A stretch of DNA of 64,000 nt from Octopus sinensis (taxonomy: Eukaryota): contig NC_043009.1 in the NCBI RefSeq assembly GCF_006345805.1, positions 58,094,001 to 58,158,000 of the forward strand. The letters run 5' to 3'. The notes beneath the pieces were generated by a model, which did no database searches, was not told where the DNA came from, and worked only from the letters and a program-made list of their open reading frames with translations. The position numbers and the translations under genes are program-made. Every line of letters begins with the position of its first letter. The first letter of the stretch is position 1. This document shows, in pieces, positions 1 through 64,000 of this stretch.

Positions 1-905
1 CAATCTAACAGCAACGCTCTAACACTGTGAGAACAACATTTCCAAATAATTTTATTCTAACAATATCAACCTCAAAACACTACTCTAACAACATATTAAC
101 AGCACCCCAAAAACATCATGTCGCAAAACGTCTCTCGATAACATCGCCTACGGTAATCGCTTGCAGAACATTGCCATAATAACATTGCTCCAATACTCCC
201 TATTATTACAGCCTGTCAACATGGCCTTAACAAAAAAAGCAACATATTATCATTGAAACAACAGCGATACGTTATTTGAATTATAGTTAATTGATTTAAA
301 ATTTTGGTGCAATAATTGTCTATGATGGGATATTAGGGATAGTCAAATAGTCAACACGTGTCAACATCTGTCCCGGTTAAAAGTAAAAAAAAACAAAACA
401 AAACAAATATCTTAAATACCTAAGAATTCTAAAATAGGATGACATGAATTATATGATTCCGGGGGGTAACAGAAACAAACCCTTGGTGAACGAGTACAAA
501 AAGGGGCAATGAGGTTAGAGATGTGACTGAGATGAATGCAGTCAGGAGGCAGGTTTCTTTTACATCCCACCTACAACAGAAAGTGTGTTAATGTTAATAA
601 GTGCTTTTCTGTTGCTTGGATGAGAGAGTCATGAAATGCTCGGAATATGTTCTTCATATTCTAATACAATGGTTCTCAACCATTCTTTTAGGTTTGTACC
701 CCTTTGATTCATTTTATACTTTCTGCAGGGGTTGGATACAATAATGGAAAAATCTAGCATCATAGCATCATAATTTTGAAATATCTATAAAACCATCAAA
801 AGTTTTTTTTTATTTTTATGTATTTTTCATTTATTATTAGTGTTGCTTAATATGTTTCGCTAAAATTGCTGTATCATCAGAAAAAGGTAATTAAAATTCA
901 TTAAA

Positions 906-1318
906 ATGACAGATCTATCAGACTTTCAAAGCGGTCAAATTGTTGGTGCTCGTATGGCGGGCGCTAGCGTAACGAAAACAGCCGACATGTTTTGGTGTAT
1001 CAGGAAGTATTGTCTCGAAAGTAATGACAGCCTTTGAGAAAGAGGGAAAACCTCCTCGTCGAAATAAAATTCCGGAAGAAAACCAAAACTTTCAGATACG
1101 GACCGTCGGATTCTTGCGCGATTTGTTAGAAAGAATCACAAAAGTGCAGCTCCCAAAATTGCTTCAGAGTTTAATGGCTACATCGGGAACCCAGTTTTAC
1201 AAAAACTGTTCGCCGGGAGCTGCATAAAGCCGGATATCACGAGAAGGCTACAACCAGAAAACTACTACTTTCAATAACAAGCATTTCAAAGCGTTTAGAG
1301 TGGAGTAAAAACCTACAA
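906..1318 (+). mobile_element. Tc1-family transposase N-terminal fragment (frameshifted, with a stop)
   Basis: Across frameshifts it reads MTDLSDFQSGQIVGARMAGASVTKTADMFGVS...SGRKPKLSDTDRRILARFVRKN...KTVRRELHKAGY...KRLEWSK. This matches the paired-like HTH and GRPR-type linker of Tc1 transposases. Confidence 0.85.
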
Positions 1319-1511
1319 GTCGAGCAACTATTCAGCGAAAGCGAGATGGTTGGAGAATAACCATAGATATAGTTAGTAACGGTTGAAAATATAGTAAGAA
1401 AGCGTAGTGAGATTTGCTTCTCCTAGGACCTTATGGAGGAGATGGCTGAACACTCTCCTCCCACGACCTCTCCTAGTGGACGGCGAAACTGGATGGTGCA
1501 ATGGATATCTT

Positions 1512-2293
1512 CGTTTCAAATTTTGGCACAAAGCCAGCAATTTCAGTAGAGGGGTAAGACGATTACATTGAATACAGTGCCAAACTAGTAATTATTTCAT
1601 CCACCTCGTAAAAATTAATGGCAAAGTCAACCCCGGTGGAATTTGAACTCAGAACGTAAAAGCGGACAAAATACAGCTAAACATTTTGCACAGCGTGCTA
1701 ACCACTCTCCCAGGCTGCCGCCCCTTTCGGAATGGATATATTCTTTTCTACTCTAGGCACAATACCCGAAATATTTGAAGAGGGGGCCAGTCGATTAGAT
1801 CGACCTTAAGATGCAACTGAACGTAGCGGCAGACGAAATACCAATTTCGTTACTACTCACAAGGGGCTAAACACAGAGAGGACAAACAAGGACAGACAAA
1901 CAGATTAAGTCGATTATATCGACCCAGTGCGTAACTAGTACTTAATTTATCGACCTCGAAGGGATGAAAGGCAAAGTCGACCTCGGCGGAATTTGAACTC
2001 AGAACGTAGCGACAGACGAAATACCACAAAGCATTTCGCCCGGTGTGCTAACGTTTTTCTCTTCTCTTATTGCCCACAAGGGGCTAAACATAGAGGGAAC
2101 AAACAAGGACAGACAAACGGATTAAGTCGATTACATCGACCCAGTGCGTAACTGGTACTTTATTTATCGACCCCGAAAGGATGAAAGGCAAAGTCGACCT
2201 CGGCGGATTTTTTGAACTCAGAACGTAACGCCAGACGAAATACCGCTAAACATTTCGCCCGGCGTGCTAACGTTTCTGCCAGCTCGCCGCCTT
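1512..2293 (-). mobile_element. SINE family A cluster (tRNA-derived, multimeric)
   Basis: Reverse complement of GGCGGCGAGCTGGCAGAAACGTTAGCACGCCGGGCGAAATG...GAGTTCAAA...GGTCGACTTTGCCTTTCATCCTTTCGGGGTCGATAAA repeated in tandem. The same sequence recurs about 10 times in the window. The central block resembles the MetaSINE domain as recalled. Confidence 0.85.
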
Positions 2294-2423
2294 AAGGAAT
2301 GGATATATTAAGTCACCGAACTTCGTGATTGAGAATAGATTAACAATCAAATCATTCCTGCACAATAATACAATCAATAACCATGATTCTGAGAGGTAAT
2401 ATATAGCATTTCTTTATTTATAG

Positions 2424-2524
2424 AAATAGCTGACAAGAACCATATTATCGAGAAAGATTTACGTAAGGCTGCCGTATCAGCTTTTCTCATCATCTTTCTG
2501 GAAAAAGGATTCAAGAACGTGCCA
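2424..2524 (+). CDS. Putative coding exon of uncharacterised gene
   Basis: Acceptor tttctttatttatag and donor CCA|gtgagt. Open frame (E)IADKNHIIEKDLRKAAVSAFLIIFLEKGFKNVP, ending in phase 0. Confidence 0.55.
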
Positions 2525-2593
2525 GTGAGTAACAATATGGTTAGCAATAGAATAACAATGATGAATAGATTTTGAATAACACTTATTCAAAAG

Positions 2594-2806
2594 ATACGTT
2601 CAAGGAAATTCACAATGCAGATGGTTGAATTCTACGGTAAGAGAACATCCACCCTATGTTTGGCATATATCGATCACCAGGAATGCTTTCAGGGGATCTT
2701 GTTTTACAAATGCTTAGAAAAACATCAGCATTCTGTCGTTCATATATTTCAGAATCTCAACAAGCAAGCAAACGAAAAACTATATGAATTTAAAATGAAA
2801 TATTGA
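2594..2806 (+). CDS. Putative coding exon (3' boundary ambiguous: donor at 2636, stop at 2806, or donor at 2850)
   Basis: Acceptor ttattcaaaag in phase 0. Reads IRSRKFTMQMVEFYGKRTSTLCLAY...ILFYKCLEKHQHSVVHIFQNL..., which aligns by eye to the terminal exon 15209-15469. Confidence 0.45.
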   Translation: MRSRKFTMQMVEFYGKRTSTLCLAYIDHQECFQGILFYKCLEKHQHSVVHIFQNLNKQANEKLYEFKMKY

Positions 2807-3010
2807 TACGTAACATCGTTTTTTTGGATATGGAACTCATGCTGTAATAGGTAAGATGTTGCTTAGAATTAACGAAGCATGAGAACCGAGAACGGTTGGC
2901 CTTGCACTCTGACATTCGCAGAAAAAAATTAGTTGGCAAAAGTATATACACTGTTCCAAACCAGCTTTTGACATTTGCTACGACATTTATTAATAATTTA
3001 AAAGTTATAA

Positions 3011-3585
3011 GGTGGCGAGCTGGCAGAAACGTTAGCACACCGGGCTAAATGCTTAGCAGTATTTCGTCTGCCGCTACGTTCTGAGTTCAAATTCTGCAGA
3101 GGTCGACTTTGCCTTTCATCCTTTCGGGGTCGATAAATTAAGTACCAGTTACGCACTGGAGTCGATGTAATCCACTTAATCCGTTTGTCTGTCCTTGTTT
3201 GTCCCCCTCCGTGTTTAGCCCCTTGTGGGTAGTAAAGAAATAGGTATTTCGTTTGTCTTTACGTTCTGAGTTCAAATTCCGCCGAAGTCAACTGTGCTTT
3301 TCATCCTTTCGTTGTCGATAAATTAGAACCAGTTGCGTGCTGGGGCCGATCTAATCGACTGCTCCCCTTCCTACCTAAACTTTAGGGTCTTGTGCCTAGA
3401 GTAAGAAAGAATCGTTAGCGCCCCGAGCAAAATGCTTAGCAGTATTTCTTCCGTCTTTACGTTCAGAGACCGAATTTGCTTTTCATCATTTCGGGTTTCG
3501 ATAAAATAAAAACTCTTTAAGCACTGGGGTCGATGTAATCACCTTAGCCATGATCTTGCTGGCCTCGTGCCAAAATTTGAAACCA
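3011..3585 (+). mobile_element. SINE family A (dimeric copy plus adjacent older copy)
   Basis: Same head, core and GTGCCTAGAGTAAGAAAGAAT end as the other family A copies. Confidence 0.85.
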
Positions 3586-4012
3586 ATAATATCAAAGCTA
3601 ATAGTAACAGCAAGCGACTAGAACAATAGTGACGAGAATGCCTTCCATATATATAATTTATACGTGACACACATTTCAAATTTAGTGGTTATTAAAATGC
3701 AATTTGACTAAAGGCAAACTCTTAATATTCACATCTTTCTTAAAGATAAGCGTGAAACAAAGATCCTGTGGATAGCTTACAGCAAAGTTTTTATCCTAGT
3801 TTGCAGATAATAGCGTACAATCACATATATTTAATAGTCTTCATGGAGTATATGTAAATCCCGTTCATTTAAAGACGAAATATTTGGCTTCAATACGTAA
3901 CTAAAATAATCTGCAAAAACTATTTTATGCAAAGATTACACATATGCAAATTCTCTAAATCAGGATGCGATGATTGACAAAAGGTATATACATACATACA
4001 TATATGTATATA

Positions 4013-4351
4013 TCCTTTTTTCTCTCCTTGTTTTTTTCTGTGTCCATTTCTGTAGAAGAGCGTAGGCTCGATACGTAAAAGACTTTTTCTATTCCTGAGC
4101 GTTATACTAATACATCTGTTTGTTTTGTACAGCACCTGTCTTCGTCTTTTGTTTTTTCGTAAACTTTCCCTATATATAATATATATATATATAATCCTTT
4201 TTTCTCTCCTTGTTTTTTCTGTGTCCCTTTCTGTAGAAGAGCGTAGGCTCGATACGTAAAAGATTTTTTCTATTCCTGAGCGTTATACTAATACATCTCT
4301 TTGTTTTGTACAGCACCTGTCTTCGTCTTTTGTTTTTTCGTAAACGTTCCC
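4013..4351 (+). repeat. Tandem pair of ~157-bp units, each with a variant hammerhead-like motif
   Basis: Near-identical units at 4013-4170 and 4195-4351 separated by (TA)n. Each contains TTT-CTGTAGA-A-GAGC gtag GCTC-GATAC-GTA-AAAG. Confidence 0.75.
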
Positions 4352-4370
4352 TATATATATATATATATAT

Positions 4371-4667
4371 TATATAAAATCCGTTCTGTCTGTCTGTGTG
4401 TGTGTCTTCTATGATCTCGGGCATCCTCCATCCGATTGCTCTCAAATTTGATATATCGATACCGACGGTATTATGGCGTGTATAGGTCTTGAAAAGATAA
4501 CAAAAATCGATTCCAGGTAAGAATGCGTTCGATAAAGCTTTGGGAACGTGCATTTGTACGCACAAGTACATCAGCTGTTGCGATCGATACTACGCGCATT
4601 TTGAGAACATTTGGTTTTTATGTTTTTCAAACTCACCACCGTCCATTGGACGGGGGCATTTTGCTCG
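4371..4667 (+). mobile_element. Non-autonomous Helitron-like element
   Basis: 5' TATATAAAAT..CTGTCTGTCTGT head. 3' hairpin CCGTCC-att-GGACGG followed about 10 nt later by CTCG|T (decayed CTAG|T). Confidence 0.55.
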
Positions 4668-5276
4668 TATATATATCTATCTATCTATATATATATATAT
4701 ATATATGTATATGTATGTATGTATATATGTATGTGTATGGGTGTGTGTATATCTATATATGTATGTATACACATACATGTATACATACATATATATATAT
4801 AAATAAATACATAAAATTTGTGAATGTGTATATATATATAAATTATATATATATATATATATATATACGTACTAACAGACACATTTTTATACAAACAAAA
4901 CGCAATGAGAATATGAATACGACATTTGTCTGAACTTAGATTTCTATATATTGTTTCTTTTTTCCATGATATAAAAATTACTGCTTCCATTCCAGGCAGA
5001 CAAATCATGTGGATGTAAAAAGTAGCTTTGTTGTTCTAGTTTCAATTACACAAAAATGCAATTCAATCATTAATACCATTTGAAATTCAAGCTGAAACGA
5101 GAAACAGCCCAGCAAGTTCGAAGTTAGACAACTCAAGATAATGACAAACCGTCCGGTTTCCCGTTTGATATAAGTTGTTTTCAATTCAAGCTCTGATTCA
5201 TTGAGATACAATAATAATTCTTCTTTGATAAGTATATACATACATACGTGCATATATATATATATATATTATATAT

Positions 5277-5404
<128 letters not shown>

Positions 5405-5842
5405 CATATATATATATATATATACAATACTACATACATATGTACATATATACATATATACATATATACATGGAGGCACATATATATATAGCCATCGTTT
5501 TAAATGATTTGAAAATTCTGGCTTATGATATATATAAACGATTTTCTTATTTGAAAATAAAAAATTAAGATTTGCCGCTTGGTTAACTAAAGCAATGCTA
5601 GCGGATCTGTCTGAAGTAAATAAGTACGAAGCAAAATTGTTTGATATAGAAAATATTTTTTCTGTTACAGCAACATTCGAAGCAAATGAGACGTGGTATT
5701 ATGGCTTGATAGTCAGGCCAAGACTAAACACAGAAATAGAGATAATTTTTGCGGCCGCTTTTATTTTCATCATTTGCAGAATGAGGTTTTGGTACAGTAA
5801 ATGACAGACTAATGACAAAAAGCGAAGCTGAGATGATTCATG

Positions 5843-5888
<46 letters not shown>

Positions 5889-5889
5889 A

Positions 5890-6286
5890 AAGAGTGAAAA
5901 ACTACGGAAGGCTGGTGTTATAAGGTTATAAGGTTAAGAAATATATTTAAGTCGTTATGTAAAAAAAATGTTATAAAATTTTGTGTATAGTAACATAGTT
6001 TTTTGAGGATTAACCGGTTTCGTCTTTTCTTTACCTGCATCGTGTCATGTCTTCGCTATGAAGTGAAGAGTTCCTGGCAGGGGAAGGTAATCAGGGATTT
6101 CTTCCGGTATAAGGGAGAGAATCGCTTTATATTTTTGTTCAATGAGATGAGTTTCTTTGTATAAAAATGTTAGAAATGGTTAAGTTTTGGTTAATATTTT
6201 TCAATGAAGAATGTTTCCTTTTTTTAATCTAAGTTGTGTTGGTGTTCCAATAGCACATTGATAGAATGGAAAGATTAAAAATTGTG

Positions 6287-6288
<2 letters not shown>
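5890..6288 (-). mobile_element. Penelope-like element 3' fragment (GIY-YIG C-terminus plus decayed hammerhead)
   Basis: Minus strand reads PQFLIFPFYQC...LRLKK(E)TFFIEKY*PKLN, typical of the PLE endonuclease end. Downstream lies CTGATTA...GAC-GAAAC-CG-GTT. Confidence 0.6.
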
Positions 6289-6337
<49 letters not shown>

Positions 6338-6447
6338 CTATATATATATATATATATATAATTATTAAAAGCAGCAGAAATTCAACAAAACCTGTTACTC
6401 GGAGTTTCACGTTGCCGTTCGTTGGACAGTTTTGTTAATATAATATA

Positions 6448-6487
<40 letters not shown>

Positions 6488-6519
6488 ATATATATAATAT
6501 ATATGTTGTGGCATTCTGT

Positions 6520-6822
6520 CGGTTATGACGACGATTACCAAGGCGAGGATTGCAGTTACACTGATCAACGGAACAGCCTGCTCGTGAAATTAACGTGCAA
6601 GTGACTAAGCACGCCACAAACACTCGTACACTTAACGTACCTCTCGAGGAGACTCAGCGTGACACAGAGTGTGACAAGGCTGGCCCTTAGAAATACAGGT
6701 ACAATAGAAACAAGTAGAAAGAGTGAGAGAAAATTGAGGTGAAAAAATACAGCTTCGTGGAGATTTTATGTGTTTTTGCTTAATAAACACTCACAGCACC
6801 CGGTCTAGGAATCGAAACCGCG
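6520..6822 (-). mobile_element. SINE family B copy
   Basis: Shares its body (CTCGTGAAATTAACGTGCAA...GTGACAAGGCTG) with 32535-32852. Confidence 0.7.
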
Positions 6823-6854
6823 ATATATATGTACGTATGTATTTATGCATTTTT

Positions 6855-6934
6855 GTGTCTGCGTTTGTTCCCCCACCATCGCTTGAGACCCGGGTGTGTT
6901 TTAATATACTTTTATGAATGTATAATATATATAT

Positions 6935-6980
<46 letters not shown>

Positions 6981-7210
6981 TATAGTTTACATGTATGTCT
7001 CTATGTTCTGTACTTGACAACTTCGCGTTTTTGTGTGTTTATGTCCCCGTATCATAGCGGTTCTGCAAATAAAGACGGATAGAATAAGTACCACGCTTAC
7101 AAAGAATAAGTCCTGGAGTCAATTTGTTCGTGCAAAGGCGGTGCTCCAGCATGGTCGCAGTCAAATGACTGAAACATGTAAAAGAATAAAAGAATAAAAG
7201 AATAAAAGGA
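6855..7210 (+). mobile_element. SINE family C 3' half
   Basis: GGCGGTGCTCCAGCATGGTCGCAGTCAAATGACTGAAAC plus a (TAAAAGAA)n tail. Confidence 0.75.
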
Positions 7211-7828
7211 ATATTTATAACGAGATTTATGACGGCAGCTGATTTTCCGACTGGAATGAAAGCTGAAACTTAATAATGTAAGTTTACCGGTGTTTAAATT
7301 CGTTTCTTCTTTTCTATCATGTTTCAATTTCGTATTATTGATTAAATTGTATTTTTGTGAATATAAAATCATAATTTCGAAGTTGTTTACTAACTCACCT
7401 GATCACTCTTGAAACAAATGCTACTAAAGTAATTACAGCAAGGAAGAACGATGTCTAAATGCATAAGAACATATAACAAATCACAGTGTTTGATCATGAT
7501 TAATGTTTATACACCCGTTAATAGGCCTGTTAGATCTCTGTATTCAATCTAAGATAGCATAACTTATGTACGAACTTTGATAAAACAATAAATGCCGTAA
7601 GGAGACACATGAATAAGGAGACAGAACGGCGGATGTATCTAGGAATTCTGGGATATTCTCACCTCAACTCCAAGACGTTTACTTGCGGCCGGCTACATGG
7701 TTGAACGAGACGTGGGAAACAATTAATAAAATATTCACTGATGTTCATAGTAATCGCCCGCTGAAAAAAATACCGGTAGTGTTTTCATTTATTTAGTCAG
7801 TTCAATGTTTAGGATGCATATTTTTGAA

Positions 7829-8085
7829 GGCGCATGGCTCAGTGGTTAGAGCGTCGTGCTTACGATCGTGAGGTTGTGAGTTCGAATCCCGAATCAGGCT
7901 GCGTGTTGTGTTCTTGACCAAGACACTTTATTTCACGTTGCTCCAGTTCACTCAGCTGTAGAAATGAGTTTTGATGTCCAGGTGCCAAGCCGTATCGGCC
8001 CTTGCCTTTCCCTTGGATAAGACTGGTGGCGTGGAGAGGGTAGGCCAGTATGCATGGGCGACTGCTGGGCTTCCATAAACAACCT
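7829..8085 (+). mobile_element. SINE family B (tRNA head plus CORE-like domain)
   Basis: A box TGGCTCAGTGG and B box GAGTTCGAATCC, followed by CORE-like GTGTTCTTGACCAAGACACTTTATTTCAC...CTGTAGAAATG. Second copy at 35105-35408. Confidence 0.85.
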
Positions 8086-8712
8086 TATTATCTAGATAAG
8101 TTATTACCTCTTTGGTTTGCCACTGGGTCAAATAATACATTGTTCAGCTGGACGAATCAGACGCATTCTTCTCATTCTCTTGTCCAAGCTCGTTTCTCCG
8201 CGTTCGCTACCTCACCTCGTTTAGGTTTAACAGCCCTTCCTGTTTGTTTTCACTGTCCTATTTTTGTTACCTTAGCAAAATCTTAAATTTTATTAAAATT
8301 TGCTTTGCGAAAACAACTGTTTTGTCGAAGGCGTATCTTGTCGAATTGCTCGAAATACGGATTAAAAAGCAGCCGACAACTGATGAAGGGTCGTTCGGTA
8401 TGCTGCTTGTCTTGTTATCCACTTGTTTCTTTCGTTGTTGCAAAAACAGTTCATATTCCATGTATTTGTATTCGTATTACGTATTTCATGTTTTCATTTT
8501 TTTATGTTGTTTATATTCCGTGACCTCCTGCGCCAAAATTTGCCTATGTATATACGTATATCTGTAAGTATGTGTGTGTATATATATATATTATATATAT
8601 ATATATATATAATATATATATATATTATGTTAGTATATATATATATATATATATGTATAGAGGCATATACGTTTATATATGTGTATATGTATATACGTTT
8701 GTATATATGCAC

Positions 8713-8754
<42 letters not shown>

Positions 8755-8849
8755 TTGTGTGTGTGTTTGTGTGTGTGTGTGTACCTATGTGCGCATGTGC
8801 TCGTACATTCATGTACAAGTATGTATAAATTCGTGTATGAATGTGATAT

Positions 8850-8913
8850 TTTTGATGTATTTTGTCTGTCTGTGCGTCACATGAAGAGTGTGTACATATT
8901 TGTCTCGTGATAC

Positions 8914-8964
<51 letters not shown>

Positions 8965-8976
8965 GATCTCCTATCC

Positions 8977-9011
<35 letters not shown>

Positions 9012-9012
9012 C

Positions 9013-9043
<31 letters not shown>

Positions 9044-9182
9044 CATCTATCTATCTATCTAGCTATCTATATCTATCTATCTATCTATCCATCCATCTAT
9101 CTAGATAGATAGATAGATGTATCACGAGACAAATATGTACACACTCTTCATGTGACGCACAGACAGACAAAATACATCAAAA
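8850..9182. repeat. Perfect inverted repeat (~80-bp arms) around a (TCTA)n spacer
   Basis: TTTTGATGTATTTTGTCTGTCTGTGCGTCACATGAAGAGTGTGTACATATTTGTCTCGTGATACATCT... and its exact reverse complement ending at 9182. Confidence 0.9.
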
Positions 9183-9188
9183 TATATC

Positions 9189-9222
<34 letters not shown>

Positions 9223-9287
9223 CATCTATCTATCTATCCATCTATCTATCTATCTATCTATCTATCTATTATCTATCTATCTCATCC

Positions 9288-9366
<79 letters not shown>

Positions 9367-9367
9367 G

Positions 9368-9403
<36 letters not shown>

Positions 9404-9498
9404 GCTATCTATCTATCTATCTGTCTATCTATCTATCTATCTATCAATCTATCTATCTATCTATCAGTCTATCTATCTATCTATCTATCTATCTATCA

Positions 9499-9538
<40 letters not shown>

Positions 9539-10579
9539 ATCGACCTGTCTGTCTGTATGTCTGTCTGTGTCTATCTATCTGTTTGTCTGTCTGTCTCTAT
9601 GTCTTTCTGACTGTCTGTCTGTGTCTGTCTGTCTGTGTCTATCTCACTATCTATCTGTTTGCTTGTCTGTCTGTCTGTCTGTCTTCCTGTCTACCTACAC
9701 ATACCTGTTTGAGCGTATGGCTATATCAGTATGTGTAAGTCTATGCATGTATGTATGTATTTAGGTATGTATGTATGTATGTATGTATATATGTATGTAT
9801 ACAAATGCCTGTTGATACATCTCCATGTTCGTGCCTACCATTGTAACTGAATCAACGTGCGTGCATTTGTGCGTATCCAAATACGTACGTGTAAGTGTGC
9901 GTACACATGCGTGTGTGTATGTGTATATGTGTGTGTGTGTGTGTATGTGTGTGTGTGTGTGTCTGCTCATGCCTAATACGTATACACATTTCTGTATGTT
10001 TGAACGATACCTGTTTGAACGTGTCTGTGTATTCAATTCTGTCTGAAGCTGCATATGTGTATGCTGCGCATGCGTATGTACACGGTGCTATGTTTATCTG
10101 CTGCGTCCCGAGAACGTGCATGTGCGAATGAACGCGCGTGTGACTACATGTGTATGTTTACACACATCATTATCCATGAGCCTCATGAATGTATTCCTCC
10201 ATTAATGTCTGTGTCTTTGTATGAATATATTTATTTGTACGTGACTATGTACTTTCACCTACATATAAGGAAATATTGCGTGTTCATGTATATACACACA
10301 CACATATATATATATGTGTGTGTGTGTGTGTGCGTGTGTGCGTGTGTGTGTATATATATATATGTTGTATTATATATATATTTATATACTGTATATTATA
10401 TATATAGATATATATTATATATATGTATATATTTACTATACATACATATATCCACATATATATATATATATACGTATATATACATATACATATATATATA
10501 TCGATATAAATATGTATACGTAAATATATACAAATATGTTTATAATTATGTAAATATATACATATATATATATGTATAT

Positions 10580-10640
<61 letters not shown>

Positions 10641-11206
10641 GATATATACACACATACACACACATACACACACACACACCACATATATATATAGATAGAT
10701 AGATAGATGGATACACCTACATACATCCATGCATATGTACGCATATCGTATAAGAGGGCGAACTTATAGTTAGTTACATACAGCAAAGGCTATGAAGAGA
10801 GCAATTGTCTAATTACGATCGCACATCAGAGTGTTTTGTGTGTGAAAGTTAAAGTAAAGGATGTATGTATGCTAGAGTCGATCACAAATTTAGAAATGAG
10901 AAAAAATTACTGGGATGAATTCGTGACTAAATGTTAATTAGAAATAAATTTTATTTCTGTTCAATCACGATTGTCAGCCTTCTTGAACTTTCAACGTCCG
11001 GTTTCAATGTTTCGATATGTATGCTTCTGTGTGTGTGTGTGGGTGTGTGTGAGTGTACGTATGTGCGTGCGCACGTTTGAGTGACTCATTGTGTGTGTGT
11101 GTGTGTTGTGTGTGTGTCTGTGTGTGTGTATGTGTGTCTCTGAGTGAATGTGTATGTGTGAGTCTGTGAATGTGTGTGATTTAAATCTCTGTCTCTCTCC
11201 TTTATA

Positions 11207-11271
<65 letters not shown>

Positions 11272-11938
11272 ATATAAGTATGTATATATGACTGTGAAAA
11301 TTAAATATGTATACAGATATGTAAATATATATATTTACACAAGTAAACAAGCATGTAGAAATTTGCACATAAATATTTACTGTGTGTGAATCCGAATGAA
11401 TATATGCATATGTGTGTCTGCATATGTGCATATGTATGCGTGTATAAGTATATATATATATATATACATTATATATGCATATGTATATTATATGTATATA
11501 TATATATATATGTATGTATACGTAATTACGTACATAGCTATTTATCTATATATATATCTATATCTATATCTATATATATGCATAGATACACACGCCACAC
11601 GCACATCGCCCCCGCCCCCCACTTATTTAATTTAAAGTGTCCAGTCGATTACGACTGACGAGTCTCAACAAATCGAAACAACCAGTGTCTGAGGACCACT
11701 TGCACTGATGACTCGATTGTGATATGAATCTAGTCAATGTAGAAGAGACGCCATTTTTCCTGTTACGACATTCCACTTCAAAGCGATATTTTCTCATGGC
11801 TACAGTATTTTCCTTATATGAAATTTTTCGTTCATTTTCTTTTTAATACATCTGTTGTTGTTCTTTATGTTACTTTTAACGTTGATGTTATTGTTGATGA
11901 TTTGGTTGTTGTTGTAGTTATTACTGAAATCCGTACAG

Positions 11939-12023
11939 CCTTTCGATTCTCGTCTACCTCAGAACATCATCAAATATGTAACGATGATATGACGTTGAAG
12001 TTAAGATTGATGGCTCTGCCGTG
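11939..12023 (+). CDS. Putative coding exon
   Basis: Acceptor ccgtacag and donor TG|gttagt. Reads (A)FRFSSTSEHHQICNDDMTLKLRLMALP(W). The phase-2 end completes TGG with the first G of exon 14869. Confidence 0.5.
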
Positions 12024-13521
12024 GTTAGTTTTTACTGACAGTATGTATCCACAATTGCATCGCGCAAATTACTTCTTTCTAGGCATATTTATGTATGTAT
12101 GTATGTATGTATGTATGTATATATGTATGTATGTATGTATGTATGGATGGATGGATGGATGGATGGATGTACGTATGTATGCATATATATGTATGTATGT
12201 GTATGCATGTATGCAATCATGCATGCAGACATGTGTATACACGTATGTATGTATCCATGCATGTATGTGTTAATGTATATATGTATGCATGTATGTATAT
12301 ATGTATGCATATATGTATGATTGCATTCATGCAGGTATGTGTGTATACACGTATGTGTGTAAGCATGTATACGTGCATGCATGTATGTGTGTGTGCATGT
12401 GTGTGTATATATGTTCAGGTCCTCTATATCATCTTCAGCATATTCCATAATGTATGGCGCTCACATAAACATGACCAACTACTATTCCTCATTCCAATTT
12501 GTTTCGTTTCTATAGAATATCGATAATGAGAAACGTCCAATATATTGTTCCCCAGATTGATTTTTGAAGCTGCTTCTGAATAAACTTTCGAGGTCAGATT
12601 TTCAAAAAGCGTGTTGATGTTCCAAAAAGTGTGTCACGCTTCTTTCTCAACAGCTGTTTCGTAACTCCGCCAAAGGTTTGTTAGAAAGGCAGATCGCTGC
12701 CATACCCTTTCTATATTTCATGCCACTCAGCCTTTTTAAAAATTAGAATATTCTTGTAAAACCTGCTTATCATCTTCGTGTATCATCCATCTCCTCCTGC
12801 CTTGCCTTCTTCCTCGGACAACCCCACCAAGCTTTTACCTCTATAAAATACGTAATCGGATAACACTAGATTATTTGCTTATGGTACACAGAAGTATAGC
12901 TGTTGTCTTCTCCGGTTGAATCTTAGTTTCTAGATTGGTAATAATGACTAGTTTAGGATGGAATATATGTCTTCATCGGTGTTGTGCAAGAGCAAATATT
13001 TCTCCTTGTTAGGATGAGATTACTTCAATCAACTTTATCTTATTAATCAGCATAGCTTTGATCTTCGTGAGAAAAGTGGAATGACACTGAAAGCTGGTAC
13101 TTTCTGTATCACATCACAGTTGGGTCGTGTTGGTTTGGGCATTGTAGAATCTGTACACACTTAATCTTGTCCAAATGAATCATCAATTCACGTAGGCTCA
13201 TACACAATTTTCCAAAATGCATTTTGTAACCGGTGTGTTTTATTCTACTTGGTCTGACAGGATGGGATTCACAAACGCGCACATTGCCCACGACACAAAC
13301 TCCGATGTTCGTGCCCTATGTACCAGAATATTGAATAAAATTGGAAACTGTCGTCTAAAACACGAGAAATACGTAAAACAACTGGAAATTGTAACACATA
13401 AAAACCCATCTACGTCAACATATGCATACATGCACAGATAGATTGACACACATACTTAACCCAAACAAATGAATTTATTTACAAATGTACACTGATTCAC
13501 AGTGGACACACAGACACACAG

Positions 13522-13559
<38 letters not shown>

Positions 13560-13637
13560 GTGATTATTACTGTGGACATCATGTGGGCAGTCATCTAAAA
13601 GTTTTTGCTCTTCATGGTGCTGACATATGTTCCTTGT

Positions 13638-13720
13638 CTTTCCTGATGAGATGGCGGCATAATGCACCCTTTATTCCTTCGGAATTAGGAATACGCAGCC
13701 TTCGAAACATGTGTCGAGAG
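13638..13720 (+). ncRNA. Type I hammerhead ribozyme motif (Penelope-type), intact core
   Basis: Stem I CTTTC/GAGAG; CTGATGA at 13643-13649; long stem II GA.GGC.GC/GC.GCC.TC with an internal TATTCCT/AGGAATA hairpin; GAAAC-ATGT-GTC. Predicted cleavage after C13715. Confidence 0.75.
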
Positions 13721-13762
13721 TAAAGGAATTTTGTTAAAATCGTCGTTCGACTCCATTCTTTC

Positions 13763-13838
<76 letters not shown>

Positions 13839-14094
13839 CACGGGAGAAAAGATAAAATATTTTCTCTTAATATATTTCAAATACCTTTATTCTTACAATT
13901 TGAAATGAAGACATTTGTTGGTTTCTGGTTGAAAACCCCAGTGTTCTGCACTGGAAGAGTCTGGTTAAGAGTTTATACGGTTGCGTAACACAGTCTGGGC
14001 ACCTTGCAACTACGCTGTGACAATATCCAGCATATTGCAGAGAGTGTTTGAAGTCTCAAGGGTTCATAAAACCGACTTCGAATATTTCACTTAT

Positions 14095-14601
14095 CTTATT
14101 AACTTTGTGCCCTTAGAAAGAGATATTTCATATTCACGTCCTGGCGATCTTATCAATAGATTTTTGATGTACGAACTTGTAAATAAATGTTCATGGAAAT
14201 ATTGATTTATTACCGGTGGTTCATCTTTGCTTAAGTGAGCATGCGCTTTACAATAATAATATAGAAATGAATGTATCTGTACCGAATCCTGAAGCGATCT
14301 CTCCCTTGCGGTATCTGAGCAACTACACCTTCTGTCACAGATCTGATGACTGTTCATTTTTGATTCTGTATAGGCTAACAAAGAATCACCCCATACATTC
14401 AAAACGTAAGGTTGTGATTCTGACCGAAAGTTTATATATATATATACTTTTATGTATTGGCTTATGTTTTTCACTGTTTGATTTGCCTAATAGTGGTTTT
14501 ATCTCTAATTTAATATAATATAATATATTTATACTATAAAATTGGATTTAATCCTAATCTAATTTTTTCCCTGTAAGTTTGGATTTATTCCCTAATATTA
14601 T

Positions 14602-14605
<4 letters not shown>
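14095..14605 (+). mobile_element. Penelope-like element 3' fragment with decayed hammerhead
   Basis: Reads ...LERDISYSRPGDLINR..ELVNKC (PLE endonuclease end), then CTGATGA...TGATTCT/AGAATCA hairpin...AAAACGTA-AGGTTGTG. Region 14450-14605 is homologous to the reverse complement of 51870-52020. Confidence 0.6.
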
Positions 14606-14655
<50 letters not shown>

Positions 14656-14705
14656 AACAAGTAAAAAATAGAAAATGCTAAGATAATTTTATAGTGAATC
14701 TTTCA

Positions 14706-14741
<36 letters not shown>

Positions 14742-14868
14742 CTATTGTGAACTGTGTAGCTTTGCTAAGTTTCGGAAGAAGTAATTATGCGATTCGTTGG
14801 ATACCATGCTCTTGTAGGATGGGAAGAGTTCCTTTTTCAGCTTCACAATCTATATTTCTTTCATGTAG

Positions 14869-14998
14869 GGAAGTGCCTACAGAAAATGTAGAAGAAAAAA
14901 AGCAGAAAAGCAAATCAAAGCGTAGAGGGAGAAACAAGAAAAGACAGTACCTAACCTGCTCCTTTAGAAGTAAAAATTTTCCCTACATCAATCTACAG
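14869..14998 (+). CDS. Putative coding exon (basic, NLS-like)
   Basis: Acceptor tttctttcatgtag and donor CAG|gtaggc. Reads EVPTENVEEKKQKSKSKRRGRNKKRQYLTCSFRSKNFPYINLQ, ending in phase 0. Confidence 0.65.
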
Positions 14999-15208
14999 GT
15001 AGGCCCATCACATCAATACTGTTAGTTATCAAGATCGATACAGACTGCTATGAGAATTTGTTCGTGTATTTGTGTTCGAGCGTGTGTATGTGTGTCAGTA
15101 TGAATGCATGTGTTTGTGTGTATATGCATGTGTGTGCATGTGTCTTTGTTTGTGAACGTGCACGCGCGCGTGTGTGGGTGTAGAATCAAATGATTACCTA
15201 TCCTACAG

Positions 15209-15469
15209 TCAAGGAAATATCTCAATGCTATAGTGATTATAGACAAAGCGGTTTATAAATCCGATTTTTGGTGTCTGTTGAAGCATTGCAGATATGAAGA
15301 CGAAAGCAAAATACGTCCCACGTATTTACTGGATAAATCGGCATACCATGACGTCATGAGAGAATTCTATCGAAATATTGAAACGTATTATTATAGATCA
15401 CGTGAAAACGGACCACAGAATGTACTAGCACCCTTTTACGATCTCTGCGGAAGAATCGGATTAAAATGA
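15209..15469 (+). CDS. Putative terminal coding exon, uncharacterised protein
   Basis: Acceptor cctatcctacag in phase 0, compatible with the previous exon. Reads SRKYLNAIVIIDKAVYKSDFWCLLKHC...KIRPTYLLDKSAYHDVMREFYRNIETYYY...PFYDLCGRIGLK*. AATAAA lies about 120 nt downstream. Confidence 0.65.
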   Translation, partial: SRKYLNAIVIIDKAVYKSDFWCLLKHCRYEDESKIRPTYLLDKSAYHDVMREFYRNIETYYYRSRENGPQNVLAPFYDLCGRIGLK

Positions 15470-15589
15470 CGTCAGTGAAATTCCTTCATTCGTCAAAATG
15501 TTGAAGTGTATCCAAGTCTTTCGCTAGTTTTCAAATCTTTAACCGGGAAAAGAAGTTTTTATTTGCAAAACGAAACTAATAGTTGTATC

Positions 15590-15595
15590 AATAAA
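15590..15595 (+). promoter_or_regulatory. Candidate polyadenylation signal
   Basis: First AATAAA after the stop at 15469. Confidence 0.4.
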
Positions 15596-15736
15596 ATGTA
15601 AACACACACACACACACACACATGCTGAAACATAAATGCTTTCATACATATGTGTGCGCGTGGATATGGGTGTACGGGTGGATGTGGAGACATTCATACG
15701 CACAACACGAACACACACATATATACACACATATAA

Positions 15737-15785
<49 letters not shown>

Positions 15786-16168
15786 CGGGCGCGCGCGCGC
15801 GCGCGCGTGTGTGTGTGTGTGCGTGTATGTGTGTGCGTGTGTATCAGTGTGTGTGGATATTTCAGGTTATGCTACATTTGCAATTACAAGGCAGATATAA
15901 ACCCGCTGAATTCATGCTGTTTATTTTATTAAAATATGGGTATTTCAATATTTACGTGATCACTACTCTGACCTCTACCATGATATTGCATCAACAACAA
16001 TCACCACAAAACGTTTTTTTGGGGGAGATAATTCTTATTCACCTCTCATAAAGAAAGTCGCTAACACTTTCTTTCAGTGATTGAATTGAATTGTGGAGCA
16101 CGCATTTCCATTGGATTAAACGTATGTAGTAGTTCACCATTATATACATACATACATATATATATATA

Positions 16169-16239
<71 letters not shown>

Positions 16240-16273
16240 TATAATTTAAGACAAACAGTAAAAGGTTGTCCTT

Positions 16274-16333
16274 ATAATACTCCGAGTTTCAAAGGTCAGA
16301 GAGAAGAGCTACGATACATTCTTTTCAGCTATT
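16274..16333 (-). ncRNA. Decayed hammerhead motif in a PLE terminal repeat
   Basis: Minus strand reads AATAG-CTGAAAA-gaatgt...accttt-GAAAC-TCGGA-GTA-TTAT. Homologous to 17047-17105. Confidence 0.55.
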
Positions 16334-16566
16334 AATGGCAACAAAAGATATTGAGAAAAAAATTCACCAAAAGGGAAGTAACTCTAATATGTCCACCTAT
16401 ATATACACTCATACAGACATGTATATGTACATACACACACAAACATATATGTATGTATGTATGTACCCGTACATACACACATTGGCACTTACATGCACAC
16501 ACGTAACATAATACATATATTCATACATATATACATATATATACATATATATATGTATATATATAT

Positions 16567-16602
<36 letters not shown>

Positions 16603-16665
16603 CATACATACATACATACATACATACATACACACCCTCCTATGACACAACTACACCCGTAAATA

Positions 16666-16847
16666 TACAAACATATGAATACCTTAAACTTCAGACTCTA
16701 GAGTAAACGAAAAACTACCAAATTATCCAGTTATATATGGTTTCTAAAAGATCAAGGCGTCAAATACAGGATTTACTGGAAGATCTTACCCAGGTGCAAG
16801 CATTATACTAACGTTAGTGTCAATGCGGTCTTTGTAATATGGAAAGG
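16666..16847 (+). mobile_element. Penelope-like GIY-YIG endonuclease C-terminal fragment
   Basis: YKHMNTLNFRL*SKRKTTKLSSYIWFLKDQGVKYRIYWKILPRCKHYTNVS-QCGLCNMER matches the T.LS.YIW.LK...W.IL....Y.....C.LC..EK pattern. Confidence 0.8.
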
Positions 16848-17046
16848 CGGCTGATCTGGAAAAGTTCCTTACACCCCGCTACAGGTTTGAATTCAAAATG
16901 AACTTTTTGCTTCTTGTCCATATGTCACAAAATACCTGTTACTGTTTTAGGCTCATTGTTATATAGTGGAGCAGCATTATTATATATGTTTATATTGGAG
17001 AGGTTAGAAATTCTCCTACGGTTTTTCATATCGTCTCTTACCATTA

Positions 17047-17105
17047 ATAGCAGATGAAAATGTATGGTAGCTCTTCGCTCCGACATTTGAAACACCGAGT
17101 GCTAT
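17047..17105 (+). ncRNA. Decayed hammerhead motif in a PLE terminal repeat
   Basis: ATAG-CAGATGA-AAATGT...ACATTT-GAAAC-ACCGA-GTG-CTAT. Stems I and II are intact, but core positions U4 and H17 are mutated. Confidence 0.6.
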
Positions 17106-17559
17106 AATGACATCATCTTATCATTTGTTCTAAATTATCTATATATATAAATTTGATATGGGCGATTCTTTCTTGAGATTCACGGTGAAACGGCTGGGTG
17201 GAATTGCGCGAAATATTACACAGATGTGTAGAATGAACCGGTGGTGTTGCTGGGCTTTGTATTTTTTCATAGCTCCCATGGTTACCGAGATAATCTACTA
17301 TAATAATACTCTCGTGGTTTTGAATGAGAAAGGAAGAGGTAATAGATGAATAAGGAAGGGAGGGGTGATGTCATACTTGGTAGTGAGATGATGAAAATTC
17401 TACTCTAAAAAATAAATCAAACAGCGTTTCAGCTCTATGTGAATATGTGTGTATATGTAAAAGGCGAGAGTTTGTGAATGTGTGTGCGTGTGTGTGTGCT
17501 TGTTTGTGTGTGTGTGTGTGCATGTGCACGCGCAATGATAGTGGATTGGTTCATCCGTG

Positions 17560-17757
17560 TTCGCTTATAATTTAGTTTTTTTTTTGATTTGGTTAAATAT
17601 TGGTTGTTTTTTAGTTGGTCAGCTATGTTAGCGTCGTGACAAAAATAGTCATTCTAAAATTGCTTTTTAACGTGAGCGTGCCCAAACAAGTCGAATGCTT
17701 ACACAGAACAGGTTTTATCATCCAAACCGACCAGGTAAACCGGGCTTAGCTGCTAGT
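17560..17757 (+). mobile_element. Helitron-like 3' end
   Basis: Imperfect hairpin CCAGGT-aa-ACCGGG followed by CTTAGCTGCTAG|T. Confidence 0.45.
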
Positions 17758-18396
17758 AACATACATAAATAATCATCTAATTCTCTAATATCGAGGCCTC
17801 ATTGTTTTTTTCCTGTTACTTTTTATTATATGTATATATATATATACATATATGAAGGACTCTAACAATGGTAGATTAAAACTGCTTCTCTTAGACTCCG
17901 TGTTTAAAGGTACAAAAAACTCTAAGGGGCGCTAGTAGACATTACGATAGCTGTTTCTGCCTAGCGACGCTTTATCAGTTAGAAACACCTCTTTAACACA
18001 CACCATGTTAACAACCGCAGTTCTTATATTTAAACAGAAAACAAAATATTTGCAGGCATGCACAAAGTTATTTGAGACTGCAATTAATTAAATGCAAGGC
18101 ACAAAAACACCAGACATTAAAGTGAAACTAAGGAAATCTATATTAAACGCGCTCGTGTATACTCCAACGTAGGAAAATTATACTGAGGTATTACCATGCA
18201 GAATAAATTCTCTTAGCAGATAAAGAGTATATAAACTGATGTTGCCTTTGATGACGTAATCCGATTATAAGACACCTCTTTCTGTGTGGTTATTTCTATG
18301 AACAAATACGAATACAAGTTCTTATATTCTTTACAAAGATAAAAAAGTCTTACATATAGATATATAAATATGCACACACATGTATGTTTCTAACGA

Positions 18397-18444
<48 letters not shown>

Positions 18445-18446
<2 letters not shown>

Positions 18447-18627
18447 AAAAAGCACAACAACGCGAGGACGTGGAACAAATATAGTATTATTGGACACTCA
18501 GGAAAGACGGAAAGAAGGAGGGTTTAACGTTTCGAGCGGAGCTCTTCGTCTGAAACATAGGAGAAGAAAAGATCCAGAGAAGGGAAGACAGGGAAAAAAT
18601 CGCCAACGGTACACACGAGGTCACATT

Positions 18628-18630
<3 letters not shown>
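18445..18630 (-). mobile_element. Short PLE-derived repeat with minimal hammerhead variant (18522-18556)
   Basis: Minus strand reads GTTT-CAGACGA-A-GAGC tcc GCTC-GAAAC-GTT-AAAC. The downstream TTCCTGAG...TAATAC block is shared with the 4013-4351 units. Flanked by (TA)n on both sides. Confidence 0.7.
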
Positions 18631-18685
<55 letters not shown>

Positions 18686-19035
18686 GTATGTATGTGCATG
18701 TGTGTATGTGTGTGTCTCTGTGTTACTTGTTGGGATGTATCTAAGTGTGTAACCACGTACCTAATCGCGTAGAAGCGTGTTAGGTTGCAAATTAAGGAAT
18801 GCTAAATACAAAAGGGTTGGTACCTCATTTAGTTTAAATATATATTTGGGTTTATGTAGTAAATTAATACCTAGTAAACTATAATACATACGTTATAATT
18901 TATAAATGCATGGATGCATATTCTATGTTAAAATACAAATGAAAATGAAAACGTAATGTTGTAGTATATTAAGCGTATGCTTCCTCAATATGCTCTTTCC
19001 AGATCGATAATAGCCCACCAGCGAGAGAAATGATT

Positions 19036-19083
<48 letters not shown>

Positions 19084-19805
19084 GTGAAATAGAAAGATGA
19101 ATAATCTTGTAGTAGATTAATCAAAAGTTTAACCGATACCTTAGTAGCAAAAATCACAGCAGTAAACGGCGTTACAGCATTGGCGGCGTTACACTTATCT
19201 GGCCTTTAAATAGCGTTTATAAATAATACCGGCACCCATAGCCCTTGGTAACAAATTCTGAAATAGCCTTTAGATATCTACGATTAACCACTGCAAGGGG
19301 AATTACTCCTGTAAGACAAACGGGCTTGGTTTTTTCACAGCGGGGGGTTTCCTTGACAAGGCAGGCTTAGATGAACACACACACATAAAACATAATATAT
19401 ATATATTTTTTTTATTTTTTTTCTTTCTGCCACCCAACGGTTATCACGGCAGTAGCCACTGACAGCCGAACGATCAAAAAGCGCACACGTACACAAAAAA
19501 TGTTTTCTACCCCTACGCCAACACACACATATATAGAACAGTATACACACAACACGTCTCTAGGTAGATTTTTCTCGCCCCTTATAAAACATCCAATATT
19601 CCTTAATAGTCAGAACTTTATTCTCGGTCACAAAGAACATCTATACACCCTCACCCACATGATTGACCGATGCCTGACCCGTTGAATTCTTCAGCCACCG
19701 GTTCTCAACATACACTGATAAACAGTTTCGCCATGGGCTCTTAGGAGCACAGTTCGATTTGTTTTTTGCTCCGCCTCTGTTCTGTTTTTCCAACGGATTT
19801 CCTTT

Positions 19806-19894
19806 TTTCTTCCTGAAGAGAAAGACACAATATGGTCCCATTATTCAATCGGATTTTGGTAATTTGTGCCTTTCGAAACACGTGTAGAATGAAA
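19806..19894 (+). ncRNA. Type I hammerhead ribozyme motif, intact core
   Basis: Stem I TTTCTTC/GAA(t)GAAA; CTGAAGA at 19813-19819; stem II GAAAG.CACAA/TTGTG.CTTTC; GAA followed by palindromic ACACGTGT and A. Predicted cleavage after A19886. Confidence 0.75.
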
Positions 19895-19974
19895 TAAAAC
19901 GATTTCTGTTCAATCTGCGTTCAGCTCCATTTCTTCAATTCACAATAATGTTATATATATATATATATATATTT

Positions 19975-20470
19975 GTTGATACAACATCTAAAAGGTTCTG
20001 TTTAATGATACGGGATATATATATGGCGACTTTTCGAAAATCAGACATGCACTGTTTGTTTAGATTCCAAACATTATTTTTAAAGGAATAACGATTTTGA
20101 TAGAGGCTGTCTTTAAATTGGTTCGCAATCATACGAATATAATCAATATCATTACCATTAATATCTGTGGTGACCGTTCGCTGCCTACTTACGTGTTTTT
20201 CCCAGGCAGTTTCCATTTACTGGTTAAATTGCTTGAGATTGGCGATTGAATTTCCTTGTTTTAAAATTGAGTCATTTGGTTTAATGCACGGTTGGAATTG
20301 TTCGTCTTTAAGATTGAATGTTACATCTAAGGACTTCATCATTTTAAAATTACTTCTGACTGTAATCATTATATTCAGGTCGTTGAAGTGTTCGGTTCGA
20401 TCTATCATGAATTTATCTTCTTGCTGCACGTTTGTATTTCAAAATAATTTCCACACCATTAACGGATAAA
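19975..20470 (-). mobile_element. Internally deleted Penelope-like element (RT C-terminus joined to GIY-YIG)
   Basis: HFNDLNIMITVRSNFKMMKSLDVTFNLKDEQFQPCIKPND (RT motif 7 and thumb), then TVTTDINGNDIDYIRMIANQFKDSLYQNRYSFKN (YIG segment). Confidence 0.8.
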
Positions 20471-20531
20471 ATTTTCTCACAACAGTCGATTAACCATTAC
20501 AAGTGTACATCAAGGATAGGATATATACACT

Positions 20532-20574
<43 letters not shown>

Positions 20575-20863
20575 CACAAGCATATATGCATGTATGTGCA
20601 TATACATAATATTTTTATGCACATATATATACGCGTGCGTTACACATACATAAAGGTGTTGTCCTAGTTTAAGTATTGAAATCACTATCTTTAGTCATAA
20701 TTTCGATTCTCAGACTAGGCACTACATAATCTTCTAGATCAAAATTTTCCATTTCACATTGTAACCGAAAATGAGAAGTAACAAAATCTACTAAACGGAA
20801 TGGTAGGAAAATACTGTAATCGCTCGTAATCTCCAATCTAACGAGACGATAGTCTCGTGAAAC

Positions 20864-20908
<45 letters not shown>

Positions 20909-20916
20909 CAACTACG

Positions 20917-20967
<51 letters not shown>

Positions 20968-21733
20968 TAATATTCTTAAGGTCGCAATTTACTCACGCAG
21001 AATCTTTCAGAGCTTGTCGCTAATTTAGTTCTTAACCAAATCGGAATCAGTTAAGGTTTTTGAAGAGGGCTGGCCTCTAGCTACTTTTTAGCATTAAAAA
21101 TTAAGATTACATCAAAATTTTGTAGCAACGTCATTGGGGAGTAAGTAACGCGTCCAATCAAGTTTAGATCTAAATACCTTGTTTAATTTTAAAAGTAAAA
21201 TATATTTATCTTAGCTTCGATGGTAGAAGCATTAAAACTTTTATAGTTTTGGTCTCCTGCAACGAAAATTTGAATAAAAAAAGTTGTGAGGTAAAACCTC
21301 ATGAAAAAGACATATAAGGCAAAAATTTGGATTTAATTATAATCAACTTTTTCTTATATTTTAAAAAACAAGCTATATTTGAATTAAGTTTAAATGATAG
21401 AGCTGAATTCTAGGAATTCCATGGTATCAATCTGATGCAATACAGTTTTAAAAGAAAAAAACCAATGACTGTTTGTTTCTCGAATTTGAGGGTGATAATA
21501 TAGTTCTATACTTTTATGAATATAGTGCTAAAAGGGGACTTTTATATATGACACCTGCCTCATTGAGGTAAGGAGAAAATTATCAACGACACCGCTAATT
21601 GACATTCTTGACACATTATTAATTGGCATAATAGCATAGCCTGGAAAAAAACATGGATTACATGGAAAAATACGAGCAAGAGAAATATTATTCTTAAGAT
21701 TCGAAACTCGGCAATTTAGAGGACAAGTTATTA

Positions 21734-22351
21734 CTGAACAAGAACGTTTTTACTTGAAATATTGCAGCTTAGGATAAAATTTGACTATTAAAAATTGTTT
21801 GATTTTTAATTTACAAAGTAACATTATAATGAAAAAATGTGCCATCATTTCGTTGAAATATTGACACACTGGAATGAGAGCCAGAACTAGTTTTATGCCA
21901 AGTAGAATAGTATATATGGCAGGTAAATTCATTATGTAAAAAATAGGTACTGGGTCAAGACTAAATATGTGAAGACTTGGCAATAACTCAAGCAAATTTT
22001 ACTGTGAATTTGTTGTTATAGGTAGATTTTACTATAATATATAACTAATAATTTTATTATTCTATTTATTGTACTAGCTAATTATGTACTACTATTATTT
22101 TTTATAACCTATTTTCAAATCTTTGATTTTTAATTAATAATTTTGAAAAGCGAATTTTTTAAAGTGCCAAAAATATTTTAATTGAGTTATTTTTTATTTT
22201 TTTCATAGAAATAACAAGTAATAAAAAATAGAAGTAATAACTTGTAAAAAAAAATTAATTTTAATAAAAGCTAATATTTTCTAAATCTAAATATGTTATT
22301 TGAAATTTTATCCTTAGCTGCAATATTTTAAGTAAAAACATTTTTGTTCTG
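21734..22351. mobile_element. MITE with ~50-bp terminal inverted repeats flanked by TA (Tc1/mariner-type)
   Basis: ta|CTGAACAAGAACGTTTTTACTTGAAATATTGCAGCTTAGGATAAAATTT ... AAATTTTATCCTTAGCTGCAATATTTTAAGTAAAAACATTTTTGTTCTG|ta. Confidence 0.65.
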
Positions 22352-23825
22352 TACTTTACCAGATGTAATAATTCGTCTTGAATTTTCCAAGCGTAATAAC
22401 TAGTTCTAAGCAATCCCTAGCGAGACTGTTGGATGCACACGTCTCGGAGCAACTTTTTACTCTTCAGCTTCACACTCTGGAAGAGGGAGGCGTGATGAAC
22501 TGACTTATAGATCTTTCTCATTACAGTCATCGTACAGCGTCTAGTTATGCTAATCAGAGATTCTGCCGATTTTCTTTATTCATAACAATGCTTCATGTAT
22601 TTTATTAGGGCAAATTCGCCATTTAGCAAAAATGTGAGGAAGCCTGTCATATGTTTGTGTGTGTGCGTGTGCGCGCTTATTTGTATTTATATTTGTTCTC
22701 CACCCACCGCTTGGCAACGACGGTTGCTTACGTCCACGTGACTTAGCAGTTCGGCAAGCTATACCGATTTATAAAAAATGTACAGGTGTTGATTTTTTAG
22801 GCTAAGCCCATCAACGCGGTGCCCCCAGCAAGACCGCAATTCCAACCAATAACTGAGACGATTAAAAGGTAAAAACGTATGTAAAATTACAATTAGCTAA
22901 AGTGAATTTTCGTTTCTCAAAATGGCGGACCGACATTTGGCAGCCATTGCTTGAACGATGAGCAACACATAGAAGCGTTTCCATCAGTTTATGCTGTGGT
23001 CAGCTGGAAAGGAGCAAGGATTCTCTCAAAACGATGGACACTTTACTTTGCAGTTATAGTTTATCCTTAACTCTTCTCTTGCTAACCAGATCCTTAATGC
23101 TACAAAACAAAACGTGTAATTTTCGCCACAGGGTACCCCAATATCACTATCGAATCAGTGTGCTTGATATAAGGTATAAGATAGTAGGGCGTAATTTGAG
23201 GCTAAACTGACTGTTGTTTCTAGTTGCTCGAGTTACTACCACACATAAGGTTCAGTCGTTGACGCTTTATCTCATGCCTCTGATGCTAACCATATTGAAT
23301 GGATGCATAATTATAAGATACGTCGCTGTAATTCATAATATACATTTCCCAGAAGTCTTTCACGTACAGACTGACATTTCTTATTATACATTAAGTTGTT
23401 GCTGACGTTATACAGCCCAAGGTCAGCTCTGATCGATCAAGCTGTAATTGTGTCAATCTTATTCTCATTTATGTTCGTAATGTGTTAGAACAAAGATAAA
23501 TAAGTTAACGCTTTTCCTTCATTTTACATGACGTGCATATATCTTCAGTTAAAGGTTCTATTTGCGATAATTCAGATACACAATCAGACAGAAATACTCG
23601 AGAACAGCTATTTCAATTTGAATTGCCTCCCAGCAATTATTCTCAAAGAAACGGTTTAAACAAGAAAAGCAGAAGTAGTAGCTGCGCCCTTTCTTTCATT
23701 GCACATATACACTCACATAATATAATATAGTAATATAGTAATATATATATATATATATATAAATGCTCTAATATCTATACAGCCTTGGTTTTTTATCTTA
23801 CGCAAAAAATTCTTATATATATAAT

Positions 23826-24022
23826 CTTTACTCTTTTACTTGTTTCAGTCATTTGACTGTGGCTATGCTGGAGCACCGCCTTTAGTCGAGCAAATCGACC
23901 CAGGGACTTATTCTTTGTAAGCCCAGTACTTATTCTATCGGTGTCTTTTGTTGAACCGCTAAGTGACGGGAACGTAAACCCACCAGCATCGGTTGTCAAG
24001 CTAGGGGGACAAACACAAACAA

Positions 24023-24069
<47 letters not shown>

Positions 24070-24186
24070 TACGACAGGCTTATTTCAGTTTCCGTCTACC
24101 AAATCCACTCACAAGGCATTGGTCGGCCCGGGGCTATAGCAGAAGACACTTGCCCAAGATGCCACGCAGTGGGACTGAACCCTGAA
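23826..24186 (-). mobile_element. SINE family C
   Basis: Matches the reverse complement of 43481-43905 and has an internal (CA)/(TA) tract. Confidence 0.85.
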
Positions 24187-24414
24187 CAATATATATATCT
24201 TGTTTCGTATACATTCGAAGGTTTTTTTCCAAGAATCTAAAGCTGTTAGCTTAGTTTTTCCTTGGGGCTGGCCAGATTGGAGCAATCTCAAAATTAGTCA
24301 GACGAAATTGCGAGAATGATCCAGTTCTTGACTGAAGATTAAAGGCTTCGAATGACCCGTCCGTATTTTTTGTATCGTCTTCTGGATGTTTTGTGTTCTT
24401 GTCCCATTTTGTAT

Positions 24415-24445
<31 letters not shown>

Positions 24446-24567
24446 GTGGACGCCCCCAGACAATGAAGTAGACTAGCCTAATATAAAGGGAGAAGTTCAT
24501 ACTTGAACAGAGCAGAATAGTAGAGAAGATTTGAGTAGTTACCCGAACGTGCGACATAACAGTATAC

Positions 24568-24700
<133 letters not shown>

Positions 24701-24810
24701 TAATATATATATATATGTATATATATATATGTATTTATATATATATATATATATATCTACACACATATATATATATATACATATATATATATAGATATAT
24801 ATATATATAT

Positions 24811-24859
<49 letters not shown>

Positions 24860-25467
24860 GCACACATACGTACACAAGCACACACACAGACACACATACA
24901 CGCACATCTCACATATATAATCATATATGTGTATTGGGTATGTAAAATTTATATATCCATATGTCATGAGTGACTTATCTAATTATTTATCTAATCCATA
25001 AAAGCTTTTTACGTGTGAAAGAAGTTACCCAAAACTTCGAAAGCTGTATGTCAGCATAAATCCGATCCGGGTGAAATATGATTAAAATATATTATCTTTG
25101 CTATTCGCCTACAAAATATCCCTTAGCCGCAACATTCACACAAATGCATACGCTAAAATCTTGGTTCTGTTCAAAGGACACGAAATAACACGTGATCAAG
25201 TTTTGTCTTTCTTCCTTTTTCACCTGTGTTTTAAATGCGTCAGCCAGTATATATTTTTTTTTAAACTATAATATGAAAACACTTCTTTGGGGAAAACGTA
25301 TGTTTGTAATTGTGTTTTCACACATATAAATACATAAAACAGAAGAATTACGACCCGTGTGTTACAAAGTGAAACTCTTTTTAATTAAACGAAAGATATA
25401 CGACCACATGAATAGAAACATTTTACTCCTTTTCAAACTTTTCTCAGTGTTTTACACACACACACAC

Positions 25468-25498
<31 letters not shown>

Positions 25499-25640
25499 AA
25501 TACACACACTAACACAAACACACACACATGTGATGTATGTGTGTGCGTGTGTGTGTGTGTATGTCTCAACGTGTGCAGGTATGTATGGATGCTAGTTCTT
25601 ACAGAAGCAAGAAAGGTCACACGTTCCAATTTTAGAGTAT

Positions 25641-26273
25641 ATTCTTTTCTGCTATAGGCTCAAGGCCCGAATTTTTTTTTTTTTTTTTGTGGGGGTGGGG
25701 CCAGTCGATTAGATCGACTCTAGTACTCAACTGGTACTTAATTTATCGACCCCGAAAGGATCAAAGGCGAAGTCGCCCTCGGCGGAATTTAAACTCAGAA
25801 CGTAAAGACAGACGAACTACCGCTCAACATTTCGACCGGCGTGCTAAGGTTTCTGCCAGCTAGCCGCCTTAACAGATCAAATATATTATTCTCTACTCTA
25901 GGCAGAAGTCCTAAAATTTTTGGGGAGTGAGCCAGTCGATTACATCAAGTCCAGTATGCAACCGGCACTTAATTTATCGACTTCGAAAGGATCAAATTCA
26001 TCGGCGGAATTTGAACTCAGAACGTAAAGGCAGACGAAATACCTATTTCCCTAACCCAGAAGGGGCTAAATACAGAGAGGACAAACAAGGACAGACAAAC
26101 GGATTAAGTCGATTTTATTGACCCCAGTGCGTAACTGGTACTTATTTAATCGACCGCGAAAGGATGAAAGGCAAAGTCGACCCCGGCGGAATTTGAACTC
26201 AGAACGTAGCGGCAGACGAAGTACCGCTAAGCATTTCGCCCGGCGTGCTAACGTTTCTACCAACTCGCCGCCT
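25641..26273 (-). mobile_element. SINE family A, two adjacent copies
   Basis: Family A head and core at 25641-25870 and 25888-26273. Confidence 0.85.
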
Positions 26274-26930
26274 ACCGGTAGAAAGGTAACAACGAAGAGA
26301 CGAGCCGTAGCAAATTTATCTCGTCTGTAGTGAAATAATGGAAGAGAAAAATGTATTTTCGACTGCAGAATGCTAACTGTAAAATAAAAGGTCAGAATAT
26401 ATTATTCTAAATCTATCCATTTGACCTGTGTGAGTTTCTGCTGACGAATGACGAAGTACTGCATGCATCATATTCGCTAGGTACACACACATAAGCACAG
26501 ACACACACACGCATACACATACCTATATTTAGCAATCAGTATATATATTCCTTAATCTGGATATACTGACCGAAAGCCAGGGAACCATACTATTCATCTT
26601 GTCAAAGCATTTCATAAAGTGCTAAGACGAATAGAATTATCAGTAGCAAGCAGAGAGTGTCCTGTAATTGCGCTAGAATTGCAACCGATAACGCGCAATG
26701 CTTAACCTTTTACAATGCTCTTAAGGATTCTGCTCTTTTTAGCACAATACGTCTATGCGATATATTTTCTTAAAGTGCACTGTACTATTGGGTCTTATTT
26801 GCAGTATACCCACATCGAGTAAAATATACAAATAGCTTCAAGGGACTCATGAAGCTTCAGTCGTTGATAACTTAAGCAACCCCCACATATACCTACATAC
26901 ACACACTAGCACGCATATATATATATATAA

Positions 26931-27090
26931 TTTTATTCTTTTATTTGTTTCAGTCAGTTCACTGCGGCCATGCTGGAGCACCACTTTTAGTTCGCAAATC
27001 TACTCCAGGACTTATTCATTGTAAGCCTAGTACTTATTCTATCGGCCTCTATTGCCGAACCGCCAGCATCGGTTCTCAGGGATAAACACA

Positions 27091-27140
<50 letters not shown>

Positions 27141-27338
27141 TTACACCCACACATAATATATATATATATATATATAACACGTGCTTCTTTGAGTTTCCGT
27201 CTACAAAATCCACTCACAAGGATTTGGTAGGCCCGAGGTTATAGTAGAATACACTTACCAAGGTGCCACGCAGTGGGACTGAACCCGGAACAACGTGACT
27301 GGTAAGCAAGCCACTTTACACACAGCCACTTCTGCGCC
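26931..27338 (-). mobile_element. SINE family C
   Basis: Near full-length copy with internal microsatellite. Confidence 0.8.
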
Positions 27339-27459
27339 TATATGTGTACATATATTTAAGTATATTTATGCATATATGTGTTTGTGTGTGTGTGTCTATG
27401 TGCAGACATCTGCCCACACATGCATACCTACACACATACATATATATACACACAACTGT

Positions 27460-27524
<65 letters not shown>

Positions 27525-27530
27525 CATATG

Positions 27531-27573
<43 letters not shown>

Positions 27574-28139
27574 TATATTATATATATATATGTATGTATG
27601 TATATATCTTCAGGCAGAGTGTTGGATTTTAATTAAAAATAATTTCCTTATCACCAACTCACGTGATAGCCTGCAAGTAACTTTGAGTTGTTCATGCCGA
27701 AGGTAAAATATTGGGAAGGGGGATTTGAGAACAAAAACAAAATAAAAATGTAAAAGAAAAAAACATCCGATATCATTGATTTCCTCTCTCTAGAGAGTGC
27801 GTGTTTTTTTTTTCACGTACAAAAATTTGTGTCTGTTAGACATTTTGATACCACGGTAATCGTAATTCCACTACTCTTCGATGAAGAGTTCCAATAAATT
27901 TGAACCACGTGAACACATGTTACTATAGCAACCACAGATTAGAGTCAGCAGCTAACTCTATGTACCTCTATTGAAATCAAATTTTCAATGATTGTAATTT
28001 CGATAGCTTTGTGCCAGCGAGAAAAATATTTTCATTAACGCTAATGATTTGTTATTAGGGCTGAATTTCAATTAATTAAAAATTATTTTTGACTCACATA
28101 ATTCAGTTAGCCCAACTATATTTCTATTCATTTTTTTTT

Positions 28140-28356
28140 TTACTTGTTTCCGTTATTTCCCAGCGGCTATAATGGGACACCGGCTATATTCGAACAAATC
28201 GATCACAGGTGTTATTCTTTGTAAGCCTAGCACTTATTCTATCGGTACTTTTGCCGAACCGCTATGTTACAGGGTTGTAAAGATGCCTACATCAATTGTC
28301 AAGTGATAGTAGAGGATCAAACATACAGACGTAAATACATAGATACCCACACACGC

Positions 28357-28428
<72 letters not shown>

Positions 28429-28540
28429 GACGGGCTTCTTTCTGTTTCCGCCTAGCAAGTCCACTCACGAAGCCTTGGCCGTCCAAAGGCTATAGTGGAA
28501 AACACTTGCCCAAGGTACCACGCAGTTGGACTGAACTCAT
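28140..28540 (-). mobile_element. SINE family C (diverged)
   Basis: Homologous to 53476-53868. Confidence 0.7.
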
Positions 28541-28578
28541 AACCATACAAGCACACACACACACACACACACCATATA

Positions 28579-28625
<47 letters not shown>

Positions 28626-28918
28626 TGTGTGTGTGTGTGTGTGTGTATTTTATACCTATATACAAATAAAGGAATTCTCGAACGCAGGATGGCTGTAGAG
28701 GCAGCTTGCAAACTGGAAAGCGAGCATTTACACAGGATCAAACACTGTACCTCTCAAATTTCGGCTGAGCACACCGCACCATTGGGTTAAGAAACACCTG
28801 TCAACAAATATCGTCTTTTATAATGCCAAATACTAGCTTTTATCTTGTGAGGGTATTTCGTAAACCAATTTAGAAGCGCAGAGAAAATTGATCATTGCAT
28901 CTCAGAGGTTACGTAACT

Positions 28919-29402
28919 GATCATCATCATTGTTCGACCGTGGTCGAGACAATGGAATTTACCATGCTACGCCAGACTTCACGGTCCATCATGGCATTAC
29001 GGAGGTCCTGTTGCTGGATGCCTGTATCCCTGGAGATTACATCAGGGTAGGAGAGTGTGCGCCCTCTGGTATTGCGAGTAGATGGCTTCCAGAGGAGAAG
29101 AGTAGAAATTACTTCTTTTTCAGCTCTACAACAATGTCCAGCAAACTGGACTCTCCTACCTTTCACAAGAGATGACACAGGTGGTGTTTTCCCATAAATA
29201 TTTGCATTTTGGTTGGATGGCGCTTCCACGAGAGATTTTGAGCTCTCATAAGGAGGCGAGTGTAGGTTCCATCCAACCGCCTCTCAAGCTTCTTTGATAA
29301 CGTCCAGGTATCTGAGCCATATAGTAGAATTGGTTCGACTGTGGCTTTCAAGATTTCAAGTTTGAAGTCACTACTTAGATTTGATGACCAGATCTTATGC
29401 CA
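28919..29402 (-). mobile_element. RTE-clade LINE, 5'-truncated 3' end
   Basis: KIWSSNLSSDFKLEILKATVEPILLYGSDTWTLSKKLERRLDGTYTRLL / RRVQFAGHCCR...RGRTLSYPDVISRDTG...MMDREVWR with one frameshift. The stop runs directly into a (TGA)n tail. Confidence 0.9.
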
Positions 29403-29806
29403 CATCTCACAGATTCCGGAATTGCTTGCACATCTCCCTTAGAATTTGGGAGGTATAGGGTTCGAACTCTCTGTAGATGCCTATTCGCCAATCATATCGT
29501 CTTATAAGGTTTACCCGATACTCTAAACTGTCTTCACAGTCATCCAGCATTCGAGAATTCCTTTATTTTCCGTAGAATTGCGACACTCTTGGTAATTCTA
29601 AGTATATTTACAAAACATTCTTAGAATATATATATATTAAACAGACATACATCTTTGTATATATTACGCATAAATATATATCTAATGTAGGATAGAATTT
29701 TTTCGAAAAAAAATTTTATCAATGGCCAGCATATTAAAAAATACCTTTAAAGGTTAAATTTATATAATTCATAAATAAGGGCAAACGAAAATATTTCTAA
29801 TGCCAA

Positions 29807-30108
29807 ATATGCCGAAAAATTGGACATATTCTCCATTAACCATATAATTTTTTCACAATATGCACGCTACTCGAAAAAAGGTCGACAGAAATTTCTAAAA
29901 TATTCCATTATTACCATATCGGACCGATTTCAGGGTTAGCTCATAAGAGTCCTCCCTTCGTCAGTGATAAATTTTGAACTAACCTTGAAATCGGTCCGAT
30001 ATGGTAATAATGGAATAGTTTAGAAATTCTGTCGACCTTTTTTCGAGTAGCGTGCATATTGTGAAAAAATTATTGGTTAATGGAGAATATGTCCAATTTT
30101 CGGCATAT
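29807..30108. repeat. Inverted repeat (~135-bp arms, ~30-bp spacer); PLE terminal-repeat foldback
   Basis: 29807-29943 is the near-perfect reverse complement of 29975-30108. Confidence 0.9.
29917..29969 (-). ncRNA. Type I hammerhead motif at the apex of the inverted repeat
   Basis: TATCA-CTGACGA-AGGG...CCCT-GAAA-TCG-GTC-CGATA. There is one mismatch at the base of stem I and C15.2>T. Confidence 0.65.
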
Positions 30109-30161
30109 AAATCATCTATCTTATATCTTATATATGTAGGTAGATAGATTGATAGACTGAC

Positions 30162-30224
<63 letters not shown>

Positions 30225-30233
30225 TAGATAGAT

Positions 30234-30292
<59 letters not shown>

Positions 30293-30295
30293 TAT

Positions 30296-30329
<34 letters not shown>

Positions 30330-30754
30330 CGACCACTATAGAGTTGGATGCATAGAAATAAAACCATACATATAAATGAATATGCACAAATTTATTCCCA
30401 AATATACAAATACATACACACACATTCAAAATCAAAGATACAGAGAAAATGAGAGATAGCGTGGTACAAAAATTATCTGAGGTGTAATGACATTCTAAGA
30501 AAAGTCTATAAAAGTCTATAAAATAACATTGTTGAGTGTTTATAAGAAACATTAAATCACTACTTTATAAAAATTTTCCTGTGAGGTTCTATGCACTTGC
30601 AAATGTATGACTTCATTTTTCTGCAATTAGATGTACATGTCTCGCTCCCCCTCTCTCTCTCTCCGTCTTCTTTTTTTCTTCTCCCTCTTCCCATCCCCAG
30701 CTCTTTCTCTCTCTCACCCACTCTCTCACTGTGTGTATATATATATATATATAT

Positions 30755-30854
30755 NNNNNNNNNNNNNNNNNNNNNNNNNNNNNNNNNNNNNNNNNNNNNN
30801 NNNNNNNNNNNNNNNNNNNNNNNNNNNNNNNNNNNNNNNNNNNNNNNNNNNNNN
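30755..30854. other. Assembly gap
   Basis: 100 N. Confidence 1.
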
Positions 30855-31277
30855 ATGTGTAAGGATCGGGGGTAACGAGGGAGGGGTTAAGATGCAGGGA
30901 GAGGGTGGAAGGGACAAATTAGGTAGGAGTGAAGAGAGGAACTAGGTGCCAGAGTAACAGAGAAGAGGTGGGTGGGAGGGAGTAGGTGTGAGAGGGAGAG
31001 AGGAAAGTGGAGGAAGGTTAGATGAAGAGGGGAGGAGAGTTCAACCCATGTGGTGCAAAGGGGCGAAGAGAAATTAATCCCGGCTCATGACGAAGACGGG
31101 AGTCCGGATGGTCCCCGTGAACGGACAATCCGAACACAGTCAGATGTTGTAAAGAGTGACAGGTAGAGCGGAAATGGCGTGAGACCGGGTGTCATTCCAG
31201 AGTCAGATATCTCGGGGGTGTTCCGCGAACCGGTCAGCCAAGCGGCGTCCCGTTTGACCGATGTATAGAGAAGGACA
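30855..31277 (-). mobile_element. Penelope-like (Neptune-type) GIY-YIG endonuclease fragment plus CT-rich 3' region
   Basis: CPSLYIGQTGRRLADRFAEHPRDI*..NDT/VSRHFRSTCHSLQHLTVFGL...RLRHE..LI...APHGLN. Confidence 0.85.
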
Positions 31278-31823
31278 CGTATGCATGTATGTATGTATGG
31301 ATGTATGTATGTATGTATGTATGTATGTATGTATGTATGTATCTATCTATCCTATCTATAGCTAGCTAGCTATTAAACCGGATATTTATTTAGAAGTTCT
31401 TCCCTTATTAGCTACGTGCGAGCCAATTCAGAGGTCAGAGGAGGTCTCGATATATGTATTTATTTATTCAGATATCTAAGTATGTATATTGTGTTTGTAT
31501 TATATATATATATATATATATATATGCAACTATTCACACACATACAATAGGGCGTATTCATATATATTCGTGCGCACGTGCATGCGTGTATTTTGTGTCT
31601 GTGAGTGATTGAAATGGACGTGCTCTCGTGGAAATGAAGCGAGTATCCACATGTTGCAGTCAGCATTTTACTAATATATATTAATTGGTTCATTGAATTA
31701 CGTGGAAGCCTCTACGTGGTTCGTGATTCGCTTTCTACTCAACAGGCAATAAAATAACAAAAATAAATGTTTGCGTAAGCATGCTTTTATATATATATAT
31801 ATATGTACGAATGTATGTGTATG

Positions 31824-31857
<34 letters not shown>

Positions 31858-32534
31858 TGTATGTATATGCCTCTGTGTGTGTGTGTGTGTGTATGTGTTT
31901 TACAAATGCCAAACTAGATCTATTGTCAAAGTTGTATAAAGTATATGTTACAGTCATGATTTACAGAGAAAACGTGAGTATGAAGCCTGTTCACAATGTT
32001 GGAATTATTTCGGCAATAAAATAACACAATAACACACACAAAAACATTGTATTCTAATTCTGTTTTTTTTTTTATGAGAATGCATGTTTACATTCATACA
32101 AATCGTTTATGAGGATAAACGACTTAAAATGTAATAAAAAAAATTGGGGGAATATAGTAGCGAAAAGAATAAAAGTAAATAGACGACTGTACCGTTCTCC
32201 TTCGCTTAGAATTTGCCAAGGCATGAAATCATATAGGGAAAAAAATAGCGTAGTTAAGCGACAGAAACAAGCAATTTAGTGGGGTCGCCAATGGTCTACT
32301 TATACTGTTAATATTCTTCGTGGTTACTCCATTGCTAATCCTACGTAAAGATATCTATTGTCAAAATGGTTTCATCCATGAACAGGTCATACTTTCACCA
32401 TGGCGTTTCTAAGATGAGATATAGCTATGTTCTTCTTTATCAGACGGCAGTGAAACCGCGTGGCTTCGTGTTTCGGGGAATTAGGCTCACAATCGTAATG
32501 TCGTGAGTTCTATTCATTGCAGCACGTTTCTTAA

Positions 32535-32852
32535 AGACTCCGCCGGTTACGACGACGAGGGTCCTAGCTGATACGATCAACGGAACAGCTTGCTCGTGAA
32601 ATTAACGTGCAAATGGCTGAGCATTCCACAGACACGTGTACCCTTAACGTAATTCTCGGGGATAATCAGCGTGACACAGAGAGTGACAAGGCTGACCCTT
32701 TGAAATACAAGTACAACTCATTTTTGCCAGCTGAGTGGACTGGAGCAACGTGAAATAAAGTGTCTTGCTCAAGGACACAACGCGTCGCCGGGAATCGAAC
32801 TCCAACCTTACGATCATGAGCCGAATGCCCTAACCACTAAGCCACGCGCCCT
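32535..32852 (-). mobile_element. SINE family B nested in an older, opposite-orientation SINE (32455-32975)
   Basis: Full tRNA head on the minus strand. Flanked by a 12-bp direct repeat TGCAGC(A/G)CGTTT at 32518 and 32857. Confidence 0.8.
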
Positions 32853-33029
32853 CACTGCAGCGCGTTTACTCGTAAATCACTGGCAAACTGACTACCACCC
32901 CGTAAACCAATGGGCCAGTCTTGTCCCATCATGCGTCACGCTCGATCTTCCTGAGAAGTACGTTAAGGGTACACGTAACAGGGCAGTGAAGACGGCGAGC
33001 TGGCAGAAACGTTAGCACGCCGGGCGAAA

Positions 33030-33363
33030 TATATCAACAAAACACTTTTTTCCTCGATGTCAAAAAACAACAAAAGTCTTAACAAAAACTTACTTGTCGC
33101 TAGAAAGGGACTTAACTCCTGTTTGCAAACAGTAGTGATTTCTCCGACTTGAAAATTGTTAAAAGTTTTGGTTGAAAATTAATTTTTACTGCTATTCGCT
33201 GGTGCCTCTGGGAAAAATAGGTTGCCGAAAATACAGCTAGGGCATGATGAATGTCCTCCTAAAATAGGGACGATATGCGTGCTAATTTGTGGACGTGCAT
33301 AAATTACATTCACGTACACACACACACACGCACACACAGATCCTGCCATTTATATATACAGAT
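33030..33363 (-). mobile_element. Helitron-like non-autonomous 5' portion
   Basis: Minus strand begins ATCTGTATATATAAATGGCAGGATCTGTGTGTG, the same head architecture as the element at 4371. Confidence 0.4.
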
Positions 33364-33801
33364 GATTAGTTAGGGTAGACAAATCGAAGCAAATTTGGGT
33401 TCCAATCTGAATGTGATCATCAATCATGGTTCCTGAGTTACTAGATTCGTGATATCCACTGCATTATGCTTACATAAATGTATGTATTGGTTTTACTATG
33501 AATAGTATTCTTCTTGCTTATACTTTTAGTTCAACAAATTTATCAACTACATTTAATCGGAGATTGTTTCATAACTATTTAGATAAGAATGCTGAAGTCG
33601 ATGATTCTCTGGTATGGGTTGCTATAATAAGTATAAAAAAAAAGAACGACGTCTAGTTTCTATCGCTTTCTTGCCCGAAAACGAACATTCGATTTTTTTT
33701 TACGAATATAAATGATAAAAATGTTATCCCTTGCAGCATAATTTTGTCTGGTTATAGTCACGATTATTTAGGCCTGAAATCTACCTACTTACATATCTAT
33801 C

Positions 33802-33866
<65 letters not shown>

Positions 33867-33869
33867 CTC

Positions 33870-33903
<34 letters not shown>

Positions 33904-33963
33904 TATATATATAGACGTGTGTGTGTTTGTGTGTATTAAATATTCAGATTTATATATGTATAA

Positions 33964-34003
<40 letters not shown>

Positions 34004-34696
34004 CTCTTTCACGGGATGCTTATTTCTCGCTAGATTCTAGATTTTTCATGCTAATATGTATTAAATATGTTAACATTAATAAAATAACGCCTCAGTTCCT
34101 AAATCAATAAAGCAGTCAACGTTATATCTTATAAAACCTGAGTAAAACAACAATTTCCTACCTAACAACATGAATTAATTACTTATATATATATGACTGC
34201 ATATATTGGCTAATTTATCTTATATATTTCATATCGCAAGTAGTGAAAAAAAAGCAATATCGTTTATAGATTTACATCAAGCTAACCCCTGATATAATGC
34301 ATTTCTAATGCTCAGATTAGCAATGGAGTATTTATAATATGTAAGAACGATAGTTAGTCAACTTTGTATTTTTAGAATCAGATACTAGTTTTTCGGTTTC
34401 TACGAAAATACTTCACACCGAAATTTGTCAGTAAGTGATAGGCGAGTCTCACAAATGCCATATGTAGCTGTTAAACAATACAAAAAAGGCACAGACACAG
34501 ACAAACACACACACATACAATCTACCTCACTCACACACAAACGCAGAGGCACACATAGATGAATTGATGGATAGGTAGATAGATAGGTAGAGAGACGGAT
34601 GTATAAATAAATAGGAAGATAGAGTGATAGATAGATATCTAGATAGCTATATATATATATAGATATATAAATAGCTATATATATATATATATATAT

Positions 34697-34731
<35 letters not shown>

Positions 34732-34797
34732 TAGATAGATAGATAGATTGATAGATAGATAGATAGATAGATAGATATATAGATAGATAGATAGATT

Positions 34798-34867
<70 letters not shown>

Positions 34868-35104
34868 GAGAGAGATATTAATACATATAAGGCGTTCGTT
34901 AGTAGGTAGGTGTTGTTGAAAGCATCTCTTCAGAATATCAGTCAGAAAGATCGTGTTCGAAATCAAATAACATTGATGCGACCTTGCTAAACGAGGAATC
35001 ATGTCTGCAAGTTAGGTTATCAGACGCTACAAGAATCTAACAAATCTTTATAAAAATCTTTATTATGATTACAAAAATCGTTACAAAGATAGGAAAGTTA
35101 TTTT

Positions 35105-35408
35105 CAGTGGTTATGAGAGTTGTGAGCTCGAATCCCGGACCGGGCTGCGTGTTGTGTTCTTGAGCAAGACACTTTATTTCACGTTGCTCCAGTTCACTCA
35201 GCTGTAGAAATGAGTTGCGACGTCACAGGTGCCAAGCTGTATCGACCCTTGCCTTTCCCTTGGACAACATCGGTGACGTGGAGAAGGGAGGCCGGTATGC
35301 ATGGGCGACTGCTGGTCTCCCATAAAACAACCTTGCCCAGACTTGTGCCTCAGAGGGTAACTCTCTAGATGCAAACCCATGGTCAGTGTCTGACCGAAGG
35401 GGGTCACC
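35105..35408 (+). mobile_element. SINE family B
   Basis: Homologous to 7829-8085. Confidence 0.8.
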
Positions 35409-35487
35409 ACAATATATATTTTAGTATGGAATTATGTAAAATTCCTTTCTATCATAGGCACAATACGTGAAATTTTGTGAGGAGATC

Positions 35488-36248
35488 GATGTCTTGCAAA
35501 ATGCAGCCTTATTGGGCACGGCGCACATCTTAAGGAAAGTATCATCTGTCAGAGTTCCTTGACAGATGACTAAAGACTCCGGTGCATTTATACCTACTCA
35601 GTAACCTTCTTTATCGCATAACTTGTCAGCTGGGCATGCTATATCTATGATCCAGCATCATTTGCATTCTTTCTCAATTAACACTATGTCTGGTTTAGTA
35701 TTCTTTATCTCATGGTCGCACTGAATCATAAAATCCCACAGGATCTTTGCATTATCATTTTCAACGATGCCTTCGGGATTATGTTCGTATCACTTTTTTA
35801 CTCTGGCAAGTCCATACTTGTTTCAAAGTTTCCATGACGTCTCTTATATTCTTTCTGGGATAGAGACGTACATTGACTGGTAACCAGCAGAGGCATCTTC
35901 CAAGGGGACAGCCTGTCCCCACTGATCTTTATACTGTGCATGATAGCACTAACACTGATTCTGATGAAAGCAATGACTGGGTATATATTCAAAAGCCGCA
36001 AACAAACAAGTCAACTACTTGTTATTCATAGTTGCCCTCAGACTTTATGGTAAAGATGAATCCCAAATCAGTTCCCTCGTTTATATGATGTATATTTTCA
36101 ATGCTGATATCAGAATGGAGTTCGGATTGAAAAAGTGTGGTGTGTTAGTCTTGAAGAGAGGCAAAATCAATTCTATGGACGGGCTAACGATTCCGTCGGA
36201 GGAGTTTATGAAACAAATAGAAGAGACGGGCTATAAGTACTTGGGGGT
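35488..36248. mobile_element. Rearranged R4/Dong-clade LINE (RT plus restriction-like endonuclease)
   Basis: 35490 (+): LQNAALLGTAHILRKV. 35600-35880 (-): YEHNPEGIVENDNAKILWDFMIQCDHEIKNTKPDIVLIEK..CWIIDIACPAD. 35885-36248 (+): RGIFQGDSLSPLIF...MEFGLKKC...YKYLGV. Confidence 0.85.
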
Positions 36249-36275
36249 CATCATCATCACCATTATTATTATTAT

Positions 36276-36306
<31 letters not shown>

Positions 36307-36649
36307 GGCCGAGCTTGCACAATCATGAGAATGCTTAACAGAATTTCATCTGTCTTTACGTTCTGAGTTCAAATTCCGCCCAGATCGAGTTTGCTTTAAT
36401 CCTTTCTGGGTTGATAAAGCATGTCCCGGTGAAACACTTGGATCGAAGTAACTGACACACCCCCTCCTCGAAATTGGCTGCACTTGCGGAAAAATTTAAA
36501 GAAAAACAACAACAATAACAACAACAACAACAACAATGATAATAATGGTTATTATTATTATTATTATTATCATTATTATTATTATTATATTATTATTATT
36601 ATCATTATTATTATTATTAATATTATTATTATCATTATTATTATTATTA

Positions 36650-36707
<58 letters not shown>

Positions 36708-36711
36708 GATT

Positions 36712-36986
36712 GTTTTATTATTCAGTAGTTTTATTTTTATAGCGTGCTTTCACTTCACTACCGAGGGCAGCTCTGTGTGCCTTGGTATGTGCTGTGATTT
36801 GTTGTGATGCTCTGATGGTTATTGTATGGAAAGTGTTCTGCGTAGGATGTGTGCAGTGCCTATTAGTGCAATTTTCTGTTTGTTTATACGTGTTTTTAAG
36901 TCTGGTTGTTTTGTTATGTATTTGTCTGAGTATTTTTTTATCATGCCCAATGCACCTACTATGTTAGGAATTGTTTCTGTTTTTAG
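36712..36986 (-). mobile_element. R4/Dong-clade LINE 3' end inside (TAA)n
   Basis: LKTETIPNIVGALGMIKK...QKIALIGTAHILRRTLSIQ* plus 3'UTR, with (TAA)n on both sides. Confidence 0.85.
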
Positions 36987-37903
36987 ATTATTATTATTAT
37001 TATTATTATTATATTATTATTATATTATTATTATTATTATTATTATTGTTGTTATTGATATTATTATTAAGCACAAATGCAGGCGCTCATACTCTGTGTG
37101 GCAAAATATGATACCAGTACTATTCCCAAAAGCCACAACAATACCACGAACACCAAGAACACAAGAGAAACAATAGAAGTCACGTAACACACGTAGAAGA
37201 TAACAAAACTACACACACAGTAACATGTAAATGCACATGCACACTCAAACACACACACACACACAAACACACTCACACACCCTCGTTAACAAGTGCATAT
37301 AAATACATGTAGATGAAAACTGCTCAAAAAAATGTCTAAAACATATGAAGTACATCAATACCACACATATAGAAACAAGAACATAAGACATTCTTGACTT
37401 CCAGAAAGTTCCTAGTATTTACCAAAACATCACGTTGTACATTCTGCTTTCTATTTCTGCGAATGTTTACCAATAACTGGAATTTATTATTGCTATCTAA
37501 ACAGGCAAAACACATAGTCGGACACATATCATTCGAACACACACACACACACATACACAAACACACACACACAAATACACACATACATACACATACACAC
37601 ACACACATATACAAACGCACGCACGAATATGTATATATAGTTACACGGAAACAAGCATATACTCCCAAATGCAGAAATACATATCATTTAAAGATATTTT
37701 TTCTTTCTTTTTCTAAAGATCATTGGCTGATAATATAAATGATTTCAGTGTTGTTGTTGATGTTGTGGTTCTTCTCGTTTGCTTTTTTTAGTTGCTATTA
37801 TTGTGTTTTTGATGCGAGGCGAGTCTTTTATGTTATTTTCAACAAGGAAGATGCAAGATGGCTGCCGCTAAAGGGAGATAAGTGAGACTTAACATGATAT
37901 ATA

Positions 37904-37955
<52 letters not shown>

Positions 37956-38305
37956 TATACATATAACACATGTTGATACGCTATACCTTACTGCAGTAAG
38001 CGAAGATATGTAAGGTGTAGCGCGGGAAAGAAGAAGACAAGAAAAAGAAGGAGGAAGGGAGTAGGGGCGGGAAGATGCTGATGCTGACTATAAGGGGAGA
38101 TGGGGGGAGTGAAACAACGGTATCAAGTTAATTAAATTGAAATCGTACGAAGAAACGTATCCTATACAGGTGTATGTATATATGTACATATGTATGTACC
38201 TACGTAAACATGCATACATATATACATACATATATATATATATACATACGTGCCCACATATGTGTATATATATATATATATAATTTATAATGTATATATA
38301 TATGC

Positions 38306-38356
<51 letters not shown>

Positions 38357-38599
38357 TATATATATATTATACTTCTATGTATATAGTCTATGTATACATA
38401 TGCGTATGTATGTATAGATTTGATAATGATAATTGATAGACACATATGAGTAAATAGTTATATTGTATTGTTCTACACGCAGAGAAAAACTGTACAGCTG
38501 TACAGATATCTATATCAGTATGTGTACATATGTAATACACATGTATGATATTGTTATACATTCATGCACACACAATGGTATATATGTTCATCTGCCTGC

Positions 38600-38653
<54 letters not shown>

Positions 38654-38721
38654 GTCTATCTATCTATTTATCTATTTGTCTATGTATGTATGTATGTATC
38701 TATCTATCCATCCATCTACGC

Positions 38722-38784
<63 letters not shown>

Positions 38785-38925
38785 GATAAATATAGATAAT
38801 ACATATATATATATATACATACATATATACATACGTACACACACACACACACTCACTCACACGCATATAAACATACACATGTAAACATACACACGCTGTT
38901 ATATTCTTACATGCTTGCGAATATA

Positions 38926-38958
<33 letters not shown>

Positions 38959-39229
38959 TTATATACCAGTACACACACACACATATACATACACGGACAC
39001 ACAGACACACACACCTAATTGTCTATATAATTGTGCACGATGCTGCCAAACACACAAGATCTCGATACGTTTTCAAATGTCAATAATCGTGTACATAACT
39101 TAACATCACATTAATTTTTTTTTCTTCTTCTCGCTCTTACTTCATTTCTCTTGTCGTAAACATTGCGGTTATTGTTGTTGTTGTTACAGTTGGCGCGTAA
39201 TTCACTTCTTATCTACGATCGTGTTTTTC

Positions 39230-39516
39230 TCATTGCTGCTGCTGATGGTGATGGTGGTGGTGTTGGTCCTTTTTTTTGTTTGTATTTAAGCTAGTATTAT
39301 TTTGTTGTTGTTGTTTTTTGTTTCTTCTCCTTTTTCTTGTTTTTCTCTCTTCTATTGTTGTTGTTCGTGTTGCTGTCACCGATGCTGTTGTCCTTGCTTC
39401 TGTTGTCTTATATTTATTTATATTTGTGTTGTGCATTCTTTGGTGATGGCATTCATCTCATTGCAGCTGATGTCATTACAGTTCATTATTATTATTATCA
39501 TTATTATTATATTATT

Positions 39517-39551
<35 letters not shown>

Positions 39552-39687
39552 ATTATTATTATTAATTTATGACTATTATTATTTTAGTATTAATTATTAT
39601 TATTAATTATTATTATTAATATTATGACTATATTATTATTATTATTATGACTATTATTATTATTATTAAAAAAAAATATAAAATTTA

Positions 39688-39719
<32 letters not shown>

Positions 39720-40152
39720 TATTATTATTATTATTATTATTCTTTTTATGTTTTTTTTTCCCCGCGCTCTTGTTTAATGTTGCTGTTGTTGATATCATTA
39801 ATTCTATTATTGCAGTTCTTGCTCTTGCTGTCATCGTCGTCGTCTTCCTCAGCCTCGTTGATGTTGTTGTCATCGTCATTGTGGTTTTCCTTACTGTCAT
39901 TTCTCGCACTTTTATAGCAATCCTTGTGAATGCATGACTCTGTCATGGCTGGCCGTTCTTGATGTCATCTTATGCTGTTGTTCATATCATTGTTCTCTTT
40001 CTTGATGTTGTCGTTACTGCAACTAATGTGTCATTTTCACCTTGTTGCAACTATTTTATTGATGCTTTTCTTGTTGTTAATGTTGTTATTGCTAATGTTG
40101 GTGATTTCTATGATTCCGCACATGCTTTTACTCTACTTTTACTACCAGTTTA

Positions 40153-40214
<62 letters not shown>

Positions 40215-40233
40215 TATCATTATTATTATCATC

Positions 40234-40300
<67 letters not shown>

Positions 40301-40345
40301 TGGTTGTTGTTCTTGTTGTTGTTATTGTTATTGTTATTGTTATTA

Positions 40346-40379
<34 letters not shown>

Positions 40380-40396
40380 ATCATTATTATTTTTTA

Positions 40397-40447
<51 letters not shown>

Positions 40448-40496
40448 TATCATTATTATATATTATTATTATTATTATTATTCATTATTATTATTA

Positions 40497-40527
<31 letters not shown>

Positions 40528-40544
40528 TCATTATATTTTTATTA

Positions 40545-40578
<34 letters not shown>

Positions 40579-41050
40579 CATTATTATATCATTATTATTT
40601 TTATTATTATTGTGATTTATTTTGCTCGTTTTGGTGCTGTTATGCATGATAATGCTATTGTAGTTTATATTGTCATTGATATTATCATCAGCGTCTTCTT
40701 CACCGGCATATCATCTTCGTATTTGATAACGATGGTGGTGGTGGTGGTCGCGGTGGGAAGTATAGTGTTGTTCTTTGTGACGGTGTTGATGTTGGTTTTA
40801 TGCCCATCATTATTTTTCGCATTCGTAACGATCTAAATGATGCTGTTGCTTTTCATTTCGATGATTTTGCAGGTGTACCTGTTGCAGCTACTACTACTAC
40901 TGCTACGGATGCTGCTGCTGCTGATGTCAACCACGTCGGTGATGACGAAGACAGTGACATTTGCGACGGCGAATATGACGTGTACGATGACGACGACAAC
41001 GGCGACGACGTTGATGAATATTCTTGTGATATTTCCATATTCTTTGTGTA
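39230..41050. repeat. Long (TAT)n arrays with degenerate (TGT/TGA)n triplet low-complexity sequence
   Basis: Direct inspection. Confidence 0.9.
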
Positions 41051-41151
41051 GAAATTTTTCCGAAGACTCGATTGTATGATAAGAGGGTTTTCTTGAGATA
41101 AGCTGTAGCAAGAGAGGAAAATGCAAAGTGAGAGAAAACATTACATGCCTA

Positions 41152-41184
<33 letters not shown>

Positions 41185-41813
41185 TCACATACACACACAC
41201 AAGCACGTGCGCACGCTCACGCACACACACACACACACACACACTTACACACACAAGCGCGCACACGCAGGCACACACATACTCACACATAGAAGCACGT
41301 GCGCACGCACACACGCACACACACACACTTACACACACACACGCACACGCAAATATAAACACACACCCAAGCATGCGTGCAGTCACACACACACAACAAC
41401 AGCAAAAGCGCACACGCACGCGTGCGCATGCGCGCACACGCATGGACACATACACATGCGAACATACACGCACACATACACACGCACATAAGCGCGCGCA
41501 CACACACATATATACATATACATATACATACACACACAAACACACGCATGCACACACACGTATACATATAGATGCACAATCACACACAGACACACCCATA
41601 TACATACATATACATATAAACATCCGTACACACACATACACAAACACACACACGTATATATACATAGGTACCTTATATCATTTCATATTTACAGAAAGAG
41701 AGTGGGAGTGAGGGACAAAGAAAGTGATCAGGAGGACATTAATATTGAAGAAGAGAAAGCGGAAGAGAGCGAGGAGAAGTGGGAGAGAAACAAAGAAAGT
41801 GTCAAAGAAGAAT

Positions 41814-41903
41814 GGCATATGGCGTAGTGGCTAAGGGTGCGGGATACTAACCCCAAGATTCCGATTTCGATTCCACGGACTGACCCGAATAATGATAATA
41901 ATG

Positions 41904-41964
<61 letters not shown>

Positions 41965-42157
41965 CAACAACAACATCGAAAAATACCTTAGGAATGAGAA
42001 CCCAGTTTCGAAATTTCCCCAAGACACCTGATGAAAGCTGGAGGGTATATCAGCAGAAACGTTGTGTTAACAACAAAGAAGATGAGGACAAATATCCGTC
42101 AAATGTAAATAAGGTAAACAATGTATATAATTCCTCATCTCTTAAGTATAGAACTGT
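41814..42157 (+). mobile_element. tRNA-derived SINE-like element carrying a hammerhead motif
   Basis: A box TGGCGTAGTGG (41820) and B-box-like GATTTCGATTCC (41863), an (AAT)n(AAC)n linker and a hammerhead. Flanked by direct repeat AAGAATG (41808 and 42158). Confidence 0.7.
42023..42068 (+). ncRNA. Minimal type I hammerhead motif
   Basis: GACAC-CTGATGA-aa-GCTG gagggtatat CAGC-a-GAAAC-GTT-GTGTT. Stem III is loopless and palindromic (AACGTT). The first pair of stem II is mismatched. Confidence 0.7.
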
Positions 42158-42320
42158 AAGAATGCATTACATCACTTGTTCCCTGTGTGTGTGTGTGTGT
42201 GTGTTTTACAAATTGAAATAATTCCTTCTGACTTTCCTTTATTTCTCCCACTTCCACCATTTGTCGCACCGTCTCCCTGGCTCCCACCCACTTTCTCTCT
42301 CAATATATAAATATGTTAAT

Positions 42321-42700
42321 GCGGCAAGCTGGCAGAAATGTTAGTACGCCGGGCGAAATGCTTAGCGGTATTTCTTCTGCCGCTACGAACTTTGCCTTTC
42401 ATCCTTTTGGGGTCGATTAAATAAGTACTAGTTACGCACTGGGGTCAATATAATCGACTTAATCCGTTTGTCTGTCCTTGTTTGTCCTCTCTGTGTTTAG
42501 TCCCTTGTGGGTAGTAAAGAAATAGAAATAGGTATTTCGTCTGTCTTTATGTTCTGAGTTCAGATATCGCCGAGATTGACTTTAACTTTCATTCTTTCGG
42601 GGTCGATAAATTGAGTACCAGTTGTGTACTTGAGTCGATCTAATCGACTGGCCCTCTTCCTCCAAAATTTTGGTCCTTGTGCCTAGAGTAGAAAAGAATA
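42321..42700 (+). mobile_element. SINE family A (dimeric)
   Basis: Family A head, core and tail. Confidence 0.85.
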
Positions 42701-42983
42701 TGTAAATATGTTCGAATGTATATATGCGTAAATAGTTATGAACACACACACACATAGTGAACCACACATACATAGAAACGCAGACACACACGCACACATA
42801 AACACACACATAAGGAGAGAGAGAGAGAGATGAGATATTTGGAGAAATTTGTCAAGAGACGGTTAAAATTATAAAGCTTCTCGGGGGAAAAGGAGACTGT
42901 GAGGTGATAGAGAGAAAGCGGCAACAACAAAGCATGTATGTGCATGTAAGTGTGTGTATGCACGTGTGCGTATTTGAGTTTGA

Positions 42984-43190
42984 CGCATAGGAGTGGCTGT
43001 GTGGTAAGTGGCTTGCTTACCAACCACATGGTTACGGGTTCAGTCCCACTGCCTGGCACCTTGGGCAAGCCTTGTGAGTGGATCTGGTAGACGGAAACTG
43101 ATAGAAACCCGATTTGTATATATATATATGTGTGTATTTGTGTGTCTGTGTATGTGTGTCCGTCATTGTCCCACCCTACCAATAACGCTT
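42984..43190 (+). mobile_element. SINE family C 5' half
   Basis: GGAGTGGCTGTGTGGTAAG...GGGTTCAGTCCC head. Confidence 0.75.
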
Positions 43191-43222
43191 GACATATACA
43201 GGTACATAACATGTAGACACGG

Positions 43223-43264
<42 letters not shown>

Positions 43265-43480
43265 TATATACTATATATATATATATATATATAGATAATA
43301 CCCTAGTAATAACATTAATATTTTATATCAGTATTCATCTATTCAGTATAATAAGACATCATACTTATGTCATTTACTATATATTCTATATTCTATATTA
43401 ATATTATAATAATATATAAATAAACATAATAAAAAACAGACAGAATTAAATTCCTATATAATAATATATATATATATATA

Positions 43481-43640
43481 GGTGGGAGTGGCTGTGTGGT
43501 AAGTAGCTTGTTTACCAACCACATGGTTCGGGTTCAGTCCCACTGCGTGGCACCTTGGGCAAGTGTCTTCTACTATAGCCTCGGGCCGACCAAAGCCTTG
43601 TGAGTGGATTTGGTAGACGAAACTGAAGGAAGCCGTCGTA

Positions 43641-43677
<37 letters not shown>

Positions 43678-43905
43678 AGTGTGTGTGTGTGTGTGTGTGT
43701 TTGTGTGTCTGTGTTTGTCCCCCTAGCATTGCTTGACAACCGATGCTGGTGTGTTTGTGTCCCCGTCACTCAGCGGTTCGGCAAAAGAGACCGAAAGAAT
43801 AAGTACTGGGCTTACAAAAAGTATAAGTGCCGGGGTCAAGTTGCTCGATTAAAGGCGGTGCTCCAGCATGGCCGCAATCACATGACTGAAACAAGTAAAA
43901 GAGTA
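43481..43905 (+). mobile_element. SINE family C, full length
   Basis: A box TGGCTGTGTGG, B box GGTTCAGTCCC, internal (TA)n(TG)n and tail GACTGAAACAAGTAAAAGAGTA. Confidence 0.85.
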
Positions 43906-44507
43906 ATATATATATATACGTATACAAGTACACACACAAACACATACACATACACTATCATATGTATGTGTAGATATACGTGTTGGAAATTACACGCGTC
44001 GACATCCGGAATTTGAAGTATATAATCATGAAATTGCGCTATGAATATTTAACGATGAACTAAAATGTTAAGAGCTAAAACTTCAGTCTTGAAGGTTACT
44101 GTAGCACAATAGTAAACATTTCACAGTCCTCACATATAAACGAATATATATGTGAATTGACCAGCCAGCGCTAGTATCTAACCCTGTTTCTGCCGAAAGT
44201 ATTTATCAGTTACTTTCATCAGCTAGCTTTGAAAGAGTGAAGCCGCAAAATAGCGAAGTAGCCGTCTCCAACATTTGCACATACAATGTAGGTAGTAACT
44301 GACTCGTTACAAAGCCACGAACTAACTGATATGGCCAAATGAATCGTGCAAAATGATAGGATTTCTAATCTCATTGTCTTGGGATTTCTAATCTCATTGT
44401 CTTCTTAAAAATTAGTTCCAATGAACGATAAGAACTATGCGTCCATACATATCATGTACTCGCAAATTTTCGTGTACGTATATATATATATATATATGTT
44501 ATATATC

Positions 44508-44559
<52 letters not shown>

Positions 44560-46171
44560 GTATATATGTCTCTATATATATACATATATATATATATATT
44601 ATATATATATATATTATATAATATAGACATATATTACTTTGCCACATACTGAACTCATTAGAAATAGCAGCTAAAGAAATTTCTTCAGCTATTTCTAATA
44701 CTTAAAGAAGATCTCTCTCAGATAGTGTTTGCCTAAACTAACTCACAAAAGTATGGGGGAAAAAAACATTAAAAAATCAAGTGCAAGGTTATTTGAGAAC
44801 GTACGTTTCTAGATTAGTCAATTCGACATTTCTTTCTCAGCTCAGAATTCTTGAATCGGATTTGGGAACACTGAAAGTCGGGAGCATACCCTTTCGGCTT
44901 CTAATCACCTCTAGAATGCTCAGAACTAAATTTATATATATATATTTATGCATACATATATACATACATACGTACTTGCATATATACATCCATACATATA
45001 TCTTCTGCTTATGACAGGTGATAGAAGCGTCAATCCAAGAGGTTCATCGTATTCTGTGTACAACGAATTGCCCCGAAACCCGTACGAGATAGGCAGATCC
45101 TTTGGCACTGAGGCACTAAAAGTGTCACCGAAAACTCCTATATATATATATATATATATATTGGCTAATTAGGAATTTTGTAATTGCAACAAATATGTAC
45201 TCGTACGTTAGTTTCCACACTCTGGATTCAGGGCCCAGATTTGGCAGATAAATTTTAGGGCCGGCAGGTTTAGCGAAGCAGTGTCAGCGTTATCCTCCCT
45301 CTTTTTATCGTTGCTGCAAGCACCAATATTCAGAGCTGATAACACGTCATACTGAACTATGTTATGTGTCGTGTTGCAGCTGAAAACTAAAACGAAAGCT
45401 ATACATTTTAGTAAGAGAAAACTTTCTTTGCCGATGATTGTGCCTTTAGCATATATATTGTACGCGGCATGCAGGAATATATAGATGTCTTATGTTTTTC
45501 CATAACATCTCTCTCTCTCTTTCTGTCTCGCTCTCTCTCCTTCACAAACACACACACACATACACACACGCACGCACACACACACACACACACACGCACA
45601 CACACACACACATACACATCAGTTTAATTTATACGATATCATTCCTGCAAAATCAGAGTTGTGAGTCAACCGGTGCATCACTGCGCTCATCATAGATTTG
45701 ACTTCCAACACAAGGCCGTTTCAATAAAAAATACATCGATGCAAACAAAAGCTAATTATTAACCAACAGCAAGAAAGAATTTAACTAGTGGTTAACACAT
45801 GAAAGGAACGTTCCTTTTATACAACGCTCTCTCTAACGAGTTCTTGCCTTAGAAGATATCGCAATAGAACTACGGACGTTGACATTTCTGAAGCTAACCA
45901 AAAATAACTGGTTGAAAATGTAAAATATCAATATATACAAAAATCTGTTGCAAATGTTTCTACGTCTGATGTTAGGAAAATTACGAGGCAAACTTATTCT
46001 TGAGAGAAAGTAACAAACTATTCGAAATAAGCATATTCTAATATGTTGTGTAACAGACCGTAGCACATACGCGGAATTTCAGATTACAAGTATGCCAATA
46101 TATACAAATTTATCATATTGTGTAGAGGTCTGGAATTTTTCCGAGAATCCCTGTCTGTGTGTGTGTGTCTG

Positions 46172-46202
<31 letters not shown>

Positions 46203-46282
46203 CTATGTATGTATGTATGTATGTATGTATGTATGTATGTATGTATGTATGTATATATCTATCTATCTATCTCTCTCTCTAT

Positions 46283-47084
46283 AGAGCGACGAAACCGTTC
46301 TGCACGCACTCGTTCAGTGTCCAACAATTTCCGACCTGTGGGCTTATGTCGAACAACTGCTGTCACGTGTGGGACGAGTCGGTTTATCAGCTGAGTCTAT
46401 CGTCAATATGTGTCACGCCTCCTTCCTTCCAAACGGGAAGAAAGCTATTTTCATCATCCTTGTGGCTATGGCGAAGGAATGTATCTGGTGGACGCGTCTG
46501 AAAGGATGGAGACAAACACTTTCCTCTCTGGTCAATCTCTCATCAACTTCTTCAAGTACCACTTGAAAAGGAAAGTGAGAGTAGAGAGGCAAGTTTTGTC
46601 TAGCGAATGTTTTAAAAAAAGATGGGTGAATGTAGCAGAATGGCACGTATGAATGACGAAGCCACCTTGAGCATAGTCCTATGAACCCGAAATCGAAAAC
46701 AGAGAGTTGCTTATTTGCAAAAAAAAAAAAAAAAAAGAAATATACAATGTGACTTCATTGACCGAGGTTACCGTGGTCTTTTCCGCAGGCTTTTCTTCCA
46801 CGGGTAAACCTCACCTGTCCTCCCCTTTACACTTCATATTGACATTTCTGTGATAACGATCCCTATTGATCATTTTTTTTCCTCTCCCCCCCCCCTTTTT
46901 TTTTTTTTTTAACCCCCCTTATTTTTGTCCTCTTTCTCTCCTTTTACGATCCCTTTTGATCGAACCTCCCCCTTCCTATTTTTTTTTTTTTTTTTTTTTT
47001 ATTTTTAATGCCTTCAAAAGAAAAGCTCTACCTTGTAATTTGTTCTATCTGTGTGCAGCCCTGTGTGGCTAATAAAGAAACATA
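46283..47084 (+). mobile_element. Tx1/L1-clade LINE 3' end in a (TCTA)n tract
   Basis: DETVLHALVQCPTISDLWAYVEQLLSRVG (end of the CCHC knuckle)...AKECIWWTRLK...LKRKVRVER...FKKRW. The 3'UTR ends AATAAAGAAACATA|TCTATCTA. Confidence 0.85.
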
Positions 47085-47899
47085 TCTATCTATCTATGAA
47101 GCTATCCATCTCTCTGTCTGTCTGGCTATCTGTCTCTTTGTCTGTCTATCCATCCATCCATTCATCTATCTATCTATCTATCTATCTATCTATATCTATC
47201 TATCTATCTATCATATATATATATACACATGAGTATATATGTATATATGTGTATATATGTGGATATTTTTATTTACACACACACATACACACACATACTC
47301 ATATTTAAATATTTTGCAATGTAATTCAAGTCGACTACAACTCATAAGAGTTATTTAATGAGTATCGCATAACAAATAGATATGAAAGCTCTTAGCGATA
47401 ATATCTTTAATACTTGCAAATGACAACTGCCGAAATCTACATTAATTCAGAAATCAGTAATTAGGACTTGGTTTGTATGCATAACTACATGTGAAGCATA
47501 TATTTTAGTCAGAAATAGAAAGACGATTCCAACGTCATCCTTTGTATTTATGCACACATCCAGTCAAAACGAACGTATAGCTAGTCAGTAAGACCATCAT
47601 ATGGCCCCGAGCATATGCACTATTAAGAAAACGATGTTAACCTAATCAAAACAAACCCCAATGGAGATATTCGTATCAAAAAATATATCGTTATGAGGAT
47701 ATGATAATTTTAAGAATATATGCAAGATATATTATATAACAAAGAAAGGAATCAACATATTTCACCAAAACCATTTGGCGAGTCATAAATGACTTTGATG
47801 TTATGAACAAATGAAAACATAGAGAGGAAATCTTTGAAGCAAAAACGAAATCTATGGAGAAAAATTTCCTCGTATTGCAATTTTGAGAAGCCTTTAGAG

Positions 47900-48185
47900 C
47901 AGTGGTCCCCAACCTTTTTCGGGCTGACTTGACTCCCAGGCCACATTCTAGTACCCCAACCCAACTAACCATGACAAATATAAACTTTTTTCTGAAGCAA
48001 ATTCAAAATTGTATTTCAGAAATACAAATTAACCTAACGTTTTAGATGAATCGCCACCCCATTATCGCCTCAATTTTTACATGAATCGCTACCCCATTAT
48101 CACCCCACTTTTCTTCAAAACCCACTTGGGACTTTCCACCTCCCCCTAGAGGGAGGCGCAATGCCGCCCACATTGAGAACCACTG
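47900..48185. mobile_element. hAT (Charlie-like) MITE
   Basis: TIRs CAGTGGTCCCCAA / TTGAGAACCACTG with a perfect 8-bp TSD CTTTAGAG. Confidence 0.9.
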
Positions 48186-48419
48186 CTTTAGAGACACGTC
48201 AGAGTGATCAGACATTGCAGATATTTCTTCTGGCTTCCCTTCAAATTTTGCCGATTAATATTTTAAGCAGTATTTCCTTTGTCAGAAATTTTAAAACTGT
48301 TATTTCTAAACTATCGTAAGTTAATTTGAGTTGAGATTGTTTTTTATTGCTTTCTATAATATATTTTCTTTTTCCTTACCCTCAAGATTTATTTAGAACA
48401 TTTAATATTACAACGAAGT

Positions 48420-48935
48420 AATTCTGCTGAGGTCGACTTAGCCTTTCATCCTTCCATGCTCGGTAAAATATGTACCAGTTGAGCACTGAGGTCTGTGTAA
48501 TTGACTTATCCCCTCTTTCGAAACTGCTGGCATTGTGCCAAAATTTGAAATCAATGTTATAATGAACTCGTCTTTACGTTCTTATTTCAAATTTCGCCGA
48601 GGTTGACTTTGTCTTTCATACTTTCGGGAATGATAAAGTAAATACCAGTAAGGTATTGAGGTCGATGTAATCAACTTAACATCTTTCTCGAAATACCCGG
48701 AACTCTGCCAAAATTTGAAATGAATACTGTAAAAGCATAAGACAGCGAACTGGCAGAGTCGTCAGCCCGCCAGGCATAATCCTTAGCAACATTTCGTCCG
48801 TCTTTACGTTCTGAGTTCGACTTTGGCTTTTATCTTTTCGAGATCGATAAAATAAGTACAAGGTGCGTACTGGTATCGATGAAATCGATTTACCCTTTTC
48901 TCGAAATTGCTGTCCAGGAATCAAAATTTGAAACT
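48420..48935 (+). mobile_element. Three decayed SINE family A fragments
   Basis: Repeated GAGGTCGACTT.GCCTTTCAT...CAAAATTTGAAA blocks. Confidence 0.7.
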
Positions 48936-49668
48936 GATATACCAAAGCACAAACATTCAGACCTTGTAATCAACGAGAAGGTAACATTTATAATAAAGAC
49001 CATAAATTTAATTTTAAGACATATAATACCAATCAAAACAAAAATAGGGCTAACCATTAAAAAGATCAGAGGCACCAAGAGACAAGCATGATTAACAAGA
49101 ATTACAGCATTAAAGTTCAGATTTGTGTACTATTCCCGCTTTAATTTTCTATCACTTATAATCTATAATTACACCTGTCAACTTATAAGAATCATATAAT
49201 TTCACTTCAATTACGTAGATGAATGAAACTTATTTCCTTTCTAATAGTTTAGACAGAAACTAATATAATAAATTGAAGTTAAATTATTACTTTATTAAGC
49301 TCTATATGCGAGATTCTTTGTTGTTTTCTGAGAACATGGCAAACCATTACCTCTTTTGAAAAAAATGGTGAGATCCGTAGGTAATTGAACACATGCTGCT
49401 TGAATATTCGAAGGGTGAGTTATAACTAACTTACACTATATAATCGGGACAGAGATAGAGACACTTACACTCATACGCGTGCGAACGTGCACACACACAC
49501 AGATACACACATGCACGCGCACACACAGTTTTCATATTATTATGCTGCCAATAAAACTTTCGTTTTTTAGTCGTCGCGAATGCCTTTTCGGATTACATTC
49601 CAAGTATGTATTTATGTGTTCATTTCAGTCGTTTTCATCTGTATATATATATATATATAATATATATA

Positions 49669-49722
<54 letters not shown>

Positions 49723-49754
49723 ATATATATATATATATATAATATATATATATT

Positions 49755-49788
<34 letters not shown>

Positions 49789-49789
49789 T

Positions 49790-51380
49790 AATTAATAAGT
49801 CAATCAATTGGTAAGTTAACCATCGCTGGCTCATCAATAGGGTATCTGGAAAGTGAACAATTATGAAAATATTAAACGTACCGAAAACACAAGGTAAAAC
49901 ACGAGCATTTAGTTCCATCTTTATACACCAAGAATTCAAGTCGAATGCCATCAAGCAACGTGCCGAGTCAGAACAGTACATCAGTGAAAAAATTCAACCG
50001 TGTATTATCTGGCCGAAGGATTGAAATATTTAACTATATAAGTACAAGGGTAAAAAATTATTAAAATAATCATTTATACCTGTGGATAGCACGCGTAATA
50101 AAAGTCGGAAGACATAAATATTTATATAATGTAAGAGAATATATGAATTTATACACGGAGCGAGGACCACCATGTGGACTCCTTACATGCTACAAAGGAC
50201 AGTCAAATTCCAAACCACGATGAAATATTCTCATTAATGGCACATTGCTTCTAGGCGAGCAGAACGCTTGAATAAATAAAAACGTCAGTTAACTCAAGAC
50301 CCATGAGTTTCAACATTAATGATAAAAAAAATCATATAGTAGCTCAATTAATTGATTAATTCACCATCTGTGGCTTGTCAGATGTGTCGCTGGAAAATTT
50401 ATAATTTGGAAACTGTAATACGTACCGAAAACCTACAAAGTAAACCCATGCACTTTCAGTTCCATCTTTATACATCAAGAATCCAAATCGAATGTCCTCA
50501 AGCAACGTGCCGAGTAAGATCAGTACATCAGTGAATAAATTCAACCGTGTATTACCTGGCCGAAAAATTAAGACATTTGACTATATAAATGCAAGGATTT
50601 TTATTCATTCAAATGTTCTGCTCGCCTCGAAGCAATGTGACATTAATGAGAATATTTCATCGTGGTTTGGAATTTGACTGTTCTTTGTAGCATGTAAGGA
50701 GTCCAGATGGTGGTCTTCGCTCCGTGTATAAATTTATATATTTGCTTACATTTTAAAAATATTCATGTCTTCTGACTTTTATTACGCATGCTATCCACAG
50801 GTATAAATGATTATTTTAATAATTTTAACCCTTGTATTTATATAGTTAAATATTTGAACCCTTCGGCCAGATAATACACGGTTGAATTTATTCACTGATG
50901 TACTGTTCTGACTCGGTATGTTGCTTGATGGCATTCGACTTGAATTCTTGATGTATAAAGATGGAACTAAATGCTCGTGTTTTTACTTTGTGTTTTCGGT
51001 ACGTTTCATAATTGTTCACTTTCTAGCGACTCTACTTTTGAGTCAGCGATGTCTAATTTACCAATTGATTGACTTATTAATTGATTTATTTGAAAATTTA
51101 TAGTGGAACGTATGGGTATAGTGTTAACTGACAATTTTATTTATTGAATTCTTCTGCTCACCTACATGCAATATGCCTATAATGAGAATGTTTTTTTCGT
51201 GATTTGGGATTAGACTCTTCTTTTTAGCATATAGGGTGTCCACATCGTAGTCTTTTCTTTGTGTATAATTTTTATACACTTACGTTATAAAAATATGTAT
51301 GTCTCCTAACATTTATTACGCATGCGAACCACCGGTATAAATTATTGTTTTAATAAATTTTACCCTTCTATTTATATATA
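49790..51380. repeat. Foldback array of a ~550-bp unit (arrangement > > < <)
   Basis: 49790-50282 is inverted at 50598-51082. A partial direct copy lies at 50345-50600 and a partial inverted copy at ~51140-51380. Confidence 0.9.
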
Positions 51381-51702
51381 GAGGATGTCCACAAAACACA
51401 CCATAATTTCAAACAGCTACAAATTTAACTTTATTGTAATAATCTTTCATAGTTATAACTTCAGATGCAGAATTACATTCAGTTTTATGTGGTATAAGGC
51501 AGTATTAATCTGCTCCCCTCCGGTTGCTCAGGAAACATCGATGCGATAGTCCAGTTCGGTTCATAGGCTCTGCAGCGTATCTAGAGTTAACATGCGAACT
51601 TCTTCAGTGTTCAAAATTTCCATCTCTTCCAGGGTTGCAGGCAGTGATGGTACGTAACCTGTGCTCTTCAAGTACCCGCAAAGAAAGAAGTCACAGATAC
51701 TA
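51381..51702 (-). mobile_element. Tc1/mariner-superfamily transposase C-terminal fragment with terminus
   Basis: SICDFFLCGYLKSTGYVPSLPATLEEM...TLQSL*TELDYRIDV..ATGGEQI matches the DFFLWGYLK..VY motif. Confidence 0.8.
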
Positions 51703-51869
51703 GCAGGACACCTATAAATATATTTGAAATACCTTAAATATCATAACATCGTGAAATCAGGTAATGTTTAAGTGGGCACCATGTATATATATTATATATA
51801 TATATATACATGAACCCATACAAACATACTAGCCCGAATGTATATATATATATATATATATATATAATA

Positions 51870-52160
51870 ATAAATATTAGGGAATGAATCCAAAATTACA
51901 GGGAAAAATCAGATTTAGGGTTAAATCCAATTTTATAGTAAAATATTATATAATATAATTCGAGACAAAACCGCTATTTTAAAACCAAACAAGGAAAGAC
52001 TTAATCAATACATAAAATTTTAATATAAATTAAATAAACCGCCACTACAAATGTTTCATGTCTGCTACCGACAATCTTCAGGTGGATTTTCGATCTAAAA
52101 ATATCAATATTTTAAAATATAATTTAAAATTATTTAAAATAATAAAATAATAAAATTATC
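51870..52160 (-). mobile_element. PLE terminal-repeat fragment
   Basis: Homologous to 14450-14605 and contains a hammerhead. Confidence 0.65.
52042..52085 (-). ncRNA. Type I hammerhead ribozyme motif, intact core
   Basis: CCAC-CTGAAGA-t-TGTC ggtagca GACA-t-GAAAC-attt-GTA-GTGG. Confidence 0.8.
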
Positions 52161-52320
52161 AATGAAAGAATATAAAAAAAAAATATAAAAAAATAAAAAT
52201 ATAATCTATATATAATCTATATATAATCAATATATATATATAATCTAATATATATATATATGCATTCGGGCTAGTATTTTGTATGAGTTGTAGTAAATAT
52301 ATATATATATATATATATAT

Positions 52321-52482
52321 ACGACTGGCTTCTTTCAGTTTCCGTTTACCAAATCCACTCACAAGACTTTGGTCGGCCCGAGGCTATAGTAGAAGACACT
52401 TGTCCAAGGTGCCACGTTGTGGGACTGAACCATGAACCATGTAGTTGGGAAGCAAGCTTCTTACCGCATGCCCACTCCTGCG
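52321..52482 (-). mobile_element. SINE family C 5' half
   Basis: Homologous to the head at 43481. Confidence 0.8.
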
Positions 52483-53475
52483 CATTACACACACACACAC
52501 ACGCACACACACACACGCACGCACACACACATACACATATATATATATATATGTTGTTTCAAATGAATATATATTGTCGTTTTATGAGAAGGTTTATATA
52601 AATCTTATTTAGATTTAAACTAAAATCTTCAATTTGGTAGTATTAGAGTATATATTAATATCAACAAAGTCATGTTTGGTAGTGACATCTACCAAGCGCA
52701 AACCTTGAAGACATTGTGACACTTCTTTCTTGTAAAAATTATTTTATACATACATTCATACATACTTACATACATTCATACATATATACAGCAAAAGTAC
52801 ATACATATATACATATATCGTTATTAAGAAAAAATTAGAACCATTATTATTAATTATTATTATTATTTTATTATTATTATCATCATCATCATCATCATTA
52901 TCATCATCATTACCATCGATGTTGTTGTTGTTGTTGTTAGGTTTATTGTTTTATTATTGTTGGTGTTGCTGTTTTGTCTATTGTTGGTGTTTTGAAGAAC
53001 AATTGTGTAACAACGTTTTACACTTCTAATTAAACATCTTTCATATTTCCGTATTATTCTTCCATTATGTTTTGTCTGGAACAATAAAGTCTCAAGATCT
53101 ATAGACGTGTTCACTTCTACTTAGACTTTATCTTTTTGGGTGAAATTATCTCAGCAAGTATGTATTATTACTGTTCGTTTATCGTGGGAATATAGTTGGG
53201 TCAGTTTCTTATTTGTTATCGCCAGACTTGAAATAGATTTTCTACGTGACGTCATGTTTTGTTCTTATTATCAGGAAATAGCAACACAATAAGCCATGAC
53301 CACGGGGATTGGTCGTGTAAGATTAATTAATAGCTAACTAAAACAGAAGGTAAATGACAAAGATGTAGGTACACCTGAGTATCAAACAAAACACTCTTGG
53401 GTAAATTTGATGCGGTCATTCGATCTGCACGTAATTGAAAAGAAAACGAACAACCAAATCGCTCTCAGTTTCACA

Positions 53476-53868
53476 TACTCTTTAGTCTTTTACTCTTTTA
53501 CTTGTTTCAGTCATTTGACTGCGGCCATGCTGGAGCACCGCCTTTAGTCGAGCAAATCGACCCCGGGGCTTATTCTTTGTAAGCCCAGTACTTATTCTAT
53601 CGGTCTCTTTTGCCGAACCGCTAAGTGACGGGGACGTAAACACACCATCATCGGTTGTCAAGCAATGCTAGGGGGACAAACACAGACACACAAACACACA
53701 CACATATACGACAGGCTTCTTTCAGTTTCCATCTACCAAATCCACTCACAAGGCATTGGTCAGCCCGGGGCTATAGCAGAAGACACTTGCCCAAGACACC
53801 ACGCAGTGGGACTGAACCCGGAACCATGTGGTTGGTTAGCAAGCTACTTACCACACAGCCACTCCTGC
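53476..53868 (-). mobile_element. SINE family C, full length
   Basis: Near-identical to 23826-24186, with a (TACTCTTT)n tail. Confidence 0.9.
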
Positions 53869-54456
53869 GATTGCTTTTATAACTAATATACGGATATATT
53901 TGACAATCTAGATTAGGATCAATGCTAACAATCGGCTTGCGAGAAATCGCAGCCATTCCCACACATTTCCTATGCACCCATGTTAAAGTACAAAAGGACA
54001 TGTCAGAGAAAGTATATCTAGACACAGAATGATATAAGTAAAGATGGTATTCTCAGAGATGGAATCTCTTTTATTATCGTTCTCTTAGTTCAGATCTGAC
54101 CTCTTATACTGTCACAAGTTTCAGTCATTGGACTACGGCGCCGGCTTGACGGGGTGCATCCTTGAAGGGTTTAATCAAACAAATCAGCCCTAATTCTTCA
54201 CTTTTTTTCAAGGACTTGTCACAAAACCTATCGGTCGCTTTTCTCGAGGCGTTGATGTTGTAGTTTCTTTTTGAGCCCTAGGTCAACTGCCACTACAGGC
54301 TGATGATCCTCATCATTCAAGTAAACTTGAAGTAGTAGTAGTAGTAGTAGTAGTAGTAATAATAGTAATAATAATAACAATAATAATAACAAAAACAATA
54401 ATAAAAATAATAATAGCAATACTAATAATAATGATAATAACAATAATAATAATTAA

Positions 54457-55013
54457 ATGAGCAAAAAGGATGTAAACGTAGATCCTATGGTTGCAAAGAT
54501 CAGCTACTCATCAATAAGATGACCTATGAAAAAGTACAAGCGTAGAACGACAAGCTATTGTAAAATCTTCATTAGCTACTATGCCGCTCGTATGGATACG
54601 AGGTAACGGGTGCATGGTACCAACATGGAAGTAAAGGTAATGGACGAAGAGCGGAAGGCAAAAGTTTATTGGGACTTTGACTTCCTGACAGACAAGGTAT
54701 TAGATGACCGACGGCCGGACATAGTATCCTTTAGGAGAGAGAAACAAGAGTGCCTAATAATTGCTGTGGCAGTGCCAGGAGATCAACATATTATCATGAA
54801 AGAAGGAGAAAAGATTGATGAATATGAAGACCTGAGAATTGAGATTGCCAAGATGTAGCTGCCACGAGGGTCAAATATAAACTTTGTCCCTATTTTTATT
54901 GGGTCATTGGGTTCAATGACCCGATGATCAGACGAGTAGTCATTATAGGTATACTGGGCTTCGTATAGTTTACGCCAGTATCACTTTGATGGCATGCACT
55001 GCTCTCTCACTCA
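54457..55013 (+). mobile_element. Internally deleted R4/Dong-clade LINE between (TAA)n tracts
   Basis: EQKGCKRRSYGCKDQLLINKM (RT N-terminal part) joined to KVYWDFDFLTDKVLDDRRPDIV...LIIAVAVPGD...EKIDEYEDLRIEIAKM...VPIFIGSLGSM (restriction-like endonuclease domain). Confidence 0.85.
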
Positions 55014-56395
55014 ATAATAATAATAATAGCGTCGAAAAAGACTAGGCCAAATAATTAATCATTAAATGTGTCCGTTTCAGTAAGACGCTCTGATGAAATT
55101 GAAGGAAATATTGACAGTTCTGTGCATATGGTCGAGTGTAAAGATAAAGCATCGATTGTTGAGTTCTGATAATGAGCTGTCTTGGCTTGGCGAAATGTGT
55201 TTCTCGGTGTTACTAAAGGAATTTGGAAAAAGATCAGTCAAAACTGCTACCAGTTGTGTCACAGTGTAGAACGATGATTTCTAACAGGTCGTATTACATA
55301 ACTGTAAACACTTGAGGTGCAATGACTATGTTTGTCATAAATAGATGACAAATGTAGCCATAGTCTACTCATATATCTGTTAACTGATTTACATCTGGTT
55401 TTTTAGTACAGTTCAATAATTCACGCACACTCACACACATACACAAACTCGTGTGTGATTTAGTTCGCGTGTGGGAACATGTATTTGTATTTTTACAACA
55501 GTGAGAAAAAACAAATTCCTTAGACATTTCATCATTTCACTCTAAACTCAACTGCTGTTTCAACGTTAAAATTTTAAAAAAATCCAACATCATTCGCATA
55601 AATACTTCATATATATGAAAAGCATACTCAATGAATTATTTTTAATCGGATAAAACATTTAGCCAATTTATATATAAGCAAGTCCATCCGCTTATGTTCA
55701 TTGAGTTGTAATTTTATATTCGACTCTGGCGATGCTTTTAAATTCAGTAGATATAATTTCCGGTATAATGTAAAAAAAAAATATGTATGCATATATTTAT
55801 AATACATAAATGATTGCTGCACGTAAATGGATGTCTTTGTTCATACAACTGACTCGTTTACATTATCGCAACATCGTTAGGTTGTCGAAGTAGTGTAACT
55901 TTTAAGATATATATGTGCCGCTTTGAACTGGAGAAACATGGAGTAAAACCACTTGTCGTACGATACAGCTCGAATTCTAGTTTCGCAAATCAAACACCTG
56001 ACCTTACAATCGAAAGTTCAGTCATCCTGTTATGATTACAGTCGTATATATTACGTATGTGCATATATAGATACATACATGCATACTCTTATGTGCATAC
56101 ACACATACATAAAACTTTCCATAAGTTTATCATTTAAATATAGATGAGCATATCTAGATATCCAACTATATGCATGAGACTCCATGCATAAAACAAAGCA
56201 TACAAATCTGCACATATACATACCTGCATACAAGCAAAAGTACTCTGTTGTTAATATTGACATTCTAATGAAGGATCCTTAGATCTAGGGTAGAAACCGG
56301 CCCTTTTTCTATTGGCAAGACATCTTGAAATAAAACTGAACAATCACATACGTACGTACGTACATACATAATACATACATACATACATACATACA

Positions 56396-56427
<32 letters not shown>

Positions 56428-56594
56428 CATACATACATACATACATACATATATGCATGCATACATACATCTACATATCATAATTAATGTGGAAGTCTTA
56501 TCAGAACGATCAATAGTGTGGCAAGTACCTTGAGATAAATTCCTGTATGTGCACACGGAGCATCAACTAAAGTATATTTATTCTTTGGAGGTAC

Positions 56595-56945
56595 GTGTCG
56601 TCTGCTATGGGTGTTGGGTGCAGGAACTGCAAGATCACGTGATTTTCGACATATTGCGTCTCTCATTGATAGTCGTCCACTAGCCGGAAACCAGCCAGAT
56701 CTCATTGCCAACGATACATTGAATTACAGTGATTTTTCAGACAGTAATAATTACAAAAATTTCTGTCGCTAATAATTACTTTTTAATAACCCTGTAACAT
56801 CACCGTCTGAAAGGTCATCGAAATTCTATGTTTCGTTGGCAGTGAGATCTAGCCGCTGTGCAACTAGCCGGCGACTATCGCTGAGGAGATTAAATAAGTC
56901 GAAATTACGCAATTAAAGTGTTCCGACGCCCGTAAAAGACGATTT
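56595..56945. repeat. Old imperfect inverted repeat (~150-bp arms), probable MITE
   Basis: GATAGTCG...AGATCTCATTGCCAACGATACATTGAATT...TTTCAGACAGT versus ACCGTCTGAAAG...AATTCTATGTTTCGTTGGCAGTGAGATCT...CGACTATC. Confidence 0.75.
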
Positions 56946-57714
56946 TTGTTTGCCAGCGACAAACATGTGTGTGCTTTTGTACAATATACGTCCACATGAG
57001 TAGTCTTCGTTAACTGAGCATTTCAACAAGACCTCTATGTTAAGTTGGATATAAAGTTTGCATCATGTTATTAATACAGCTTCTGTCGCCAATAAGCATA
57101 TATATATGTGTGTGTGTGTGTGTGTACATATACAATTTATGTGGTTGAGCACATTGCTTCGATCAAAGCTGACCATTCACTCAATGCTACCTATTATGGT
57201 GTCGTTCGGTTCATTGCCACATCAGTGTACGAGCAGAAGTAAGAAAAGCAGAGCAGCGACGGACAAAATCATCATTAAAATCACACCGAAATATCATATC
57301 CATCTATCTATATATTAATGTCTGTGCGCATGTGTTTGTATATATATTTGTACAAATGTATCTGTGTTGTGTGTATGTGTGTGTGTGTGCCCATATGCAC
57401 ACGCCATAAATATGCGAAAATATGTTAAAGAGATTGTAACCGATTACATCACATAATGCCTGCTGCGCTTCTGTCAAGTTACGCTATAAATATTTTACCG
57501 ATATATAACAAACACTTTGACCTCCATAATTACTGCATTTATTTCTCGGATAATTCGTTAGTTACGCAGACCACCTGCTTGTAGATTGTTCTACTTGCTT
57601 CTCATAAAGCTAGATATTGACACATCGCATTTAGCTTTCTGACATTCGTGCGTGCATCAGTTTATATTGCTGTATTTTAAAACTTTGCATTTAAATACAT
57701 ACATATAAACATAC

Positions 57715-57753
<39 letters not shown>

Positions 57754-57764
57754 CTATAGATATG

Positions 57765-57819
<55 letters not shown>

Positions 57820-58363
57820 TAGAAGCTATGGCTTTCTAGACAGACATTCATATCGTATCTATTAAATTCCTCTCCATCTTTCTTCTCTCTGCCTGTTTCT
57901 TCCACACTCTTCTTTTCCTATGAGTATCGAATTCGTTTTCGTTCTCGTTCATTCTCAGCTCGCAACTGTCCCCTTTTTCTTCTGTGTTCTTTTCAGTTTC
58001 AATCTTATCAAGGGACTGACTGATTATTTTACTTCATCTTACTTGGAGAATTTTTTTAGAACGTGTATTTTAGAAAACATCTCATTTTATTACGACGCTC
58101 ACATATACTATTGCCCTGTATGTATTTGTAGAATATATTCTGATCGTAAAACACTCATATGTTACGTCTGATTCTAGGACGTCACAAAGTTCGTTCGTGT
58201 GCCCTTTATTCCTCGTTTAGCTCTGAAAGCTATAGATGATAGTTTTTGGCGATATTATCTTAACGGATCACTCCTACTGTTATGAGACTGCATGGATTTT
58301 TAATTGCACATCCGGTGATAGGAAATTGTCGTTTGTTCTCTCTGTTGGGCATGTTTCCGGCTT

Positions 58364-58394
<31 letters not shown>

Positions 58395-58751
58395 TCAACA
58401 ATATTAAGGAATGGCCTTGATAGACCATTCAACCCACTAGAAAGAGCAGCTAAACTCAAACCGCTAAATAGTTGTAATTCAGAAACCAAAGGAAAATAAA
58501 AACATTTACCCTTATCATCTATGGACTATGCATAGTTTCGACATACATCTTAGCAAACCGATTTAATTAAATTAAATTAAATCTATTTGCCACTGGCCTG
58601 TCTCGTCAGCAAAGAAGCCAGGGAAATATATATCGACGCCTTGAGAATATATATTCTAAATTTTCAAAATCTACCGTCACCGCGCCAACTTATCAGCAGC
58701 AAATATAAACTGCCGATTTAATTTCAGAATTAGCCAAAAAATCATTAATTA

Positions 58752-58818
<67 letters not shown>

Positions 58819-59100
58819 CAAGCGTGAATGTATATGTTGTGTGTGATCGTATTAATGTTAGGTTGCTCACAGTGCTATTGCTAACATGCAGCCAGCACAA
58901 CCTTTTGTATTGTTAGGCTGTGGGCGACTAACATGCAATCCTACCTACAATGATTGATAAGGAGAATGGTTTTCGTCCGACAGCAAGTCGTAAAACAGAA
59001 CCTGTGGAAACAGATGAAAATAATCTGTGGCTGTCAAAATCCTTGGTGTGAGAGATGCTAACCTTTATTCAGACAAATAAAACTGCCTTTTCGTTGGAAG

Positions 59101-59400
59101 CTAATAAATATAGAACAGACTTTCTTTTGGACAAATGCCGCGGATCGCTATGAGGCGGAATACAACGGGCTGATGCGTGCTCGCAGGCAGCTCCTTGTTC
59201 AAAACGTGGTGGTACCAACTGATGTTCTCGATTGTCCACAAGATCCTGCTGTCGTGGCTGTCAATTATCTGTGCCAGGGGCTTCGTGAGGGAACACATGT
59301 CTACTCCGTTCAGGGGAGCAGAAAAGACCAACGCGTTGCAGATGTAGAGCTCCTTTCTCCATCGAGATAAATCTATGGAGTCAAAGGGGCTCCCATAAAG
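59101..59400 (-). mobile_element. Decayed RTE-clade LINE fragment
   Basis: LYICNALVFSAPLNGVDMCSLTKPLAQIIDSHDSRILWTIENISWYHHVLNKEL resembles the RTE consensus IYNALVLSVLLYGAETWTLTK....IDGFD...LR.I..I.W..HVSNEEL. Confidence 0.65.
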
Positions 59401-59862
59401 AGTTTACTACCTGCAGACATGCCAAATCCGGGCCTAGTACTCTATTTTTGATGAGTGTGGATCGCAGGTAGATAAATGAAAAACTCCAATTCGGGGCCAA
59501 TATGGAATGAGGGAGAATACATGTGATGGTGTCCATACTCTTGTGCTCGTCTCTATCAAAATCTTTATGGCTATAAGTAAATTTCCATGTGTACGTCCTT
59601 CTGTATATGCAGATATATATCCGCTTGTTGAATTCCAATATGTGTAAACTTGTGCATATATTTATATAGCAATATTTTCTCGTACCAATATACAACATGA
59701 ATGGAACAGTTGTACGTATATGAGTATACGTGGGAGTTCTCCCTAGTATATGGTAATCTGTTTGTATAAATGCATACGATCTTACATAGACACGAATTAA
59801 TGTTGAAACAATTCATACTTTTATATACCCATATACACATGCATCTATCTATCTATCTATCT

Positions 59863-59920
<58 letters not shown>

Positions 59921-59929
59921 CATCTATCC

Positions 59930-59997
<68 letters not shown>

Positions 59998-60351
59998 GTA
60001 ACTGTATATATACTTATATCAATACAGGGGTATAGAAGCCGTTTTGGCTTGCATTTGTTTGCAGAGATACGTATGAAGTTTTCAACCAATGAGAAACACT
60101 CGCGTTTATGGGAGATAGGGGAATGCAAAATTAATTAAGTATTAAACCTAAAACATCAACTCTTCAACGTTACAACAGACATTCATGATGTTAAGATAAT
60201 GTTATTATACATTAAATATTTGCTGTGTCAGGTTTAAATAGTTTATTAAGTTTACCTGCTTCCCCTCACGTAAACATTACTGACTCACTTCGTGAACAAT
60301 TCATCTTTTCATGTCGTTCTTATACTAAACAATGAAAATGTACATAAATGT

Positions 60352-60387
<36 letters not shown>

Positions 60388-60518
60388 GTTTATATGTTGT
60401 ATGGGTATATATATACGTATATGTACATATACGTATATATATAAGTACATACATATATACATATATATATATACATACATATTTATATATATGCATACAT
60501 ATATACATAAATGCATAT

Positions 60519-60549
<31 letters not shown>

Positions 60550-61030
60550 CATACATACATATATACATACATATATACATACATATATATATATATATAT
60601 CATATATATATATATATATATATATAACGGGAAGCTTTATGAAATAAACAAAAGACGAAGGCAGGTGGAAAACAATACACACTTATTTATGAGTATGCAT
60701 TATGAGTTTATAAACACGTAACGTATGTGTCGCTATGCATGTGTTGTATTGTCTGTGTATATAGATAGGAGAGCGCGTTGTAGATTACATATCAAAAGAC
60801 CAGTGTATTCATAAAATATGTTGAGATAAGTGAAGCAATTAACTGAACGTATATATTATACATTCCAGAATGCAGAATATGATATCACATTTGTCTTGCT
60901 TGACGTCACGTGAAGCTATGTTCACTTCTAAATAACATTTGAGATATTATTTCCAAGAGTAGTGAATGAAATACCCCAGAGGTACACGCATAGAAAGCTA
61001 AACGCAAACGCTAATGTGCGTGCAAATAAG

Positions 61031-61102
<72 letters not shown>

Positions 61103-61122
61103 ATATATATATATATATAATA

Positions 61123-61165
<43 letters not shown>

Positions 61166-61592
61166 CATATGTGTATGAATGTATGTATTTAGGTAGGTAG
61201 GTAGGTATGCGTGTATACAGAATAGGACAAAAGTGTGAAGAGGTCTGAAATTTTAATTAATTGCATTTAATTAATTTCTTTTGGAACTTTCGAGTCGAGC
61301 TTTTTCACACGTAGCGCACAGTTATTTCGTTTATGTACTGAATATGCTTGTAGGGTAATATAAATTTAAAATAAAAATATAAAAAAGAAAAATAGTAAAA
61401 TGCAGAATATATATAAAAATATATTGAAACCTCTTCTTGAATTTTGGCTCTGAATCGAATCTATCTATCTATGTGTCTCTCTGTCTGTCTGTCACTCTCC
61501 CCCCTCTCTCTCTATTTGTCTGTCTGATTTTTTGCCTGTCTCTCTGTTTGTCTGTCTATCTGTCTGTCTCTCTGTCTGTCTCTCTCTCTCTG

Positions 61593-61687
<95 letters not shown>

Positions 61688-61830
61688 GCGTGCCTATCTG
61701 TCTTTCTGTCTCTCTTTCTGCCCGTCTGCCAGTCTGCCTATATGTTTGTCTGTCTGTCTCTGCTTCTGTCTGTCTGTCTGTCCCTCTCTCTCTCTCTCTC
61801 TCTTTCTCTATCTATCTATCAATCTATCTA

Positions 61831-62176
61831 AATGTTTCAAAGAAAGATGAGTGAATTTAGCAAGGATGGCACGTATGAATGACGAAGCCACCTTGAGCAT
61901 GATCCTATGAACCCGGAAAAATTTACTTACTTGGAAATAAATGTGTTAACATGTGGCATTATTGACCGAGGTTATCGTGGTCTTTTTCAAAGTCTTTTCT
62001 TTCCACGGATAGACCATATCTGTTTCCTCCTTTACACTTTACATCATGACATTTCTGTGATACACGATCCGTATTGATAGTTTTTTTCACTACCCACCTT
62101 TTCTCCCCAAAAAGAAAAGCTCTACTTTGTAATTTTTCCCCTCTGTTTTCAGCCTTGTGTGGCTAATAAAGAAACA

Positions 62177-62178
<2 letters not shown>
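61831..62178 (+). mobile_element. Tx1/L1-clade LINE 3' end, copy 2
   Basis: Homologous to 46606-47084, with (TCTA)n at both junctions. Confidence 0.85.
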
Positions 62179-62261
<83 letters not shown>

Positions 62262-62279
62262 CCCTATCTATCTATCTAC

Positions 62280-62336
<57 letters not shown>

Positions 62337-62353
62337 CATCCATCCATCCATCC

Positions 62354-62425
<72 letters not shown>

Positions 62426-62443
62426 CCCTATCTATCTATCTAC

Positions 62444-62508
<65 letters not shown>

Positions 62509-62529
62509 CATCCATCCATCCATCCATCC

Positions 62530-62598
<69 letters not shown>

Positions 62599-62601
<3 letters not shown>

Positions 62602-63114
62602 GGTCAATCTCTCATCAACTTCTTCAAGTACCACTTGAAAAGGAAAGTGAGAGTAGAGAGGCAAGTTTTGTCTAGCGAATGTTTTAAAAACACATTGGTG
62701 AATGTAGCAAGGATGGCACGTATGAATGACGAAGCCACCTTGAGCATAATCCTATGAACCCAGAAATTGAAAACAGAGGGTTACCCACTTGCAAACAAAT
62801 GTGGTAACATATAACAATATTGACCGAGGTTACTGTGGTCTTTTTCGTAGGCTTTTCTTCCCACGGATAAACCTTATCTGCTTCTCCCTTTACACCGTAC
62901 ATCATGACACTGTGATACACGATCCCTATTGATCGTTTTTTTCCTCTTCCCCTTTTTCCTTCTTTTCCTTTTTTTTCTTTTTTTCCTTTTCCCTTTTACG
63001 ATCCCTTTTGATCGAAAACCTACGCCACTTTTTTTTTCATCCCCCAAAAGAAAAGCTCTACCTTGTAATTTGTCCCGTCTGTGTGCAGCCCTGTGTGGCC
63101 AATAAAGAAACTTA
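62599..63114 (+). mobile_element. Tx1/L1-clade LINE 3' end, copy 3
   Basis: Homologous to 46527-47084, with (TCTA)n at both junctions. Confidence 0.85.
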
Positions 63115-63509
63115 TCTATCTATTTATCTACCCGTCTGCCTGTTTATCTAAAAATGAGTTATTAGTGAGGTATTATCAATCCGAGCATAATACTGTATTA
63201 ATACTCTAATATTAAGCCAGGCCAAAAATATTGTTTAGATGGTTGTGGCAGGATACAAAATGATAGTTCATCACCATTCTCTATTTAAGTCCTTTATTGT
63301 GTTCCAGGTTTACTGTAATTTTTTTTTACGCAGAATGATATACAAGACACGGCATAAATAATGGTCATTATATATTTTTCTTTATTTTAATGATTTTGAC
63401 TTACGGCTGTTTCCAGTAGTCGCTATAGGTTCGTCATTGATAAGTTTACTCATTCGGCGCATTGATAGGTTGAGAAAAATTGAACCACCTAGAAAATTAT
63501 TTCGCCAGA

Positions 63510-63745
63510 GGCGAGAGCTGGTAGAAACGTTAGTACGTCGGGCGAAATGCTTAGCGGTATTTCATCTGCCGTTACGTTGTGAGTTCAAATTCCGCCGAGG
63601 TCGACTTTGCCTTTCATCCTTTCGGGGTCGATAAATTAAGTACCAGTTACGCACTGGGGTCAATGTAATCGACTTAATACCTATGTATGTCCTTGTTTGT
63701 CCCTTCTATGTTTAGCCCCTTGTGGGTAATAAAGAAATAGGCATT
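63510..63745 (+). mobile_element. SINE family A
   Basis: Family A head and core. Confidence 0.85.
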
Positions 63746-64000
63746 TCTGGTTATAACCATGTAGAACGTCGAAAGAATTGTCCTGAAATGTGGAATGGAG
63801 ACAATACATGGTAAGTGAAGTGAAGATAAAGAGTAAATGGGGAGGAGAAGTGATGGTTTTAAAAAAGACTAAAGGGAAGAGAAAGAAAGGAAGGAAGAGA
63901 GGAACGAATAGAAAAAATAGAGGCGGTGAGGCATTAAGTCGAATAATGATAGAAGATGGCGGAAATTGCAGGAAGGACATCAGTAAAATCGTTGATGTGT

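Follow-up and report, generated by a model that had tools for sequence, protein, structure and literature searches.

The window analysed here, a stretch of 64,000 nt of Octopus sinensis (NC_043009.1, positions 58,094,001 to 58,158,000), carries at 41808..42164 of its forward strand a lone copy of a Penelope/Poseidon-type terminal repeat (pLTR) with a tRNA-derived head. By direct reading, the unit is flanked by the target-site duplication AAGAATG, once at 41808..41814, where the final G is possibly the first base of the element, and again at 42158..42164, where the first A may be its last base. A junction-anchored 7-nt duplication was found next to only 0.1% of 20,000 random right flanks used as a control, and since such a match is so rare, the window duplication is probably real; it is shorter than the duplications at the inverted pairs described below (9–16 nt matches, including some element letters). 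The unit begins with a tRNA-Arg(ACG)-like head (41814..41887), the 5′ start of the pLTR of a Penelope-type element (PLE). Its A box (41820..41830, TGGCGTAGTGG at 41820) is intact, and in its B box (41865..41873) an alignment to the copy L048 reveals G53 changed to T, with 10/11 box positions kept. A linker of variable length follows at 41888..41975, with (AAT)n at 41888-41961 and AAC repeats onward to 41975, and it is present in the pLTRs linked to the PLE open reading frame (ORF) too. The 184 nt beyond the linker, called the tail here, contain the first 55 codons of this reverse transcriptase (RT)–GIY-YIG ORF (41994..42158), with the ATG at 41994 as its inferred start and the frame still open in the window copy.

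The same codons contain a minimal type I hammerhead motif at 42023..42068, forward strand. Its stem I is formed by 42023-27/42064-68 (GACAC at 42023, GTGTT at 42064), its core CTGATGA (42028-34) is followed by an extra A, and its stem II pairs 42036-40 with 42051-55 (GCTG/CAGC at 42037/42051), the first pair being A.A. GAAA at 42056-59 (GAAACGTT at 42056) and the ACGT palindrome at 42059-62 complete the motif, which places the predicted cut at 42063/42064. Further downstream, a 9-bp stem (42080..42140; AGATGAGGA at 42080-88 pairing with TCCTCATCT at 42132-40) is present in the minimum free energy (MFE) fold, with fold z values of −2.0 for the copy L014 and −0.03 for L271. The ‘short’ 3′ end of the family falls inside the loop of this stem, at ~42110-42130 (tail positions 135-162, mostly 140-150), and we infer it to be an internal start of reverse transcription. 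The optional 33-42 nt PLE ‘tail’, which terminates at the ‘long’ 3′ end, is present in the window copy at 42125..42158. All of the motifs named in the original prediction, and the AAGAATG flanks, were found at their places by direct reading. The first downstream run of four T is at 42204, and immediately 3′ of the unit, at 42314-42690, another abundant SINE-like repeat is present in two adjoining copies. The window copy itself is probably decayed and inert.

The family-type hammerhead agrees well with the minimal hammerheads of PLEs, as had been predicted: it has the CUGANGA/GAAA core, the extra base between 9 and 10.1, the G10.1-C11.1 pair and the palindromic ACGU in place of stem III. The predicted damage to the window copy is borne out as well, as its first stem II pair is A.A, compared with G-C in 66/89 other copies, and its ribozyme is probably dead judging from this lost pair. 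Among the 89 copies not chosen on the motif, 18 have kept the core, G10.1-C11.1 and ACGU together. Covariation of stems I and II within the family, proposed earlier as a check on the ribozyme, is absent (4 double changes against 54 broken cells), and the stem changes look like neutral decay, which is what neutral copies from a single master should show. A similar motif, with a differing stem II that still pairs over 4-7 bp, occurs in 11/33 metagenome PLE loci scanned. In folding calculations the hammerhead form lies 1.2-1.4 kcal/mol above the MFE, and the MFE of the dimer is not a hammerhead. Because the copies start far upstream of the cut and run on for 50-95 nt after it, the putative cleavage defines neither copy end. 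Cleavage is probably dispensable for copying. Metazoan PLE minimal hammerheads have been described as having no activity on their own and little as a dimer (PMC4209133), and hammerhead mutants of an Anolis PLE do not block insertion in vitro (PMC11167929).

A short deletion at tail positions 86-90 (window 42060-42064), the predicted cut region, was seen in ~22/104 copies not chosen on the motif; slippage on a GT micro-repeat would explain it as well as cleavage and re-joining. Other CTGANGA..GAAA motifs are found in the window at 29964 (−), 44222 (−), 11655 (+) and 56881 (+). Since the motif at 29964 (−) matches a better-paired copy in the locus L092, other hammerhead-bearing repeat families are likely.

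The tRNA origin of the head, also predicted earlier, is well borne out across the family. All four family heads aligned best to tRNA-Arg(ACG) among ten tRNA anticodon classes taken from the same genome assembly (G000); the head's alignment score is 64, compared with 29 ± 4 for shuffles. The A- and B-box positions are kept 11/11 in three family heads and 10/11 in the fourth, compared with 38-39/62 (~62%) of the other positions (p ~0.01). An Rfam scan matched neither a hammerhead nor a tRNA, and ARAGORN at normal thresholds reported no tRNA; only at a threshold of 70 does ARAGORN call heads, and it then calls noise as well. We attribute the missing calls to the degenerate or minimal nature of the motifs, which are nevertheless present family-wide. 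The octopus SINEs OR1 and OR2 are tRNA-Arg-derived, and the short form of the family may already be catalogued under a SINE name such as OR1, OR2 or OK. Elsewhere in the assembly (C2:3.12-3.16 Mb; L142, L143), tRNA-Arg(ACG) genes and their variants form a tandem array that repeats about every 206 bp. At ORF-linked junctions (for example, L306 and L185), the 16 nt located 5′ of the head resemble an inverted head remnant, as if the head had joined the element via a PLE-type inverted junction. More speculatively, a tRNA-Arg or tRNA-SINE RNA may have been joined to a truncated pLTR cDNA, which later became the repeat of a coding copy.

The family is large. In the 2.72-Gb assembly, five insertion sites in sixty evenly spaced 10-kb stretches (600 kb) correspond to ~23,000 sites per genome, with a 95% range of about 7,000-53,000. 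A 42-nt family hammerhead has 934 exact matches (0 for the reversed control pattern), which, scaled by the 5/89 copies that match exactly, amounts to ~17,000 hammerhead-bearing copies. Family copies diverge 5-6% from their column majorities. Head and tail were predicted to travel together and do so: in 23/29 loci chosen by the head alone, the tail lies ≤300 nt from it, and in several of the other six the linker holds another element. LINE-like insertions, which we take to be RTE-like and restriction-endonuclease-like, often break up or replace the (AAT)n linker (L007, L011, L020, L040, L044, L055, L120, L124). Such frequent insertions could favour a tRNA SINE with an AAT tail that was mobilised by a LINE and received a PLE fragment by chance insertion, but the fixed order of head, linker and tail in those 23/29 loci speaks against it.

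How the copies inserted was examined at 82 single loci; these come from the 100 exact matches (of 934) listed first, and eight multi-copy stretches were excluded. An inverted piece is present upstream in 52/82 and an inverted tail in 45/82 of these loci, and inverted pairs make up 4/5 of the unselected sites in the evenly spaced DNA. Same-strand tail pieces stand upstream in 3/82 loci only, so the family does not form the tandem units of a non-LTR retrozyme. Eight of the 45 inverted pairs were dropped for an undefined end. In 34 of the 37 scored, one arm has a long end (tail 173-184) and the other a short end (135-162; Fisher p = 2e-7). Duplications scoring at least 9 flank 21/37 pairs and 2/7 solo full-length copies, compared with 1.2% of 1,332 mismatched flank pairs. 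Contigs of public runs likewise show loose ends at the two 3′ positions. An origin of the inverted pairs by cDNA fold-back was rejected, because fold-back predicts equal 3′ ends and these are unequal in 34/37.

PLEs are described as having inverted truncated partners, an optional tail of 30-40 nt, target-site duplications of 8-10 bp and pLTRs that contain the first codons (PMC8557442, PMC3846280). The optional tail, the inverted truncated partner and the target-site duplication of such endonuclease-bearing (EN+) PLEs are all found in the window family. Its 3′ ends are two fixed, non-repetitive sites with no simple repeat, and thus not the LINE-type 3′ tail of a SINE2. The inverted pairs, whose arms cover the same sequence, the two fixed 3′ ends and the flanking duplications uphold the suggestion that Penelope enzymes rather than a LINE mobilise the copies, and speak against a LINE-driven SINE. 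A 4.65-kb tandem segmental repeat carrying a truncated PLE copy and its inverted partner was also encountered (C9560 and C4:104.35 Mb; L244-L247).

In 12/104 full-head rows (a few places counted twice), one upstream sequence is shared, and it translates as the end of a GIY-YIG-type endonuclease. When 30 loci were collected by this endonuclease peptide, the head was found directly downstream in 25/30 and the tail in 27/30. The distance from the ORF stop codon to the head is 29 nt in three of the four copies inspected, the fourth having a deletion, and the junction recurs in contigs of 4/4 public runs from four organisms. At the other end of the ORF, the tail is in frame with the N-terminus in L268, L271, L284 and L280, and the homolog P0005 has an N-terminus similar to the ORF start encoded by the tail. 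The order is head, tail, ORF in L294 (the same locus as L268), which starts at the head, and tail, ORF, pLTR in L313 and L296. The full element is head-(AAT)n-ORF of ~840 codons-29 nt-head-(AAT)n-tail, in which the hammerhead and tail occupy the first 55 codons and the RT, then the GIY-YIG domain, follow. Both characters of an EN+ PLE are present, namely a single ORF with a PLE-type RT and, at its C-terminus, a GIY-YIG domain, and a pLTR that overlaps the ORF start and is repeated after the ORF.

A reading frame in L248 has 551 open codons spanning RT and endonuclease. A direct Pfam scan of this decayed frame returned no family; among 1,703 ORF homologs, most of the top rows carry PF00078 (RVT_1), PF28514 and PF26215, and some PF01541. 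No intact full ORF was present among 3 × 150 listed rows, in which 551 aa is the longest open frame, and the family looks extinct because of this. A search with the translated tail gave 150 short copies among the matches listed and no long frame, and no relative was found among viral contigs. By sequence reading, the endonuclease is at the C-terminus and a CxxC linker between it and the RT is absent, which agrees with Penelope/Poseidon rather than Neptune. Neptune-type ORFs of the same assembly have the CxxC linker and branch far away from the family in a quick tree of homologs. Neptune-type PLEs found by a Pfam GIY-YIG search had also been considered as partner of the short copies, and were rejected as the tail is absent in 30 + 20 of their loci. 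In one Neptune-type family (L091, L092, L094), several frames of 781 aa are intact and a hammerhead-like core with U3-A8 is present; this family is probably young or active.

These data do not sustain the proposal of an independent SINE-ribozyme chimera, since the unit belongs to an autonomous-type PLE as its pLTR, and the tail is the start of the ORF. A LINE-mobilised SINE with a chance PLE fragment is refuted by the insertion signature, the head after the ORF stop and the in-frame tail, and retains hardly any credibility. It is also improbable, if not to the same degree, that the short copies are a separate non-autonomous SINE with short masters of its own, mobilised in trans by the PLE, the ORF-linked heads being SINE landings behind the ORF. 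Short copies are indeed some five to ten times as numerous as ORF-bearing ones (38,055 versus 3,684-4,221 loose candidates, with the ORF at 0/5 random sites), and any intact solo pLTR could be a secondary source. Against this, the head stands directly after the ORF stop, at a fixed distance, in 25/30 ORF ends, and the tail frame is open and continuous with the ORF. The two sets of copies are also much alike. Between 45 ORF-linked and 105 head-start copies, 15/261 columns differ (p < 0.01) in the share of the majority letter only, the letter itself being the same in all 15, and such differences are expected from how the copy sets were chosen. Divergence is similar (6.3% for ORF-linked and 5.1% for head-start copies). 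The pLTR thus has the tRNA-derived head with A and B boxes of a SINE2, but without diagnostic majority differences it does not form the non-autonomous lineage, distinct from its partner, that a SINE2 would be.

The 5′ ends of the copies bear on what the head does. The hammerhead-chosen loci contain 86 head pieces, and 60 remained after setting aside 26 that end within the head (45 nt). Of these copies reaching the head start, 49/60 end in a 22-nt bin around it (15/19 solo copies, 3.5 expected; 34/41 paired copies, 6.1 expected), or 43/60 under a looser rule for upstream extension. Such a pile-up points to an RNA beginning at the tRNA-like +1. Sense-strand runs of four T, which would act as Pol III terminators, are missing from the 2,800 majority columns of the element (0, with 4.6 expected by codon shuffle; P = 0.005), whereas Neptune ORFs have 9-13 of them. 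This terminator argument is weakened because runs of four G are equally absent (15 G3, 0 G4) and because single natural ORF pieces show no significant depletion of T4. Pol III transcription from the head is likely and gives the best reading of these sequences; a Pol II promoter or a junction palindrome could give the same pile-up, and a palindrome, CCATAATTGCCC-AC-GGGCATATGG, does sit at the head start.

We weighed two accounts of the same PLE. The one we favour, and hold to be rather probable from the sequence features above, is that the window unit is a lone pLTR of a tRNA-Arg-headed Penelope/Poseidon element, whose head likely serves as a Pol III promoter making short RNAs that are copied by the element's own RT and endonuclease. 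A distinctly less probable account is that the tRNA-like head is a passenger captured once, and that the short copies are 5′-truncated pLTRs whose ends accumulate either where Pol II starts or at the palindrome. It would be natural in that the palindrome, where cDNAs would join, lies at the head start, runs of four G are missing just as runs of four T are, and PLE pLTRs lacking a tRNA head are themselves described with 5′ palindromes, TATA/Inr (Pol II-type) motifs and solo pLTRs (PMC3846280); the Penelope element of D. virilis also has an internal TATA-less promoter (PMC2377424). Yet the pile-up holds in solo copies without any inverted partner (15/19) and coincides with tRNA position +1, and the box positions have been kept while the tRNA stems decayed.

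If the head is indeed a Pol III promoter, the RNA would start at the tRNA-like head, and short RNAs from 3′ or solo pLTRs would read on into flanking DNA to a ragged 3′ end. In vitro, each of the two strands is cleaved and extended by the PLE protein of Anolis, and cDNA synthesis begins at two internal positions that delimit the tail (PMC11167929). By analogy with this element, the PLE protein would nick both target strands and start cDNA inside the RNA at two sites, and because cDNA starts inside the RNA, even a ragged-ended Pol III RNA could be used as template. A single cDNA would then give a solo copy such as that in the window, and two cDNAs joined head to head would give an inverted pair inside one target duplication.

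PLEs, their hammerheads, tails and inversions are already established. The EN+ PLEs described so far (PAc of Anolis, PMC11167929; Pen2a of Adineta, PMC3846280; PMC8557442) share with the window family the single ORF of ~840 codons with RT and C-terminal GIY-YIG, the pLTR overlapping the ORF start with a hammerhead there, the optional 30-40 nt tail, the inverted 5′-truncated partner, the roughly 10-bp target-site duplication and the 5′ palindrome of the pLTR. As described in those papers, their promoters are Pol II-like, whereas the pLTR here begins with a tRNA-Arg-derived A/B-box head and (AAT)n, and most copies are head-to-tail units of ~350 nt. Metazoan PLE minimal hammerheads (PMC4209133) are likewise similar, with a 5-bp stem I, the extra base between 9 and 10.1, G10.1-C11.1, the palindromic ACGU replacing helix III and mostly dispersed single motifs; stem II is 5 bp here and 7-8 bp in the schistosome examples given there. 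The schistosome Sm-alpha/Sj-alpha repeats (PMC6765202) also combine a Pol III-type promoter (a promoter-like head in our case) with a hammerhead in a short dispersed repeat. They are reported as tandem and cleavage-processed, with the promoter ending up 3′, whereas in the window family the head is 5′, the copies are single or inverted and end 50-95 nt past the cut, and an ORF is physically linked.

A tRNA head with A and B boxes, short length and high copy number are shared with tRNA-derived SINEs, including the octopus OR1, OR2 and OK (cited in PMC4824008, PMC4758252). Unlike these, the window unit has neither a LINE-derived tail nor a simple-repeat 3′ end, its body is a PLE ORF start and its head belongs to a coding element. 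Non-LTR retrozymes (bioRxiv 10.64898/2026.07.22.740005) are hammerhead-bearing PLE derivatives too, but they are non-coding tandem repeats, and no tRNA is mentioned in that preprint. Helenus, Ajax and Cassandra are tRNA- or 5S-bearing non-autonomous LTR elements (PMC10886601); Helenus and Ajax resemble the window family in having a small-RNA-derived sequence inside a retroelement terminal repeat, but in the latter it is a protein-coding PLE whose repeat contains the tRNA head. The octopus repeat papers, in the portions consulted, list Penelope and SINE classes without linking them (PMC13282606, PMC8967140, PMC4758252, PMC4824008, PMC8969392). In a literature survey covering mostly titles and abstracts, with Repbase, Dfam and the 1994 octopus SINE paper outside its scope, no tRNA-headed PLE or PLE-mobilised tRNA SINE was found. 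What is new is a pLTR that begins with a tRNA-derived A/B-box head, with most head-reaching copies stopping there.

By definition, SINEs are Pol III passengers of LINEs. In the window family a tRNA-derived head forms part of a PLE repeat, and the short copies carry the complete insertion signature of a PLE. Should this head be a promoter, PLE enzymes would be running a SINE-like life cycle, possibly with a Pol III-made mRNA for a retrotransposon protein. Part of the ‘SINE’ annotation in such genomes is PLE pLTR. The family also supplies thousands of natural PLE integration products whose two 3′ starts are mapped and whose 5′ end is sharp, and against these the model of internal initiation on two strands, derived from the sole PLE studied in vitro, can be tested directly at the genomic level.

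A bolder version is that the whole element (~2.9 kb, T4-free) is the Pol III transcript of a retrotransposon that captured a tRNA promoter and became its own SINE factory, possibly a recurring event with L316 as a second case; we regard this as unlikely. Because a PLE initiates reverse transcription inside its template and can do without a fixed 3′ end, every intact terminal repeat would then be a SINE master. In L316, a distant PLE (901-aa frame, 40% identical) that is not a sister of the window family in a quick tree, an A-box/B-box pair lies ~70 nt after the stop, followed by a short AAT tract and then a minimal hammerhead (L316:2016-2260 and 4807-5064). This pair is the only regex match in 118 kb of 38 loci, the chance rate being 0.00085 per kb, and no tRNA parent was identified for this head. 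Its T4 depletion has P = 0.025 as one of 24 tests, and its two ‘pLTRs’ give no 5′ boundary because they are a 100% identical assembly repeat. From the arrangement of these motifs, tRNA-headed PLEs may have arisen more than once.
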